From contig CAZGYG010000005.1 in the NCBI GenBank assembly GCA_964530335.1, positions 2,255 through 66,254 of the forward strand: 64,000 nucleotides of DNA, given 5' to 3'. Shown one piece after another: positions 1 through 64,000 of this stretch. Numbering within the stretch: position 1 is the first letter of the stretch; the number at the start of each line of letters is the position of its first letter. The stretch is from an uncultured Rhodospirillaceae bacterium. GTDB taxonomy: Bacteria; Pseudomonadota; Alphaproteobacteria; SP197. Position numbers and translations under genes: made by a program. The notes beneath the pieces are model-generated. The model was not told the DNA's origin and did no database searches. It worked only from the letters and a program-made list of their open reading frames with translations.

Positions 1-121
1 CGACGAACGCCGCGACGAAGCAGACCAGCAGCGCGATCACCGAGCGGATCAGCCGTTTGCGCAGATCGATCAGGTGATCGATCAGCGGACGCTTGGTGTC
101 GTCGATGTCCTTGATGACCAT
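1..121 (-). CDS. tatC: Twin-arginine translocase subunit TatC (5' part, runs off the window)
   Basis: Manual translation MVIKDIDDTKRPLIDHLIDLRKRLIRSVIALLVCFVAAFV matches the TatC N-terminal PLxxHLxxLRxRL motif; lies downstream of tatA-tatB. Confidence 0.93.
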   Translation of the reverse strand, partial: MVIKDIDDTKRPLIDHLIDLRKRLIRSVIALLVCFVAAFV

Positions 122-148
122 GACGTCGCGGGCGTGGGGGCGCGCCGA

Positions 149-550
149 TCAGGCGCGGGATACCGGATCGGGTTCGCGGGGCGTCGGCGTGCTTGCCGGT
201 TCCGCCGGTCCGGGCGCACCGGGCGCCGCGGCGCGCAGTTCGCCATTCGATTTGGCCGACGCTTGCGCCGGTTCAGGCGTCGGCTTCTCTGTCGCGCCGC
301 CGAACACGGCCTTCTTGATCTGGGTCGTCGGGTTCAGGCTCGCGACGCCCTGGACCTGGCGCTTGAGGTCGTCGACCCCCGCCTCGCGCGCCAACTGGTC
401 CATGCCGCGCTGGAACTCGTTGGCGAGCCGGCGCGCCTTGCCCATCCACTGGCCCAAGGTGCGCAGGATGCGCGGAAGGTCCTTGGGGCCGATGACGATC
501 AGCGCCAGCACGACGATGACCGCCATCTCGGTCCACGATATGCCCAGCAC
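149..550 (-). CDS. tatB: Twin-arginine translocase subunit TatB
   Basis: N-terminus MLGISWTEMAVIVVLALIVIGPKDLP followed by an amphipathic helix; between tatA and tatC. Confidence 0.95.
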   Translation of the reverse strand: MLGISWTEMAVIVVLALIVIGPKDLPRILRTLGQWMGKARRLANEFQRGMDQLAREAGVDDLKRQVQGVASLNPTTQIKKAVFGGATEKPTPEPAQASAKSNGELRAAAPGAPGPAEPASTPTPREPDPVSRA

Positions 551-578
551 GTTCGTGCGCCCCCTTGAGGGCCCGGCC

Positions 579-815
579 TCAGCGTTCGACCACCTTGTCC
601 TTGCCGACCACCGGCGCGGACGCCGCTTCGCCGGTCACCTGCTTGGGCGAGACCGCCTCGGCGTCCTCATCGCCCTTGTCTTCCTTCATGCCGTACTTGA
701 ACGCCTTGATGCCCTTGGCCAAATCGCCCATCACGGCGGGTATCCGGTTGCGCCCGAACAGCAGCACCACGATGATCAGGACGATCAACCAATGCCAAAT
801 ACTGAACGATCCCAT
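579..815 (-). CDS. tatA: Twin-arginine translocase subunit TatA
   Basis: [21 protein letters not shown]...[12 protein letters not shown] is a canonical TatA sequence. Confidence 0.97.
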
Positions 816-907
816 CGACTTAGTTCCTCCATGGCGGCATGCCTGGCGCGCCGACGGATGATGTCAGAACGCTCGGGGCATGGCAACGAAGCTGCGTTGC
901 GGCCGAC

Positions 908-2029
908 TTACCGCTTTTCTGGCGGCTTATCTGGCCGATCTTCGTGTCCAGTGCAAGGGAAGACCAGCGCCGCGCGCGGCGCCACCGCCAGTCCGACCCG
1001 GCAGCCGACGGCGGGGGCGGCGGCCCGGGCCAGGCGGGCGCGCACCTCGCCGCCCTGGTCGAGCCTCAGGTCGACGACGATCTCCGCGCCCAGCGAATGG
1101 CGGCCCAGCACCGTGGCCGGCGCGCCGTGGTCCATGTCGCCGATGACCACGTCCTCGGGGCGCACCAGCACATCGACCAGGGTGCCGTCGCCGATGCCGG
1201 CCGCACCGTGAACACCCAGGGCCGAGACCGCGTTGCCGCGCTCGACCGTGGCGTGGAAGCCGTTGACGAAGCCGAGGAACTTGGTGACGAACGCGCTCGC
1301 CGGCCGGGCATAGACCGAATCCGGCGTGTCGACCTGCACCAGGCGCCCGTCGCGCATGACGGCGATCCGGTCGGCCAGGAACATCGCTTCCTCGGCGTCG
1401 TGGGTCACGATCAGCGTCGTCGCGCCCGCCTGGCGAAGGATCGCCAGGGTTTCCGAGCGCACGCTTTCGCGCAGCCGGATATCCAGATTGGAGAACGGCT
1501 CGTCGAGCAGGAGGATGCGCGGGTCCGGGGCCAGGGCGCGCGCCAGGGCGACGCGCTGCTGCTCGCCGCCCGAAAGCATGTGCGGGTAGCTTGCCGCATG
1601 CTGGGCCATGCCGACCCGCTCGAGGTGCTCCCTCGCCCGCGCGCGGCGTTGCGCCGGCGCCAGGTCGCCGAGCCCGAACGCGACGTTGGCCAGGGCGTCG
1701 AGGTGCGGGAACAAGGCGTAGTCCTGGAATACGAAGCCGATCCGCCGCCGCTCGGGCGGCACCTCATGGCCGGGTTCCGCAACCACCCGGCCCTCGATCA
1801 CGATGCGGCCGGCCTGAAGCGGTTCCAGACCCGCGGCCAGGCGCAGCAGCGTGGTCTTGCCACAACCCGACGGGCCGAGCAGGCAAGCGATCTCGCCGGC
1901 CGCCAGGCTCAGTGTCACGGCATCGAGCACCCGGCGCGCGCCGAACGCGTGGCTGACCCGCTCGAGCCCGAGCACGGACTGCGGCGTCCCGGGCCGCGTC
2001 GCCGGGTTCTCGTTCAATCCTAACGCCAT
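908..2029 (-). CDS. ABC transporter ATP-binding protein, FbpC/PotA-like (probable Fe3+ transport)
   Basis: Walker A GPSGCGKT, FQDYALFPH, LSGGEQQRVALARAL, LLLDEPFSNLD, C-terminal TOBE-like region; start moved to ATG 2029. Confidence 0.85.
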   Translation of the reverse strand: MALGLNENPATRPGTPQSVLGLERVSHAFGARRVLDAVTLSLAAGEIACLLGPSGCGKTTLLRLAAGLEPLQAGRIVIEGRVVAEPGHEVPPERRRIGFVFQDYALFPHLDALANVAFGLGDLAPAQRRARAREHLERVGMAQHAASYPHMLSGGEQQRVALARALAPDPRILLLDEPFSNLDIRLRESVRSETLAILRQAGATTLIVTHDAEEAMFLADRIAVMRDGRLVQVDTPDSVYARPASAFVTKFLGFVNGFHATVERGNAVSALGVHGAAGIGDGTLVDVLVRPEDVVIGDMDHGAPATVLGRHSLGAEIVVDLRLDQGGEVRARLARAAAPAVGCRVGLAVAPRAALVFPCTGHEDRPDKPPEKR

Positions 2030-2101
2030 GCCTGCCTCGGTGGCCGCGCGCCCTTTTGCCGCAACAAAGCAGGTTGCGTTTAGGTGGGCCGTCCGCCGCT
2101 T

Positions 2102-2198
2102 GTCCTTCGAGACGCCGCTTTGCGGCTCCTCAGGACGAACGGATTGGAAAATAGCCGTTCGTGGTGAGGAGCTTGCGCAGCAAGCGTCTCGAACCACG
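2102..2198. repeat. Palindromic intergenic REP-like element (two inverted copies)
   Basis: gtccttcgagacgccgctttgcggctcctcaggacgaacgg followed by the inverted ccgttcgtggtgaggagcttgcgcagcaagcgtctcgaaccac; resembles alphaproteobacterial intergenic palindromes. Confidence 0.75.
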
Positions 2199-2276
2199 AG
2201 CGGCGTTACCGCACTTGCCGATCCAATCTCATCACATCGGGCGCTCGCCTGATAAGGTCGCCTGATAGGGGCCGCA

Positions 2277-2304
2277 TGCGATATTGTGGTGCAATTCATT
2301 CGCA
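2277..2304. promoter_or_regulatory. Candidate iron-regulator (alphaproteobacterial Fur-type) operator
   Basis: tgcaattcattcgca (imperfect TGC-N9-GCA palindrome) nested in tgcga...tcgca, in an AT-rich region upstream of the FbpC-like gene. Confidence 0.4.
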
Positions 2305-2493
2305 CGCGCAACTTCTTATGTCCCGCTGCCTGCGGCCACCGTTCGTTCACCTTGAGTTGGCTCAACCACATTCGATGTTAAAAACCAACTCGATAATAAA
2401 GTGCAATGTCTTGAATCGGCTTATGAAATAGGCGCTATTGAATCTGGCGTCTCAATGCCGAATCGCGTCGTAACCCTGGCGTCAGCGCGTCGA

Positions 2494-3117
2494 CTAGGCG
2501 GGCTCGGCTTCTGCTTCCGGCTCGTCGTCGTCGCTGGAATCGTCGCCGTCGTCGTCGGGTGCCGTCGCGGCCAGCGCCGGCAGCAACGACACAGGCCCGA
2601 GCAGCCCCGAGGCCTTGAGCTCGCCCGCCCCCGGCAGGTCGTCAATCGAGGCCAGGCCGAAGTGTTCGAGAAACTCGTCGGTCGTGACCCACAGCACCGG
2701 CCGGCCGGGCGCCTCGCGGTGGCCGCGCGGCTTGACCCAGCCCGCTTCGAGCAACAGGTCGAGCGTGCCCCGGCTGACCGAGACGCCGCGGATGTCCTCG
2801 ACCTCGGCGCGCGTCACCGGCTGGTGATAGGCGACGATGGCGAGGGTCTCCAGCGCCGCGCGGCTGAGCTTGCGCGTAACTTCGACGTCGATGCGCAGCA
2901 GCGCGCCGAGATCGGGGGCGGAGCGAAACTGCCAGCGCCCGGCGACCTCGACCAGGTTGACGCCGCGTTCGGCGTAGTCCCGCGCCAGTTCCGCCAGGAC
3001 GTCCGCCGCCGCGACGGTGTCGGGCAGGCGGGTTTGAATCTCGTCCGCGTCCAGGGGCTCGGGCGCGGCGAACAGCAGGGCCTCGACCAGCCGCTTGTGC
3101 GGGACGGCATCGTTCAT
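2494..3117 (-). CDS. scpB: SMC-Scp complex subunit ScpB
   Basis: EALLFAA, LSRAALETLAIVAYHQPVTRAEVEDIRGV, PGRP...TTDEFLEHFGL; start overlaps the scpA stop. Confidence 0.96.
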   Translation of the reverse strand: MNDAVPHKRLVEALLFAAPEPLDADEIQTRLPDTVAAADVLAELARDYAERGVNLVEVAGRWQFRSAPDLGALLRIDVEVTRKLSRAALETLAIVAYHQPVTRAEVEDIRGVSVSRGTLDLLLEAGWVKPRGHREAPGRPVLWVTTDEFLEHFGLASIDDLPGAGELKASGLLGPVSLLPALAATAPDDDGDDSSDDDEPEAEAEPA

Positions 3118-3905
3118 GGCGCGCTCGCTCGCCTGACGTAGATCGGGCCGAAGGCGCCGAGCTGGCGAAGCTGCAACACGCCTTCGCGCGCGAGCTCGAG
3201 GCTGGCGACCAGGGTCGAGGCGACCGCCGAACGCTCCATCAAGGCCTCGCCCGGCCCGGGCGGCAGAAACCGCCACAGCGTGTCCCACTCGGGCACGTCG
3301 GGCAGCAGGCGACGCAGGCGCTCAAGAGCTTCCTCGATGGTCACGATCTGCAGCCGGCGGATGTGCAGGGTCTCGCGCACCTCGCCGCGCCGCTTCTGCT
3401 CGCCGTAGGCCTTGAGCAGCTCGAACAGGGTCGCCGCGAAGACGATCGACCGTTCGATCGGCACGCCTTCCGGCGCGCCCCGCGCGAACACCTCGTGGCC
3501 GAGCCGCGGCCGCGCCATCAGCCGCTCGGCCGCGTCGCGCATCGCCTCGAGCCGGCGGAGCCGCAGCGCCAGCGCCTCGGCCAATTCCTCGGCGCTCGCC
3601 TCGTCCCGTTCCTCGGGCGGCAGCAGCAGGCGCGACTTGAGGTAGGCGAGCCACGCCGCCATCACCAGGTAATCGGCCGCGATGTCGAGCCGCGCCCGCC
3701 CGGCCGCGGCGATGAACGCGAGGTACTGATCGGCCAGCGCCAGGATCGAGATGCGCTTGAGGTCGACCTTCTGGCGCCGCGCCAGCTCGAGCAGCACGTC
3801 GAGCGGGCCCTCGAACCCGGCGAGATCGACGACGAAGCGCGCGGCCTCGTCGAGCGGCGGCTCCCAGCCGTCCTCGCCCAGCGGTCGATCGATCTGCTCG
3901 CTCAC
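3114..3905 (-). CDS. scpA: Segregation/condensation protein ScpA
   Basis: FEGPLDVLLELAR, ADYLVMAAWLAYLKSRLLLP, ASLELAREG; GTG start chosen because of an upstream GAGG. Confidence 0.95.
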   Translation of the reverse strand: MSEQIDRPLGEDGWEPPLDEAARFVVDLAGFEGPLDVLLELARRQKVDLKRISILALADQYLAFIAAAGRARLDIAADYLVMAAWLAYLKSRLLLPPEERDEASAEELAEALALRLRRLEAMRDAAERLMARPRLGHEVFARGAPEGVPIERSIVFAATLFELLKAYGEQKRRGEVRETLHIRRLQIVTIEEALERLRRLLPDVPEWDTLWRFLPPGPGEALMERSAVASTLVASLELAREGVLQLRQLGAFGPIYVRRASAP

Positions 3906-3959
3906 CCGAACCTCGTCCCTACCCATGCGCCGATTCGGCCGCATTGTCACCAGCGCCCA

Positions 3960-4649
3960 TCAGCGCACCCCGGTCACGGCCAGGATGGCGCGGACCACGG
4001 CATCGACCGGCGGCCCCAGCAGCCGCGACGCGATGTTGAGGTCGCGGCCGATCTGTTCCCCGATCAGCGGCGGCAGCAGCAGCAGGCCGATCACGAGCAG
4101 CATGCCGTAGCGCTCGAGCCGGGCGACGCCGCGGTCGAGCGGCGGCGGCAACAGCCCGACCAGAACCCGCCCGCCGTCGAGCGGCGGTATCGGCAGCATG
4201 TTGAACACGCCGAGCACGACGTTCAGCATCAGCCCGTTGACCAGGTTCCTGGTCAACCACTCGCCGGTCGAGCCCGGCAGCAGGTCCGCGCCGTGCAGCG
4301 CGACCGCGCAGGCCAGCGCCAGCGCGAGGTTCATCGCCGGCCCGGCCGCCGCCACCAGCACCATGTCGCGCTTGACGTGCCGGAGCCTGCGGAAGTTGAC
4401 CGGCACCGGCTTGGCGTAGCCGAACAGGAACGGCGCGCCGGCGATCAGAAGAATCCCGGGCAGCACCACGGTGCCCATGAGGTCGATGTGGCGCAGCGGG
4501 TTGAAGCTGACGCGCCCCATGCGCAGCGCCGTGTCGTCGCCGAGCCTGGACGCCACCCAGCCGTGCGCCGCCTCGTGGAAGGTGATGGCGAACAGCGCCG
4601 GCAACACCCAGGTCGTGGCCTGGTATATAATCGAGGAGAGATCGCCCAT
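3960..4649 (-). CDS. Site-2 protease (peptidase M50) family membrane metalloprotease
   Basis: HEAAH (HExxH), AGPAMN and NMLPIPPLDGG motifs; hydrophobic. Confidence 0.93.
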   Translation of the reverse strand: MGDLSSIIYQATTWVLPALFAITFHEAAHGWVASRLGDDTALRMGRVSFNPLRHIDLMGTVVLPGILLIAGAPFLFGYAKPVPVNFRRLRHVKRDMVLVAAAGPAMNLALALACAVALHGADLLPGSTGEWLTRNLVNGLMLNVVLGVFNMLPIPPLDGGRVLVGLLPPPLDRGVARLERYGMLLVIGLLLLPPLIGEQIGRDLNIASRLLGPPVDAVVRAILAVTGVR

Positions 4650-4754
4650 CTGAGGTCCGTTTCGACGTGCCTACGTGGCCCATCGGCGTGGCGAAGTCCA
4701 GCCCCGCGGCGCGGCGCGTCCCTTTATGATTTGGTCATGATCTGGCGGCGAGGA

Positions 4755-4794
4755 CTTGACGAGTAGCGCGGCCAGGGCTTGACGAGTAGCGCGG
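4755..4794 (+). repeat. Perfect 17-bp direct repeat cttgacgagtagcgcgg (two copies, 23-bp period)
   Basis: Copies at 4755-4771 and 4778-4794 in the divergent S2P/rhlE intergenic region; each contains a TTGACG -35-like hexamer. Confidence 0.85.
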
Positions 4795-5011
4795 ATTGTG
4801 CGATTGGTACGGCCTCTCGGGGCGCTCCAGCCGCGTAGAAGTCGACGTCCAACGTCGCTGCCTGTTGAGCGCCATTTACCGAAAACCCGATCGACCCAGG
4901 TTACGCGGGGTCCATCAATTCCGGCGACGGGCGCTTTGCGCCTCGGTTGCTGCGCCCTGACCGCGTTGCGCGGCGGGCAGCCGCGACCTCGCCTGTAAGG
5001 AACTTTACGAT

Positions 5012-6205
5012 ATGACGTCCTTTGCACCCCTCGGACTCGCCGAGCCCTTGTTGCGCGCACTTGCGCACGAGCGCTACGACGTGCCAACGCCGATCCAGGT
5101 CGCCGCCATTCCGCCTTTGCTGGCGGGCCGCGATCTGATCGGCATCGCCCAGACCGGCACCGGCAAGACCGCCGCGTTCGCCCTGCCCATCCTGCAACGC
5201 CTGGCCGCAATGAACGGACGGCCGGCGCCGCGGCGCTGCCGCGCGCTGGTGGTGGCGCCAACCCGCGAGCTTGCCGCCCAGATCGCCGAGAGCTTCCGAG
5301 CTTACGGCCGCTTCACGCGGCTCACGGTCGGCCTGGTGATCGGCGGCGCCAAGCCCGGACCCCAGGTGCGCGACCTCGCCCGCGGCCTCGACGTCCTGGT
5401 CGCCACCCCCGGGCGCCTGCTCGACCACATGCAGGGCGGCGCGGTCGGGCTCGACGCCTGCTCGATCGTCGTGCTCGACGAGGCCGACCACATGTTCGAC
5501 CTCGGCTTCATCGTGCCGATCAAGCGCATCCTCCGGGCGCTGCCGGCGCGGCGCCAAACGATCATGCTGTCCGCGACAATGCCCGGACCGATCGAGACGC
5601 TCGCGCGCGAGGTCCTGAAAGACCCGGCGCGGGTCGCGGTCACGCCGCCGGCCAAGACCGTGGATCGGGTCGAACAGATGGCCTACCTGGTCGAAACGTC
5701 CGGCAAGCGCCAGCTCCTGACCGAGCTCCTGTCGCGCGCCGAGTTCTCCCGCGTCCTGGTGTTCACCCGCACCAAGCGCGGCGCGGATAAGGTCGCCGAG
5801 CATCTCGACAAGGCCGGGCTCGCCTCGACGGCGATCCACGGCAACAAGAGCCAGGGCCAGCGCGAGCGCGCGCTCGACAGCTTCAAGTCGGGGCGCACGC
5901 CGATCCTGGTCGCGACCGACATCGCGGCGCGCGGCATCGACGTCGAGGGCGTGACCCACGTGGTCAACTTCGACCTGCCCCACGTCGCCGAAAGCTATGT
6001 TCACCGCATTGGCCGCACGGCGCGCGCCGGCGCCGGGGGCACCGCGATCTCGCTGTGCGATCCGGGCGAGCACGGGATGCTGCGCGACATCGAGAAGATG
6101 ACCCGATTGACCGTGCCGCTGTTCGATCGCCACGGCCGCGCCTGCACGTTCACCCGCGCCGCCAACCCGCCCGCGAGGCACCGCCCACGCGGCCGCGCGG
6201 CCTGA
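5012..6205 (+). CDS. rhlE: DEAD-box RNA helicase, RhlE-like
   Basis: Q motif, AQTGTGKT, PTRELA, TPGRL, DEAD, SAT, ARGID and HRIGRTAR. Confidence 0.9.
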   Translation: MTSFAPLGLAEPLLRALAHERYDVPTPIQVAAIPPLLAGRDLIGIAQTGTGKTAAFALPILQRLAAMNGRPAPRRCRALVVAPTRELAAQIAESFRAYGRFTRLTVGLVIGGAKPGPQVRDLARGLDVLVATPGRLLDHMQGGAVGLDACSIVVLDEADHMFDLGFIVPIKRILRALPARRQTIMLSATMPGPIETLAREVLKDPARVAVTPPAKTVDRVEQMAYLVETSGKRQLLTELLSRAEFSRVLVFTRTKRGADKVAEHLDKAGLASTAIHGNKSQGQRERALDSFKSGRTPILVATDIAARGIDVEGVTHVVNFDLPHVAESYVHRIGRTARAGAGGTAISLCDPGEHGMLRDIEKMTRLTVPLFDRHGRACTFTRAANPPARHRPRGRAA

Positions 6206-6242
6206 CGCACCAAGGGCTGCTGACCGCGACGCGCCGGCGTAT

Positions 6243-6314
6243 CCCCCTCACCCTCCCACGGCTTTGCCGTGGGCCCCTCCCTCTCCCCATGTGGGAGAGG
6301 GTTGGGGTGAGGGG
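6243..6314. repeat. Palindromic intergenic element (CCCCTCACCC...CCCTCTCCC...GGGAGAGGG...GGGGTGAGGGG type)
   Basis: Nested inverted repeats between the convergent rhlE and nagZ genes; may also act as a terminator. Confidence 0.75.
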
Positions 6315-6352
6315 TAGCGCGCGTCGCATGAATCACAGTCGCCGTTGCTTGG

Positions 6353-7303
6353 TCACGCGCCAGCGGCGCGGCGTGACGCCGCTTCCAGACGTCGCGCCGC
6401 GCGGTCGGTCGGGCGGCCGGCGGCCTGGGCCACGGCGGCCATGGCCTCGGGCTTGCCGTCGCAGTGCAGCACCACGTCGCAGCCGGCGGCCAGCGCGGCC
6501 GCCGTGCGCTCGGCCAGGGTTCCGGTCAGCGCGCTCATGGACAGGTCATCGGTCAACAGCACGCCATCGAACCCGATGTCGCCCCGGATCGCGCGCTCGA
6601 TGACCGTGGGCGACAGGGTCGCGCAACGATCGGCGTCGATCGCTTCGTAGACGACGTGGGCGGTCATCGCCCACGGCAGGCCGTTGAGCTCGCGGAACGG
6701 CAGGAAGTCGGTTTGCCGGAGCTCGTCCCACGAGGCGGCGACGCGCGGCAGCGCATGGTGCGAATCGACCGTCGCCCGGCCGTGGCCGGGGATGTGCTTG
6801 GCGATCGGCGCGACGCCGGCCGCGATCAGCGCTTGGGCGCAGGCACGCCCAAGCCGGGCCACGGTCGGGGCGTCGCGCGCGAACGCGCGGCCGCCGATCA
6901 CGTCGTGGGATCCGGCGACCGGAACGTCGAGCACGGGCGCGCACGCGACGTCGATCCCGAGCGGGACGAGCTTGGCCGAGATGGCGCGTCCCAACGACCG
7001 CGCGCCTTCCTCGCCCTGGCGCGCCGCCTCGGCCGCCGAAGGCAGGTCGGGCCAATGAGGCGGGCGAAGCCGCTGCACCCGCCCGCCTTCCTCGTCGATC
7101 AGGACCGGCGAATGCCGCCCGACCGCTTCGCGCAATCGCGCCACCAGCCGGCGCACCTGGTCGGGGCTCTCGACGTTGCGGCCGAACAGGATGAAGCCGA
7201 CCGGCTGGACACGAGCGAACCAGCGCGCCTCGTCAGCGCCGAGCGTCGGTCCCGCGCAGCCGAACACCGCCGCCGTCAGGGCTTGGTCAGCGCTGGACGA
7301 CAA
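6353..7303 (-). CDS. nagZ: Beta-N-acetylhexosaminidase NagZ (GH3)
   Basis: GFILFGRN, IDEEGGRVQRL, KHIPGHGRATVDSH, TDDLSM; start (TTG) is approximate. Confidence 0.93.
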   Translation of the reverse strand: MSSSADQALTAAVFGCAGPTLGADEARWFARVQPVGFILFGRNVESPDQVRRLVARLREAVGRHSPVLIDEEGGRVQRLRPPHWPDLPSAAEAARQGEEGARSLGRAISAKLVPLGIDVACAPVLDVPVAGSHDVIGGRAFARDAPTVARLGRACAQALIAAGVAPIAKHIPGHGRATVDSHHALPRVAASWDELRQTDFLPFRELNGLPWAMTAHVVYEAIDADRCATLSPTVIERAIRGDIGFDGVLLTDDLSMSALTGTLAERTAAALAAGCDVVLHCDGKPEAMAAVAQAAGRPTDRAARRLEAASRRAAGA

Positions 7304-8075
7304 GGCAATCGAACTGTTGCTTGATTCGGGCGCACAACGCTTCGGCGTCATCGCGCGCGGCGAATGCGCCGATCTGCAGCCGATGGTAGACCCCCTGGTC
7401 CGCGCCCAGGTCGACGCTTTCGACCGTGGTCGGCAGCCCGGTGATCGCATCGCCGAGCTTGGCCTTGATGCGCGCCCATTCGGCATCGACCTTGGTGGCG
7501 TCCTTGACCGCGCCGACCTGGACGCGCCATGGCGCGGTCGTTTCCGGCGCGGCTTCCAGCGCCGCGATGTCTGTTTCCACGGCCTCGACGGCGGGTTCGG
7601 CCGTTTCCTCGAGCAGCGTCCCGATCGTCGCTTGCTCGGCCTGTGGCGCCACCTCGGACACGACGGCTTCGGGCACGGCGGCTTCGGGCGCTTCGGCCTC
7701 GGGCATCGCAGCCACTACGGGTTCCTCGGGCGGCGGCAACAGGCGCTCGACCGATTCAACCTCCTGGTGCGCTGGGTCGATCAGATCGTAGACCTCGGTG
7801 TCCTGATACGGAATCACGGTCCCGCCCGGCTCCTCGGGGCGGTGCTTGGTCGGCGCGGGATCGGCGGCGATGAACGGCACATCGTCGGGCGATACCGGTG
7901 GCGCGGTCCAGCGCGTCAGCCCCCAGCCCAGGCCGAGCGCGATGACGACGGCCACGGCGACCATGATGCCACGCCGGCCGAACCGGATGCGCCGGCCCGA
8001 CGCCCCGTGATCCTCGGATTGCACCTCCGCCATCCGATCCATCATCGTCCGCAGTTGATCGTCGGAAGGGTTCAC
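7287..8075 (-). CDS. ftsN: SPOR-domain membrane protein (FtsN-like)
   Basis: Single TM helix, acidic linker and C-terminal SPOR (WRVQVGA...YHRLQIGAF...A..LC); conserved argS-SPOR-nagZ position. Confidence 0.75.
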
Positions 8076-9817
8076 CGCATTTCCTCCGCCGGCGCGACGC
8101 CCATGACGCCGAGCCCGCCCGCGATCACCGCGCGCACGGCGCGCACCAGCCCGAGCCGCGCCTTGGTCAGCGCCACGTCGCCGGGAACCAGGAAGCGCAA
8201 ACCGGGGTCGTCGTTGCCCCGGTGCCAATGGGCATGGAACATCCCGGCCAGGTCGTAGAGATAGAACGCGAGCCGGTGCGGTTCGTGCGCCTCGGCCGCG
8301 GTCTCGAGGGTACGCGGCCACAGGGCGATCTGCTTGATGAGCGCGAGCTCGCCCAGGTCGCCCAGCCGCGCGAAATCGAGCGTTGTCGCGTCGTCGTCCG
8401 CCACGATGTCCGTCGCGTTGCGCAGCACCGAGCAGCAGCGCGCGTGGGCGTACTGGACATAGAACACCGGGTTGTCCTTCGACTGCTCGCGCACCTTCGC
8501 CAGGTCGAAGTCGAGGTGCATGTCGTTGCGCCGCGTCAGCATGACGAAGCGCACGACGTCCTTGCCGACGGCGTCGACGACGTCGCGCAACGCCACGAAG
8601 CTGCCGGCGCGCTTGGACATTCGCACCGGCTGGCCCTGGTCGAGCAGGTTGACGAGCTGGCAGATTTTGACATCGAGCGCGACCCGCCGGTCGGACAGCG
8701 CCGCGACCGCCGCCTGCATGCGCTTGACGTAGCCGCCGTGGTCGGCACCCCAGACGTCGATCAGCACCTCGAAGCCGCGGCGTAGCTTGTCGTTGTGGTA
8801 CGCGATGTCCCCGGCGAAATAGGTCCACGAGCCGTCCGATTTGCGCACCGGCCGGTCGACGTCGTCGCCGAACGCGGTGGAGCGGAACAGCGTCTGCTCG
8901 CGCGGCTCCCAGTCGTCGGGCTTGGAGCCCTTCGGCGGCTCCAGGACGCCTCGATAGATCAGCCCCTTGGCCTCCAGCGCCCCGAGCGCCGCCTCGACCC
9001 CGCCCGCCGCCACGCCGGCGCGCTCGGAACTGAATACCTCCTGGCGCACGCCGAGCAGCTCGAGGTCATCGCGGATCAGGGCCATCATGGCCGCGCTGGC
9101 GGTATCGCGCAGCGGCGCCAGCCATTGCGTCTCGACGACGCCGAGCCAACGATCGCCGTCGCGGGCGCGCAGGTCCTCGGCCACCGGAACCAGGTAATCG
9201 CCAGGGTAAAGCCCTTCCGGCATGGGGCCGAGACGTTCGCCGCACGCCTCGCGGTAGCGCCAGTGGAGCGCCCGGCCGAGCTGGTCGATCTGGGCGCCGG
9301 CATCGTTGATGTAAAACTCTCGGACGACCTTGTAACCAGCTGATTCCAGGAGGTTAGACAGGACATCGCCGACGACCGCGCCGCGCGCGTGGCCGACGTG
9401 CAGCGGCCCGGTCGGATTGGCCGAGACGTATTCGACGTTGACCCGGCGCCCGCGCCCGATATCGCCGCGCCCGTAGTCCGTGCCCGCCGCAAGGACCTCG
9501 GAAAGCCGGCGGTGCCAGAACCCGGCGTCGAAGCGCAGATTGATGAAGCCGGGTCCGGCGGCTTCGGCCGCGCTGACGCCCCCGATGCGGGCGAGCTCCG
9601 GGACCAGCAGCTCGGCGATCGCGCGCGGCGGCTTTCCCGCCCCCTTGGCGAGCACCAGGGCGGCGTTGGTCGCCATGTCGCCGTGAGCAGGGTCGCGGGG
9701 GGCATCGAGGGTCACGGCCTCCAATGGCAGCCCCTGGGGCAATCGGCCGTCGGCCGCCAGCCGCCCGATGGCCGCCACGACCTCGTCGCGCAGGGCCCGG
9801 AAGTAGTCGTGGCTCAC
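8072..9817 (-). CDS. argS: Arginine--tRNA ligase
   Basis: [20 protein letters not shown] (HIGH), [26 protein letters not shown]; GTG start overlaps the dgt stop. Confidence 0.97.
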
Positions 9818-10977
9818 GCGGCGGCCCTGCCCGGCAGCAGCCGGCGGTGTTCGGCGTGGGCGAAATTGTCGGTCATGCCGGCGATGTAGTCGGCGATGCT
9901 GCGCGGCAACCCCTCGCCGCCGCCGTGCGCCGCGCGCCACGCCTCGGGAAGGAGTGCCGGATCGGCCAGGAACCAGGCGAAAAGATCGCTCACGACGGCC
10001 TTCGCCTGGTCCTGCATGGCGACGACCTCCGGGTGCCGGTACATGCGGGCGTAGAGGAAGGCCTTGAGCTCGGCGTTCGCCCTGGTCACCTCGGCGGAGA
10101 ACGCCACCAAAGCCTCGCCGAACCCACGAACCTCGGCGGCGGACATGGGTGGCCGCGCCGCGACCTTGGCCCGCGTGGCGGCGAGCACGTCGCCGACCAT
10201 GGCGTCGATCATGCGCCGCACCGCCTCGTGGACCGCGCGCTGGATCTCGAGGCCTGGCCAGCGCCGCGCGACCTCGGCGAAAGCGACACCGGCCAAGGGC
10301 ACTGCGGCGAGCGCCGGGATCGTCAGCAGGCCGGAGCGGATGCCATCGTCGATGTCATGGCAGTGATAAGCGATATCGTCCGCCAAACCAGCCACTTGCG
10401 CCTCGGCGCTCGGGTAGAGGTCGAGCTCGAGGTCCTGGGGATACGCGGCGATCGACGCCGGCACCGCGCCACGGCAGGGCCCGTTGTGCTTGACCAGCCC
10501 TTCGAGCGCCTCCCACGTCAGGTTGAGGCCGTCGAACTCGGCATAACGGGCCTCGAGCGCCGTGACGATGCGGAAAGCCTGTTCGTTGTGGTCGAAACCG
10601 CCGTAGGGCGCCATGGCGGCGTCGAGCGCGTGCTCGCCGGCGTGGCCGAACGGCGGATGTCCCAGGTCGTGGGCCAGGGCGACCGCCTCGACCAGGTCCT
10701 CGTCCAGGCCCAGAGCGCGGCCGATCGAACGGGCGATCTGCGCCACTTCCAGGCTGTGGGTCAGCCGGGTGCGGTAGTGGTCGCCGTCCGGCTGGACGAA
10801 CACCTGGGTCTTGTGCTTCAGGCGGCGGAACGCCGTGGAATGGACGATGCGGTCGCGATCGCGCTGAAACGGGGTGCGGGTCGCGCTCGGGGTTTCGGGG
10901 TGAAGCCGGCCCCGGCTATACTCCGGGCGGCACGCGAACGCCGCATGGCCATGCCCGGCTGGCGGCTCGTGCGTCAT
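9814..10977 (-). CDS. dgt: Deoxyguanosinetriphosphate triphosphohydrolase
   Basis: [50 protein letters not shown]. Confidence 0.95.
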
Positions 10978-11110
10978 GGCCCAAGCTACTCTCGGGCCCG
11001 GGCAGGGCGCAACGGTACGGACTTTCCGCCGCCGGCGGGAAATTGACAAATCGCCGCGCAACCCTAGATTCTATAAGATGGATTCGGAACGGCGACGACA
11101 GGACCAAGGG

Positions 11111-11458
11111 ATGAGCACGGAAGCGACGCCCGCCCCGATCTCGATGACCGAGAACGCGGCCAAGCGAATCGTCGATCTGGTGTCCCGCGAGGGCAGCCCG
11201 GAAACGCGCCTGCGCATCCTGGTCGAAGGCGGCGGCTGTTCCGGTTTCCAATACATCTTCAAGCTCGACGCCGCGCGCGATCCGACCGATCTGTTGATCG
11301 AGCGGGGCGGCGCCGAGGTCGTGGTCGACGCCATATCGCTGCCCATGATGTTCGGGCTCGAGCTCGACTGGGTCGAAGCCCTCGAAGGCGCCCACTTCGC
11401 GGTCAAGAATCCGAACGCCACGGCGTCGTGCAGCTGCGGCAATTCGTTCGCGATTTAA
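11111..11458 (+). CDS. erpA: Iron-sulfur cluster insertion protein ErpA (A-type carrier)
   Basis: VEGGGCSGFQY and NPNATASCSCGNSF; divergent from dgt as is usual in Alphaproteobacteria. Confidence 0.92.
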   Translation: MSTEATPAPISMTENAAKRIVDLVSREGSPETRLRILVEGGGCSGFQYIFKLDAARDPTDLLIERGGAEVVVDAISLPMMFGLELDWVEALEGAHFAVKNPNATASCSCGNSFAI

Positions 11459-11478
11459 CCGGCGCGATTTAACCGGCC

Positions 11479-12291
11479 TCAGCGGGCCCGGCGGCGCACC
11501 AGCCACTGGGCGCCCAGCAGCAACGTCAGCGAGAACGCCAGGACCACGGTGGCGATGGCGTTGATTTCCGGCGTCACGCCCCGGCGGATCGAGGAAAAGA
11601 CATAGATCGGCAGCGTCGTCTCCGATCCGGCGACGAAGAAGGCGATCACGAAGTCGTCGAAGCTGAACGTGAAGCTCAGCAGGAACCCGGCGACGATGGC
11701 GGGCGCGAGTTGGGGCAGCGTCACCTGCCGGAACGCGCCCCACGGCGTCGCGTAGAGATCGCCGGCGGCGTCGACCAGGGTGCGGTCCATGCCGTGCAGG
11801 CGCGCGCGCACGATGACGATCACGAGCGCGGTCGCGAACAGCGAATGGGCGGCGATGACCGAGACGAGCCCCAGCCCGAGCGCCGGCGCCTGCTCGGTCG
11901 GCCCGGGCCACAGGCTGGCCAGCACCGGGTTGATCGCGTCGAACACGGTGACGAGCGCGATCAGCGTCGCGATGCCGATGACGATTCCCGGCACCATGAG
12001 GGCGACGTAGGTGAGCGAATCGAAGGCGACCCTGAGCGCCCCCCGGACACGCTGCAACCCGAGCGCCGCCATGGTGCCGGCGCCGGTGGCGAACGCGGCG
12101 CTGGTCAGCGCGATGATCAGGCTGGTGCCGAGCGCCTCGGTCACGAACGGGTTGGTCGCCGCCGTGGCGTACCACTGGACCGAGAGACCGCGCAGCTCGC
12201 TCGCGTGGCGGCCCGCGGTGAAGCTGAACAGCACGATGATCCCGATCGGCAGGTAAAGGAACAGGTAGGCCGCGGCGGCGTAGGCGCGCAT
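11479..12291 (-). CDS. Polyamine-type ABC transporter permease (PotC/PotI-like)
   Basis: YLFLYLPI, FSFDDFVI, TTLPIYVFSSIRRGVTPEINAIAT. Confidence 0.9.
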   Translation of the reverse strand: MRAYAAAAYLFLYLPIGIIVLFSFTAGRHASELRGLSVQWYATAATNPFVTEALGTSLIIALTSAAFATGAGTMAALGLQRVRGALRVAFDSLTYVALMVPGIVIGIATLIALVTVFDAINPVLASLWPGPTEQAPALGLGLVSVIAAHSLFATALVIVIVRARLHGMDRTLVDAAGDLYATPWGAFRQVTLPQLAPAIVAGFLLSFTFSFDDFVIAFFVAGSETTLPIYVFSSIRRGVTPEINAIATVVLAFSLTLLLGAQWLVRRRAR

Positions 12292-12294
12292 GGC

Positions 12295-13158
12295 TCACAG
12301 CACCGCGTCTTGCCGCGCCAGCGGATTGCGCAGCGTGAGCCGCAAGTAGAGCGTCACCACCACCAGCATCACGCCGACCAGCGTGAGCGCCACGGCCGCC
12401 CCGTACGGCCAGTTGCGCGATTGCAGGAACAGATCGACCAGCGCGTTGCCGACGAAGTACACCTTGCCGCCGCCGAGCAGGGCCGGGATCAGGTATTCGC
12501 CCATCAAGAGGATGAACACGAGCATGCAGCCCGTCACGATGCCCGGCGCCGACAGCGGCAGGGTCACGCGCAGGAACCGCGCGAAGGGGCCGGCGCCGAG
12601 GTCGCTCGCGGCCTCGAGCAGGCGCTTGTCGAGCCGCTCGAGGCTGACGTAAATCGGAAACACCATGAGCGGCAGGTAGCCGTAGGCGATGCCGACCAGG
12701 ACCGCGCCAGGCGTGTTGATGAGCCGCACCTCGTCCAGGCCGAAGACGGCGAGCAGTGCCGGAATGCCCCGGCCGCCAAGCAGGAAAATCCAGGCGTAGG
12801 TGCGGATCAGGAAGCTCGTCCAGAACGGCAGAATGACGAGCACCAGCAGCGTCATACGCCAGCGATCGCTCGCGCGCACGGCCAGGAAGTACGCCAGCGG
12901 ATAAGCGATGACGAGGCACAGGATCGTGCCGACCGGGGCCATGATCAGGGTGTTGCGAAACGCGGCCCAGCGCGCCGGCAGGTTGGCGAACTGGGCGAGC
13001 GTGATGGCCGGCGCGTAGCCGCCGGCCGGCGCGCGCTCGCCCAGGCTGAACACCAGGACGACGATCAGGGGCAGGATCAGCAGAACCAGGTAGCACGCGC
13101 CCGTCGGCGCGAGCAGCAGCGCCGTCACCAGTCGTCGGGGTCGCGTCGATCCGTTCAT
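12295..13158 (-). CDS. Polyamine-type ABC transporter permease (PotB/PotH-like)
   Basis: LPFWTSFLIRTYAW, YLPLMVFPIY, EAASDLGA loop, NWPYGAA. Confidence 0.9.
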   Translation of the reverse strand: MNGSTRPRRLVTALLLAPTGACYLVLLILPLIVVLVFSLGERAPAGGYAPAITLAQFANLPARWAAFRNTLIMAPVGTILCLVIAYPLAYFLAVRASDRWRMTLLVLVILPFWTSFLIRTYAWIFLLGGRGIPALLAVFGLDEVRLINTPGAVLVGIAYGYLPLMVFPIYVSLERLDKRLLEAASDLGAGPFARFLRVTLPLSAPGIVTGCMLVFILLMGEYLIPALLGGGKVYFVGNALVDLFLQSRNWPYGAAVALTLVGVMLVVVTLYLRLTLRNPLARQDAVL

Positions 13159-13175
13159 GGCACTACAGGGGGCCG

Positions 13176-13208
13176 CGGCACGGCAGGGCGCGAAGCCCCG
13201 CCGTGCCG
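13176..13208 (-). other. Intercistronic stem-loop directly after the substrate-binding protein gene
   Basis: cggcacggc...gccgtgccg with an inner gggc/gccc pairing. Confidence 0.55.
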
Positions 13209-13217
13209 TCGCTTTGT

Positions 13218-14360
13218 TCAGGCCGACTTGAACTCGGCCATGATCTCGGCCCGGAGCGGATCGGTCAGCGTCACCGCCGCGCCGAACTCGAGCGGCGCCA
13301 GTAGCTCCGCCGCCGGATACATGATTTCGTTATCCAGCAACTCCTTGGGCAACAGCTCGTTGGTTCGCCCATCGGTCGACGGGTACCCGTGGGCCAACAC
13401 CTCCTTGGCGTTGACCGCGGGCGTCTGCAGGAAGTCGATCAGCGCGTAGGCCGCGTCGCGGTGCGGCGCGCCCTTGGGCACGGCGTAGAAATCGGTCCAG
13501 ATCTCGCCGCCTTCGCGGCCAATAATGTACTTGATCTCGGGCATGTCGCGGTTGAGCTGGATGCCGTCGCCGGTCCAGCACACCGACAGCCAGGCATCGC
13601 CGCTGCGCATCGACGGCTGGTAGTCGCTGGTGATGGCGAACAGGTGCGGCTTGGCCTTGAGCAGCAGGTCGCGCGCGTCGCCCAGCTCCTTCTCGTCCAC
13701 CGAGTTGAACGAGTAGCCGTAGTACTTGAGCGCGTTGCCGATGGTCGTGAGCTGGTAGTCGTGGACCATGGCGCGCCCCGAGTACTTGTCCATCGACAGG
13801 TCCCAGAACTGCTTCCAGGTCGTCATGTCGTCGGTGACCTGCGCGGTGTTCACCACGTAGCCGGTGGTGCCCCAGTCCTTGGGCACGGCGTAGATCGTGC
13901 CGTTGACCGATCCCGCCGCGGTGAAGCGGGTGTCGTGGGCGCTGGCGTCGAAGTTGGGCAGCAAGGCGAGGTCGAGGGGCTCGATGATGTCGAGCTCGAC
14001 GTAGGTCGAGATCGTGTAGTTGGTCGGCACGAACACGTCCCAGCCGGTGCCGCCCGCCTGGAGCTTCGCCAGCATCTCCTCGTTCGAGCCGAACACGTTG
14101 ACCTGGACGGCGGCGCCGGTATTGGCGGCGAAGGTCTCGAAGTTGGCCGGGTCGTGGTAGTTGGGCCAGGTGGCGAGCGCGACGCGGTCGCCGATGTTGC
14201 CCGCCCTGGCCGGCCTGGGCTTGAGCCAAGGTATCGCGGTCCCGAGCGTCGCCGCCGCCAGGCCGAGCCCGGTCGTGCCGAGGAAGTGCCGGCGCGAGAT
14301 CGACCCCTTCTGGTAGCGGCGAAGGGCGCCGAGGAACGCGCTTCTCGAAATCGACTGCAT
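13218..14360 (-). CDS. Polyamine-type ABC transporter substrate-binding protein (PotD/PotF-like) with Tat signal
   Basis: SRRHFLG twin-arginine motif, TWPNY, SNEEMLAKL, WGTTG, EGGEIWTD. Confidence 0.9.
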   Translation of the reverse strand: MQSISRSAFLGALRRYQKGSISRRHFLGTTGLGLAAATLGTAIPWLKPRPARAGNIGDRVALATWPNYHDPANFETFAANTGAAVQVNVFGSNEEMLAKLQAGGTGWDVFVPTNYTISTYVELDIIEPLDLALLPNFDASAHDTRFTAAGSVNGTIYAVPKDWGTTGYVVNTAQVTDDMTTWKQFWDLSMDKYSGRAMVHDYQLTTIGNALKYYGYSFNSVDEKELGDARDLLLKAKPHLFAITSDYQPSMRSGDAWLSVCWTGDGIQLNRDMPEIKYIIGREGGEIWTDFYAVPKGAPHRDAAYALIDFLQTPAVNAKEVLAHGYPSTDGRTNELLPKELLDNEIMYPAAELLAPLEFGAAVTLTDPLRAEIMAEFKSA

Positions 14361-14447
14361 GATTTCCTCCCTGTCTTGGCGGGCCTGGCGCCGCCACGAG
14401 TCCAGAATCGAAGGGCGCCGGCCAGGACGGCGCCAGAGTTAATACGC

Positions 14448-15584
14448 TCAGCGATCGCGCAAGGCGAGCCCCCAGTCGTGACGCCAACCCACGGCGACGT
14501 CCGTGCCCACCGCGAAGTCCGACTCATTCCCCGCGGTCTTCGGGACGCGCACGAGGATCTTGCCCAGCCGGTCGGTGTCGACGCTGTAGTCGGTCTGCTC
14601 GCCCAGGTAAATCCGGTTGACCACCTTGCCGTCGAGCACGACGTCGAGGTCCTGACCCGCGAGCCCGCCCGGCGCGCCGATGCGCATGACCTCGGGGCGA
14701 ACCGCGATGACCGCCTCGGCGGCCCCGTTAAGCCCGTCCGCGCGGCGCGGATAAGGGGCGCTCAGCACCACGTCGCCCGCGGTCCTGAGCGTCGCGCCGT
14801 CGGCGCGCGCCTGGACCACGGCGCCGGCGAAGAAGTTGCTCTCGCCGACGAAGTCGGCGACGTAGCGATCGACCGGGGCGTCGTAGAGCTCGGCGGGGGA
14901 GCCCATCTGGACGATGCGGCCCTGGCGCATGATCGCGATGGTGTCGCTCATCGACAGGGCTTCCTCCTGGTCGTGCGTGACCAGAACGAACGTGATCCCG
15001 ACTTCCCGTTGCAGTGATTGCAGCTCCATCTGCATGTCCCGGCGCAGCTTGCGGTCGAGCGCGGCCAGCGGCTCGTCGAGCAGCAGAACCGTCGGCCGGT
15101 TGACCAGCGCGCGGGCCAGCGCGACCCGCTGCTGCTGGCCGCCCGACAGTTCCCAGATGCGGCGCGGCCCATAGCCTGCGAGGCGCACGAGCGCGAGCGC
15201 GTCGCCGACGCTCCGCGCGATCTCGGTGGCTGGGGGCGCGGGGCGGCGCTGGCGCAGGCCGAACGCGATGTTGGCCGCGACGTCGAGGTGCGGAAACAGC
15301 GCGTAGTGCTGGAACACCATGTTGATGGGGCGACGGTGCGGCGGCACGTCGTTGACCATCTGGGCGCCGATCCATACCTGGCCCATGGACGGAGTCTCGA
15401 ACCCCGCGGCGAGGCGCAGCAGCGTCGTCTTGCCGCAGCCCGACGGCCCGAGCAGCGACGTGAACGATCCCTTGGCGACGGCGAGGGATACGGCATCCAC
15501 CGCCCTCACGTCGCCGAAATGCTTGCTGACCTCGTGAAAGGCGAGGTCCGGTTGCTCCGCGCCCGACGTCGAGGACTGGCCCAT
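14448..15584 (-). CDS. Polyamine-type ABC transporter ATP-binding protein (PotA/PotG-like)
   Basis: [52 protein letters not shown]. Confidence 0.92.
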   Translation of the reverse strand: MGQSSTSGAEQPDLAFHEVSKHFGDVRAVDAVSLAVAKGSFTSLLGPSGCGKTTLLRLAAGFETPSMGQVWIGAQMVNDVPPHRRPINMVFQHYALFPHLDVAANIAFGLRQRRPAPPATEIARSVGDALALVRLAGYGPRRIWELSGGQQQRVALARALVNRPTVLLLDEPLAALDRKLRRDMQMELQSLQREVGITFVLVTHDQEEALSMSDTIAIMRQGRIVQMGSPAELYDAPVDRYVADFVGESNFFAGAVVQARADGATLRTAGDVVLSAPYPRRADGLNGAAEAVIAVRPEVMRIGAPGGLAGQDLDVVLDGKVVNRIYLGEQTDYSVDTDRLGKILVRVPKTAGNESDFAVGTDVAVGWRHDWGLALRDR

Positions 15585-15679
15585 AGGCACAAGTTATCAC
15601 GCCCCGGCGCTGGAACAACGACGGCCCGCCACTCATACCAGTGGTCATAGACGATGACTTGGCTGTCGCTATCTGTTCC

Positions 15680-15848
15680 GTCGTCGCGAGGGAGCGGAGC
15701 GACCTTCCTTCGCCCGCCGAAGCGTAGAGTCGCTGCTACGATGCGTAAAGGCGGGCTTCGCGAAGGCGGGCCGTGGCGACCCAGGGCCACCGCACGAGCC
15801 CTTGCCGCCCTGGATGGCCACGGTGGCCTTAGGCCACCTCGCCATGAC
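15680..15848. repeat. Composite palindromic REP-like element with a second palindrome nested inside
   Basis: Outer gtcgtcgcgag...ccaggg/ccctgg...ctcgccatgac resembles 55616-55716; inner cccgccgaagc...gcttcgcgaaggcggg. Confidence 0.65.
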
Positions 15849-15920
15849 AAGATCGGTGTGTGGGAGTCAGCCCCAGTGTCCACTGGTTTCAGGCAATCCC
15901 CAGGGCGCCGCGCGGACGGA

Positions 15921-16694
15921 ATGAAGATCGCCACCTGGAACGTCAATTCGGTGCGTGCCCGGCTGCCCCGGGTGCTCGAGTGGCTCGGCCAGGCACGGCC
16001 CGACGTGGCGCTTTTCCAGGAGATCAAGTGCGTCGACGAGGCGTTCCCGGCGGAGCCGATCGAGGAGCTCGGCTACAACGTCGCCGTAAGAGGCCAGAAG
16101 ACGTACCACGGCGTCGCGATCCTGAGCACGAGCCCAATCGAGGTGCTGGCGCGCGACCTGCCCGGCGACCCGGCCGACCAGGAAGCGCGCTATCTCGAGG
16201 CGTTCACCGCCGGCGTCCGGGTCGCTTCGGTCTACGTGCCCCAGGGGCAGCAGGTCGGCGGCGATCGGTTCGCCTACAAGCTCGGGTTCCTCGACCGGCT
16301 CCGCGCCCACGTGCGCGCGCTGCTGGCGGAGGAGGACGCGTTCGTCGTCGGCGGCGATCTCAACGTCGCGCCCAACGACGACGATGTCTACGACGCGGAA
16401 CGGCTGGATGGCGAGGTCTGCTTCCACCCCGACGAACGGGCGCGATTGCGCGCGATCCTCCACCTGGGCGTGACCGACGCAATTCACGCCCGGCACCCGG
16501 AGGCCGGCAACTTCACGTTCTGGGACTACCGCTCGGGCGCCTGGACCAAGAACCACGGTTGGCGCATCGACCACCTGCTGCTGTCGCCCAAGGCGGCGGA
16601 CCGGCTCGACGACGCCGGAATCGACCGGGCGCCTCGGGGGCTCGAAGGCTGCTCGGACCATGTGCCGGTATGGTGCGCGCTCAGCGACGGCTAG
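15921..16694 (+). CDS. xth: Exodeoxyribonuclease III
   Basis: MKIATWNVNSVRAR, QEIK, GDLN, FWDYR, RIDHLL, SDHVP. Confidence 0.96.
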   Translation: MKIATWNVNSVRARLPRVLEWLGQARPDVALFQEIKCVDEAFPAEPIEELGYNVAVRGQKTYHGVAILSTSPIEVLARDLPGDPADQEARYLEAFTAGVRVASVYVPQGQQVGGDRFAYKLGFLDRLRAHVRALLAEEDAFVVGGDLNVAPNDDDVYDAERLDGEVCFHPDERARLRAILHLGVTDAIHARHPEAGNFTFWDYRSGAWTKNHGWRIDHLLLSPKAADRLDDAGIDRAPRGLEGCSDHVPVWCALSDG

Positions 16695-16726
16695 GCGGCG
16701 TTTCCCGCCGAAATCCAGAAAACCCC

Positions 16727-16755
16727 TTGCATGGGCCAAACGGCGTGGCCATGAT
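16727..16755 (+). promoter_or_regulatory. Candidate sigma70-type promoter of the cold-shock gene
   Basis: TTGCAT-N17-CATGAT; implies a 5' leader of about 120 nt. Confidence 0.45.
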
Positions 16756-16879
16756 CGGGTCGTTCCGGCCGGTGCCGGTTGCCTGCGACCGAGGCCCAGC
16801 GGCGTTCCGAGCTCGCAAGGATCTGGAGCGCGCCGTTGGCGTCGCGACGTGTTGACGGTCACGAAGGTCCCTTTCGAAA

Positions 16880-17383
16880 ATGGCTTATCAAGATCCCCCG
16901 GAAGACGATGGCGGCCAAGGAGTAGTCGTCAGCGGCAAGGTCAAGTGGTTTCGCGCCGACAAGGGCTACGGCTTCATCACGCCCGACGACAATTCCGGCG
17001 ACATCTTCCTGCACGTGTCGGTGCTCAAGCGTCGGAACATCCAGGACGTACCCCAGGGCTCGACGGTTTCCTGCGAGGTCGTAGCGGGACAGAAGGGCCG
17101 GCAGGTAAGCCGTCTCATCGACCTGGACACCAGTACCGCCACGGCCACGCCGCCGCGCCGACCGCGCGAGGGCGGCTTCGACCGCGATTCTCGCCCGCGC
17201 GGCGATGGCCCGCCGCGCTTCAGCGATCGCGGCCCGGGGCGCTGGCAGGGCGGTGGCGGCAGCGACGGCCCGCCACGCTCCGGCGGCGACGATCGGCCAA
17301 CCATCGGCGGCGACGATCGGCCGCGCCGCGACCACCGGCCGGGCGATCGGCCAGGCGGCTTCCGCGACGACGAGAAGCGTTGA
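16880..17383 (+). CDS. Cold-shock domain protein with a low-complexity G/D/R/P-rich C-terminal tail
   Basis: GKVKWFRADKGYGFI (RNP1) and DIFLH (RNP2); tail contains GGDDRP repeats. Confidence 0.9.
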   Translation: MAYQDPPEDDGGQGVVVSGKVKWFRADKGYGFITPDDNSGDIFLHVSVLKRRNIQDVPQGSTVSCEVVAGQKGRQVSRLIDLDTSTATATPPRRPREGGFDRDSRPRGDGPPRFSDRGPGRWQGGGGSDGPPRSGGDDRPTIGGDDRPRRDHRPGDRPGGFRDDEKR

Positions 17384-17399
17384 CGCGAGTTTCGGCGCC

Positions 17400-19142
17400 T
17401 CAAATATCGGCGTAGATGTGCGTCTCGGCGTAGGCGCCGGGATGGGTGACGGCGCCGTTGAGCGCGTTGCCCACGGTTTGCGCGTACTTCCAGAGCGTGC
17501 CGGAGGCGAAGTCCGTGGGCCTCGGGCGCCATGACTTGCGCCGCTTGGCGAGCTCGGCCGCGCCGAGGTCCACGTCGAGCCGCCCCTTGGCAGCGTCCAG
17601 GGTGATGACGTCGCCGTCGCGCAAGAGGCCGATCGGGCCGCCCAGTTGCGCCTCGGGCCCGACGTGGCCGACGCAGAAGCCCCGTGTCGCGCCGGAGAAC
17701 CGGCCGTCGGTAATGAGCGCCACCTTCGCGCCCATGCCCTGGCCGTAGATGGCCGCCGTGGTCGCCAACATCTCGCGCATGCCGGGGCCGCCGCGCGGGC
17801 CTTCGTAACGGATGACGATCACCTCGCCCGCTTTGTAGCGGCGCTTGCTCACGGCGGCGAACGCCGCCTCCTCGCTGTCGAAGCAGCGCGCCGGGCCGGT
17901 GAACCGGAGGGACTTCAAGCCAGCGACTTTCACGATCGCGCCTTCGGGCGCCAGGTTGCCCTTGAGCCCGACCAAGCTGCCGGTCGGCGACAGCGGGTTC
18001 GAGCAAGGCCGGATCACCTCCTGGTCCCGGCGGAGCGCGACGCCCCTCAGGTTCTCCGCCATGGTCTTGCCCGTGACGGTCAGTGTATCGCCGTGCAGGA
18101 ACCCGCCGTCGAGCATCGCCTTGAGCAGCGCGGGCACCCCGCCCGCCTCGAACATGTCCTTGGCGACGAAGCGTCCGGCCGGCTTGAGGTCGGCCAGATA
18201 AGGCGTGCGCCGGAACACCTTGGCCACGTCGTGCAGGTCGAACTTGATGCCGCACTCGTGCGCGATCGCCGGCAGGTGCAGCGCCGCGTTGGTCGAGCCG
18301 CCGGTGGCCGCGACCACCGCAGCCGCGTTCTCGAGCGCCGCGCGGGTCACGATGTCGCGCGGGCGGATGTCGCGACGCAGCAGGTTCATCACCGCCTTGC
18401 CCGACGCCGCGGCGTAGATGTCGCGGTATTCGTAGGGCGCCGGCGCGCCGGCCGAATAGGGCAGCGCCAGACCGATCGCCTCCGAGACGCACGCCATGGT
18501 GTTGGCCGTGAACTGGCCGCCGCACGACCCGGCGGACGGGCAAGCGACCTGCTCCATGGCATGGAGCTCGCGCGTCGTGATCTGGCCGGCCTGGTGCCGG
18601 CCGACCGCCTCGAACATGTCCTGCACGGTGATGTCGCGGCCCTTGTAGCGCCCCGGCAGGATCGAGCCGCCGTACATGAACACCGCCGGCACGTTGAGCC
18701 GCACCATGGCCATCATCAGCCCCGGCAGGGACTTGTCGCAGCCGGCGAGACCGACCAGCGCGTCGTAGCAGTGCCCGCGCATGGTCAGCTCGACCGAATC
18801 GGCGATGATCTCGCGGCTGACCAGCGACGCCTTCATGCCCTGGTGGCCCATGGCGATGCCGTCGGTCACGGTGATCGTGGTGAACTCGCGCGGCGTGCCG
18901 CCGGCGCTCGCGACACCCTTCTTGACCACCTGCGCCTGGCGCCCCAGCGCGATGTTGCACGGCGCCGCCTCGTTCCACGTGGTCACGACGCCGACGAACG
19001 GCTGGGCGATGTCGGCCTCGGACAGCCCCATGGCGTAGTAGTACGAGCGGTGCGGCGCCCGCGTCGGGCCCACCGAGACGTGCCGGCTGGGCAGCTTCGA
19101 GCGGTCGAACGGCCTGCGCGGGCGGGCCTTGGCCTTGGCCAT
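17400..19142 (-). CDS. ilvD: Dihydroxy-acid dehydratase
   Basis: [57 protein letters not shown]. Confidence 0.97.
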
Positions 19143-19268
19143 TTCGGAGTCCTCGCGGTTCCCGACGATCGAGGGCGCGAGAATATGCGGCGGCCGCGCG
19201 CCACCGCAAGGCGTTGGCGGGCGCGCGCCGGCCGGTTACGCTCGGCCAACGGCAGCGGGGAAAGAGCC

Positions 19269-20435
19269 ATGAAGGCGTGGCGCATCGCCGAGGTACGCGC
19301 GTATACGATCGCGGGCGACGAAACGCGCACGTGGCTCGATACCACGCCCATGGGTTCGCCGATGTCGGCCCACGCCGCGTACCGGGCCGACCGCGCGACC
19401 TGGGCCATCGCCGGCGAAGCCCGGCTCTACGTCGAGATCGAAGCGGCGGACGGCACCACCGGCATCGCGGTCGGCGACGGCGGCGCCGCCGCGTGCCTCT
19501 ACGTCGAACGCCTGCTCAACAGGTTCCTGATCGGGCAAGACGCGCGCGACATCGCCCTCATGTGGGACCAGATGTTCCGCGCCGCGAGCTTCGATCACGG
19601 CGGAGAAGGCATCGCGCTGCGCGCCATCAGCGTGATCGACCTGGCGTTGTGGGATCTGCTCGGGCGGTTGCGCGGCGAACCGGTCCACAAGATGATCGGC
19701 GGCGCGGTGCGCGACGCGCTGCCCGCCTATCACACCGGCGCCCGGGCGATCGACGGCAAGCGGCTCGGCTTCCCGATCGCCAAGGTCACGCTGGCCCACG
19801 GCGCCGGCGAAGGGCGCGACGGGTTTGAGGCGAGCCTCGCCGTGCTCGAGGACGACCGCAAGGCGGTCGGGCCCGACTACCCGTTCGCGGTGGATTGCTG
19901 GGCCTCGCTCGATGTTACCTCGGCGGTCGAGTTGGCGCGCGCGACGGCGCACCTGAACCTCGCCTGGATCGAGGAGCCCTTGCCGCCGTGGGACATCGAC
20001 GGCATGAGGCGGCTCCGCGCCGCCGCGCCGGGCACGGTGTGGACCACCGGCGAGCACCAGGCGACCCGTTACGGCTTCCGCCAGTTGGTCGCCGAACGAC
20101 AGGTCGACGCGGTGCAGCCGGACCTGCGCTGGTGCGGCGGGCTGACCGAGGCGCTGCGCATCGCCGCGCTGGCGGCGGCCTACGACGTCCAGGTCATGCC
20201 CCACCACGGCGGCGCCTACAGCTACCACTTCGCGCTGAGCCAGATGATCGTGCCCCGGGTCGAGTACCTGAACACCAGCCCGCGCTGCGACGCCATCGTG
20301 CCGCTGACCGGGACCGCGTTCAGGGGCGAGCCGCTGCCCGAGGCGGGATTGATCCGGGTTGGCGACGCGCCCGGCTTCGGGCTCGACTTGGCGCCGGGGG
20401 CGCGCGAACGTTTGGAGCGGCCGTTTCCCGCCTAG
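19269..20435 (+). CDS. Mandelate racemase/enolase-superfamily dehydratase, L-rhamnonate dehydratase (RhmD)-like
   Basis: VEIEAADG, IDLALWDL, DCWASLD, WIEEPLPP, TTGEH, QPDLRWCGG, YSYHF. Confidence 0.8.
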   Translation: MKAWRIAEVRAYTIAGDETRTWLDTTPMGSPMSAHAAYRADRATWAIAGEARLYVEIEAADGTTGIAVGDGGAAACLYVERLLNRFLIGQDARDIALMWDQMFRAASFDHGGEGIALRAISVIDLALWDLLGRLRGEPVHKMIGGAVRDALPAYHTGARAIDGKRLGFPIAKVTLAHGAGEGRDGFEASLAVLEDDRKAVGPDYPFAVDCWASLDVTSAVELARATAHLNLAWIEEPLPPWDIDGMRRLRAAAPGTVWTTGEHQATRYGFRQLVAERQVDAVQPDLRWCGGLTEALRIAALAAAYDVQVMPHHGGAYSYHFALSQMIVPRVEYLNTSPRCDAIVPLTGTAFRGEPLPEAGLIRVGDAPGFGLDLAPGARERLERPFPA

Positions 20436-20543
20436 ATCGCGATCACGCGCCAGAGATCACACAAAGTTCACCGCGCCGTGCTTGTCAACGAACGGCGCGC
20501 GCCCCAGAATTGCGCTCAACCGACACATTTCCGGAGGACTCCC

Positions 20544-21167
20544 ATGGCCAACCCCACCGTCCACGGCCCCTCGTACAGCACCTACACGCGCACCGTGCGC
20601 ATGGCGCTCGACCTCAAGGGCGTGGCCTACGCCCAGAACGAGATCGACATCATGAAGCCCAGGACCGCCGAACACTTGAAGCTGCAACCCTTCGGCAAGG
20701 TGCCCGCGTTCGAGCACGACGGCTTCAAGCTCTACGAGACGGCCGCGATCACGCGCTACATCGACGACGTGTTCCCGGGCGCCAAGCTGCGGCCGGCCGA
20801 GCCCAAGGCGCGCGCCCGCATGGACCAGATCTACGGGATCCTCGACAGCTACGCCTACCCGTCGATGATCGGCGTCGTCGCGATGGAGCGGATGTTCGCG
20901 CCGAAGGCCGACGAGGCCAAGATCGCCGAGGCCATGACAAAGGCCGACACGACCCTGGACGCGCTCGAAGGTCTGATCGGCGACGGCGACTATCTCGTGG
21001 GCAAGGACGTAAGCCTCGCCGATCTGATGGCCGCGCCGATCTTCGACTACTTCGACCGTACGCCCGACGGGAAGGCCGCCATCGCCAAGCGGCCGAAGGT
21101 CGCCGCGTGGTGGCAGCGCATCCAGAAGCACCCGGCCGTCGCCAAGACCAAGTTCCAGACAGGCTGA
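20544..21167 (+). CDS. Glutathione S-transferase family protein
   Basis: STYTRTV, QPFGKVPAFEH, LYETAAITRYI, SLADL; RBS GGAGG upstream. Confidence 0.93.
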   Translation: MANPTVHGPSYSTYTRTVRMALDLKGVAYAQNEIDIMKPRTAEHLKLQPFGKVPAFEHDGFKLYETAAITRYIDDVFPGAKLRPAEPKARARMDQIYGILDSYAYPSMIGVVAMERMFAPKADEAKIAEAMTKADTTLDALEGLIGDGDYLVGKDVSLADLMAAPIFDYFDRTPDGKAAIAKRPKVAAWWQRIQKHPAVAKTKFQTG

Positions 21168-21181
21168 TAACGGAGGCAACG

Positions 21182-21598
21182 ATGGCGAGAAATCCAACCC
21201 CGCCGCGCAAGCGGCGCACGACGAAGGCTTCCAAGACACACGGGACGTGGTTCTGGCACGAGCTCGTGACGTCCGACGTACGCAAGGCGAAGTCGTTCTA
21301 CGGCAAGTTGTTCGGCTGGACGACCCAACCCATGAAGATGCCCGGCATGACCTACACGATGTGGAAGCGAGGCCGCTCGATGCACGGCGGCATGATGGAC
21401 TCCAAGAACGCCGGTGGCGCGCCGCCGCATTGGATGATCTACGTCCAGGTCGACGACGTCGACGCGTCCGCCAAGCGGGTAGCACGGTTGGGCGGCAAGG
21501 TCGTGGCCAAGCCGTTCGACATTCCGGGCGTGGGCCGCATCTGCGTCATCGCGGACCCAACGGGTGCGATGATATCCATGATGCAGCCTTCGGGCTGA
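21182..21598 (+). CDS. VOC/glyoxalase family protein
   Basis: WHELVTSD...AKSFYGKLFGW, WMIYVQVDDVD, GGKV, DIPGVGR, DPTGA; RBS GGAGG. Confidence 0.9.
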   Translation: MARNPTPPRKRRTTKASKTHGTWFWHELVTSDVRKAKSFYGKLFGWTTQPMKMPGMTYTMWKRGRSMHGGMMDSKNAGGAPPHWMIYVQVDDVDASAKRVARLGGKVVAKPFDIPGVGRICVIADPTGAMISMMQPSG

Positions 21599-21620
21599 CG
21601 GCCGCCCCGGCGCGTCGGTA

Positions 21621-24266
21621 TCAGCCGGCGAGCCAGGCGAGCGCGCCGGCAAGCCGGGCGCGCGTGGCCGCCGCCTCGTCGCGCCGCTCGCGCTGAGTCT
21701 CGACCACGTGCTCGGGCGCGCGGGCGATGAACGCCGCGTCGGCGAGCTTGGCTTCGAGCTTCGCGATCTCGGCCGCGAGACGCTCGATCTGCTTGGTCAG
21801 CCGCTGGGCCTCGGCGGCCACGTCGATGACCCCGGCGAGCGGCAGGCCGAACGTCGCCTCGTCGAGCACGATCTGGACGCTGCCCTTGGGCAGCGCGCCG
21901 TCCATGGCCGTGGCGTTCTCGACCCGCGCGAGCCGGCCGATGACCTCGCCGTGCGCCGCCAGCCGCGCCCGCGTCGGCGCTCCCGCGTCGCGGTGGACCA
22001 GCGGCAGCATGGCCCCCGGCGGCACGTTGAGCTCGGCCCGCGCCGAGCGGATGTCGGACACCAGCCGGATGACCCAGCCGAGCTCGGCGTCGGCCGCCGC
22101 GTCCTCGAGGCCCGGGCCGAACGCGGGCCACGGCGCCTCGATGAGCTGAACGTCGCGATCGCCAAGGGTCCGCCACAGCTCCTCGGTGACGAAGGGGATG
22201 ATCGGGTGCATGAGCACGAGGATGTGGTCGAGCGCCCAGCCGGCGACCGCGCGGATTTCGTCCTTCGCGGCGCCGTCGGGGCCCGTCAAAGTCGCCTTGG
22301 CGAGCTCGAGGAACCAATCGCAGAAGCTGCCCCAGACGAACTGGTATAGCCCGCCCGCCGCCTCGTTGAAGCGGTAGTCGGCGAGCGCCTGGTCGGTGGC
22401 GCGGGTCGCGCGCGCGACCTCGCCGACCAGCCAGCGCGCGAGCGGCAGCCGGACGCCGCCCGGATCGAAGCCGGCGGGCGCCCGGCATCGGTTCATCTCG
22501 CAGAAACGCGCGGCGTTCCACAGCTTGGTGATGAAGTTGCGGTAGCCCTCGACCCGGCCTTCGGCGAGCTTGATGTCACGCCCCTGGGCGGCCATGGCGG
22601 TGAGCGTCAGGCGCAGCGCGTCGGCGCCGTAGCGGTCGATGAGGTCGAGCGGGTCGATGATGTTGCCCTTGCTCTTGGACATCTTCTGCCCCTTCTCGTC
22701 GCGCACCAGGGCATGGATGTAGACGGTGTGGAACGGCGCCTCGTCCTTGAAGCGCAGCCCCATCATCATCATGCGCGCGACCCAGAAGAAGATGATGTCG
22801 TGGCCGGTGACCAGGACGTCGGTCGGGTAATAGCGCGCGACCTCGGGGGTGACGTCGGGCCAGCCCAGCGTCGAGAACGGCCACAGCGCCGAGGAAAACC
22901 AGGTATCGAGCACATCCTCGTCGCGCACGATTTCGGTCGCGCGTCCATAATGGGCGGCCGCCGCGGCCTGGGCCTCGCCGTCGTCCTCGGCGACGAAGAC
23001 CCGGCCGTCGGGACCGTACCAGGCGGGTATCTGGTGGCCCCACCAGAGCTGGCGCGAGATGCACCACGGCTGGATGTTGCGCATCCACTCGAAGTAGGTG
23101 TTCTCCCAGGTCTTGGGCACGAAGACCGTGCGCCCCTGCTCGACCGCCGCGATGGCGGGCTTGGCGAGCGTCGCCGCGTCGACGTACCACTGGTCGGTCA
23201 GCCACGGCTCGATGGCGGCGCCGGAGCGGTCGCCGTGGGGCACCGTATGGTCGGTGTCCTCGACCTTGGCGAGCAGGCCCTGGGCCTCGAGGTCGGCGAC
23301 GATGCGCTGGCGCGCCGCGAAGCGATCGAGACCGCGGTACGCCTCGGGCGCCGCGTCGTTGATGCGCGCCTCGGCGTCGAGCACGTTGACCATGGCGAGG
23401 CCGTGGCGCCGCCCGACTTCGAAGTCGTTGAAGTCATGGGCCGGGGTGATCTTGACCGCGCCGGTGCCTTTCTCCGGGTCGGTGGTGGTGTCGGCGACGA
23501 TGGGCAGGCGGCGCCCGACCAGGGGCAGGATCGCGTGCTTGCCGATCAGGTGGCGATAGCGCTCGTCGTCCGGGTGCACCGCGATCGCCGTGTCGCCGAG
23601 CATGGTTTCGGGCCGGGTGGTGGCGACGGTGATGAACGTCCCTGGCTCGCCTTCGATCGGGTAACGCAGGTGCCAGAGCGAGCCCTTGACCTCGCGCGCC
23701 TCGACCTCGAGGTCCGAGATCGCGGTGTGCAGCACCGGGTCCCAGTTCACCAGGCGCTTGTCGCGGTAGACGAGCCCGGCCTTGTGGAGATCGACGAACA
23801 CCCTGCGCACGGCGCGGCTGAGGCCATCGTCGAGCGTGAACCGCTCGCGCGACCAATCGCACGACGCGCCGAGCCGGCGCAGTTGCCGGGTGATCGTGCC
23901 GCCCGATTCCGCCTTCCACTCCCAGACCTTGGCGATGAAGGCCTCGCGCCCAAGGTCGCGCCGATTGATCTGACGCTGGGCGAGCTGGCGCTCGACCACC
24001 ATCTGGGTCGCGATGCCGGCGTGGTCGGTGCCGGGCTGCCATAGCACGTCGCGGCCCTGCATCCGCCGCCAGCGCACCAGCACGTCCTGCAACGTGTTGT
24101 TGAGCGCATGGCCCATGTGCAGGCTGCCGGTGACGTTGGGCGGCGGAATGACGATGGTGAACGGCCGGGCGTCGGGCCGGCGACCGCAGCGGAACGCGCC
24201 CGCCTGCTCCCACGCCGCGTAGATGCGCGCTTCCACGTCGCTCGGGCGATAGGTCTTTTCGAGCAT
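21621..24266 (-). CDS. valS: Valine--tRNA ligase
   Basis: [31 protein letters not shown]-terminal coiled coil. Confidence 0.98.
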
Positions 24267-24315
24267 GGCGACCCCGGCAACAATCAGGCCGCCGGCAGGG
24301 CCGGCTCGGGGCGTT

Positions 24316-24825
24316 CTACTCGGTCTCGTTGCGCCGGGAAAGGTAGCGAAGCTCGCGTTCGACCAGACGCTCGACGACTCCGGGCAAGTTGGCGTCGAGC
24401 CATTCCTTCAGCATGGGCTTGAGCAGGTCGATGCAGATTTCCTCGACCGTGCGCCCGCCGCGCAGCCCCTTCAGCGGATCGGGCTCGGCGGCGCGGGCGA
24501 GCGTCGAGAACTGGCTCGAGGTCTCGGCCGCGGCCATGCCGGTGACCAGGCGTTCGAAGCTCTCGGTCACCGGCGCCGGCTCGTCGGGTTCGTCCGGCGC
24601 CTCGGCCTGGGGCTCGGTTTCGGGCTCGGCCCGCGCCGCCGCGCCGTCGGGAATGTCCTCGACCACGTCGGTCAGATCGAGCACGCCGTCGTCGACGGCC
24701 ACGACTTCGGCCTCGACGGCCGGTTCCGCCTCCGGTTCGTCGCTGCCTTCCTCGGCAATGATGCGACGAATGGAGGCTAGGATTTCCTCCATCGAGGGCT
24801 CGGGGTCCGACTTCGCAACGGCCAT
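24316..24825 (-). CDS. popZ: Polar organizing protein PopZ (DUF2497)
   Basis: [16 protein letters not shown]-terminal helix, acidic/Pro-rich linker, [21 protein letters not shown]-terminus; tolC-popZ-valS synteny. Confidence 0.93.
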
Positions 24826-24872
24826 AGTCGACTCGTCAGGCGGTCTGAAGTTGGTAAATTGTCGGAATATCG

Positions 24873-24888
24873 CTAATTTTTGGCTAAC
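24873..24888. promoter_or_regulatory. CtrA-like box upstream of popZ
   Basis: CTAA-N7-CTAAC versus the TTAA-N7-TTAAC consensus (2 mismatches), in an AT-rich patch. Confidence 0.35.
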
Positions 24889-24909
24889 GGGCGGGGCCCA
24901 ACCGACCCG

Positions 24910-26259
24910 TCACTCGACCGAGGTGCCCCACCACGCGCCATCGACTTGGTTGGTGTGCGCCTCGACGTCCACCAGTTCCACCTGCAGCCCGAGATTCCGG
25001 GCCGTCAGGCGCCCGATCGACGCCTGGACCGCGTAGGTCGCGACCACCAGGTCGCTCTGGGCGCGCACCAGGTCGACGCGGGCCTGGAACAGCTCCTGCT
25101 CGCCGTCGAGCACGTCGAGCACGGTGCGCGAGCCGACCTGGGCCTCGCGCTCGAGGCCGTCGAGCGCGATCTCGGCGGCGCGCACGGCCTCCTCGAAGGC
25201 GGCGATGCGCGCCCGGGCGGTGACGAGCTGCTCCCAGGCGCGGGTCACGTTCTGGGCCACGTCCAGCCGCGCCTGATCGGCCTGAAGCCGCCGTTCCGCG
25301 GCACGCAACCGGTTTTCGCGCACCGCGGAATGGGTGAAGCCGGTCTCGTAGAGCGGGATCGTCACCTCGGCGCGGATCGACGCGATGTCCTCGCGGTCGA
25401 TGGCCGACGAGCGATCGTAGCCGCGCTCGACGCTGCCGCGCAGGCGTACCTCGGGCAACAAATCGCTTTGGGCGACGCGGATGTCGTCGCGCGCGGCCTG
25501 TTCGGCGAAATCCGCGGCGATGACCGCCGGGTGTTCGTCGCCGGCGACAATCTGCGCCTCCGCTTCGCCCGCCGGCATCTCGGCCAGGGGCGCGGCGGAT
25601 TCGAGCGCCTCCGGTGGCGCGCCGATGACGCGCAGGTAGGCCGCCGCCGCGACGATGACATCGCCCTCGGCGCGCACCCGGTCGGCGACCGCGCCCGCCA
25701 GCCGCGCTTCCGCCTGGGCCACGTCGGTGCGCGTGACCTCGCCGACCGCGAACCGATCGCGGGTGGCGTCGAGCTGCCGGGCGATGACCGCCTCGTTGTT
25801 GCGCGCGAGCTCGCGCACGGCCGTGTCGCGCACCACGCCAACGTACGAGGTCACGCCCTCGAGCAGGACCGTCTGTTCGACATCGAAGTAGCGCGCCCGT
25901 TCGGACTGGATCAGGCTGCGCGCCCGCGCGATCTCGGCGGTCGTGCGGCCGCCGCGGTACAGCGGCTGGACCACGGACAGCCCCGCGCCGCCCGGCGTAA
26001 AGCTACGCGAGGATGACTCGCTGGTGTCGAACGTCTCGGCCCCGATATCGCCCTCGAGCGCGATGTTCGGCCGGTACCCGGACTGCGCCTGGGCCAGAAG
26101 TTCGTCGGTGGCGCGCATCCTTTCGCGCTGCGCCGCGAGCGTCGGGTTGCCGCTGTAGGCCAACGCGAGCGCCTCCAACAGCGTCGCCGCCGGCGCTGGC
26201 CCGGCGCTCGCGACCAGCGCGATCAGTGCGGCGGCGAAGACTCGGCACAACGCGCGCAT
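24910..26259 (-). CDS. tolC: TolC-family outer membrane protein
   Basis: Signal peptide, TLLEALALAYSGNP, QPLYRGG, RFAVGEVTRTDV, GSRTVLDVLD. Confidence 0.92.
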   Translation of the reverse strand: MRALCRVFAAALIALVASAGPAPAATLLEALALAYSGNPTLAAQRERMRATDELLAQAQSGYRPNIALEGDIGAETFDTSESSSRSFTPGGAGLSVVQPLYRGGRTTAEIARARSLIQSERARYFDVEQTVLLEGVTSYVGVVRDTAVRELARNNEAVIARQLDATRDRFAVGEVTRTDVAQAEARLAGAVADRVRAEGDVIVAAAAYLRVIGAPPEALESAAPLAEMPAGEAEAQIVAGDEHPAVIAADFAEQAARDDIRVAQSDLLPEVRLRGSVERGYDRSSAIDREDIASIRAEVTIPLYETGFTHSAVRENRLRAAERRLQADQARLDVAQNVTRAWEQLVTARARIAAFEEAVRAAEIALDGLEREAQVGSRTVLDVLDGEQELFQARVDLVRAQSDLVVATYAVQASIGRLTARNLGLQVELVDVEAHTNQVDGAWWGTSVE

Positions 26260-26268
26260 GTCGTGTTC

Positions 26269-26919
26269 CTAGAACGTGAACTTCGGCGCCGGCGCGAAGG
26301 CAGCGAGCGCCGGTACCGCCGCATCGTAGAGATCGACCGTGGAAACCACCCCGCCCTGCTTGACCAGGCGAACCAGCCGGCCCGCGCCCCGGTCGACCAC
26401 TACGGCCGTCAGGCTGCCACCCTCGGCGAGCTGGTCGAGCAGCGCCGAAGGCACCTCAGCGACGCCACCCTCGATGACGATCGCGTCGTAGGGCGCCGCC
26501 GCCGGCCAGCCCGCCGCCAACGGCCCGACGACGACCTCGACGACGCCGGCGCGGGTTGCCAGCGCCGCGCGCGCCCGGTCGGCCAAGGCGGCCGACTCTT
26601 CGAGCGCCACGACCCGGACACCGAGCTCGGCCAGCACCGCGGCGCCGTAGCCCGTGGCGCAAGCGACATCGAGCGCCTTGGCGCCGGGTTCCGGCCGCGC
26701 CGCCTGGATCAGCCGCGCCAGCACCAGGGGTTCGGTCAGGAAGCGACCGCCGCCGAGCGGCAGGTCCTCGTCGACGTAGGCGTTGGCCTTCAGGCCGTCG
26801 GGCACGAAGCCTTCGCGCGGCACGCGCGCCAGCGCCTCGACCAAGGCCGGGTCGGTGATGCGGTTGGGCCGCATCTGGCACTCGATCATGTTGCGCCGGA
26901 GCACGGCGAAATCGATCAC
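26269..26919 (-). CDS. pcm: Protein-L-isoaspartate O-methyltransferase family protein
   Basis: RRNMIECQMRP, VPRE, AYVDEDL, LDVACATGY, PYDAIVIEG; pcm-tolC synteny. Confidence 0.88.
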   Translation of the reverse strand: MIDFAVLRRNMIECQMRPNRITDPALVEALARVPREGFVPDGLKANAYVDEDLPLGGGRFLTEPLVLARLIQAARPEPGAKALDVACATGYGAAVLAELGVRVVALEESAALADRARAALATRAGVVEVVVGPLAAGWPAAAPYDAIVIEGGVAEVPSALLDQLAEGGSLTAVVVDRGAGRLVRLVKQGGVVSTVDLYDAAVPALAAFAPAPKFTF

Positions 26920-27055
26920 GTCACCCCCTGGCGGCACCCACCGCGGCGCGCCCCTTATAGCCGCTGGGTTGCGAACCGACAACGGCGGGTACCGGCCCCG
27001 GCCATTGACCGCGCACCCGGCCGCGACCTAAGACATGGCCCGGCATTGCGTCAAC

Positions 27056-27126
27056 GGCCCGGTGGCGGAGTGGTCACGCAGAGGACTGCAAATCCTTGCA
27101 CGCCGGTTCGATTCCGGCCCGGGCCT
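27056..27126 (+). tRNA. tRNA-Cys (GCA); CCA not encoded
   Basis: Acceptor stem GGCCCGG/CCGGGCC, anticodon arm GAGGA-CTGCAAA-TCCTT, T-loop GGTTCGATTCC. Confidence 0.96.
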
Positions 27127-27194
27127 CGTTACCCCGGCGGGCGGCCGGCCCGCCGGTGCGCGGCGGCAGCACCAGGCAGGGCAGCGGCGGCGGC

Positions 27195-28445
27195 ATGATC
27201 ACGGCGCTCGCCCCGGTCGCCTCGCTCATGCTCGGGGTCGCCATCCTGCTCGCCGGCAACGGGCTGCAAGGCACGCTTCTGCCGCTGCGCGCGCGCCTCG
27301 AGGATTTCGGCATCGTCGACATCGGCGTGCTCGGCTCGGCGTACTTCGTCGGGTTCGTGCTGGGCTGCGTCGCCGGGCCTTACCTGGTGCGGCGCGCGGG
27401 ACACATTCGCACCTTCGCCGCGTTGTCCGCCGTGGCGTCCACGGTCGTGCTGGCCCACCCGCTGGCGCTTTCTCCGGTCGCGTGGTGGTTCATGCGCGGC
27501 ATCACCGGCTTCTGCTTCGCCGGGCTCTACGTGGTGATCGAGAGCTGGCTCAACGAACGGTCGAGCAACACGAACCGCGGCTTCATCATGGCCGTCTACA
27601 CCATCATCAACCTGACGGTGATCACGCTGGGGCAGATGATGATCACGCTCTACGACCCGAGCGAGTTCGCGCTGTTCAGCATCGCGTCGATCCTGGTGTC
27701 GCTGGCCGCGGTGCCGGTGGCGATGACCGCGGCGCCCGGACCGTCGCCGCTGGAATCGGTGCGGCTGAGGCCGCTCCATCTGCTGCGCCTGTCGCCGGTC
27801 GGCTTCGTCGGCAGCTTCGCCGTCGGCGCGACCAACGGCACGTTCTGGAGCCTCGGGCCGCTGTTCGCCGCCGACATCGGCTTCGACACCACCGGCATCG
27901 CCGTGTTCATGAGCGCGACGGTGCTGGGCGGCGCGCTGCTGCAATGGCCGCTGGGCCGGCTTTCGGACCGCATGGACCGGCGCAAGGTCATCGCGACGTC
28001 GTGCCTGCTGGCCGGCGGCGCGGGCGTCGCGCTCGCTTTTTGGGCCGCGCGCGATCTGGCCGTGGTGCTGCCGATCGCCGCGGCCTTCGGCGCGTTCACG
28101 TTCCCCATTTACGGGCTTTGCGCGTCCCACGCCAACGACTTCGCCGGCCGCGGCGCGTACGTCGAGATGGCCAGCGGGCTGCTTCTCGTCAACGGCGCCG
28201 GCTCGGTGTTCGGGCCGCTCGTGGCATCGGCGGTGATGACCGGCATGGGGCCCGCCGGCCTGTTCGTGGTGACGGCGACGGTCCACGTCGCCATGGCCGG
28301 GTTCACGCTGTTCCGTCTCGGCGTACGCCGCGCCGTGCCCGACGACCTCAAGCCCGGTTTCGTCGCCATGCCCAGGGGCAGTTCCGGCGCCCTCGACCGG
28401 GAGCCGCGCGCCGCGCCCGACAAGCGCCCGACGCCTACGGCCTAG
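27195..28445 (+). CDS. MFS transporter (YcaD-like)
   Basis: About 12 hydrophobic segments, GNGLQ, GHIRTFAA, ESWLNE, QWPLGRLSDRMDRRKV. Confidence 0.9.
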   Translation: MITALAPVASLMLGVAILLAGNGLQGTLLPLRARLEDFGIVDIGVLGSAYFVGFVLGCVAGPYLVRRAGHIRTFAALSAVASTVVLAHPLALSPVAWWFMRGITGFCFAGLYVVIESWLNERSSNTNRGFIMAVYTIINLTVITLGQMMITLYDPSEFALFSIASILVSLAAVPVAMTAAPGPSPLESVRLRPLHLLRLSPVGFVGSFAVGATNGTFWSLGPLFAADIGFDTTGIAVFMSATVLGGALLQWPLGRLSDRMDRRKVIATSCLLAGGAGVALAFWAARDLAVVLPIAAAFGAFTFPIYGLCASHANDFAGRGAYVEMASGLLLVNGAGSVFGPLVASAVMTGMGPAGLFVVTATVHVAMAGFTLFRLGVRRAVPDDLKPGFVAMPRGSSGALDREPRAAPDKRPTPTA

Positions 28446-28460
28446 GCGCCTCGCCGTCCG

Positions 28461-29138
28461 TCAATTGCCGTCCGAGTGTTCGCTACTATGGTTGCTGTGC
28501 CGTCTGGATTCGATGCGCGGATCGTCGACGCCGTGATCGCGCGGCGCGACGACGCCTTGGGTCACCGTGCCGTCGGGAGCGAACGACGCCGAATCCCCCG
28601 TCATCAAATGGGTCTCCTGGCCGCTCGCCGCTACCATCGCCATCGCGCCCTGCACGACCGTGACGGTCACGGCGCCCAACTCGCTGATCACGATGTAGAG
28701 CGTGGTGCCGCGCACGCCGATGACCCCGACCGGGGTCGTCAGCGTGTAGGACTCCGATGCGAGCGCGCCGCTGACGAACAGGAACGCGCCGAGCGCCAGG
28801 TCGACCGCGAATTCGCCCTTGCCGGAGTTGGGGTCGTAGACGTAGCGGTCGAGCGTGGCCTGGCTCGACCCGCCCAGGCGAAGCTCGGTGCCGTCGAGGA
28901 ACGTGAGATGCAGCGCGCCGCGCGCGACGGTCTCGACGAATTCGTCGGCGATGACGGTTGCGGCCTGAAACAGGTCGGTGCGGGTCGCCCCGGACCGCGT
29001 ACCATAGGCCCACACGGAGACATGCTGCACCGTGCCGATCTGGGCGCAGGCTGGCCGGGCCGCGCCCAGGGCCGCCGCCACGGCGACGGCGATCACCAGG
29101 ACGATCGAATGGCGGGAAAGCGGACAATCTCTGATCAT
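28461..29138 (-). CDS. Exported FecR-domain protein
   Basis: Signal peptide (ACA-Q), LTFLDGTELRLG, TTPVGVIGVRGT, VTVVQG; start uncertain (29138 or 29213). Confidence 0.8.
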   Translation of the reverse strand: MIRDCPLSRHSIVLVIAVAVAAALGAARPACAQIGTVQHVSVWAYGTRSGATRTDLFQAATVIADEFVETVARGALHLTFLDGTELRLGGSSQATLDRYVYDPNSGKGEFAVDLALGAFLFVSGALASESYTLTTPVGVIGVRGTTLYIVISELGAVTVTVVQGAMAMVAASGQETHLMTGDSASFAPDGTVTQGVVAPRDHGVDDPRIESRRHSNHSSEHSDGN

Positions 29139-29290
29139 GGCGACCTCGCAGCGAACGTCGGCTACGCCGGCTCTGTTGGACGGATCATGGTCCCGGGCGA
29201 ATCGTTCGTCCATGGCGCCGACGTGTCCACGACCGCCAAGCCGTCGCCTTGCCCGGGTCCGCGTTTTTGCTATAACTCGGGCTTACCTGT

Positions 29291-29366
29291 TCCCCGGTAG
29301 CTCAGCAGGTAGAGCAAGCGGCTGTTAACCGCTGGGTCGCTGGTTCGAATCCGGCCCGGGGAGCCA
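29291..29366 (+). tRNA. tRNA-Asn (GTT)
   Basis: TCCCCGG/CCGGGGA acceptor stem, anticodon loop CTGTTAA, GGTTCGAATCC, encoded CCA. Confidence 0.97.
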
Positions 29367-29372
29367 ATTCAC

Positions 29373-29404
29373 ACGGGGCCGATGCCGTCGGGCGTCGGCC
29401 CCGT
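29373..29404 (+). terminator. Hairpin after tRNA-Asn (terminator-like, weak U-tract)
   Basis: acggggccgatgcc...ggcgtcggccccgt. Confidence 0.55.
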
Positions 29405-29481
29405 CGTCGTTCAGGGCGACGTGGCGCGGCGCAGTAACGGGGGCGCTTCGCAATCACGAGTCCCTCGACGCCTCGCCTCGG

Positions 29482-29500
29482 GTATGATACAAAGTCATAC
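29482..29500. promoter_or_regulatory. Candidate antitoxin autorepression operator
   Basis: GTATGA-N7-TCATAC inverted repeat overlapping a TATGAT -10-like hexamer just upstream of the GGAGG RBS. Confidence 0.65.
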
Positions 29501-29513
29501 TGGAGGAAAGACC

Positions 29514-29750
29514 ATGGGCGCGATCAAGGTGGCCATCACGATCGAGGAGGGGCTGCTGCGTACCGTCGAACGCTGGGTCGAGCAGGGGCGATATCCCAAC
29601 CGGAGCCAGGCCATTCAGGCGGCCCTGCGCGAAAAAGAAGCGCGTTGGAAGCGGACCCGCCTGGCCGACGAACTTGCCAAGCTCGACGTCAAGGCGGAGC
29701 GCCAACTGGCCGACGAAAGGCTTGCGGGCGAAACATGGCCCGAATCCTGA
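29514..29750 (+). CDS. Ribbon-helix-helix antitoxin
   Basis: KVAITIE beta-strand, YPNRSQAIQAAL; overlaps the downstream toxin start. Confidence 0.88.
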   Translation: MGAIKVAITIEEGLLRTVERWVEQGRYPNRSQAIQAALREKEARWKRTRLADELAKLDVKAERQLADERLAGETWPES

Positions 29751-30073
29751 GGGGCGACATCTGCTGGGCCGATCTCGAGCCCGTCCGAGGTCGCGAGCAG
29801 GCAGGCCGCGGGCCGGTCCTCATCTTGAGCCGAGAGATGTTCAACGAGCGTTCGGGCACGGTCATCGCCATGGCGATCACCAGTCAGCCTCAAAGCGCTG
29901 GATTCCCGCTGACCACTCCGTTGCCCGACCGGCTTCTGCCCAAGCCGTCGTGGGTCAAGATCAGCCAGATTCGCACCCTTTCGAGCGAGCGGCTCGGGAA
30001 ACGATTGGGCCGGCTGCCCGAAGCGGAGCTGGATCGCATCGTCGAGGGGCTTCTCGACATCATCGGTCCATAG
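29735..30073 (+). CDS. PemK/MazF-family toxin (canonical catalytic Arg replaced by Gly)
   Basis: RGDICWADLEP..G.EQAG, AMAITS, SQIRTLS..RL. Confidence 0.88.
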   Translation: MARILRGDICWADLEPVRGREQAGRGPVLILSREMFNERSGTVIAMAITSQPQSAGFPLTTPLPDRLLPKPSWVKISQIRTLSSERLGKRLGRLPEAELDRIVEGLLDIIGP

Positions 30074-30082
30074 GCGCGCGGT

Positions 30083-31534
30083 TCAGCGCGACCTCGCGGC
30101 CAGTTCGGCGGCCACGCGGGCGGCGTCCGCCACGAAGCCGTCGATGTCCGCCTCGGTCGTCCGATGGTTCAGCACCGCCGCGCGGATCGCGAGCTGGCCC
30201 GCGACGCGCGTCGTCGACGGCGCGGCCAGGCCACGCTCCTGAAGCGTCGCGACGACATCGGCGTTGAAGTCGTCCCAGGCGCTCGGATCGAGATGGCCCG
30301 GCTCGAAGCGGAAACAGACGATGTTCAGGCCGACCGGCACGAGCAGGCGGGCGCCGGGCAGCGTTTCCACCGCCGCCGCCATGCGCCGCGCCAAGGCGCA
30401 GGTGCGCGCGATCGAGGCACCGAGGCGCGTCAGCCCGAAGTGGCGGACGGTGAACCAGACCTTGAGCGCGCGGAAGCCGCGCGACAGCTCCGGCCCGAGA
30501 TCCGTGAACCACGGCGCCCCGCCGGCCAGCGCCAGTCCCGTGGCCAGGTAATCCGCATCGGCGGCGAACGCCGCCGGCAACGCGGCCGCGTCGCGCACCA
30601 GCACGCACCCCGCGTCGTAGGGAACGTGCAACCATTTGTGGAAGTCGAGCGCGATCGAATCGGCGCGTTCGATCCCGGCGACGAGCGGCGCGAGGCCGGG
30701 ATCGAGCCTGGCGAGCGCGCCGAACGCGCCATCGACGTGAAACCAGGTCCCCGTGCGCGCCGCGATATCGGCCACTTCGGCGATCGGATCGACCGCGCCG
30801 ACCGAGGCCGTGCCGGCGGTCGCGACGATGGCCATGGGCAAGGCGCCAGCGTCCCGGTCCGCCGCGATTGCCTCGGCCAGGGCTTCCGACCTCATGGCAC
30901 CGGACGGCGTGACCGGAACGATGCGCAACGAGCGGCGGCCGAGGCCGAGGAGCTCGACCGCCTTGCGCAGCGACACATGGGCGCCGGCGGAACCGTAGAC
31001 CACAAGCGCCGGGCCGTCGCGCAGGCCGTCGCGACGGGCCGCGCCGCCCGTCGCGCGCTCGCGCGCCGCCGCCAGGGCCACCAGGTTGGCCATGGAAGTA
31101 CCCGAGAGCAGGAGCCCCCCCGACGTCTCCGGCAGGCCGATGACCTCGGCGAACCAGGCGACGACCTGACGTTCGATGTACGTCGCGATGTGGTCGCGCC
31201 CGCCGCAGTTGGCGTTGAGCGCCGCGGCCGACGCCTCGGCGATCACACCCGCCGGCGTTCCGGCGCCGTGGACCCAGCCGAAGAAGCGCGGATGACGATT
31301 GCCGGTGCCGTAAGGCAGAAGCGCGACGACCTCGTCGCACATCGTCGCCAGGTCGACGCCCTGCCACGGCGCCGCGCTCGGCTTCGCGCCTGGCTGCGGC
31401 GGGCGCCACACGGGACCTTCGCGTAAATTTTGAAGATCGGAGACCAGGCTATTGACATGGCGATGAAATATCTGCTCGAACTCGCGCCAGTCCGAGGGGT
31501 CGAGGGTCGCCGGCGGATCGCCCCCGGGGGCCAT
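30083..31534 (-). CDS. Group II PLP-dependent decarboxylase (aromatic amino acid/DABA decarboxylase family)
   Basis: HPRFFGWV, SGTSMAN, TAGT, HVDGAFG, DFHKW, ELSRGFRALKVW. Confidence 0.9.
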   Translation of the reverse strand: MAPGGDPPATLDPSDWREFEQIFHRHVNSLVSDLQNLREGPVWRPPQPGAKPSAAPWQGVDLATMCDEVVALLPYGTGNRHPRFFGWVHGAGTPAGVIAEASAAALNANCGGRDHIATYIERQVVAWFAEVIGLPETSGGLLLSGTSMANLVALAAARERATGGAARRDGLRDGPALVVYGSAGAHVSLRKAVELLGLGRRSLRIVPVTPSGAMRSEALAEAIAADRDAGALPMAIVATAGTASVGAVDPIAEVADIAARTGTWFHVDGAFGALARLDPGLAPLVAGIERADSIALDFHKWLHVPYDAGCVLVRDAAALPAAFAADADYLATGLALAGGAPWFTDLGPELSRGFRALKVWFTVRHFGLTRLGASIARTCALARRMAAAVETLPGARLLVPVGLNIVCFRFEPGHLDPSAWDDFNADVVATLQERGLAAPSTTRVAGQLAIRAAVLNHRTTEADIDGFVADAARVAAELAARSR

Positions 31535-31558
31535 GGCAACCGGCTGTCGACCGGGCCG

Positions 31559-32047
31559 CTAGCGGCGTCGGGGCCGGCCGAGCACCTCGGCCAGGGCGCC
31601 CGCAGTCTGCTCGGTCACGTAATACACCCCTTCGACGATGCGGCTGCTGTCGTCGCTCCATTTCGTGGCGTCGTAGTCCCAGCCGAGCAGCGTCGCCTTC
31701 TTTTCGTTGTCGTTGATCAAGCGACGCAGCTTGCGCGTCAGCACGCCCTCGAAATGGGACAACACGCGCAGATCGCTGTCCCCGGTCGCGCCCAGCAGAT
31801 CGGTCATGGCGACCCGGCCCTTGCGGGTGCCGAACATGGCGAGCCGCGTGACGTGCTCGTCGGCCAGGCCGTGAACCAGCTTGCGCGCCAAGTCCGCGGT
31901 CAAGTCGATCGGCCGGCGCCAGCGCAACTGCATGTTGCCGGCGGGCGCGCGCGGCTCGACCGGCCGGCCCTCGATCAGGGCGATCAGCTCGGCCCTCGTC
32001 TCGTTCGACAGGCGTCGGAAGTCATGGCCTTCGATCACCAGTTGCAT
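31559..32047 (-). CDS. Hypothetical protein (162 aa)
   Basis: Clean ORF with an upstream GGGAA, coding-like codon pattern, co-oriented 24 bp upstream of the decarboxylase; no family recognised. Confidence 0.7.
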   Translation of the reverse strand: MQLVIEGHDFRRLSNETRAELIALIEGRPVEPRAPAGNMQLRWRRPIDLTADLARKLVHGLADEHVTRLAMFGTRKGRVAMTDLLGATGDSDLRVLSHFEGVLTRKLRRLINDNEKKATLLGWDYDATKWSDDSSRIVEGVYYVTEQTAGALAEVLGRPRRR

Positions 32048-32158
32048 GAGCGTTCCCCTGCCTTGGCGTTGCCCAACGGGCGCAGCCTAGCACGACTTGG
32101 CGCCCGTCGATTGCGGCGAACCGCCGCGAACGCTAACGTCGGGAAGGAGGGAGCCGTC

Positions 32159-32644
32159 ATGCCGTCATTCGATATCGTCTCACGCATCGAGCTCAACGAG
32201 GTCGATAACGCGCTCGACGGCGTGCGGCGCGAGATCGGCCAGCGGTTCGACTTCAAGGGTTCCCACTGCACCATCGATCGCGCCGACGCCGCGATTACGA
32301 TCCTGGCGGACGACGACACCAAATTGCGCCAGATGCAGGAGCTGCTGCGGGGCTACCTGGCGCGCCGCAAGGTCGACCACCGCGCCTTCGCCTTCGGCGA
32401 TCCGGAAAAGGCGGCCCACGGGGCGCTGCGTCAGGCGGTGACCCTGCGCCAGGGCATCGACCGCGAGCTGGCGAAGTCGGTCATCGACGCGATCAAGGGC
32501 ACCAAGCTCAAGGTCCAGGTCGCGATCCAAGGCGACGAGCTCAGGGTTTCCGGCAAGAAGATCGACGATCTGCAGGCGGCCATCGCCCACCTCAAGGGAC
32601 TGGGCATCGAGCAGCCGCTGCAATACGTCAACTTCCGCAACTGA
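32159..32644 (+). CDS. yajQ: YajQ family nucleotide/c-di-GMP-binding protein
   Basis: MPSFDIVS, RFDFKGS, KVQVAIQGDELRVSGKK.DDLQ, LQYVNFR. Confidence 0.96.
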   Translation: MPSFDIVSRIELNEVDNALDGVRREIGQRFDFKGSHCTIDRADAAITILADDDTKLRQMQELLRGYLARRKVDHRAFAFGDPEKAAHGALRQAVTLRQGIDRELAKSVIDAIKGTKLKVQVAIQGDELRVSGKKIDDLQAAIAHLKGLGIEQPLQYVNFRN

Positions 32645-32671
32645 GGCGGGCGAAGCGACGGGATCCGTCGA

Positions 32672-33634
32672 TCAGGTCCGATTGGCCTGGAACGTCACGT
32701 GCTCGAGGGTGCCCGCGTCGAGCGCGGCGCATACGCGAACCCAGCGCTCGCATTCCGCCAGGATCATGGCGCCCTGGCGAACGTCGATCGGGTTGCTCTT
32801 GACGAAATCGTCGATCACCGACCAGGCCCGCACCATTTCGGATTGCATCGTGCCGTTCGTGGTGTCGGCGCTCTTGATCGAGAACCCGGCCTTGCCGAGG
32901 GAGTACGCCATCTGCGCCCTGGTACGCAGGCCCGCCGGGGCCGTGCGCGACTTGGTCACGATCGCCAGGTCCGCGTCGGGCTTGTTGTCGCCGATGCGCA
33001 GGAACTGGGACAGGAAGAAGCGACCCTTGGGCTTCAGCGCCCGTTGCACGGCCTTGAGCACGCCGTCGATCGAGGCGAGTTCGATCAGGCCGTCCTTGGC
33101 GTAGGCGTGGTCGTAGCGCGCCCTGCGGAAGTCCGGGCTGCGCGGATCGAAAGGCTTGATTTCCGCCTTTTTCGCGAGCCCTGCCTTGTTCGATAGCTCG
33201 GCGGCTTGCTCCGCCAGGCTTGGCGAGCTTTCGAAGGCCGTGACGTAGGCGCCGGATTCGCGCACGATCGTGCGCGTCGAGCCGCCAATCCCGGGTTCGA
33301 GCTCGAGCAGCCACACGGCCGGCGACAGCGACAGGTCGCGCACCTGGGTCAGGACGTAATCCTTGCCGCCGGGCGTGAGAAACCCCGGATTCCACAGGCC
33401 TTGCAGCCAGGTCTCGTCGGGTTCTTGCGCGGTAACGGGCGCCGCCGCGGATATCTCCTCGACCAGTTCGAGGGCCTCCGCGACGAGCTCGGGCGCAACG
33501 TCCGGGTGCGACCACAGCCCGCGCACCGCCGAAGCCAGCCGCCGGCCGAACCCGGGGCGCAACTCGCCCGCCTCGGCCTTTCGAGCCGGTCCCGAAATGA
33601 CTCGCGACCGCGATATCGAGGCAGTCGAACCCAT
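32672..33634 (-). CDS. Class I SAM-dependent methyltransferase-like protein with a divergent motif I
   Basis: LWNPGFLTPGG, LELEPGIGG, ALKPKGRFF; start uncertain. Confidence 0.65.
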   Translation of the reverse strand: MGSTASISRSRVISGPARKAEAGELRPGFGRRLASAVRGLWSHPDVAPELVAEALELVEEISAAAPVTAQEPDETWLQGLWNPGFLTPGGKDYVLTQVRDLSLSPAVWLLELEPGIGGSTRTIVRESGAYVTAFESSPSLAEQAAELSNKAGLAKKAEIKPFDPRSPDFRRARYDHAYAKDGLIELASIDGVLKAVQRALKPKGRFFLSQFLRIGDNKPDADLAIVTKSRTAPAGLRTRAQMAYSLGKAGFSIKSADTTNGTMQSEMVRAWSVIDDFVKSNPIDVRQGAMILAECERWVRVCAALDAGTLEHVTFQANRT

Positions 33635-33706
33635 GGCAACGACTATCGAGCGTGAACGTTAAGCATCCCTGAAGACGCGCCGCGGCGGGCTGGCATCGAA
33701 GCGGGA

Positions 33707-34624
33707 TCACGCCCGAGCGAGCGCCTCTTCGCCGTCGAGCAGGCTGGTCACCGGCGTGCCCAGCCAGCCGGCTTCGCGCCTGCGCCAATAGAGGCCGCGC
33801 AGTTCGCTGGTCAGCAGCCCTGGGGCGCCGTTGCCGAGCGGACGGCCGTCGACCCGGGTCACCGGCATGATGCCGCCCGCGGTCGAGGACAAGAAGGCCT
33901 CGTCCGCGCCCCTCAGGGCCTCGGGGGGGAAATCGCCGGCGGTCACGGTCAGGCCGAGCATGGCCGCGAGCTCGATCACCGTGCGGCGCGTGATCCCCTC
34001 CAGGACGTTGGCGGCCGGGGTGAACAGCTTGCCGGCCTTGGCGAAGAACACGTTGAAGCCGGGTCCTTCGGCGAGGAACCCCGAGGGCGTGCACAGCACG
34101 ACGTTGTCCGCGCCGCGGTCGAGCCCTTGCAGCAGGCCGCGCTGCATATCCATCCAGTTGAAGTTCTTGACCCTGGGGTCGATCGCCTCGGTTGGCGTGC
34201 GCCGGTTGTCGACGATCGCCACGTCGATGCCGGTCTCCTGCCGCTCGGGCCGCACGATCCAGATGTAGGGCAGCGCGAAGGCGATGAAGCGCTGGATGCA
34301 GGTGCGCAGGTCGCGCCGGTCGGGCGCCGCGTAACTGCCCCGGGTGACAATCATCTGAACGAAGGCGTCGTCGAGACTCGCGCGGTCGACGCACGTCGCC
34401 AGGATGCGCGCTAGGGCATCGGGCGCGTGCGGGCACGTGAGCCGCATTCCCTCGCAGCTCCGGAGGAAACGCGCTATGTGGTCGTCGAGCCGGAAGAACT
34501 GGCCGTGCCAGACCGAGGTCGTGTCGTAGACCGCGTCGCCGCGCAGGAACCCCAGGTCGAACAGCGGCAGCCTGGCCTGCTCCGCGGGGACATATTGGTC
34601 ATCGATGTAGACGATTCCGGGCAT
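33707..34624 (-). CDS. Aminotransferase class IV, putative (R)-selective amine transaminase
   Basis: DLGFLRGDAVYDT, FVQMIVTRG, VKNFNW, EGPGFNVF, LEGITR, STAGG. Confidence 0.85.
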   Translation of the reverse strand: MPGIVYIDDQYVPAEQARLPLFDLGFLRGDAVYDTTSVWHGQFFRLDDHIARFLRSCEGMRLTCPHAPDALARILATCVDRASLDDAFVQMIVTRGSYAAPDRRDLRTCIQRFIAFALPYIWIVRPERQETGIDVAIVDNRRTPTEAIDPRVKNFNWMDMQRGLLQGLDRGADNVVLCTPSGFLAEGPGFNVFFAKAGKLFTPAANVLEGITRRTVIELAAMLGLTVTAGDFPPEALRGADEAFLSSTAGGIMPVTRVDGRPLGNGAPGLLTSELRGLYWRRREAGWLGTPVTSLLDGEEALARA

Positions 34625-34634
34625 CAGTCCCTCC

Positions 34635-35519
34635 TCAATGTCGGATGTAAACGTTGGTCAAGCCGGGCTCGCCATCGCACGCGACCTCGCCGCGGGCGCT
34701 GAGGTCGATCAAGTGCGCCAGAACCGAGCACCCCGCCGCCGCGTGGAGCGTCTTCGGAAGGTCGTCGTAGATCGTGGCGACCAGATGCGGGATCGTCGCC
34801 GGCCCGATCGCCAGCGCCGCGAGGATCTGTCGTTCGCGGGCGCGGCGATGATCGATGAGCGCCCCGACGTGCCCGCGAGGATCGCCGATCGGCGGGCCGT
34901 GGGTCGGCCAGAACGTGGTCTCGCGACGCAGGGCCAGCCGGTCGAGCGAGGCCATGTACGCCGCCATGTCGCCGTCGGGCGGCACCACCACGGTCGTCGA
35001 CCAGCCCATGACGTGATCGCCGCAGAACAGCGCATCGGCGTGGGCGAAGCACAGGTGGTTGGACATATGCCCCGGGGTATGGATGGCCTCGAGCGTCCAG
35101 CCGGCGCCGACGACGATGTCGCCATCCCGGACGCGGACGTCCGGCATGAAGTCATGGTCCACCCCTTCCTCGACCCGCGTTTCGAGTTCGTCGTGTCGTC
35201 CGCCCAGCGGCCCGAACCCGAGGATCGGAGCCCCGGTGGCCGCGCGCAACGCCCGCGCCGCGGGCGAATGGTCGAGGTGCGTGTGGGTCACGACGATATG
35301 GCTGACGGTTTCGCCGTCGAGCGCCGCCAGGATCGCCGCGACGTGCTCCTCCAGGTCGGGGCCGGGGTCGATCACGGCGACCGAACCGCGGCCGACCACG
35401 TACGTGCCCGTGCCGTGGAACGTGAACGGCCCGGGGTTGCGCGCGACGATGCGCCGGATGCCGGGACCGACCTGCTCGGCCACGCCATAAGCGAACCTCA
35501 TGTCGCGCAGGAACCGCAC
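34635..35519 (-). CDS. Metallo-beta-lactamase-fold hydrolase (LACTB2-like) with a C-terminal winged helix
   Basis: NPGPFTFHGT.TY, IDPGP, THTHLDHS, TPGH, GDHVMGWST; GTG start after GGAGA. Confidence 0.9.
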   Translation of the reverse strand: MRFLRDMRFAYGVAEQVGPGIRRIVARNPGPFTFHGTGTYVVGRGSVAVIDPGPDLEEHVAAILAALDGETVSHIVVTHTHLDHSPAARALRAATGAPILGFGPLGGRHDELETRVEEGVDHDFMPDVRVRDGDIVVGAGWTLEAIHTPGHMSNHLCFAHADALFCGDHVMGWSTTVVVPPDGDMAAYMASLDRLALRRETTFWPTHGPPIGDPRGHVGALIDHRRARERQILAALAIGPATIPHLVATIYDDLPKTLHAAAGCSVLAHLIDLSARGEVACDGEPGLTNVYIRH

Positions 35520-35682
35520 GGTGACGTCTCCGTCACGGGTACCCAGGAAGCTGCCCAGGAAGCCGCAAGGTATCACGGACGTGACGGCCGTCACTTAAGC
35601 CTGCCGCTGTGTCGGTCCGCGCTCAGTTCCGGGGCTTGACCGCCGCCAAGGAAGTCCAATAATTGAGTTCGGGGACACCGCC

Positions 35683-35850
35683 ATGCAGCACGATACGATC
35701 CGGGATTTGCTCGAGACAACCAGGATCAACGCCGAAATCGAGGCGATCGACGAGGATCCTGCGCACGAGAACGTAGCCGTGGTGAGGCTCAGGTTCCGCG
35801 ATCGTCGGGATCGCGTCGTCCGCCCTGGCGCGGCGCCAGCGCACGGCTAG
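35683..35850 (+). CDS. Small hypothetical protein (55 aa), not in the ORF track
   Basis: MQHDTIRDLLETTRINAEIEAIDEDPAHENVAVVRLRFRDRRDRVVRPGAAPAHG; GGGGA RBS and TTGACC-N16-AATAAT upstream. Confidence 0.55.
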   Translation: MQHDTIRDLLETTRINAEIEAIDEDPAHENVAVVRLRFRDRRDRVVRPGAAPAHG

Positions 35851-35978
35851 GCGTTCGGTCGGTTTCACGAACCGGTAACTTGACGGTCGCGGCCGATCCC
35901 GCTACCGGAATCGAGCGTTGCCGGCCGCTTCGGGCACGTTTGCCGTCCGCGCGCCGGGGCCATGTGGCGCGGGGGCGG

Positions 35979-37496
35979 ATGGCGACGGAAATCGAACTCC
36001 GGTTCCGTGTCGGTCCGGAAGTCTTTGATCGGCTCCGCCAGGCGACCCCCGAGGGTGTCGATATCCGGCCGGCCGTCACGCGCACCTTGTCCAGCACGTA
36101 TTTCGATCTTCCCGACCGCGGCCTGGGCGCGCGGGGCTTCGGCGTCCGCCTGCGCGAGGAGGACGGCCGGCGCAGCCTGACGGTAAAGTCGGGTGACAAC
36201 CCCTGGTTCGGCGCGCGCGAGGAATGGACCGTACGGGCCGGGAATGGGCCAAAGCTCGGCCGGCTCGGCCGATACCTTCCGCCCGAGGCCTCGGCTGGGC
36301 CACTGACCCCGGTGTTCCGCACCCGCATCGAACGCACGCTGCGCGATCTCCGCATCGGCCGGGGCGTTCGCGTCGAACTGGCGCTCGACCGGGGCGTGAT
36401 CGCCGCGGGCCGGCGCAGGCTTTCGGTGCGGGAGCTCGAGCTCGAACTCAAGCGGGGCACCGTCACGGATCTTTATGCGACCGCCTTGCGATTGCACCGA
36501 GAGTTGGGGCCGTTCGCGCTGCTGCCGTCGAGCAAGGCCGCCCGTGGCTACGCCCTGGCGGCGGGACGGTCCGAGGCGGCGTACCGGGCGGATGCCGTCG
36601 CGCTCGACCTCGGCGCCTCGACCGAAACGGCGTGCAAGGCGATCGTCCGCTCGTGCCTCGGCCAGATCCTGGCCAATCACGAGCCGGCGCGACACGGCGT
36701 GGACAGCGAAGGGGTGCACCAGGTCCGCATCGGCTTCCGCCGACTGCGCGCCGCGCTGGGGGCGCTGCGACCGTTCGCGCCACCCGAGCGACGGGACGCG
36801 GTTGCCGACTGGGCGCGCTGGGCCACGCAGCGCTTCGGCCCCGCGCGGGACTGGGACGTGTTCATCGACGAGCGCCTGGCGCCCGCGCTTGCCCGCCACG
36901 GCGACCCGGACGGACGCCTGCGCGCGACCGCCGAGGCCAAACGCGCCGCCGCCTACCGGCTCGTCCGGCGGGCGCTTAGGGAACGGCGCTACACCGAGGC
37001 CATGCTCGACGCGCTGCGGTGGCTCGAGGAGCCCTGGAGCGAGGCCGCGGGCAAGCGCCGGCGCGAGCGGCTTGCCACGCCATTCGTCGACGTGGCCTGG
37101 CGCCTGGGGCGCGATGCCGACCGGCGCCTGAGGGCGCGGGCGAGGCACCTGGACGAAGGCGACCCGGCGGCGCTGCACCGCGTCCGCCTGGCGGCGAAAA
37201 GGGCGCGCTACATGGCGGAGTTCCTGGCCCCGATCGCGCCCCAGGGCGGGGTCGGGCCTTACCTCAAGGCGCTCAAGCGCGTCCAGGATACGTTCGGGCG
37301 CAGCAGCGACGACGCCGCCGCGACCGAGCGGCTCGCCACCCTGTTGCACGCCGTGCCGGTCGACGCGCCCCAGGCCCTGATCGACGCCATTGCGCCGCCC
37401 ACCGAACCGACACGGGCGCGATCACGGTTGCACCGCGTCTGGCGCGCCTACCAGGCGACCATGCCGATCCATCGCGCGCTCGGCCACCACGGCTAA
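35979..37496 (+). CDS. CYTH and CHAD domain-containing protein
   Basis: EIELRF, STYFD, REEW, ELALDRG, ELELELK, SKAARGY; CHAD motifs VHQVRIGFRRLR, ARDWDV, LHRVRLAAKRARY, QDTFG. Confidence 0.9.
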   Translation: MATEIELRFRVGPEVFDRLRQATPEGVDIRPAVTRTLSSTYFDLPDRGLGARGFGVRLREEDGRRSLTVKSGDNPWFGAREEWTVRAGNGPKLGRLGRYLPPEASAGPLTPVFRTRIERTLRDLRIGRGVRVELALDRGVIAAGRRRLSVRELELELKRGTVTDLYATALRLHRELGPFALLPSSKAARGYALAAGRSEAAYRADAVALDLGASTETACKAIVRSCLGQILANHEPARHGVDSEGVHQVRIGFRRLRAALGALRPFAPPERRDAVADWARWATQRFGPARDWDVFIDERLAPALARHGDPDGRLRATAEAKRAAAYRLVRRALRERRYTEAMLDALRWLEEPWSEAAGKRRRERLATPFVDVAWRLGRDADRRLRARARHLDEGDPAALHRVRLAAKRARYMAEFLAPIAPQGGVGPYLKALKRVQDTFGRSSDDAAATERLATLLHAVPVDAPQALIDAIAPPTEPTRARSRLHRVWRAYQATMPIHRALGHHG

Positions 37497-38005
37497 TCGA
37501 GGTCGCGCGGCACGACCAGATCGCGTAGTCGGCACGAGCCGTGGCCAAGCGCGCGCCACGACGGGCCCTTGAAGTCGAGCGTCGCCAGCGCCCCGGTCGG
37601 CAGCTTGTCGCGCACCCGCGCCAGGGTATCCGCCGCGCCGCCGCCGGCGAGATGCAGAATCAGGTTCTGCAGGTCGGGGTTGTGGCCGACCACCATGACC
37701 GCGTCTACCGTGTCCTCCTGGCGAGCGAGCAGCCGCAGGATCGCCTCCTCGCCGGCCAGGTAGATGGCGCGATCATGCACGATGCGGGGTGCCGAACCGA
37801 GACCGGGGGCCACCAATTCCAGGGTCCGGCGGGCGCGCCGCGCGGTCGAGCACAGCACCACGGCCGGGCGCACGCCGGCCTCGGCGCAGTGCCGGGCCAG
37901 GCCCGCGCACGCTTCGATGCCGCGGCGGCTGAGCGGCCGGTCGTGGTCGCTGACGTTCTCGTCGCGGCTAGATTTGGCGTGGCGCAGGACATAGATGCGT
38001 TTCAT
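37493..38005 (-). CDS. sixA: SixA-type histidine phosphatase
   Basis: LRHAKS, DHDRPL, CSTARRA, VGHNP. Confidence 0.88.
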   Translation of the reverse strand: MKRIYVLRHAKSSRDENVSDHDRPLSRRGIEACAGLARHCAEAGVRPAVVLCSTARRARRTLELVAPGLGSAPRIVHDRAIYLAGEEAILRLLARQEDTVDAVMVVGHNPDLQNLILHLAGGGAADTLARVRDKLPTGALATLDFKGPSWRALGHGSCRLRDLVVPRDLD

Positions 38006-38070
38006 GGCCCACCCATTCGACCCAAGGCGCGCGGGAATCGGTCACGACTCCATGATATACGTGTGCGGCC

Positions 38071-40305
38071 ATGGCAGCCGATAGCCCGACGACACCCAGC
38101 GCAACCCTGGCGCAGCGCGAGCCCGACGCGGCCGAACGCCGGTTCGACGGTCCCGTTCGCGTGCCCGCCCCGAGGGGCGAACCGGGGCCGCCCTTGGACC
38201 CGGGCGCCCGTGAGCGGTTCATCAACCGCGAGCTGTCGTGGCTCAAGTTCAACGAGCGGGTGCTCGAGGAAGCGCACAATCCGGCCCATCCCCTGTTCGA
38301 GCGGGTGCGCTTCCTGTCGATTTCGGCCGCCAATCTCGACGAGTTCTTCATGGTGCGCGTGGCCGGGCTGATCAACCAGATGCGCGCCGGCGTGGCCGTG
38401 GGCCATCTCGACGGCCTGACCCCAGCCCAGCAGCTTGCCGCCATCCGCGTCCAGGCGCGCGCGCTCATGGCCAAGCAGCAGGCGTGCTGGACCGCGCTGG
38501 CGCCCGAGCTGCGCGACCAGGGCATCGCGGTGGTCGGGCCCGTGGAGCTGACGCCCGACGACCTTGCCTGGCTGGAAACCTACTTCAGCGACGAGGTCGA
38601 GCCGGTGCTGACCCCGCTGGCGATCGACCCGGCGCACCCGTTTCCGTTCATCCCCAACTTCGGCTTCTCGCTGGTGCTCCAGCTCCAGCGCACGAGCGAC
38701 GGCGCGGCCCAACGCGCGCTGGTGCCCCTGCCCTCGCGGCTCGGCCGGTTCGTCCGCCTGCCGGGCGAGGGCGCGCGCTACGTGCCGATCGAGCTGCTCG
38801 TGCACCTCAATCTGGGCCGCCTGTTTCCCGGCCTGCGGGTCATGGCGCGCGGCGAATTCCGCATCGTGCGCGACAGCGAGATCGAGATCGAGGAAGAGGC
38901 CGAGGATCTGGTCCGCACGTTCGAGAGCGCGCTGAAGCGGCGGCGGCGCGGCAACGTGATCCGGCTCAAGGTCTCGGTCGGCATGCCCGAGCAACTGCTG
39001 GACTTCGTGGTCGAGGCGCTCGGCGTCGGCGCCGACGACATCTATCCGGCCGAGGGCATGCTGGGGCTCGCGGACATCGCCCAGCTCATCGACAGCGACC
39101 GCACCGGGCTGCTGTTCGAGCCGTACAACCCGCGGTTTCCCGAGCGCATCCGCGACTTCGGCGGCGACTGTTTCGCCGCCATCCGGCGCAAGGACCTGGT
39201 GGTCCACCACCCCTACGAGAGCTTTGACGTGGTGGTCCAGTTCGTCCGCCAGGCGGCGGAGGACCCGGCGGTGGTCGCGATCAAGCAGACGCTCTATCGC
39301 ACCAGCAACGATTCGCCGATCGTGCGCGCCCTGATCGCCGCCGCCGAGGCCGGCAAGTCGGTGACCGCGCTCGTCGAGCTGAAGGCGCGCTTCGACGAGG
39401 AGGCGAACATCCGCTGGGCGCGTGACCTGGAGCGCGCGGGCGCCCAGGTGGTTTACGGCTTCGTCAACCTCAAGACCCACGCCAAGATCTCGCTCGTGGT
39501 CCGGCGCGAGTCCGGGAAGCTGGTGTCGTACGTGCACTTCGGCACCGGCAATTACCATCCGATCACGGCACGCATTTACACCGACCTGTCGTTCTTCACC
39601 TGCGACGCGGCGCTGTGCCGCGACGCCAACCGCGTCTTCAATTACCTGACCGGTTACGCCAAGCCCGAGCGGTTCGAGAAGCTGGCCATGGCGCCGATCG
39701 GTATGCGCGACACGGTGATCCGTATGGTCGACGACGAGATCGAGCACGCCAAGGCCGGACGCCCCGCGGCGATCTGGGCCAAGCTCAACTCCCTGACCGA
39801 CCGCAAGACGATCGACGCGCTCTACCGGGCGTCCCAGGCGGGCGTGCTGGTCGACCTGATCGTGCGCGGCATCTGCTGCCTGAGGCCCGCCGTGCCGGGA
39901 CTGTCCGAGACCATCCGGGTCAAGAGCATCGTCGGGCGCTTTCTCGAACATTCGCGGATCGTCTGCGCCGGCAACGGCCACGGCCTGCCATCGGCGCAGG
40001 CCAAGGTCTACATCTCGTCGGCCGATTGGATGTCGCGCACCTTCGACTGGCGGGTCGAAACCATGGTTCCGGTCGAGAACCCGACCGTCCACGAGCAGGT
40101 GCTCGACCAGATCATGGTGGCGAACATCAAGGACGTGGCCCAGACGTGGCTGCTCGGCCCCGACGGCGCGTACCAGCGCCTCGCCGCCGATCGGGGCGCG
40201 TTCAGTTGTCATAAGTTCTTCATGACCAACCCCAGCCTGTCCGGGCGGGGCCGCGCGCTGCGCCGCCTGAGGTCCGCCGGACTCGGCAGGGCCGCGGCCG
40301 AGTAG
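38071..40305 (+). CDS. ppk1: Polyphosphate kinase 1
   Basis: [68 protein letters not shown]. Confidence 0.97.
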
Positions 40306-40310
40306 AGGGC

Positions 40311-41831
40311 TTGCCGCCCCGCCGCCGCCCCGGCGCGAGCGAACGGCCGCTCGCGGTGGTCGATGTCGGGTCGAACTCGGTCCGCCTGGTGGTGTTCCGG
40401 GGCGCGCGGCGGTCCGCCGCCGTGCTCTACAACGAGAAGGTGACGTGCGAGCTGGGGCGCGGCCTGCACCGCGACGGCCGGCTCGCGCCCGAGAATGTCG
40501 ATCGGGCGCTCGATGCGATCGCGCGGTTCGTCGCGTTGGCGCGTTCGTTCGGCTCGGACATCCGGGTGTTCGGCACCGCCGCCGTGCGCGACGCCGCCAA
40601 CGGCGCCGAATTCGCCGCCGCGCTCGGCCGCCGCGTGAACCTGCCCGTGACCGTGCTGAGCGGGGCGGAGGAGGCACGGCTCTCCGCGCTCGGCGTCGTC
40701 TCCGGCATCCCGGACGCCAGCGGCCTGGTCGGCGATCTCGGCGGCGGCAGCCTGGAACTGGTCGCGGTCGCCGGCGGCCGGATCGGGCGCCATGCCACGT
40801 TCCCGATCGGCCCGCTGCGCCTGGTCGACGTGCACGAGAGCGCCGTCGCGGCGTCGGCGCGCGCCGCCGTCAACGCGCACCTCGCCGGGCAACCATGGCT
40901 CGGCGACGTCGGCGGCGACTTCTACGCCGTCGGCGGCGCGTGGCGCGCGCTCGCCCGGTTGCACATGGCGCAGATCGATTACCCGCTGCGCGTGCTCCAC
41001 CACTACCGCCTCGCGGCCGACGACGCGGACGAGTTGTGCGGGCTGGTCGCGCGCATGGGCCGCCAGAGCCTGCGCCGGGTCGCGGCGGTGTCGCGCAACC
41101 GCCTCGACGCGCTGCCTTGGGCGGCGCTGGTCCTGCAACGGATCATTCGGACCGCCGCGCCCACGTCGATCGTGTTTTCGGCGAACGGACTGCGCGAAGG
41201 CGTGCTGTTCGAATGCCTCGGCGCGGCCGAGCGGCGGCGCGATCCGCTGATCGCGGCGTGCACCGACGCCGCGCGCGGGCGCGACCGCTTCGGCGGCCAC
41301 GCCCAGGCCCTTTACCGGTTCAGCGCCGGCGCGGTCCCCGATGACGACGCGCGCACCGACCGGCTGCGCCGGGCCGCCGCGCTGCTGAGCGACTTGGCAT
41401 GGCGCGAGCACCCGGAGCATCGCGCCGAGTTCGCGATCGAGACGGCGCTCTATCTGCCCGACGGCTGCCTCAGCCACGACGAGCGGGCCTGGCTCGCGCT
41501 GGCGCTCCACGCCCGCTACGGCGGCGCCGAGGACGCGCCGGGCGCGGCCGTGCCGCGTCGCCTGCTGGCGGTGGAGAGCGCGCGAAAGGCGCGCGCGACC
41601 GGGCTCGGCTTTCGGCTGGGCTACGCGCTCGGCGGCGCGGTGCCGGCGACGCTCCGCCACGCGGAACTGGCGCGCCAGGGCAATCGGCTCGAGCTCCGCG
41701 CCGGGCCGCGGCTCACGCCGCTGCTGGGCGATTTGATCGACCGCCGGCTGCGCATCCTGGCCGAGGCGCTCGGGCTCACGCCCGTCGTGGTGCCGGCGAA
41801 GGCGCGCCCTCTCGCGGCAGCCACGCGCTAA
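40311..41831 (+). CDS. ppx: Exopolyphosphatase Ppx/GppA family
   Basis: DVGSNSVRLVV, TAAVRDA, EEARL, DLGGGSLE, GLREG; follows ppk1. Confidence 0.93.
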   Translation: MPPRRRPGASERPLAVVDVGSNSVRLVVFRGARRSAAVLYNEKVTCELGRGLHRDGRLAPENVDRALDAIARFVALARSFGSDIRVFGTAAVRDAANGAEFAAALGRRVNLPVTVLSGAEEARLSALGVVSGIPDASGLVGDLGGGSLELVAVAGGRIGRHATFPIGPLRLVDVHESAVAASARAAVNAHLAGQPWLGDVGGDFYAVGGAWRALARLHMAQIDYPLRVLHHYRLAADDADELCGLVARMGRQSLRRVAAVSRNRLDALPWAALVLQRIIRTAAPTSIVFSANGLREGVLFECLGAAERRRDPLIAACTDAARGRDRFGGHAQALYRFSAGAVPDDDARTDRLRRAAALLSDLAWREHPEHRAEFAIETALYLPDGCLSHDERAWLALALHARYGGAEDAPGAAVPRRLLAVESARKARATGLGFRLGYALGGAVPATLRHAELARQGNRLELRAGPRLTPLLGDLIDRRLRILAEALGLTPVVVPAKARPLAAATR

Positions 41832-41851
41832 CGCCGACGCTGCTCGCCGGA

Positions 41852-43252
41852 TCAGCCCTTCCAGACGCCGTCGCGCACCAACTCGTCCTGGGTCTCGACG
41901 ATGGCCTGATGCATGATATCGAACATGCGGTCGATCTGCGCCGGCTGGATCACCAGCGGCGGCGAGAACACGCACAGGTGACCCATGGGTCGCAGGATAA
42001 GCCCCTTGTCCTGGCACCTGCGGTCGACCTTCGCCCCGACCCCCGCTTCCCACGGGAACGGTTCCTTGGTGGCGCGGTCCTTGACCATCTCGACGCAGCC
42101 CATGAGCCCGATGCCGCGGGCGTCGCCGACCAGCGGCAGTTGGCCAAGGGCGCGCAGACGCGCCTGGAAGTGGGGCGCGATCGCGCGCACGTGGCCGCAG
42201 ATGTCCTCGCGTTCCATGAGCTCGATGGTCTTGAGCGCCGCGGCGCACGCCACCGGGTGACCGGAATACGTGAAGCCGTTGCTGAACACCGCGGTCTCGG
42301 CCTTGGCGTCGAGGATGTCCTGGTAGAGCCGCTCCGAGGCGATGAAGGCGCCGAGCGGGATGTAGCCCGAGGTCAGCCCCTTGGCGCAGATGATGATGTC
42401 CGGCACCATGTCGAACACCGGCTCGGACGCGAAGAAGTGACCCAGCCGGCCGAAACCCGTGACCACCTCGTCGGAGATGTAGAGCACGCCGTGGCGCCGG
42501 CACACCTCGATCGTCTTGGCGTGATAGCCCTTGGGCGGCACGATGACGCCGCCCGAGGCCAGGATCGGCTCGGCGATGAAGCAGGCCACGTTGTCCGCGC
42601 CGAGCTCGAGGATCTTGTCCTCCAGCTCCTTGACGCACAGGTCGCGGAACGCCTCTTCGCTCATGCCCTCGGGCCCGCGGTACGGGTTGGGCGAGCGCAG
42701 GTGGTGGATGCGGTCCGTCGCCAGGTCCATGTACGTCTTGTCGCGCGGCTTGCCGCTGAGGGACGCCGCCAGGTAGGTCGAGCCGTGGAAGGCGTTCTCG
42801 CGCGTCAGGATCGCCTTCTTGGTCGGACGTCCGGTGACGTTGAAGTAGAACCAGACGAAGCGGATGGCGGAATCGACGGCGGTCGAGCCGCCGGTCGAGA
42901 AGAACGCGCGGTCGAGGTCGCCCGGCGCGAGCTCGGCGAGCTTGGCGCCGAGCTCGGCGTGCGGCGGGGTCGAGAGCTTGCCGAACGGCGAGTAGTAGGT
43001 CATCTGCCGGACCTGCTCGGCGATCGCCTGGGCCATGGCCTCGTTGCCGTAGCCGAGCTGGACGCACCACATGCCGCCCGGCCCGTCGAGGAACCTGTTG
43101 CCGTCGGTGTCGTAGACGTAGACGCCCTCGGAATCGGCGAGCAGGAGCGTGTCCTGCTTGTCGGCCGACTTGAGGAAGCCCCAGGGGTGGATGACGTGTT
43201 CGGTATCCGCCGCCTGGAGGCGCTTGGTGTCGAATGGCTTGTTGGTACGCAC
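41852..43252 (-). CDS. Aminotransferase class III (omega-amino acid/polyamine:pyruvate type)
   Basis: LDGPGGMWC, FHGSTY, AEPILASGG, DEVVTGFGR, AKGLTSGY, FTYSGHP; GTG start after AGGTG. Confidence 0.9.
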   Translation of the reverse strand: MRTNKPFDTKRLQAADTEHVIHPWGFLKSADKQDTLLLADSEGVYVYDTDGNRFLDGPGGMWCVQLGYGNEAMAQAIAEQVRQMTYYSPFGKLSTPPHAELGAKLAELAPGDLDRAFFSTGGSTAVDSAIRFVWFYFNVTGRPTKKAILTRENAFHGSTYLAASLSGKPRDKTYMDLATDRIHHLRSPNPYRGPEGMSEEAFRDLCVKELEDKILELGADNVACFIAEPILASGGVIVPPKGYHAKTIEVCRRHGVLYISDEVVTGFGRLGHFFASEPVFDMVPDIIICAKGLTSGYIPLGAFIASERLYQDILDAKAETAVFSNGFTYSGHPVACAAALKTIELMEREDICGHVRAIAPHFQARLRALGQLPLVGDARGIGLMGCVEMVKDRATKEPFPWEAGVGAKVDRRCQDKGLILRPMGHLCVFSPPLVIQPAQIDRMFDIMHQAIVETQDELVRDGVWKG

Positions 43253-43427
43253 GGTGTCACCTATGGATTTGAAGTGATGGATTTTCCGGGTAATGAAGTG
43301 TCCCGTGAGCCCGGGATCGACCCCAGGCCCGATGTCCAAGGTAAGCCGCGAGGCGCGCGCTGGCAAGTAGTTCACTTGACGAGCGTTCAGCGAATGAACG
43401 ATGAGCGATCGAACGTGGGAGACACAA

Positions 43428-43727
43428 GTGGCTGATACAGAAAGAAAAACCGCTACTTCAACGATCCAGGTGGATAACGCCTCGATGCGCGTTACCCGGT
43501 GGGACTTCGCCCCCGGCGCGGCCACCGGCTGGCACCGCCACGCCCACGACTACGTGGTCGTGCCGCTCCTGGACGGCCGGCTTTCTCTGGTCGATAGCGA
43601 GGGCGAGCGCGAGGTCGCCATGACCGCGGGGGCGTCGTATTTCCGCCCCGCCGGCGTCGAGCACGACGTGATCAACGCCAGCGCCGACACGTACGCCTTC
43701 GTCGAGATCGAGCTCAAGTCCCGGTGA
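43428..43727 (+). CDS. Cupin, BauB-like
   Basis: QVDN..RVT.W.F.PG..TGWHRH..DYVVVP, G.SY.RPAGVEH.VIN, FVEIELK, as recalled for Pseudomonas BauB. Confidence 0.8.
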   Translation: MADTERKTATSTIQVDNASMRVTRWDFAPGAATGWHRHAHDYVVVPLLDGRLSLVDSEGEREVAMTAGASYFRPAGVEHDVINASADTYAFVEIELKSR

Positions 43728-43741
43728 GCCGCGACGGTCCC

Positions 43742-44755
43742 ATGGACATCCGCGACGATCTCTGCGCGCTCATCGGCGGTACGCCCCTGGTCCGGTTGCG
43801 CGGGGCGTCCCAGCGGACCGGCTGCACGATCCTGGGCAAGTGCGAGTTCATGAACCCCGGCCAGTCAGTCAAGGACCGCGCGGCCCTGTTCATCGTGCGC
43901 GATGCCGAGCAGAGCGGGCTGCTCAAGCCCGGCGGCGTCATCGTCGAGGGCACCGCCGGCAACACCGGAATCGGGTTGTGCGTCGTCGGGCTGGCGTGCG
44001 GCTACCGCTCGGTCATCGTCATGCCCGAGAACCAGAGCCAGGAGAAGATGGACGCGCTCCGGCTGCTCGGCGCCGATCTGCGCCTGGCCAAGGCGGTGCC
44101 GTACAAGGACCCCGGCAACTACCAACACGTCTCGCGCCGGATCGCCGAGGAGCTCGCGGCCAGCGAGCCCAACGGCGCGATCTGGGCCAACCAGTTCGAC
44201 AACCTGGCCAACCGTCGCGCCCACCAGGAAACCACGGGCCCCGAGATCTGGGCCCAGACCGACGGCAAGGTCGATGCCTTCGTCTCGGCCATCGGCACCG
44301 GGGGCACGATCTCGGGGGTCGGCCTGGCGCTCAAGGCGCGCAACCCCAAGGTACGCATCGTGCTCGCGGATCCCACCGGGTCGGGCATGTACGACTGGGT
44401 GGTCAACGGCACGCCGAAGGCCGAAGGCACCTCGATCACCGAGGGCATCGGCCAGGGCCGCGTCACCAGGAACTGCGACGGCGCGCCGATCGACCTTGCT
44501 TTTCGCGTCACCGACGCCGAGGCGCTCGAGGTGCTGTTCGATCTGGCCAGCGAGGAAGGGCTCGTGCTCGGCGGCTCGACCGGCATCAACGTCGCCGGGG
44601 CGATCAAGGCGGCGCGGGAGCTCGGCCCCGGCCACACGATCGTGACGCTGCTGTGCGACCTCGGCGCGCGCTACATGAGCAAGGTCTACAATCCGGCGTT
44701 CCTGCGCGAACGCGGGCTGCCCGTGCCGCGCTGGCTCGAAGGGGGTACGCCATGA
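43742..44755 (+). CDS. cysK: Cysteine synthase A
   Basis: KCEFMNPGQSVKDR, EGTAGNTG, NQFDN, GTGGT, ITEGIG. Confidence 0.93.
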   Translation: MDIRDDLCALIGGTPLVRLRGASQRTGCTILGKCEFMNPGQSVKDRAALFIVRDAEQSGLLKPGGVIVEGTAGNTGIGLCVVGLACGYRSVIVMPENQSQEKMDALRLLGADLRLAKAVPYKDPGNYQHVSRRIAEELAASEPNGAIWANQFDNLANRRAHQETTGPEIWAQTDGKVDAFVSAIGTGGTISGVGLALKARNPKVRIVLADPTGSGMYDWVVNGTPKAEGTSITEGIGQGRVTRNCDGAPIDLAFRVTDAEALEVLFDLASEEGLVLGGSTGINVAGAIKAARELGPGHTIVTLLCDLGARYMSKVYNPAFLRERGLPVPRWLEGGTP

Positions 44756-45471
44756 CCGACCTGACGTTCCGCGCCGACGCCTACGCGCGGACCGTGGCGG
44801 CCACGGTCGTGGCGGGGACCGACGCCGGCATCGTGCTCGATCGCACGGTGTTCTACCCGACCGGCGGCGGCCAACCCGGCGATACCGGCGTCCTCAAGCT
44901 GGCCGACGGCACAACCATTCGCATCGTCGACGCGGTCAAGGGCGACGGCGACATCGTGCGCCACGTGCCGGCGCCCGGCACGGTCGTCCCCGCCCCCGGC
45001 ACCGCCGTCGAGGCCATCATCGACTGGGACCGCCGCCACCGCCTGATGCGCATGCATTCGTGCCTGCACCTGCTGTGCTCGCTGATCGCCGCGCCGGTGA
45101 CCGGCGGCCAGGTCGGCGAGGACCGCGGCCGGCTCGATTTCGACCTGCCGGAGGCGAACCTCGACAAGGACGACCTGACCCGGCGCCTCCAGGCGCTGGT
45201 CGCCGCCGATCGACCGCTCAGCGAGCGCTGGATCAGCGACGCCGAGCTGGCCGCCCAGCCGGAGCTCGTACGCACCATGTCGGTCAAGCCACCCACCGGC
45301 GCCGGCCGGGTGCGGCTGATGGAGATCGCGGGCGTCGACCTGCAACCGTGCGGCGGCACCCACGTGCGCTCGACCGGCGAGATAGGCGCGGTCGAGGTCG
45401 TCAAGATCGAGAAGAAGGGCAAGCACAATAGGCGGGTCATCGTGGCGTTCGGCGCGGGCACGGCCGCATGA
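44752..45471 (+). CDS. AlaX-type freestanding tRNA editing protein
   Basis: FYPTGGGQPGD, HSCLH (HxxxH), CGGTH; ATGA overlaps on both sides. Confidence 0.92.
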   Translation: MTDLTFRADAYARTVAATVVAGTDAGIVLDRTVFYPTGGGQPGDTGVLKLADGTTIRIVDAVKGDGDIVRHVPAPGTVVPAPGTAVEAIIDWDRRHRLMRMHSCLHLLCSLIAAPVTGGQVGEDRGRLDFDLPEANLDKDDLTRRLQALVAADRPLSERWISDAELAAQPELVRTMSVKPPTGAGRVRLMEIAGVDLQPCGGTHVRSTGEIGAVEVVKIEKKGKHNRRVIVAFGAGTAA

Positions 45472-46319
45472 CCGACCCCGGCTTCGGCACGCTGGTCACG
45501 ACGGAGTGGCTCGCGGCGCGCCTCGGGGAGCCGGACCTCTGCGTGGTCGATGCCTCGTGGTACCTGCCGACCGAGCGGCGCGACGCCAAGGCCGAGTACC
45601 GCGCGGCGCACATCCCCGGCGCCGTCTTCTTCGACATCGACGAGATCGCCGATGCGGATTCGCCCTACCCGCACATGCTGCCGAGCCCGGTGAAGTTCTC
45701 GGCGCGCGCGCGCAAGCTCGGGCTCGGCGACGGCAACCGGATCGTTGCCTACGACGGCGGCAACGCGATGGCCGCCTGCCGCGTGTGGTGGATGTTCCGC
45801 GCCTTCGGCCACGGCGAGGTGGCCGTGCTCGACGGCGGCTTCGCCAAATGGCGCGTCGAGGGCCGGGCGGTCGAGGACGTGCCGCCGCGGCCGCGCGAGC
45901 GGCACTTCACCGCCCGGGTCAACAACCTGATCGTGCGCACCCTGGACCAGGTGCGCGCTGATCTTGCCGGCGGCCGCGTGCAGGTGGTCGATGCGCGATC
46001 CGCCGGCCGCTTCGCGGGCACGGCGCCGGAACCCCGGCCGGGCCTGCGTTCCGGCCACATGCCGGGCGCGCGCAACCTGCCCTACGACCGCGTGCTCGAT
46101 CCCGCGACCCGGACGTTCCTGGCCGCGCCGGAGCTCCGCCGGCGCTTCGCCGATGCGGGCGTCGCCCTCGACCGGGGGGCGGTGACGACCTGTGGTTCGG
46201 GGGTCAGCGCCTGCGTCCTGGCCCTGGCGCTCGACCTGCTCGGTCACCGCGACGTCGCCGTCTACGACGGCTCGTGGGCCGAATGGGGCAGCCGTGACGA
46301 CACGCCCGTGGTCACCTGA
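45468..46319 (+). CDS. sseA: 3-mercaptopyruvate sulfurtransferase
   Basis: HIPGAVFFD, RVWWMFR, DARSAGRF, CGSGVSA active loop, YDGSWAEW. Confidence 0.93.
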   Translation: MTDPGFGTLVTTEWLAARLGEPDLCVVDASWYLPTERRDAKAEYRAAHIPGAVFFDIDEIADADSPYPHMLPSPVKFSARARKLGLGDGNRIVAYDGGNAMAACRVWWMFRAFGHGEVAVLDGGFAKWRVEGRAVEDVPPRPRERHFTARVNNLIVRTLDQVRADLAGGRVQVVDARSAGRFAGTAPEPRPGLRSGHMPGARNLPYDRVLDPATRTFLAAPELRRRFADAGVALDRGAVTTCGSGVSACVLALALDLLGHRDVAVYDGSWAEWGSRDDTPVVT

Positions 46320-46393
46320 GGCGCCGCTCGCGCCGCGCTGGCCCACGGCCGGATGCGCGGCTATGGTGCGCCGGTTGACCGATGGGATGGCTC

Positions 46394-47515
46394 ATGGCGC
46401 GGATACTGACCCTGGCCCTGCTCGTGCTCGCGGCGCTCGCGGCGCCGGCCGCCGCGGCCCGGCTGCCCGAGGCGATCGACGCGCGTATCGCCCTGGCCGC
46501 GCGCACGCCGAACCCCGCCGCGGTCAGCGCGGCGGTCATCGAGAGCATTTCCGAGCGACCCGACCTGGTCGAGTTGATCGTGCACCGCGCCGCCGGCGCG
46601 GCCCCGGCGTATTCCGCCCGCATCGCCGCCGAGGCGGCGCACGCCTTCCCGGCGTTCGCCCCGCGCATCGCGGCCGCCGCCAGCACCGCGACCCCCGAGC
46701 AGGCCGCCATCATCGTCCAGATGACGTCGGAGCCGCGCGTCGCCGCGTCCAAATCCGAGGTCATGTCCGCGGTCGAATCGACCCTGGCGCTCCAGGACCT
46801 GGAGCCCTCGGCGTGGAAGGCCCGGATCGCGCTGGGCGTCGCCGCGACGCCCGAATATCTCGGCGCCGAGACATACGAGCCGCGGTTCGCGCCGCTGGTC
46901 GACGTCGTCTGGCGCAAACGGATCTTCCTGCGCGCCGACGGCGACCTGAGCTCCCAGGTCACCGGCATCGGCCCGACCGGGCTCGGCTGGAACTTCGTGC
47001 GCACGCCCAACTGGGCGGTCGGCACGCGCGCGACGCTCGACAACGGCCGCGACAACGACCTGGACAGATTGCTCACCGGGACCCGCACCATCGACCCCGA
47101 CCTCGAGCTCGGCCTGTTCTTCGAGTACTACGGCGGCCCGTGGAATCTGGGCGGCGATGTGCGCCAGGGCGCCGGGATCGCGAGCAATTCCCACGGTGGC
47201 GCCCTGGCCGAGCTGCACCTGGGCTACGCCACGCGCCTGTCGCGCCGGGAGCGCTTCTACCTCGGGCTGTCCTCGACGCTTGCCGGGCCGGCGTATATGC
47301 GGACCTATTTCAATCGCGCCGGCTTCCGCGCCGACTGGGGCCTGCGCGACGTGACCGCCTACTTCACGGTCGAGCACGACCTGTCGCAGCGCATCTTCGC
47401 CCGCCTCGTCACCCGGGTGCAGCGGCTGCTGTTCGATGCCGCCAGGAGTCCGGTGTCCGATGCCAACTCTAACACCCAGTTCTATGCGGCGGCCCAGCTC
47501 GGCTACGCCTTCTGA
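46394..47515 (+). CDS. MipA/OmpV-family outer membrane protein with a helical N-terminal extension
   Basis: Signal peptide, PEYLGA..Y, YMRTYF, C-terminal LGYAF beta-signal. Confidence 0.7.
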   Translation: MARILTLALLVLAALAAPAAAARLPEAIDARIALAARTPNPAAVSAAVIESISERPDLVELIVHRAAGAAPAYSARIAAEAAHAFPAFAPRIAAAASTATPEQAAIIVQMTSEPRVAASKSEVMSAVESTLALQDLEPSAWKARIALGVAATPEYLGAETYEPRFAPLVDVVWRKRIFLRADGDLSSQVTGIGPTGLGWNFVRTPNWAVGTRATLDNGRDNDLDRLLTGTRTIDPDLELGLFFEYYGGPWNLGGDVRQGAGIASNSHGGALAELHLGYATRLSRRERFYLGLSSTLAGPAYMRTYFNRAGFRADWGLRDVTAYFTVEHDLSQRIFARLVTRVQRLLFDAARSPVSDANSNTQFYAAAQLGYAF

Positions 47516-47531
47516 GTCGGGGCGCGACGGC

Positions 47532-48089
47532 ATGGCGACGGCGACGGCGGACCTGCCGACGATCGAGATCGTCGTCACCTACATGGCCATGACGGCGCCG
47601 CCGGCCGGGCCCGCCCGCCCGGCGCCGCCCGCCAAGCTCGCGGTCCTGCGGGCCGAGGCGCCGACGGTCGCCTTCTATCGCTTTCTCTACAACGGGGTCG
47701 GCGAAGCCTGGCAATGGACCGACCGCCGCCTGGTGCCCGACGCGGAGCTCGACGCCGTGATCCGCGATCCCGGCGTCGAGATCTACGTGCTGTACGCCGG
47801 CGGCGTTCCCGCGGGCTACGCCGAGCTCGACTTCCGCGCCATGCCGGTGGCCGATCTCGCGTACTTCGGCCTGATGCCCGAATTCATCGGCCGCGGCCTT
47901 GGCGCCTGGTTCCTCGATTGGGCCGTGCGCGCGCTGTGGCTCAAGGGCCCCAGCGAGGTCACCGTGAACACCTGCGACCTGGACCATCCCCGGGCGCTGC
48001 AGGGCTACCAACTCGTCGGCTTCGCGCCGCGGCGGCGGGAAACGCACCGGCTGGTGCCCCTCGAGGCGGTCAAGGCGATCGGACTTTGA
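47532..48089 (+). CDS. GNAT-family acetyltransferase
   Basis: YFGLMPEFIGRGLG acetyl-CoA motif, TCDLDHPRAL..Y...GF. Confidence 0.88.
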   Translation: MATATADLPTIEIVVTYMAMTAPPAGPARPAPPAKLAVLRAEAPTVAFYRFLYNGVGEAWQWTDRRLVPDAELDAVIRDPGVEIYVLYAGGVPAGYAELDFRAMPVADLAYFGLMPEFIGRGLGAWFLDWAVRALWLKGPSEVTVNTCDLDHPRALQGYQLVGFAPRRRETHRLVPLEAVKAIGL

Positions 48090-48105
48090 GCCAAGGGAGG
48101 CGCGC

Positions 48106-49128
48106 ATGAATGCGGGGCGCAACCGGCAGTTCGTTCTGGCCAGCCGGCCGGAGGGCATGGCGAGCGAGGCCAATTTCCGCCTGGTCGAGGGTCCCCTGCC
48201 GGTGGCCGGGCCGGGCGAGGCGCTGGTGCGCACGATCTACCTTTCGGTCGATCCCTACATGCGCGGGCGGATCGGCCACGGACCGTCCTACGCCCAGCCG
48301 GTTGCCATCGGCGGGCCGATGGTCGGCGGCACCGTCGGCCAGGTGGTCGCGTCGAACGATCGTGGCCTCGCCCCCGGCGATTTCGTCGAAGGCTACGGCG
48401 GCTGGCAGGACCATTGGGTCGCGCGCGGCGGGGCCTTGCGCAAGCTCGATCCCAGCGCCGCGCCGATCTCGACCGCCGTGGGCGTGCTCGGGATGCCCGG
48501 CATGACCGCGTACTTCGGGCTGCTCGACGTGGGGGCGCCGCGCCCCGGCGACACTGTGTTCGTGTCCGGCGCCGCCGGCGCGGTCGGCGCCACCGTCGGC
48601 CAGATCGCCAGGATCGCCGGCTGCACGGTGGCGGGCAGCGCGGGCGGCGCGGCCAAGGTCGCGTACCTGCGTGAACTCGGGTTCGACGCGGGCGTTGACT
48701 ACCGGGCGGAAAACGACCTCGGCGCCGCGCTGCGCCGCGCCTGCCCGAAGGGCATCGACGTCTACTTCGACAACGTCGGCGGCGCCATCACCGACGCGGT
48801 GATCGAGCAGATCAACGTCGGCGCCCGCGTCGTGATCTGCGGCCAGATCGCCGGCTACAACCAGCGCGGTAAGGAGACCGGGCCGCGTAACCTGTGGCAG
48901 CTCATCGTCAAGCGCGCGCGCATTCAGGGATTGCTGGTGTCCGACTTCACTCACCGCAAGGATGAGGCGCTCGCGCGGCTGGGCGAATGGGTCGGCGATG
49001 GGCGCATCCGCTACCGCGAGGACATCGTCGAGGGCCTGGAGAACGCGCCCAAGGCGTTCCTGCGCCTGTTCAGCGGCGCGAACCTGGGCAAGCAGCTCGT
49101 CCGCGTCAGCCCCGACCCGACGAGGTGA
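48106..49128 (+). CDS. NADP-dependent oxidoreductase (CurA/prostaglandin reductase-like, MDR family)
   Basis: LSVDPYMRG, LGMPGMTAYFG, SGAAGAVG, YFDNVGG, G.N.GK. Confidence 0.92.
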   Translation: MNAGRNRQFVLASRPEGMASEANFRLVEGPLPVAGPGEALVRTIYLSVDPYMRGRIGHGPSYAQPVAIGGPMVGGTVGQVVASNDRGLAPGDFVEGYGGWQDHWVARGGALRKLDPSAAPISTAVGVLGMPGMTAYFGLLDVGAPRPGDTVFVSGAAGAVGATVGQIARIAGCTVAGSAGGAAKVAYLRELGFDAGVDYRAENDLGAALRRACPKGIDVYFDNVGGAITDAVIEQINVGARVVICGQIAGYNQRGKETGPRNLWQLIVKRARIQGLLVSDFTHRKDEALARLGEWVGDGRIRYREDIVEGLENAPKAFLRLFSGANLGKQLVRVSPDPTR

Positions 49129-49209
49129 CCGGCGCGCAGCGCGCCATGCCGCGGGTCCAGTAGACCGCTATGAAACCCACCGACGGCGTCGGAGGCTTTC
49201 GATACTCTG

Positions 49210-49980
49210 CTAATGCCGCAGGATCTGGCTCAGGAACAGCTTGGTGCGGTCGGACTTGGGGTCGTTGAAGAACGCCTCGGGCTCGTTCTGCTCGATGATC
49301 TCGCCGCCGTCCATGAAGATCACCCGGTGGGCGACCTGGCGCGCGAACGCCATCTCGTGGCTGACGCAGATCATCGTCATGCCGGTCTCGGCCAGTTCGA
49401 CCATGACGTCGAGTACCTCCTTGATCATCTCCGGGTCGAGCGCCGAGGTCGGCTCGTCGAACAGCATGATCTTGGGGTTCATGCACAGCGCGCGGGCGAT
49501 TGCGACGCGCTGCTGCTGGCCGCCCGAGAGCTGGCCGGGGTACTTGGCCGCCTGCTCGGGGATGCGCACCCGCTCCAAGAGCTTCATCGCCGTCGCCTCG
49601 GCCTCGGCGCGCGGCGCCTTGCGCACCCACATGGGCGCGAGCGTCAGGTTCTGCAGCACCGTCAGGTGCGGGAACAGGTTGAACTGCTGGAACACCATGC
49701 CGACCTCGCGCCGGATCGCCTCGATGTTCTTGAGGTCGTCGGTGAGCTCGGTGCCCTCGACGATGATCTGGCCGCGCTGATGCTCCTCGAGCCGGTTGAT
49801 GCAGCGGATCATGGTCGACTTGCCCGATCCCGACGGCCCGCAGATCACGATGCGCTCGCCCCGGTAGACGCCCAGGTTGATGTCCTTCAGGGCGTGGAAC
49901 TGGCCGTACCACTTGTGCACGTTGACCATCTGGATCACGACATCGTCGGACGGCGCCGTCGGCGGATGGGTCCGGGCCAT
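49210..49980 (-). CDS. aapP: General L-amino acid ABC transporter ATP-binding protein
   Basis: [38 protein letters not shown]. Confidence 0.92.
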
Positions 49981-50000
49981 GGGCGGTCTCCTCGGTTGGC

Positions 50001-51119
50001 CTAGCGGCGTCGCTGCCCGGCCGACAGCCGGGATTCCAGGTAAATGCTGTAGCGCGACATGCCGAAGCAGAAGATCCAGAAGCACGCGCCGGCGAACACG
50101 TAGCCCTCGGTCGCCAGGCCCAGCCAGTGCGGGTCCGTGGTCGCGGCGTGGACGCGCCCCAGCAGGTCGAACAGGCCGATGATCGCCACCAGGGTGGTGT
50201 CCTTGAACAGCCCGATGAAGGTGTTGACGATGCCGGGAATCACCACCTTGAGCGCCTGGGGCAGGATGATCAGCCCCATGGTCTTCCAGTAGTTCAGGCC
50301 CAGCGCCGCCGCCGCCTCGTATTGGCCAAGCGGCATCGCCTGCAGGCCCCCGCGCACGACCTCGGCCATGTACGCGGCCGAGAACAGCGCGACCCCGATC
50401 AGCGCGCGCAGCAGCTTGTCGAAGCTGACGCCCTCGGGCAGGAACAGCGGCAGCATGACCGAGGCCATGAACAGCACCGAGATCAGCGGCACGCCGCGCC
50501 AGATCTCGATGAACCCGATGCACAGCACGCGGATGATCGGCATCTTGGACCGCCGGCCGAGCGCGAGCAGGATGCCGAGCGGCAGCGACGCGACGATGCC
50601 GATGACCGAGATCACCAGGGTCAGGCTGAGCCCGCCCCAGCGCGCGGTCTCGACCACGGGAAGCCCCAACACGCCGCCGACGAACAGGACGTAGGCGAGG
50701 ATCGGATAGACGGCGATCAGATAGAGCGTCGCCCACAGCTTGCCCGGCGCCCGCTCGACGAGCACCGGCACCGCGCCCGCGACCAGCAGCACGAACGCTA
50801 GGTTGATCCGCCAGGTCCCGTCGACCGGGTAGAAGCCGTAGATGAACTGCCAGAACTGGATCTTGACGAACACCCAGCAGGCGCCGCTGTTGGCCGCGCA
50901 GTCCTCCTTGGTCTCGCCGCTCAGCGTCGCGTCGAAGATCACCCAGTCGAGCAGCGGCGGCACGATGAGCCACAGCATGTAGACGCCGAGCAGCGTGAGC
51001 GCCGCGTTGCCCCACGACGAGAACAGGTTGGTCCTGAGCCAGCCGATCACGCCGGCCGACGTGACCGGCGGCGGCAGATCCGGGCGCCGTTCGCTGGTCA
51101 CCATTGCCGTGCCCGCCAT
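50001..51119 (-). CDS. aapM: General L-amino acid ABC transporter permease
   Basis: [36 protein letters not shown]. Confidence 0.92.
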
Positions 51120-51122
51120 GGC

Positions 51123-52304
51123 TCAGCGCTCCACCAGGCGGACGCGCCGGTTGTACCAGTTCATGACCAGCGAGATCGTCAGGCTGATGGTCAGGTAGAT
51201 CGCCATGGTGATGACGATGACCTCGACCGCCTGGCCGGTCTGGTTCAGCACCGTTCCGGCGAACACGGAAACAAGGTCCGGGTACGCGATCGCCACGGCG
51301 AGCGAGGAGTTCTTGGTCAGGTTGAGGTACTGGCTGGTCAGCGGCGGGATGATCACGCGCAACGCCTGCGGCACGATGATGAGCCGGAGCGTCGGGCCCC
51401 GGCGGAGCCCCAGCGCGAACGCGGCCTCGGTCTGGCCGTGGCTCACCGCCTGGATGCCCGAACGCACGTTCTCGGCGATGAACGCCGCCGTGTAGGCCGA
51501 AAGCCCGACCAGCAGCGCCGTGAACTCCGGCTGCAGCACGATACCTCCGACGAAGTTGAAGCCCTTCAGCGCGGGGTCCTCGAAGCTGATCGGAGTTCCC
51601 GTGACCAGCAGCGCGAGCAGCGGCAATCCGACCACGAGGCCGAGGCCCGTCCAGCCGGTGGCGAACCGCTGGCCCGTCGCCTCGCGCCGGCGCCGCGCCC
51701 AGCGGGCGATCACGATCGTCGCGCCGATGCCGAACACGAGCGCGGCCTCGACCAGGCCGAAGCCATCCTCGGTGATCGGGCGCGGCAGGTAGAGGCCGCG
51801 GATGTTGAGGATCACCCCGGCGCCGAGCTCGAGGCTGTCGCGCGGATGCGGCATCGCCGCCAGGATCGCGAAGTACCAGAAAAAGAGCTGCAGCAGCAGC
51901 GGCACGTTGCGCACGATCTCGATGTAGAGCGAGGCGAGCCGCCCGATCAGCCAGTTGGGCGACAGGCGTGCGATACCGATGACGAAGCCGAGCACCGTCG
52001 CGACGACGACGCCGATCGCGGCCACCAGCAGCGTGTTGAGCAAGCCGACGACGAAGGCCCGGCCGTAGCTGGATTCCGGCGTGTACGGAATCAGGTGGAT
52101 CGAGATGTCGAAGCCCGCGGTCGTACCCAGGAACCCGAAGCCCGAGGCGATCTTCTGCTGTTGGAGGTTCGCCGCGGTATTGCCGATGATCATCGCGGCC
52201 AGGGCGAGCACGGCGAGGAGCACCACCGCCTGCACCACGATCGCGCGCACGCGCGGATCGTTCAGGACCGATCTCCTTGGCAAGGGAACCGACGCGACGC
52301 TCAT
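51123..52304 (-). CDS. aapQ: General L-amino acid ABC transporter permease
   Basis: [39 protein letters not shown]. Confidence 0.92.
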
Positions 52305-52411
52305 CGCCCGGGCTTCCCTTCGGCGCAGGGCACGCGGCGGCGAAGCGCGACGCGCCGGATCAAACCAGCGCGGCGCGCCAAGCCGTCAACTCCCGCAAGC
52401 GGACCGGCCGA

Positions 52412-53428
52412 CTAGCGGATCGGCGGGGCGTACTGCAAGCCGCCCTTGCTCCACTGCGCGTTCAGGCCACGAGCGATCGTCAGCGGCGTCGAGGCGCCGA
52501 GGTTGCGCTCGAATATCTCGCCGTAGTTGCCGACCGCCTTGATGGCGTTGAGCGCCCAATCGTTGCCCAGCCCCATCATGGCCCCGAACGCGCCTTCCGC
52601 GCCGAGCAGGCGCCGCACGTCGGGATTGTGGGATGTCGCCATGTCCGCGACGTTGGCCTGGGTGACGCCCAGCTCCTCGGCGGTAAGCAGCGCGAAGTGG
52701 GTCCACATCACGATGTTGAACCATTCGTCGTCGCCCTGACGCACGACCGGCCCGAGAGGCTCCTTCGAGATGATCTCGGGCAGCACGATGTGGTCGTCCG
52801 GAGCGGCGAGCTTGGTCCGCTCCGCGTAGAGACCCGAGGCGTCGGTCGTGTAGGCGTCGCAGCGGCCTTGGTCGTAGGCGGCCAAGGTCTCGTCGCTCTT
52901 CTCGAACACGACGGCGTTGAGCTCCATGCCGTTGGCGCGGAAGTAGTCGGCCAGGTTGAGCTCGGTCGTCGTGCCCGTCTGCACGCACACGGTCGCGCCG
53001 CTAAGCTCGAGCGCGCTCGAGATGCCCAGGCCCTTCTTCACCATGAAGCCCTGGCCGTCGTAGTAGCTGGCCCCGACGAAGTTGAGCCCGAGCGAGGTGT
53101 CGCGGCTCATGGTCCAGGTGGTGTTGCGCGCCAGCATGTCGACCTCGCCCGATTGCAGCGCGATGAAGCGCTCCTTGGCGGTCAACGGCGTGAACTTCAC
53201 CGCCGTGCCGTCGCCGAAGATCGCCGCGGCGACCGCCCGGCAGTAGTCGATGTCGAACCCGCTCCAGTTGCCCGATTCGTCGGGGCTGCCGAAGCCGGCC
53301 AAGCCGGTGTTGACACCGCACTGCAAGAAACCCTTGGCCTTGATGGCGTCGAGCGTCGGCCCGGCCGCGGCCTGGCCGGCGAGCCCGACCATCAGGGCCG
53401 CGGCGGCGATGAACGTCGTGTGCCTCAT
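52412..53428 (-). CDS. aapJ: General L-amino acid ABC transporter substrate-binding protein
   Basis: LQCGVN, RNTTWT, YYDGQGF, GTTTE, ISKEPLG, GNYGE, YAPP. Confidence 0.94.
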   Translation of the reverse strand: MRHTTFIAAAALMVGLAGQAAAGPTLDAIKAKGFLQCGVNTGLAGFGSPDESGNWSGFDIDYCRAVAAAIFGDGTAVKFTPLTAKERFIALQSGEVDMLARNTTWTMSRDTSLGLNFVGASYYDGQGFMVKKGLGISSALELSGATVCVQTGTTTELNLADYFRANGMELNAVVFEKSDETLAAYDQGRCDAYTTDASGLYAERTKLAAPDDHIVLPEIISKEPLGPVVRQGDDEWFNIVMWTHFALLTAEELGVTQANVADMATSHNPDVRRLLGAEGAFGAMMGLGNDWALNAIKAVGNYGEIFERNLGASTPLTIARGLNAQWSKGGLQYAPPIR

Positions 53429-53449
53429 GGTGCGTCTCCCCTCGTTGCG

Positions 53450-53479
53450 CGTCTTGTTACACGTCTTGTTGCACGTCTC
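53450..53479 (-). repeat. Tandem 12-bp C/A-rich repeats in the aapJ leader
   Basis: The mRNA strand reads TGCAACAAGACG-TGTAACAAGACG-CGCAACGAGGGGAGA just before the ATG. Confidence 0.7.
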
Positions 53480-53623
53480 TCTGATTGGGGCAAACCGCTC
53501 GGCCGCCCCAAGGCTGGGCCGATATTGGCTAAGCCAGGGAAGCGCGTCAAACGGAGACTTTTTTCACCGCGTTCGGCGCCGCTGCGCTAAGCCATGGGCC
53601 AGTGCCACCCGCGAGGAACGTCG

Positions 53624-54787
53624 ATGAAGCCCGATACCCTGCTCGTCCACGCCGGCCGTGATCCGCGCCGCCAGGGCGGTTGCGTCAACCCGCCCGTGCA
53701 CCACGCCTCGACCATAGTCTATCCGACCGTGGCGGAGCTGCTCGACAGCGCGCGCCATCCGTTCGATGGCGTCGTCTACGGCAGCTATGGCGTGCCCATC
53801 ACGTTCGCCCTCGAGCAGGCACTCGCGGCGCTCGACGGCGGCCACCGCGCGGTCGCGGTGCGCTCGGGCAAGGCGGCCGTCGTAACGGCGCTGCTCGCGC
53901 TCGTGCGCGGCGGCGACCACGTTCTGGTCACCGACAGCGCCTATGGCCCGACTCGCAACTTCTGCGCCGGCATGCTGGCCGGGCTCGGCGTTGCCACGAC
54001 GTTCTACGATCCCGGCATCGGCGCCGGCATCGCCGATCTCATCCGGCCCGAGACCAAGGCGGTGTTCGTCGAATCCCCGGGATCGCTGACCTTCGAGGTG
54101 CAGGACGTTCCGGCGATCGCCGCCGCCGCGCACGCCCGGGGCGCGGTCGTGGTCATGGACAACACCTGGGCCACGCCGCTCCACTTCCGGCCGTTCGACC
54201 ACGGCGTCGACGTGGCCCTGCAGGCCGCGACCAAATACATCGGCGGTCACTCCGACGTCATGGTCGGCGTTGTGACCACCACGGAACCCTTGCACGAGAG
54301 CGTGCGCAAGGCGGCGGTGACGCTCGGCGGCTGCCCGGGGCCGGACGACTGCTACCTGGCGCTGCGCGGGCTGCGCACGCTTGGAGTGCGTCTGGCCCGG
54401 CACGAGCGGACCGGGCTGGCGCTCGCCCGTTGGCTCGCGGCGCGGCCCGAGGTGCGCCGCGTTCTCCACCCGGCGCTGCCCGACGACCCGGGCCACGCGC
54501 TGTGGCGGCGCGATTTCTCGGGGTCCGGCGGGCTGTTCGGCATCGTGCTCGCGCCCTGCTCGCCCCAGGCCGTCGCCGCCATGCTCGAGGGCATGCGCCA
54601 CTTCGCCCTCGGCTATTCATGGGGCGGCTACGAAAGCCTGCTGATTCCGACGTTCCCGGAGAAAAATCGTACGGTGGTTCCGTGGAACCCGGGCGGGCCG
54701 ACGCTCCGGCTCTACGCCGGGCTCGAGGACCCGGACGACCTGATCGCCGATCTCGACGCGGGATTCGCGCGCCTCTCCGCCGTTTAG
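53624..54787 (+). CDS. metC: Cystathionine beta-lyase
   Basis: VNPPVHHAST, ESPGSLTFEVQD, DNTWATP, ATKYIGGHSD, GYSWGGYESL; divergent from aapJ. Confidence 0.92.
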   Translation: MKPDTLLVHAGRDPRRQGGCVNPPVHHASTIVYPTVAELLDSARHPFDGVVYGSYGVPITFALEQALAALDGGHRAVAVRSGKAAVVTALLALVRGGDHVLVTDSAYGPTRNFCAGMLAGLGVATTFYDPGIGAGIADLIRPETKAVFVESPGSLTFEVQDVPAIAAAAHARGAVVVMDNTWATPLHFRPFDHGVDVALQAATKYIGGHSDVMVGVVTTTEPLHESVRKAAVTLGGCPGPDDCYLALRGLRTLGVRLARHERTGLALARWLAARPEVRRVLHPALPDDPGHALWRRDFSGSGGLFGIVLAPCSPQAVAAMLEGMRHFALGYSWGGYESLLIPTFPEKNRTVVPWNPGGPTLRLYAGLEDPDDLIADLDAGFARLSAV

Positions 54788-54842
54788 CCGTTGCGCGGCG
54801 CGGGCCGATTGTATCGTGTGCGTGCCGGCCTATAATCGCGCC

Positions 54843-55589
54843 ATGAGCGACCGCGCACCGACCCGTGCCTCGAGCATCGCCTGCGTCGTCCTGGCGGTGG
54901 TCGTTGCCCTCGCCTTGGTCGCCGCTCCCGCCCGCGCCGAACAAAGGCAGGAGTTCGCCCAGGGCTACGAGCTCTACAAATCCGAGCTATATCGTGGCGC
55001 GGTTGCCCTGTTCGAGCGCGGCCTCGCGATCGAGCCCGACAACGGGCTGGCCCATTTTTACGCCGCCGAGTCCTACTACAAGCTCGGTGAGCTGCAACCC
55101 GCGCTTGACCATTACCGCGCGGCCGCCAGCTTCCTGCCGCCCGGCACCGAGGCGACCAAGACGAGCAACATGATCGTCGCCATCGAGGCGGAGTTCGGCG
55201 CGGCGGGCACGGCCGGCGAACTGCCCGAGCCGTCGGCCACCGCGACGACCGAGGAACCCGCCGCGACGACGACCAGCGGCCCCGCCGATTGGAGTGCCCT
55301 GACCGCCGACACTGGCGCGCTCAGCCAGGCCATATCGGACTATTACGAGGTGAACCAGCCTGCCCCCGAGGCGAAGGACAGCTCGATCATCAACGTGTTC
55401 TCGATCGCGCTCGACAGCACTTCGCGCGATCAGGCCGTCGTCAAGTTCCGCTGCGAGGTCAAGGCCTCGCACGGCAAGACCGGTATCTTCCGCGCCCGGG
55501 TCACGCTGCTGGCCGAGGGCGATTCGTACCGGGTAATCGAGTTTAACAAGGACGAACAGTTCGACATCGTCAAGGGGTTCGCCTACTAG
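54843..55589 (+). CDS. Exported TPR-containing protein
   Basis: Signal peptide (ARA-E), TPR helices (AVALFERGLAIEPDNGLAHFYAAESY), T/E/P/A linker and an unassigned C-terminal alpha/beta domain. Confidence 0.78.
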   Translation: MSDRAPTRASSIACVVLAVVVALALVAAPARAEQRQEFAQGYELYKSELYRGAVALFERGLAIEPDNGLAHFYAAESYYKLGELQPALDHYRAAASFLPPGTEATKTSNMIVAIEAEFGAAGTAGELPEPSATATTEEPAATTTSGPADWSALTADTGALSQAISDYYEVNQPAPEAKDSSIINVFSIALDSTSRDQAVVKFRCEVKASHGKTGIFRARVTLLAEGDSYRVIEFNKDEQFDIVKGFAY

Positions 55590-55746
55590 CAGGGTGCTGA
55601 AAAACCCCTGACGGTGTCATTGCGAGGAGGCCGAAGGCCGACGCGGCAATCCAGAATCGCGCGCAATTCCGCCATTGCCCTGGATCGCCACGCCGCCTGC
55701 GGCGGCTCGCGATGACGATGATGGGGGCTTTTCCGCAGCCTGCTAG
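55586..55746. mobile_element. MITE-like element with CTAG at both ends, terminal inverted repeats and an internal REP-like palindrome
   Basis: Left end CTAG-CAGGGTGCTGAAAAACCCC; right end (reverse complement) CTAG-CAGGCTGCGGAAAAGCCCC; inner gtcattgcgag...ccag/ctgg...ctcgcgatgac. Confidence 0.65.
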
Positions 55747-55763
55747 AACCCTCGCACCTGGCC

Positions 55764-56903
55764 CTATTCGTGCACCTGGATCGTCAGTTCCGCTCGCGCC
55801 TCGGGCGCGGCCGCGGCGATCCAGCCCACCACGGTCTCCAGCGGCTCGTTGAACGGGCGCGTGATGTCGGCGTCCGTGACCTCGACGGGCAGGCGCGCGC
55901 TCGGGTCCGCCGACCAGGCGAAGCACAACACGCGCTCGGTGCCCGGCGGTCCGCCCATGGTTAGCGTGAGGCCATCGCTCGGGCTGGGGATGCCATGGGT
56001 GGCGAACCCGGCGAGCCGTGGTCCGCCCGTGAAGCGGTTGGGGAACAGGGTCACGACGACGCCGTCGACCTGCTCGTAGACACACCGGGCGTAGGCGTCG
56101 CGGTTGGTCGCCAGGCGAAGTTCCAGCGCCTCGCCGACGGCAAGCTCGGGCGTTGGCCCGCGCACGGATTCGAGCGTCAACGAGAGTTCCGCCGGCGGCT
56201 CGACCATGCGCACGAGCAGCGCGCGCGCTTGCGCGCCGCAGCCCTGTTCGCCGAGCCAGCGCAACAGGTGCGCCGCGGTCGGGAAGATCGCGGGCACCCG
56301 GTGGACGATGATGTGCGCCAGGGACGCGCCGCCGTCGGGCACGAAGGCGTACTCGGCACCGTCGACGATCGGAATGTCATCGGGCCACGGCACGGCGCTG
56401 GCCGGCTCGGACCACGCGATAGGCACCTCGGCGCGCGAGGCCAGCGCGCGAAACCGGCCGGCGGCCGCCTTGTCGCGCCACAGGCCATCCGGGGCGGCGT
56501 CGACGCAGCGATCCCCCGATCCCGCCATGTCGATCGTCCACAGCCCATCGGGCCCATCCTCGCCGCCGCGCACGGCGCCGAACGCCTGGGTATCGACGTC
56601 GCCCTCGCCCATCATGGCGGCGAGGCCCGAGACCAGATCGCCCGTGCCGGCGGCCGCGCCGGGCACGGCGCCCTGGTACGGCCCGTCGAGGCGCGTCATC
56701 GAGCCGTCCTCGGCCAGCAGGGTCACCGCCGCGCCAGCCGCCACGGTCACGTCGCCGCCGCCCGCGACGACGGTGCCCGGCACATAGGCCGGGTCGGTCG
56801 ATTCGAGCACCAGCAGGTCGCCGGCCCGGGCCACGCCCGTGCAGATGAGGGCGACGGCGGCCACGACCGCACCCAGGGTGACGATGGCGTGGCGTGGGTT
56901 CAT
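55764..56903 (-). CDS. Exported protein with a C-terminal DUF4384-like domain
   Basis: Signal peptide (ARA-G); C-terminal VGEALEL...RDAY.....DG.V..LFPN...IP...PPGTE pattern; start overlaps the cyclase stop (ATGA). Confidence 0.75.
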   Translation of the reverse strand: MNPRHAIVTLGAVVAAVALICTGVARAGDLLVLESTDPAYVPGTVVAGGGDVTVAAGAAVTLLAEDGSMTRLDGPYQGAVPGAAAGTGDLVSGLAAMMGEGDVDTQAFGAVRGGEDGPDGLWTIDMAGSGDRCVDAAPDGLWRDKAAAGRFRALASRAEVPIAWSEPASAVPWPDDIPIVDGAEYAFVPDGGASLAHIIVHRVPAIFPTAAHLLRWLGEQGCGAQARALLVRMVEPPAELSLTLESVRGPTPELAVGEALELRLATNRDAYARCVYEQVDGVVVTLFPNRFTGGPRLAGFATHGIPSPSDGLTLTMGGPPGTERVLCFAWSADPSARLPVEVTDADITRPFNEPLETVVGWIAAAAPEARAELTIQVHE

Positions 56904-58885
56904 TTCTCCTCCAGCACGATCCGCACCCCCTTATCGCCCCGCCGCAGGCGTTTCAGGTGCAGCGCGACGACGGCATCGTCGGGCGCGGCGGCGGCGATGC
57001 GTTCGAACCGGGCGAGCGCGTCCGCTTCCCCGTGGCGCAGCGCCTGGTAGGCCGCGCGGTAATCGTCCAGGTCCGGCCGGCTTTCGATCGGCTCGAACAC
57101 CGCGATCGCCTCCTTGCGGCCCTTGACCACGACCTCGGCCACCGGCCGGAACGCCATTCCGGGGCAGTCTTCGGCCACCGCCCCGCTGACGCAAATCCGC
57201 GTGCCCAGCGCCTTGTTCGCCCCTTCGAGCCGCGATGCCGTGTTCACCGTATCCCCAAGCGCGGTGTAATTGAAGCGGTCGCGGCCGCCGAAGTTGCCGA
57301 CCGTGGCCACGCCGCCATGGACGCCGATGCGGGTGATGCCAAGGTTGACCCCCCTGGGCCTGATCTCGACGCGGAACCGCTCGGCGAAGGCGTCCATGGC
57401 CAAGGCGCACGCCACCGCGTTCCGGGCGTGGTCCTCCTGGCTGATTGGCGCCCCGAAGATCGCCACCACGGCATCGCCGATCAGCTTGTCGATGGTGCCG
57501 TTGTGGGCCACGACGACGCCGCACATGCCGTCGAAGTACTCGTTGAGCAGCCGGCCGAGTTCCTCCGCGTCCATGCCCTCGGACAGGGAGGTGAACCCGG
57601 CGATGTCGCTGAACAGGAACGTCACCTCGCGGCGCTCCCCGCCCAGCACGAGCCGATCCGGGTCGGCCTCGAGCTGGGCCACCAGCGCCGGCGAGACGAA
57701 ACGTGAGAAGGCCTGACGGATGAAGCGCTTCTTGCGGCGCGCGCGCCGGCCGACGAAGCCGACGCCGCCGGCGAAGGTTCCCAGGTAGCCGAGCAGCGGC
57801 GCGACCAGCGGCACGTCGGGCCCGCCGAGCCAGGTCGCACCGACACCCGCGCCGACCAGCAGGGCGATCACGCCGACGCCCGACGCCAGCCGCGCCGGCA
57901 GCGGCAGGCTGACGAGCGCCAGGCCGAGCCCCGCCGCGACCGCGACCAGGGCCACGGCGAACCGGCCAGCGAAGCCGAGCTCGGCCACGCTCCGCCCGTC
58001 GATGATCTGCGCCAGCATGTGGGCGTGCACGACCACGCCGGGGATCGCCCCCGCCGTGGCGCCGTAGACGATGGCCTTGGGCACCCGGATGCGGTCGGTG
58101 TCGCGGAAGTCGGCGCCGATCAGCGCGATGCGCCCGGCGATCCAGTCCTTCGGCAACAGGCCGACCGCCTCGATCGGAAAGATGCGGAACGGCGATTCGC
58201 CGACGGCGCCGCCGACCCGATAATCGAGCCGCGGCCGGCCCTCGGGCACCGCGTGGCCGAGCGCCGAGGCGAGCGCGGCGGCGAAGCCCAGGCGCGTGTC
58301 GCCGGCCACGTCGAGCGTCGTGGTCAGCCAACGCACCGTGCCGTCCTTGCCGTCGCGGATCACGTTGGGCCAACCACGCCCGAGGTTTTCGGTGAATGCG
58401 CGCAGGTACTGGGCGCCTTCCGTGCTGAGCCCGTGGCTCGCGTCGGCATAGGCGACGACCACGGGGCCGGGGAACCCGAGCAGCGCACGGCGCAGGCGCT
58501 CGTCCTTGTCCGGCTCGGTCGGGCGATCGATCAGGACGTCGAGCCCCACGGCGCGCGCACCGGACCGCCCAAGCGCCTCGACCGCGTCCGCCAGCAGGCC
58601 GCGGTCGATCGGCGACAGGTAAGGCAGGCCGGCGAGGGAGGTATCGCGGATGGCGATGATGACCACGTTATCGTCGAACGCCTCGCCGGTACCCGAAGCC
58701 GCCGGCCGCGCCAGGACCGTGGTGCGGATGTCCGCGTACCAGGTCTCGACCTGGCGCACGAACGGCACCCAGCCCTCGGTCGCCAGTACCGTCACCGCCA
58801 GCCCCAGCGCGCCGATCAGTACGGCCTCGGCCAGGTCCCGCACGTGCCGGCGTTTAATTTTTCGGGCGGGGGAAGCTGGGGGCAC
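56900..58885 (-). CDS. CHASE2-domain class III adenylyl cyclase
   Basis: CHASE2 motifs (VVIIAI, ARAVGLDVL, PGVVVHA) plus TM helices; catalytic FSDIAGFT, DKLIGDA, YTALGDTVNTASRLEG; start approximate. Confidence 0.92.
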   Translation of the reverse strand: MPPASPARKIKRRHVRDLAEAVLIGALGLAVTVLATEGWVPFVRQVETWYADIRTTVLARPAASGTGEAFDDNVVIIAIRDTSLAGLPYLSPIDRGLLADAVEALGRSGARAVGLDVLIDRPTEPDKDERLRRALLGFPGPVVVAYADASHGLSTEGAQYLRAFTENLGRGWPNVIRDGKDGTVRWLTTTLDVAGDTRLGFAAALASALGHAVPEGRPRLDYRVGGAVGESPFRIFPIEAVGLLPKDWIAGRIALIGADFRDTDRIRVPKAIVYGATAGAIPGVVVHAHMLAQIIDGRSVAELGFAGRFAVALVAVAAGLGLALVSLPLPARLASGVGVIALLVGAGVGATWLGGPDVPLVAPLLGYLGTFAGGVGFVGRRARRKKRFIRQAFSRFVSPALVAQLEADPDRLVLGGERREVTFLFSDIAGFTSLSEGMDAEELGRLLNEYFDGMCGVVVAHNGTIDKLIGDAVVAIFGAPISQEDHARNAVACALAMDAFAERFRVEIRPRGVNLGITRIGVHGGVATVGNFGGRDRFNYTALGDTVNTASRLEGANKALGTRICVSGAVAEDCPGMAFRPVAEVVVKGRKEAIAVFEPIESRPDLDDYRAAYQALRHGEADALARFERIAAAAPDDAVVALHLKRLRRGDKGVRIVLEEK

Positions 58886-59001
58886 GGGACAGCGATGTTG
58901 TGACGCGGGGCACTATGCACCGGGCCAGGGGCGGCGGCTACCGACCGCCCAGGGGCAATGCCGGGGGCGACGAGGAGGCGGATTTGCGCTATATTGCGAT
59001 A

Positions 59002-60921
59002 ATGCGGCTCAGCCGTCTTGCACCGATTCTCGCGCTCGCCCGGCCACTGGCCGCCCTGGCCGTTCTTGCCTTGGCCACGGTGGTCGCGCCCGCCCTGCCC
59101 GCGGGGGCGGCCACGCGCGGCCTCAGCGTCGAGGTCCAGGGGGCTGATGGCGCGTCGGAAGGGGTGGTCGAGCTCTATTCGGCCAGCTATGCCCTGGTCA
59201 TCGGCATCGACGAATACACCAACGGCTGGCCTCGCCTGCGCAACGCCATCAAGGACGCCGAGCTCGTCGCCGACAACCTGCGCGAGCTCGGCTTCGACGT
59301 GACCATCGCGACCGACCTGGATTCGGAAGGCTTGCGGCGCACGTTCAAGGAGTTCCTCGTGCGCAAGGGGGCCGATCCGGAGGCGCGGCTGTTCGTCTGG
59401 TACGCCGGGCACGGCCATTCCGAGAATGGCGAGGGGTTCCTCGTGCCCACCGACGCGCCGACGCCGGACAACCCCGATTTCGCGCTCTACAGCCTGCCGC
59501 TGCGCGATATCGGCACCCTGGTCCGCCTGGCGCGGTCCAAGCACGTGCTCGGCGTCTTCGACAGTTGCTTCGCCGGGACGATCTTCGAGGCGCGCGGCGG
59601 CGTGCCGCCGCCGGCGATAACCCGGGCGGCGCTGCTGCCGGTGCGTCAGTTCCTGTCGTCGGGCGATGCCGATCAGACCGTGGCGGACAACGGCAGTTTC
59701 CGCGAGCTGTTCATCCGCGCGATCCGGGGCGAGGACGGCGCCGACATGAACGACGACGGCTACGTCACGGGCAGCGAGCTCGGCGTATTCCTGTCCGACC
59801 GCGTCACCAACCTGACCCGCGGCGCGCAGACGCCGCGCTACGGCAAGCTGCTCGATGTCAATTACGATCGCGGGGACTTCGTGTTCGCGGTGCCGAGGAC
59901 GGCGCCGGCGCCCGAGCCGCAGGTTACGACGACGCCGAGCGCCGCCCCGAACTCGACCGACGCCGCCTACGAGTTGGCCTTCTGGGACGCCATCAAGAAC
60001 AGCTCCAGTGTCGGGGACTACGAGGCCTATCTGGAAGCCTACCCGGAGGGCCGGTTTGCTCCGCTCGCCCGCGCCCGCGTCCAGATCTTGCAAGGCAGTG
60101 CAAAGCAGCCCGAGACGCCTGCGCCAGAGCCCGAGGTCCCCGAGACGGTCGTGGCAACGGCCGCGCCGGCCGAGGTCCCCGAGGCCGAGCCAGCGGCTGA
60201 ACCCGCTGTCGAACCCGCGACGGCCGCCCTGGAGCCCGCGGCCGAGGTGCCGGCCGAAGCGGAGCCCGAACCGGCGCCGGACATCGAGGCCATGGACGAC
60301 GACTTCACCGTGGTGCGCAGCGCCAACGTGCGCGTGGCACCCAGCACCTCCGCCAAGTTCGTCGCCAAGCTGGCCAAGGGTGCGGTCGTCCACGTCGTCG
60401 GCCGGGTGTCGGGACAACCGTGGTACGCCATCGCGCTCGAGGGCGACGCGACCGGTTACATCCACGAAAGCCTGGTCAGTCCGAGCCTTGCGCCGGCCGA
60501 AGCGCCCGCGGCGGCGACCGAAACCGTGCCGGAATCGGCGCCGGAACTCGAGGCCATGGACCAGGACTTCACCGTGGTGCGCGGCGCGAACGTGCGCTCG
60601 GCACCGGACACCGCGGCCAAGCGCGTCGCCAAGTTGGACCAGGGCGCGGTCGTCCACGTCGTCGGCCGGGTGTTGGGGCAGCCGTGGTACGCCATCGCGC
60701 TCGAAGGCGACGTCACCGGTTACATCCACGAAAGCCTGGTCAGCCCGGCCGCCGAACAGGCGACGACCTTGCCCGAACTGCCGCTCGAGGGGTCCGAGGC
60801 CGTTCCCGCCGAGGGTGGCGCCGAGGCCGAGTTCTCGGCCGACAACCCGTTCGCCGCGCCGTCGTCGACGACTGAGACGCCGACCTACAGTTCCGACAAC
60901 CCCTTCGCCACTTCGCCGTGA
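59002..60921 (+). CDS. Exported caspase-like (peptidase C14) protease with tandem SH3b domains
   Basis: Signal peptide; ALVIGIDEY, L.NA..DA, YAGHG (His), FDSCFAG (Cys); AYLEAYPEGRF motif; two ANVR..P...G..V.V.G.V....WY.I...GYI repeats. Confidence 0.88.
   Translation: MRLSRLAPILALARPLAALAVLALATVVAPALPAGAATRGLSVEVQGADGASEGVVELYSASYALVIGIDEYTNGWPRLRNAIKDAELVADNLRELGFDVTIATDLDSEGLRRTFKEFLVRKGADPEARLFVWYAGHGHSENGEGFLVPTDAPTPDNPDFALYSLPLRDIGTLVRLARSKHVLGVFDSCFAGTIFEARGGVPPPAITRAALLPVRQFLSSGDADQTVADNGSFRELFIRAIRGEDGADMNDDGYVTGSELGVFLSDRVTNLTRGAQTPRYGKLLDVNYDRGDFVFAVPRTAPAPEPQVTTTPSAAPNSTDAAYELAFWDAIKNSSSVGDYEAYLEAYPEGRFAPLARARVQILQGSAKQPETPAPEPEVPETVVATAAPAEVPEAEPAAEPAVEPATAALEPAAEVPAEAEPEPAPDIEAMDDDFTVVRSANVRVAPSTSAKFVAKLAKGAVVHVVGRVSGQPWYAIALEGDATGYIHESLVSPSLAPAEAPAAATETVPESAPELEAMDQDFTVVRGANVRSAPDTAAKRVAKLDQGAVVHVVGRVLGQPWYAIALEGDVTGYIHESLVSPAAEQATTLPELPLEGSEAVPAEGGAEAEFSADNPFAAPSSTTETPTYSSDNPFATSP
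60284..60747 (+). repeat. Intragenic direct repeat of about 200 bp (SH3b domain duplication)
   Basis: 60284-60483 and 60548-60747 are highly similar; the 264-nt offset keeps them in frame. Confidence 0.9.
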
Positions 60922-60977
60922 CAGGCTGCTGAAAACTCGCGATGACGGCATTGATGGCTTATTCAGCGCGCCCCTAG
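60922..60977. mobile_element. Short deleted MITE-like element related to 55586-55746
   Basis: Begins CAGGCTGCTGAAAA, retains ctcgcgatgac and ends ttattcagcgcgcccCTAG. Confidence 0.5.
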
Positions 60978-60999
60978 GCTCGACGTCCCGCCCATCGGC

Positions 61000-62049
61000 A
61001 TGGTCATCACGGAGACGTCGCTCGAAGCTTTCGTTGTCGCGATGTTCCGCGCGGTCGGCTGCGCCGGCGTCGAGGCCGCGACGATCGCCCGCCACCTGGT
61101 CGCCGCGAACCTCATGGGCCACGATTCCCACGGCGTCGGGCTAATCGTGGAATACGTGCGCTCGATCCGCGCGGACCGTTTCCAGATCGGCCGGCACGCC
61201 CAGGTCGTCGTCGATGGCGGCGCCATCCTGGTCATCGACGGCGGGCGCGGCGCCGGCCAGGTGGTGGGCATCGAGGCCATGGACCTGGGCATCGCGCGCG
61301 CCCGCCAGCACGGCACGGCGATCGTCGGCCTGCGCCGCAGCCACCACCTAGGGCGGATCGGCGCCTACGCCGAGCACTGCGCCGCCGCCGGCATGGTCTC
61401 GCTCCACGCGGTCAACGTCATCGGGCACCGGCCCTTCGTCGCGCCGTTCGGCGGGCGCGACGCACGCATCGGCACCAATCCGCTGTGCATTGCCGTGCCG
61501 CGCCCCGACGACCCGCCCCTCGTGCTTGACATGGCGACCAGCCAGATCGCCTACGGCAAGCTCCGGGTCGCGCTCAACGAGGGGCGGCGCGCGCCGCCCG
61601 GCGCGATCATCGACGGCGCCGGAAACCCGACCGACGACCCCGCCGTCATGGTGCCGGACGTGCAGGGCGCGCTGCTGGGGTTCGGCGGCCACAAGGGCGC
61701 CGGGCTCGGCCTGGTGTGCGACATCCTCGCCGGCGCGCTGACGCTCGGCGGCACCAACCACGCGGACGCCTTCGACGACGACATGATCATCAACAACATG
61801 TTCTCGATCATCGTCGACCCGGGCGCGCTGGGCGACGCCCGCGCGATCGCCGCCGAGGTCGAAAAGGTGATCGCCTGGGTCAAGGCCTCGCCGCCCGCCC
61901 CCGGGGTCGCCGAGGTTCTGATCGCCGGAGAGCCCGAGCGGCGCACCGCGGCCGCGCGCCGGGCCTCGGGCATCCCGATCGACGAGCGGACCTGGCAAGG
62001 GCTGACGGAGCTGGCCGGCTCGCTCGGCGTCGCCGTCCCCGCCGGCTGA
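61000..62049 (+). CDS. Ldh_2 family (malate/L-lactate/ureidoglycolate; HcxB/YbiC-like) dehydrogenase
   Basis: GHDSHG, SHHLGRIG, GTNP, LDMATS, GGHKG, GEPE. Confidence 0.9.
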   Translation: MVITETSLEAFVVAMFRAVGCAGVEAATIARHLVAANLMGHDSHGVGLIVEYVRSIRADRFQIGRHAQVVVDGGAILVIDGGRGAGQVVGIEAMDLGIARARQHGTAIVGLRRSHHLGRIGAYAEHCAAAGMVSLHAVNVIGHRPFVAPFGGRDARIGTNPLCIAVPRPDDPPLVLDMATSQIAYGKLRVALNEGRRAPPGAIIDGAGNPTDDPAVMVPDVQGALLGFGGHKGAGLGLVCDILAGALTLGGTNHADAFDDDMIINNMFSIIVDPGALGDARAIAAEVEKVIAWVKASPPAPGVAEVLIAGEPERRTAAARRASGIPIDERTWQGLTELAGSLGVAVPAG

Positions 62050-62076
62050 GCGCGCCGCCAGCACCTGCGCCCGGCC

Positions 62077-62976
62077 CTACTCCCACTCGCTCGTGGCCGC
62101 CGGCTTGGGCTTGGCGATCCGGTTCACGACGGGTTCGACCGCGCGCAGGTACTCGACGATGGCGGCCACGTCGGCCTCGGTCAGGTGGCGGAAGCCGTCG
62201 ACGGCCTCGGCCATGGCGCCGCCGACGAAGTCGCCGTCCGGCAGCATGCCCATGGCCAGGACCCGGCCGATGTCGGCGTCGCCCCACTTGCCGATGCCGG
62301 TTTCCGGGTCGGGGGTGATGTTGGGCACGCCGCGCCCCTCGGGGCCGTCCGTGGTTCCCGCCAGCCAGTGCCCGCGATCGAGCGCGCCGAGGGCGCCTCG
62401 GGGGGTGTGGCATTCGCCGCAATGCCCGACCGCTTCGACCAGATACGCGCCCCGGTTCCACGCCGCGCCGCGCGCCGGGTCGGGCCGCAGCGGCCCTTCC
62501 TGGAAATAGAGCCACTTCCACCCCGCCATAAGGAAGCGCCAGCCGAACGGCGCCTCGAGCTCATGGGGCCGGTTCGGGCGCGCGACCGGCGGCAGCGAGA
62601 ACAAATACGCCTTGAGGTCGAGCAGGTCGCCGTCGGTCATGCCCGTGAACGACGGGTACGGGAACACCGGATAGTAGGGATCGCCCGCCGGCGAGACGCC
62701 TTCACGCATGGCGCGCACGAAGTCATCGTCCGACCAGACGCCGATCCCGGTGGCCGGATCAGGGGTGATGTTGGGCGTGAAGAACGTGCCGTAAGCCGTT
62801 ATCAGGGCACGGCCACCGGCCATCGAAGGGCCGTTGTTCTTGACGTCCGTATGGCAGCCGCCGCAGCCGGCGGCGTTGAACAGATAGCGGCCCCGTTCGA
62901 CCGAGGCGTCGGCGCCCGCCCGGCCCGCCCAAAGGGCGCCGACCAACGCGATGGCGCACGCCAGCCGGGCGGGCAT
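62077..62976 (-). CDS. Diheme cytochrome c
   Basis: Signal peptide, CGGCH and CGECH heme motifs, repeated PNITPD..TGIG.W. Confidence 0.92.
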   Translation of the reverse strand: MPARLACAIALVGALWAGRAGADASVERGRYLFNAAGCGGCHTDVKNNGPSMAGGRALITAYGTFFTPNITPDPATGIGVWSDDDFVRAMREGVSPAGDPYYPVFPYPSFTGMTDGDLLDLKAYLFSLPPVARPNRPHELEAPFGWRFLMAGWKWLYFQEGPLRPDPARGAAWNRGAYLVEAVGHCGECHTPRGALGALDRGHWLAGTTDGPEGRGVPNITPDPETGIGKWGDADIGRVLAMGMLPDGDFVGGAMAEAVDGFRHLTEADVAAIVEYLRAVEPVVNRIAKPKPAATSEWE

Positions 62977-63006
62977 GACCCGACCCGGTCGAACGCGGAG
63001 GCCTCG

Positions 63007-63468
63007 TTACGGCGCTTCGGTTCGGAACGGCTTGTGGCAGTTCCCGCAAGCGCCGCCGACCTTCTCGGCCGCGGCGCCGATCGCGGCCATGTCGCCACCC
63101 GCGGTCGCCGTGACCAATTCGGCCGTCGCCGCCTGCAAGGCCTTGCCGGCCTCCTCGAACTTCGCCCAGTCGGTCCAGATTTCCGGCTTGGCCCGGCTGT
63201 CGCCCACCGCCGAGCCTTCGGGGAACACGTCGAGCACCATCAGGCTGGCCTCGCGGAGCGCGTTGACGTGTCCGGCGAGATGGCCCGAATACGACACCTT
63301 GCCGCCGAGGATGTCGAACAGGCCGCCGATACTGGCGCCCATCGTCCGCATGACCTTCTTGCGGTAATCGAGCACCGCGGCCGGATCGTCCGCGGCGCGC
63401 GCGACCCCGACTGCCGCCATGCCAACCAGCATCAGCACCATCAACCCACGAAGCCACTGCATCGTCAT
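63007..63468 (-). CDS. Cytochrome c'/c556 (four-helix bundle, class II)
   Basis: Signal peptide, YRKKVM, FPEGS, AKPEIW..W..F, C-terminal CGNCH. Confidence 0.92.
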   Translation of the reverse strand: MTMQWLRGLMVLMLVGMAAVGVARAADDPAAVLDYRKKVMRTMGASIGGLFDILGGKVSYSGHLAGHVNALREASLMVLDVFPEGSAVGDSRAKPEIWTDWAKFEEAGKALQAATAELVTATAGGDMAAIGAAAEKVGGACGNCHKPFRTEAP

Positions 63469-63680
63469 GTCCCCCTGACTGAACCGCGCCGACACCTCGC
63501 GAGGCCGAACCGGTGCCTCCGCCATGATGCCGGCTCGCCGTTGTACCCCATGACGGGCGTCGCGCCCACGGCGCGCCACTTCGGATGCGGCTAGCGGCGG
63601 GTCAAATTTTCGTTACCACGGCGCCGGCGCGCCGGCCGCCCGCCCTTTCGACGTGACCGGAGCCGGTGTATCGTGGCGCC

Positions 63681-64000
63681 ATGGTGACATCTTCGCCCCA
63701 GGGCACGCGCGGTCCCCGGCGCGGCGTGGCCCTGGCCATCGCCGTGGTCGTCGTCGTTGCCGCGCTCGCCGCGGTCGAGTTCGTGGGCCGCGACGAGCCC
63801 ACGGCGGTCGAGGAGGAAGCGACGCAGACCTCGACCGAAACGTTGGCGGAGCCGGAAACTGGCGAAGTCGAAGGCGAAGGCGAAGTCGAGCTGCCGAGCT
63901 TCGACGTGGTCACGGTCAGCCCCGAAGGCGAGGCGGTCATCGCCGGCCGCGCCGAACCGGGCGCCACGGTCTCGGTGCTGGTGGATGGTCAGACCATCGC
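63681..64000 (+). CDS. Membrane-anchored protein, N-terminus typical of alphaproteobacterial Ig-like/LysM proteins (truncated by the window)
   Basis: Manual translation: TM helix, acidic linker, LPSFDVVTVSPEGEAVIAGRAEPGATV; the LysM domain itself is not visible. Confidence 0.65.
   Translation, partial: MVTSSPQGTRGPRRGVALAIAVVVVVAALAAVEFVGRDEPTAVEEEATQTSTETLAEPETGEVEGEGEVELPSFDVVTVSPEGEAVIAGRAEPGATVSVLVDGQTI

Follow-up and report, generated by a model that had tools for sequence, protein, structure and literature searches.

Sinorhizobium meliloti, an alphaproteobacterium, is described as having three membrane class III cyclases with CHASE2 domains, CyaD1, CyaD2 and CyaK (PMC5498481, PMC13001267), and the signal perceived by these CHASE2 cyclases is proteinaceous (PMC13001267). 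Genes for exported proteins adjoin the cyclase gene, and cAMP acts via the Crp-family regulator Clr, which binds palindromes near the neighbour genes (PMC5498481). The components described for this system also include NsrA, SMc02177 and the periplasmic SMc02178 (PMC5498481, PMC13001267). A Campylobacterota cluster comprising genes for a CHASE2 adenylate cyclase, a cAMP phosphodiesterase, a FecR-domain protein and a TPR protein was proposed, from bioinformatics alone, to form one pathway (PMC9239204). The "BiofilmReg" operon of Burkholderia encodes a response regulator, a LysM-FecR periplasmic protein, a CHASE2 histidine kinase and a DUF4136 protein (PMC5192318). In cyanobacteria, Trichodesmium has a metacaspase and CHASE2 in one polypeptide (PMC3501461), and orthocaspases with fused DUF4384 are on record (PMC7475262). 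As far as these accounts go, such fusions independently support a functional connection among caspase, CHASE2 and DUF4384.

The locus studied here lies in a window of 64 kb (the whole stretch of DNA analysed) and encodes a CHASE2 cyclase, an exported partner protein, a caspase of family C14 and a TPR protein. As in S. meliloti, genes for exported proteins adjoin that of an alphaproteobacterial CHASE2 cyclase. Metacaspases are reported absent from S. meliloti strains (PMC3501461), and a tblastn search of 72,556 plasmid records with the N-terminal domain of the partner (N-dom) gave one match only, on a record of another genus. Like the Campylobacterota cluster, the locus groups a CHASE2 cyclase with extracytoplasmic accessory genes, a TPR gene included. 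Unlike that cluster, it has no phosphodiesterase among the adjoining genes scanned with Pfam and no FecR domain in its four proteins (Pfam), and N-dom and the caspase go beyond the four genes listed in PMC9239204. With BiofilmReg it shares the design of a sensor with a periplasmic accessory, there a CHASE2 receptor encoded together with a secreted, wall-binding partner; BiofilmReg as described differs in its histidine kinase output, its LysM and FecR partner and its lack of a protease (PMC5192318). For the Trichodesmium protein, a cytoplasmic caspase domain acting as CHASE2 output is predicted (PMC3501461), whereas the caspase of the window appears to be exported and to lie on the sensor side. 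The cyanobacterial caspase fusions described also lack a cyclase, unlike the window locus (PMC3501461, PMC7475262). A first-pass annotation of this DNA had drawn a parallel with cyanobacterial CHASE2/DUF928/CHAT neighbourhoods; this did not hold, as Pfam gave no DUF928 or CHAT match in the four proteins.

The locus and its receptor cyclase

The genes and the two main domains of the cyclase are as follows.

54843-55589, + strand: TPR protein gene (ORF and translation; 248 aa from ATG 54843)
55764-56903, - strand: partner protein gene (ORF and translation; 379 aa)
56900-58885, - strand: CHASE2 cyclase gene (ORF and translation; 661 aa)
57986-58804, - strand: CHASE2 domain, Pfam residues 28-300 (E 2e-23; 83.9 bits vs a cut-off of 26.3)
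57104-57631, - strand: Guanylate_cyc (class III) domain, residues 419-594 (Pfam E 6e-23)
59002-60921, + strand: caspase gene (ORF and translation; 639 aa)

ORFs, translations and Pfam agree with the first-pass annotation on the four genes and their domain content. As it had also proposed, the partner is translationally coupled to the cyclase, the stop of the one and the start of the other overlapping in the ATGA at 56900-56903. The divergent region between cyclase and caspase, put there at ~115 bp, measures 116 bp (58886-59001). The longest ORF of the TPR gene begins at GTG 54816, with ATG 54843 internal to that frame, and the longest ORF of the caspase gene starts at 58900. By Pfam, the genes flanking the cluster encode a Cys/Met-metabolism PLP enzyme and an Ldh_2 dehydrogenase and are unrelated to it. 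The window genome (3.08 Mb) has only three Peptidase_C14 genes, one DUF4384 gene and two CHASE2 genes, so that chance adjacency has a probability well below 1%.

The cyclase consists of a transmembrane segment (~17-37), CHASE2 (~38-300), a hydrophobic block (~302-378), the catalytic domain (419-594) and a C-terminal tail of ~60 aa. Arg/Lys-rich stretches border the transmembrane segment and the hydrophobic block on their cytoplasmic sides, and CHASE2 is predicted from hydropathy to face the periplasm. Eight of its residues (P92, R95, D116, D128, R185, G257, D264 and G283) are invariant in 35 locus-linked homologues. The catalytic set is D427, K467, D471, T541, N548 and R552 (codons checked); D427, D471, N548 and R552 are invariant among the 35 locus-linked cyclases and K467 is nearly so. 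Across residues 416-606 the catalytic domain resembles that of Pseudomonas aeruginosa CyaB (PDB 3R5G; E 3e-31). Both have the metal Asp, Lys, Thr, Asn and Arg at equivalent positions, and all residues of the intact class III set with Lys/Thr that had been claimed align to it. It was also aligned to 6FHT, a phytochrome-cyclase fusion. The membrane sensor of CyaB is MASE2, other than that of the window cyclase, and to our knowledge CyaB has no CHASE2.

The partner protein and the caspase

The partner is made up of a signal peptide, N-dom (~28-235) and a DUF4384 domain (Pfam 254-329), and its AlphaFold2 model has a mean pLDDT of 91.9.

56199-56822, - strand: N-dom, partner residues 28-235 (~210 residues; beta-rich, four helices)
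55917-56144, - strand: DUF4384 domain, partner residues 254-329 (Pfam E 1e-15; Ig-like beta sandwich)
56568-56570, - strand: Arg112 codon, in motif G-A-V-R-G of the partner (codon checked)
56505-56507, - strand: Cys133 codon of the partner (codon checked)
56238-56240, - strand: Cys222 codon of the partner (codon checked)

Six stand-alone members of N-dom had no Pfam match at E<=1, a search of NCBIfam gave none, the nearest Atlas clusters are annotated "hypothetical protein", and Foldseek against the PDB returned nothing at E<=0.001. By these searches N-dom is a family so far undescribed. A relationship to FecR found no support (hhalign probability 1.6%; no FecR signal in Pfam), whereas the S. 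meliloti neighbour SMc02177 has a FecR domain (PMC5498481). A relationship to DUF4384 fared no better (hhalign probability 0.4%).

Arg112 is Arg in all 69 N-dom sequences. In a model with a mean pLDDT of 89.7, it falls in the sole segment that scores below 50 (residues 110-114). C14 orthocaspases are stated to cleave after basic residues (PMC6426788), which makes Arg112 a candidate for a scissile residue or, alternatively, for a point of contact. As it is equally invariant in N-dom loci that have no caspase nearby, contact rather than cleavage may be its role. Cys133 occurs in all 69 N-dom sequences and Cys222 in 68 of them, both being invariant in A2 and A3; the pair probably forms a disulfide, as expected of a periplasmic protein.

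The fold of DUF4384 gave generic Ig-like matches only. N-dom stands alone in 41 of 50 alphaproteobacterial loci and is fused to DUF4384 in nine. Six of these nine have a caspase, and in the other three (L063, L066 and L067) the fusion protein itself bears at its N-terminus a helical motif otherwise found in the caspases (E ~1e-28). When the window is included, seven of ten fusion loci have a caspase neighbour; a caspase occurs in seven of the 41 loci without DUF4384. DUF4384 is therefore an add-on associated with caspase presence. The first-pass description of a "DUF4384 partner" was right as to the presence of the domain, but the part that tracks CHASE2 is N-dom.

The caspase is composed of a signal peptide, a C14 p20-type domain, a helical motif of ~45 aa, Pro/Ala/Glu-rich linkers and two SH3b domains.

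59188-59589, + strand: Peptidase_C14 match, residues 63-196 (Pfam E 8e-17)
59410-59412, + strand: His137 codon CAC, in AGHGH (caspase catalytic dyad)
59566-59568, + strand: Cys189 codon TGC, in DSCFAG (caspase catalytic dyad)
59947-60222, + strand: helical-motif region AAYELAFWDAIKNSSSVGDYEAYLEAYPEGRFAPLARARVQIL (locally built HMM, E 1e-35 in the window)
60319-60744, + strand: two SH3b (SH3_3) domains, residues 440-493 and ~514-581 (Pfam E 1e-22, local HMM)

The Pfam match spans only positions 3-131 of the 233 in the profile, so that no p10-like part is seen. CAC and TGC are read at the positions where the catalytic His and Cys had been placed, and G-H-G and D-x-C are invariant in all 14 locus-linked caspases. 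The closest solved relative by sequence is the paracaspase MALT1 (e.g. PDB 3V4O; residues 62-159, E 4e-8), which shares the fold signature of clan CD at the catalytic His (YAGHG); this short match ends before the Cys region of the window caspase. Unlike the latter, MALT1 is eukaryotic, cytoplasmic and scaffold-activated. Our local HMM found the helical motif in six locus-linked caspases (those of L008, L009, L061, L076, L083 and the window). The two SH3b domains, which bear out the claim of an SH3b-bearing caspase, are nearly identical in sequence. Accessory domains of the linked caspases are SH3_3 in five, FGE-sulfatase in three, WD40 in two and Sel1 in one; the other-class caspases scanned have DUF4347 with cadherin, or PG_binding_1.

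All three proteins other than the cyclase begin with a hydrophobic segment finishing in Ala-x-Ala; export of the TPR protein, the partner and the caspase was judged by hydropathy and conservation only. A signal-peptide-like segment is present in 11 of the 14 linked caspases, and in a twelfth (L010) on inspection. The caspase is very probably exported, as had been supposed.

Recurrence of the gene set

We collected loci through N-dom, so the counts that follow refer to N-dom loci and include related, non-independent genomes. N-dom was found in 40 of 401 evenly drawn alphaproteobacterial genomes and in 32 of 401 genomes sampled phylum-wide, from which 20 loci were taken. A CHASE2 cyclase lies within 1 kb of N-dom in 36 of the 50 alphaproteobacterial loci analysed with flanks, the pairs being mostly co-directional with 4-bp overlaps or gaps below 110 bp. 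Two further loci fit the pairing: in L047 the caspase gene lies between those of N-dom and the cyclase, and in L011 a cyclase fragment is found at the contig end. About ten of the 50 N-dom genes have no CHASE2 neighbour. In the other classes, a CHASE2 gene is found within ~2 kb at 12 of 20 loci, and in three cases it encodes a hybrid histidine kinase; N-dom therefore tracks the sensor, not the cyclase output. The pairing is confined to one subclass of CHASE2 (5 of the 17 such genes in five genomes), and the second CHASE2 cyclase of the window genome has no N-dom neighbour.

Of the 50 alphaproteobacterial loci, 13 carry a caspase gene in their flank, 11 of them in an adjacent position; among the 20 other-class loci, 9 have one. 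Within 2 kb a caspase gene accompanies 19 of 69 N-dom genes, in 14 genera, or 15 groups with the locus of the window. Because 50 of the 69 have no caspase nearby, the caspase is not essential to the function of the partner. L009 and L061 encode an N-dom-DUF4384 protein and a caspase without any cyclase. The genomes concerned have only one to three C14 genes each; in the five checked, six of eight are located at N-dom loci, and three of the five have no C14 gene besides the locus caspase. Across the flanks of the 50 alphaproteobacterial loci, every caspase gene found lies within 2 kb of system genes. When caspase presence is mapped onto the N-dom tree, 15 label changes are counted, as compared with 16.8 +/- 1.3 for shuffled labels; the pairing was therefore gained or lost on many occasions and not inherited a single time. 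Together, the cyclase, the partner coupled to it by ATGA and the divergent caspase make up a recurrent gene set; these three do co-occur in other genomes, those of other classes of the phylum included, the point on which the first-pass proposal could have failed.

Proposed module function, possible cAMP control and the TPR gene

The divergent spacer contains one of three CRP-like sites in the window.

58899-58914, no strand: CRP-like palindrome TGTGACGCGGGGCACT (2 mismatches to TGTGA-N6-TCACA)

This candidate cAMP-receptor-protein site has its centre 96 bp upstream of the caspase start codon ATG, and only 14 bp separate its edge from the cyclase GTG; it also has two mismatches to the published Clr box HGTYHCNNNNGRWACW. 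In the 250 bp upstream of each gene, a site with at most one mismatch is present for 13 of 108 system genes (11 loci), as compared with 4 of 469 other flank genes, in a tally that used a simple consensus and was made after one site had been noticed. The enrichment is weaker at a threshold of two mismatches (19 of 108 vs 20 of 469). Among 14 caspase genes, sites with up to two mismatches are found 42-96 bp upstream of the ORF starts in the window, L047 and L059, and overlap the longest-ORF start in L062. The window genome has three Crp-type HTH genes. The sites upstream of system genes suggest cAMP feedback.

We consider it about an even chance that the locus is one instance of a recurrent three-part extracytoplasmic sensing module, in which the caspase processes the partner and the CHASE2 cyclase is thereby switched. 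Building on the observed gene linkage, domain content, intact catalytic residues and export signals, we infer the following route. The periplasmic CHASE2 would control a cytoplasmic output, here a class III adenylyl cyclase making cAMP, and the secreted N-dom partner would bind CHASE2 or present a signal to it. At roughly one locus in four the system would also include the caspase, equipped with a binding module that varies; that of the window may be anchored to peptidoglycan by its two SH3b domains, with DUF4384 of the partner as its docking site. Held at the wall, it would cut the partner, most plausibly after Arg112, or a protein that the partner has captured. The processed partner would then alter the state of CHASE2 and change cAMP synthesis, and a Crp-type regulator could use the TGTGA-N6-GCACT site to exert feedback on the divergent promoter. 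The proteinaceous signal of the S. meliloti cyclases is a precedent (PMC13001267); the N-dom genes without a CHASE2 neighbour, the many loci without a caspase and the two with a caspase but no cyclase weigh against this route. The recurrence of the trio in many unrelated bacteria offers a testable lead on how the long-mysterious CHASE2 sensors are switched.

Information could also flow the other way. The CHASE2 cyclase may sense an unrelated signal, with the caspase, and perhaps the partner, as outputs that cAMP and Crp/Clr activate from neighbouring genes and that act on the envelope or the surroundings. The spacer palindrome, the enrichment upstream of system genes and the sites near the starts of four caspase genes are all in keeping with this, as are the S. 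meliloti cyaD1 neighbours smc02177 and smc02178, which are described as Clr/cAMP-activated and as dispensable for perception of the plant signal (PMC5498481). We nevertheless regard this arrangement as unlikely, at perhaps one chance in five. N-dom and caspase genes also stand beside CHASE2 histidine kinases, whose output is not cAMP; the usual translational coupling of N-dom to the receptor gene is more readily expected of a subunit or co-receptor than of a regulon member; the window site departs from both the CRP consensus and the Clr box; and an input role is compatible with feedback control.

Somewhat less probable still is that the partner serves the assembly, stability or localisation of the CHASE2 subclass, the caspase being an independent wall protease, merely co-regulated or co-transferred, with a job of its own such as turnover of envelope proteins or attack on competitors or prey. 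The caspases do bear wall or surface modules (SH3b, PG_binding_1, Sel1, and cadherin/Big in giant forms), some loci hold extra CsgG-like, PG_binding_1 or DUF4384 proteins or an OmpA-family gene, and most N-dom loci manage without a caspase. Repeated independent pairing in 14 genera, with differing architectures, is however hard to explain without a shared function, and both the association of DUF4384 with caspase presence and the genomes whose only C14 gene is at the locus speak against this reading. That all four genes are adjacent by chance and functionally unrelated is very improbable, despite the unrelated flanking genes and the limited conservation of the TPR gene, which a mobile repeat separates from the operon: a caspase within 2 kb is expected at <1% (1-3 genes per 3-5 Mb genome) against the 19 of 69 observed, and for cyclase, partner and caspase the neighbourhood counts exclude chance.

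The TPR gene is a doubtful member of the module. Its product has a TPR_2 match (Pfam E 9e-8; repeats at ~residues 45-105 of the longer ORF), a signal-peptide-like N-terminus ending in ARA/EQ and a C-terminal domain without a family match in Pfam. An orthologue in the equivalent convergent position was found only in L008, of the same genus (49% identity), and TPR matches at other loci are generic multi-TPR proteins. Of the four-gene system first proposed, the linkage is thus real for the cyclase, the partner and the caspase, but the TPR gene is conserved within the genus only. The repeat lies between the convergent TPR and partner genes.

55586-55746, no strand: MITE-like repeat, 161 bp (41-nt terminal inverted repeats)

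The element is outside the signalling system. It occurs at no fewer than ~40 distinct places in the genome (57 match rows, with 40 of 121 first-look candidates scored), a count made after setting aside opposite-strand rows and pieces of one place. A contig of a relative runs from 55587 straight to 55753 without it.

Gene content of the locus

The locus encodes a receptor cyclase with extracytoplasmic accessory proteins, among them a member of a previously undescribed protein family. Its four genes lie in a region of about 70% G+C.

Genes of the locus (positions in the window, strand, product and evidence)
54843-55589, + strand: predicted exported TPR protein (open reading frame, translation, Pfam TPR_2)
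55764-56903, - strand: predicted exported partner of 379 aa (open reading frame, translation, Pfam DUF4384 at residues 254-329)
56900-58885, - strand: membrane CHASE2 cyclase of 661 aa (open reading frame, translation, Pfam CHASE2 and Guanylate_cyc)
59002-60921, + strand: predicted exported caspase of 639 aa (open reading frame, translation, Pfam Peptidase_C14 and two SH3_3)

What the first-pass annotation had observed was confirmed as a whole. Pfam recovered every domain that it had named (TPR_2, DUF4384, CHASE2, Guanylate_cyc, Peptidase_C14 and two SH3_3), the ATGA overlap of the cyclase and partner genes is present at 56900-56903, the divergent region shared by the cyclase and caspase genes is a spacer of 116 bp, and the codons of the caspase dyad, His137 and Cys189, are at 59410 and 59566. 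By hydropathy, the TPR protein, the partner and the caspase each have a signal-peptide-like N-terminus with Ala-x-Ala at its end. The cluster is flanked by genes that Pfam assigns to a Cys/Met PLP enzyme and an Ldh_2 dehydrogenase, both unrelated to it. NCBIfam contained no family for the partner and gave only sub-threshold domain matches for the other three proteins, and an Rfam search of 54000-61500 returned a single chance-level match, far under its threshold. Contigs from two presumed-RNA runs were 90-95% alike to parts of the locus, contigs being a kind of record that cannot show transcription.

In the cyclase, CHASE2 (PF05226) scored 83.9 bits against a cut-off of 26.3, and Guanylate_cyc (PF00211) scored 81.9 bits against a cut-off of 21.9 over residues 419-594. 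The hydropathy profile has a hydrophobic segment at 17-37, then the CHASE2 domain, then a hydrophobic block at 302-378, with basic stretches on the cytoplasmic sides; this is the topology of a CHASE2 sensor, with one transmembrane segment before the domain and several after it. The two metal-binding Asp residues and the transition-state Asn and Arg (D427, D471, N548 and R552) are present and are invariant in 35 homologues. Together with K467 and T541, conserved in the same homologues, they align with solved class III cyclases, so that the intact class III catalytic set reported earlier stands, including the match of K467/T541 to the Lys/Thr of CyaB (3R5G). The Lys/Thr pair of class III cyclases specifies ATP. 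Judged from these residues, the CHASE2 cyclase is predicted to make cAMP.

The TPR gene was considered as a fourth member of the module formed by the other three and was rejected, an orthologue having been found only in L008, a locus from the same genus as the window; TPR matches elsewhere were generic. Between the TPR and partner genes lies a 161-bp MITE-like element (55586-55746) with 41-nt terminal inverted repeats. It gave 57 matches in the genome, in at least about 40 distinct places (40 of 121 candidates scored). The TPR and partner genes are 4 bp apart in a same-genus relative, and a metagenome contig of a relative joins 55587 to 55753, with the element absent.

The partner family and its association with CHASE2 receptors

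The description of the partner as a DUF4384-type protein proved correct for only part of its length. DUF4384 (PF14326) scored 57.9 bits against 27 at residues 254-329, while residues 1-235 matched nothing in Pfam or NCBIfam. The N-terminal domain of about 210 residues (about residues 28-235), here called N-dom, was sought in 1.84 billion representative proteins with a profile built from six close homologues, which also spanned DUF4384. At E<=0.001 this partner profile matched 2671 protein clusters, of which 1025 reached E<=1e-10. Among the 150 best matches, the majority were stand-alone proteins of about 235 aa aligned only to residues 1-230, and about a quarter were proteins of 370-400 aa containing both parts. 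Six of the stand-alone proteins had no Pfam family even at E<=1, and the nearest Atlas clusters are labelled "hypothetical protein". We consider N-dom to be a new domain family that deserves a Pfam entry.

Alignments of N-dom contain two invariant cysteines, Cys133 and Cys222, and one invariant arginine, Arg112. The AlphaFold2 model of the domain is confident (pLDDT 89.7-91.9), and its sole disordered segment, residues 110-114, contains the invariant Arg. Foldseek found no significant fold match in the PDB. Two possible hidden identities of N-dom were rejected. As a FecR domain it had an hhalign probability of 1.6%, and no FecR structure was among the Foldseek matches; as a second DUF4384 domain its hhalign probability was 0.4%. 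A search of the whole genome with FecR (PF04773) left the partner gene untouched, and neither the partner nor the six stand-alone proteins had a match to this Pfam family at E<=1. The window does contain a FecR-domain match at 28644-28937 on the - strand (G000:C5:30898-31191, in the genome of the window), in a frame of 273 aa that is 28 kb from the cyclase and not beside any CHASE2 gene.

We searched 401 evenly drawn alphaproteobacterial genomes with the N-dom profile and found the domain in 40. Flanks of up to 10 kb were taken for every match place, together with loci among 40 relatives, and annotated with HMMs built from the proteins of the window and iterated on the loci. With the window left out, a CHASE2 cyclase gene occurs within 1 kb of the N-dom gene in 36 of the 50 alphaproteobacterial loci. 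Among the others, one has a caspase gene between the pair, one is cut off by the contig end and retains a cyclase fragment, two are at contig ends and about ten have unrelated neighbours. In the same-genus locus L008, all four genes occur in the arrangement of the window with 49-62% identity. A second sample of 401 genomes, drawn across the Pseudomonadota, had N-dom in 32, including 21 non-alphaproteobacterial ones. Of twenty loci chosen from it, 12 encode a CHASE2 protein no more than about 2 kb away from N-dom, in three cases a CHASE2 hybrid histidine kinase. The partner thus follows the CHASE2 sensor. N-dom loci without CHASE2 have unrelated neighbours (NADH dehydrogenase subunit, YdbH-like, EamA, arginase and GNAT genes), save one with a HAMP hybrid kinase. 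The association is selective from the receptor side, N-dom accompanying only 5 of 17 CHASE2 genes in five other genomes that have a caspase at the locus, and N-dom could serve as a marker of this CHASE2 subclass.

The exceptional kinase is encoded at L077:6932-9682, after an N-dom gene that has no recognised CHASE2 neighbour. Its first ~330 residues match no family and may be a divergent sensor using the same partner. Tandem duplicate N-dom genes were seen in one non-alphaproteobacterial genus (L100:9235-10742, also G488:C99:31525-32984).

A prediction of the complex between CHASE2 (residues 38-300) and the mature partner (28-379) scored 0.00 in both runs, which had no controls and are evidence neither for nor against binding.

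Linked caspases and the DUF4384 connection

Caspase genes occur in the flanks of 13 of the 50 alphaproteobacterial loci, adjacent in 11, and in the flanks of 9 of the 20 loci from the wider sample, 6 of the 9 lying within 2 kb of the N-dom gene used in the tree described below. Overall, a caspase is within 2 kb of 19 of 69 N-dom genes, representing 14 coded genera and the window's own locus, where N-dom lies beside a CHASE2 receptor and a predicted exported C14 protease with an intact dyad is divergently encoded 116 bp away. Co-occurrence in other genomes, which the first-pass annotation had proposed as a check, was therefore found for both pairs, N-dom with CHASE2 (36/50 and 12/20 loci) and N-dom with caspase (19/69 genes).

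The genome of the window has three C14 genes, one DUF4384 gene and two CHASE2 genes, and C14 genes number one to three in each of the five other genomes where the locus includes a caspase, 6 of the 8 being at N-dom loci. In the alphaproteobacterial flanks, every caspase gene detected was within 2 kb of the system genes, and the other two caspase genes in the genome of the window are not near cyclases. Linkage of the three genes far exceeds what chance would give. On a FastTree phylogeny of N-dom, the caspase label changes 15 times, near the 16.8 +/- 1.3 changes of shuffled labels (73 of 500 shuffles gave 15 or fewer), and for this reason the pairing appears scattered and not inherited as one block. 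This statement is only a rough one, because the tree is quick and short.

The protease of the window matched Peptidase C14 at 62.2 bits against a cut-off of 21.4, and MALT1 paracaspase domains are closest to it among solved structures. As regards a p10-like second half of the fold, Pfam aligns only profile positions 3-131 of 233, and a locally built HMM covers residues 62-295. The G-H-G and D-x-C motifs are kept in all 14 linked caspases of the alphaproteobacterial set. A hydrophobic signal-like segment precedes the caspase domain in 11 of the 14, and inspection revealed one in L010 too; it is absent in L076 and L082. From these features, the linked proteases are predicted to be catalytically intact and exported. 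Their accessory domains vary, with SH3_3 in five, FGE-sulfatase in three, WD40 in two and Sel1 in one. Other classes have giant DUF4347-cadherin-caspase proteins and a PG_binding_1 form.

At four loci of other classes (L099:2832-9434, L102:2410-9537, L106:612-7571 and L094:3094-6342), the caspase beside N-dom forms the C-terminal domain of a protein of 1082-2375 aa. The two that were scanned, from L094 and L099, have DUF4347 at the start, and that from L099 also has cadherin and Big_9 repeats.

DUF4384 is fused to N-dom at 9 of the 50 loci, or at 10 if the window is counted. Six of these 9 (7 of 10) have a caspase neighbour, and the other three fused partners bear a helical motif of 45 aa that is found in the caspase of the window; a caspase occurs at 7 of the 41 loci that lack DUF4384. 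At two loci, L009 and L061, an N-dom-DUF4384 protein and a caspase occur without any cyclase, and therefore the partner, and not the cyclase, looks like the hub of the system.

The helical motif (FW..IK.S....DY..YL..YP.G.F, about 45 aa), for which Pfam gave no family, comes after the caspase domain in six of the linked caspases and is at 59947-60222 in the window. In three loci lacking a caspase it is at the N-terminus of the partner (L063:9183-11090, L066:7321-9222 and L067:683-2461), between a transmembrane anchor and a long Ala/Glu/Lys coiled coil. It also occurs elsewhere in the genome of the window (L092, G000:C2:59000-78900), in a caspase of 594 aa with Sel1 repeats that is encoded after Lon-like protease and Usp-domain genes, with a Crp-type regulator gene about 3 kb further on. 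An additional protein, about 510 aa long and with DUF4384 at its C-terminus, is encoded at four N-dom loci (L010:9810-11327, L061:4973-6502, L069:5878-7467 and L083:11682-13241); PG_binding_1 is also present in two of the four, and one matches CsgG weakly. This protein may be a further component of the module. It was not found in the genome of the window, which has a single DUF4384 gene.

Signalling models and published CHASE2 systems

The interpretation offered in the first-pass annotation is partly supported. The linkage of the three genes stands, the feature of the partner that accompanies the receptor is N-dom rather than DUF4384, and the switching steps are ones that we infer. Binding of the partner to CHASE2 would take place in the periplasm. 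Held by a variable binding module (here SH3b), the caspase would act on the partner through DUF4384, possibly cutting it after Arg112, and this action would set cAMP output, with cAMP feeding back through a Crp-type site. That the partner and caspase set the output of the CHASE2 cyclase has, in our judgement, about an even chance of being correct, and a proteolytic switch within the module is plausible. The most specific form of the model is a bacterial protease-activated receptor, in which a wall-anchored caspase docked via DUF4384 cuts the partner after the loop Arg and the cleaved partner serves as the ligand that activates this CHASE2 subclass; we think this form unlikely. If it were true, extracellular proteolysis would be turned directly into cAMP, or into a phosphorelay in the kinase variants, by a logic that is the counterpart of Spaetzle/Toll or of thrombin receptors, and exported bacterial caspases would have a signalling rather than a cell-death role.

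The main alternative makes the exported proteins outputs under cAMP control, as has been proposed for S. meliloti, where the genes beside the CHASE2 cyclase gene cyaD1 are described in a passage of PMC5498481 as having Clr boxes and being cAMP-induced. Such an arrangement would account for CRP-like sites, and a candidate, TGTGACGCGGGGCACT, is present at 58899-58914 in the divergent spacer. Only three sites in the 64-kb window have two or fewer mismatches to TGTGA-N6-TCACA, this one and those at 29358 and 35580. Sites with at most one mismatch number 28 across 905 kb (window and flanks), and the upstream 250 bp contain such a site for 13 of 108 system genes, from 11 loci, versus 4 of 469 other predicted genes; at up to two mismatches the numbers are 19 of 108 versus 20 of 469. 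We made this count once a site had already come to notice, using our own crude gene calls and including related genomes, and we treat the enrichment near system genes as a lead, not a result. Control of the exported proteins as outputs does not account for the histidine-kinase variants or for the translational coupling of partner and receptor, and we consider it improbable as the explanation of the module.

CHASE2 receptors neighboured by FecR-domain and TPR proteins are described in passages of PMC9239204 (Campylobacterota), PMC5192318 (Burkholderia) and PMC5498481 (S. meliloti). The partners there have FecR domains (S. meliloti SMc02177, a Burkholderia LysM-FecR protein and a Campylobacterota FecR protein), whereas the partner in the window has none. 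With the Campylobacterota cluster of four genes (phosphodiesterase, FecR and TPR with cyclase), as outlined in a portion of PMC9239204, the window shares the TPR protein only. The parallel drawn earlier with CHASE2/DUF928/CHAT neighbourhoods was not upheld on the side of the window, Pfam having given no DUF928 or CHAT match in the four proteins or the scanned neighbours. A tblastn search of a plasmid collection with N-dom, made for a link to S. meliloti cyaK/pSymB, gave one match, to an unannotated record of another genus. In the main text of the best-ranked papers, we found no account of N-dom or of a module of caspase, secreted partner and CHASE2 cyclase.

The separate elements have precedents. 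DUF4384 is listed among the accessory domains fused to orthocaspases (in a section of PMC7475262), and a part of PMC3501461 describes one metacaspase-CHASE2 fusion protein and states that exported caspase homologues are common in Alphaproteobacteria with no assigned role. The signals recognised by CHASE2 are called unknown in a passage of PMC5192318, and an excerpt of PMC13001267 has the only studied CHASE2 cases pointing to a protein signal. What the window adds to these is that N-dom can be told apart from DUF4384, that an Arg and a pair of Cys in it are invariant, that it goes with a single CHASE2 subclass and that caspase labels are scattered over its tree, together with the CRP-site lead. 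The three-gene unit and its partner family join the question of the CHASE2 signal to that of the exported caspases. Both become simple experiments, because a recurrent unit ties them together and the residues of the partner are sharply defined.

The 3.08-Mb genome of the window has 27 class III cyclase domain matches and only 3 Crp-type HTH matches, a cAMP-generating repertoire that is unusually dense for the genome size. Its second CHASE2 cyclase, of 830 aa (gene 8839-11331 of L090, G000:C16:5000-24900), has no N-dom or caspase among its neighbours; it is flanked by genes for a type I secretion ABC protein, HlyD and outer-membrane efflux, with two cyclase-TPR genes nearby.
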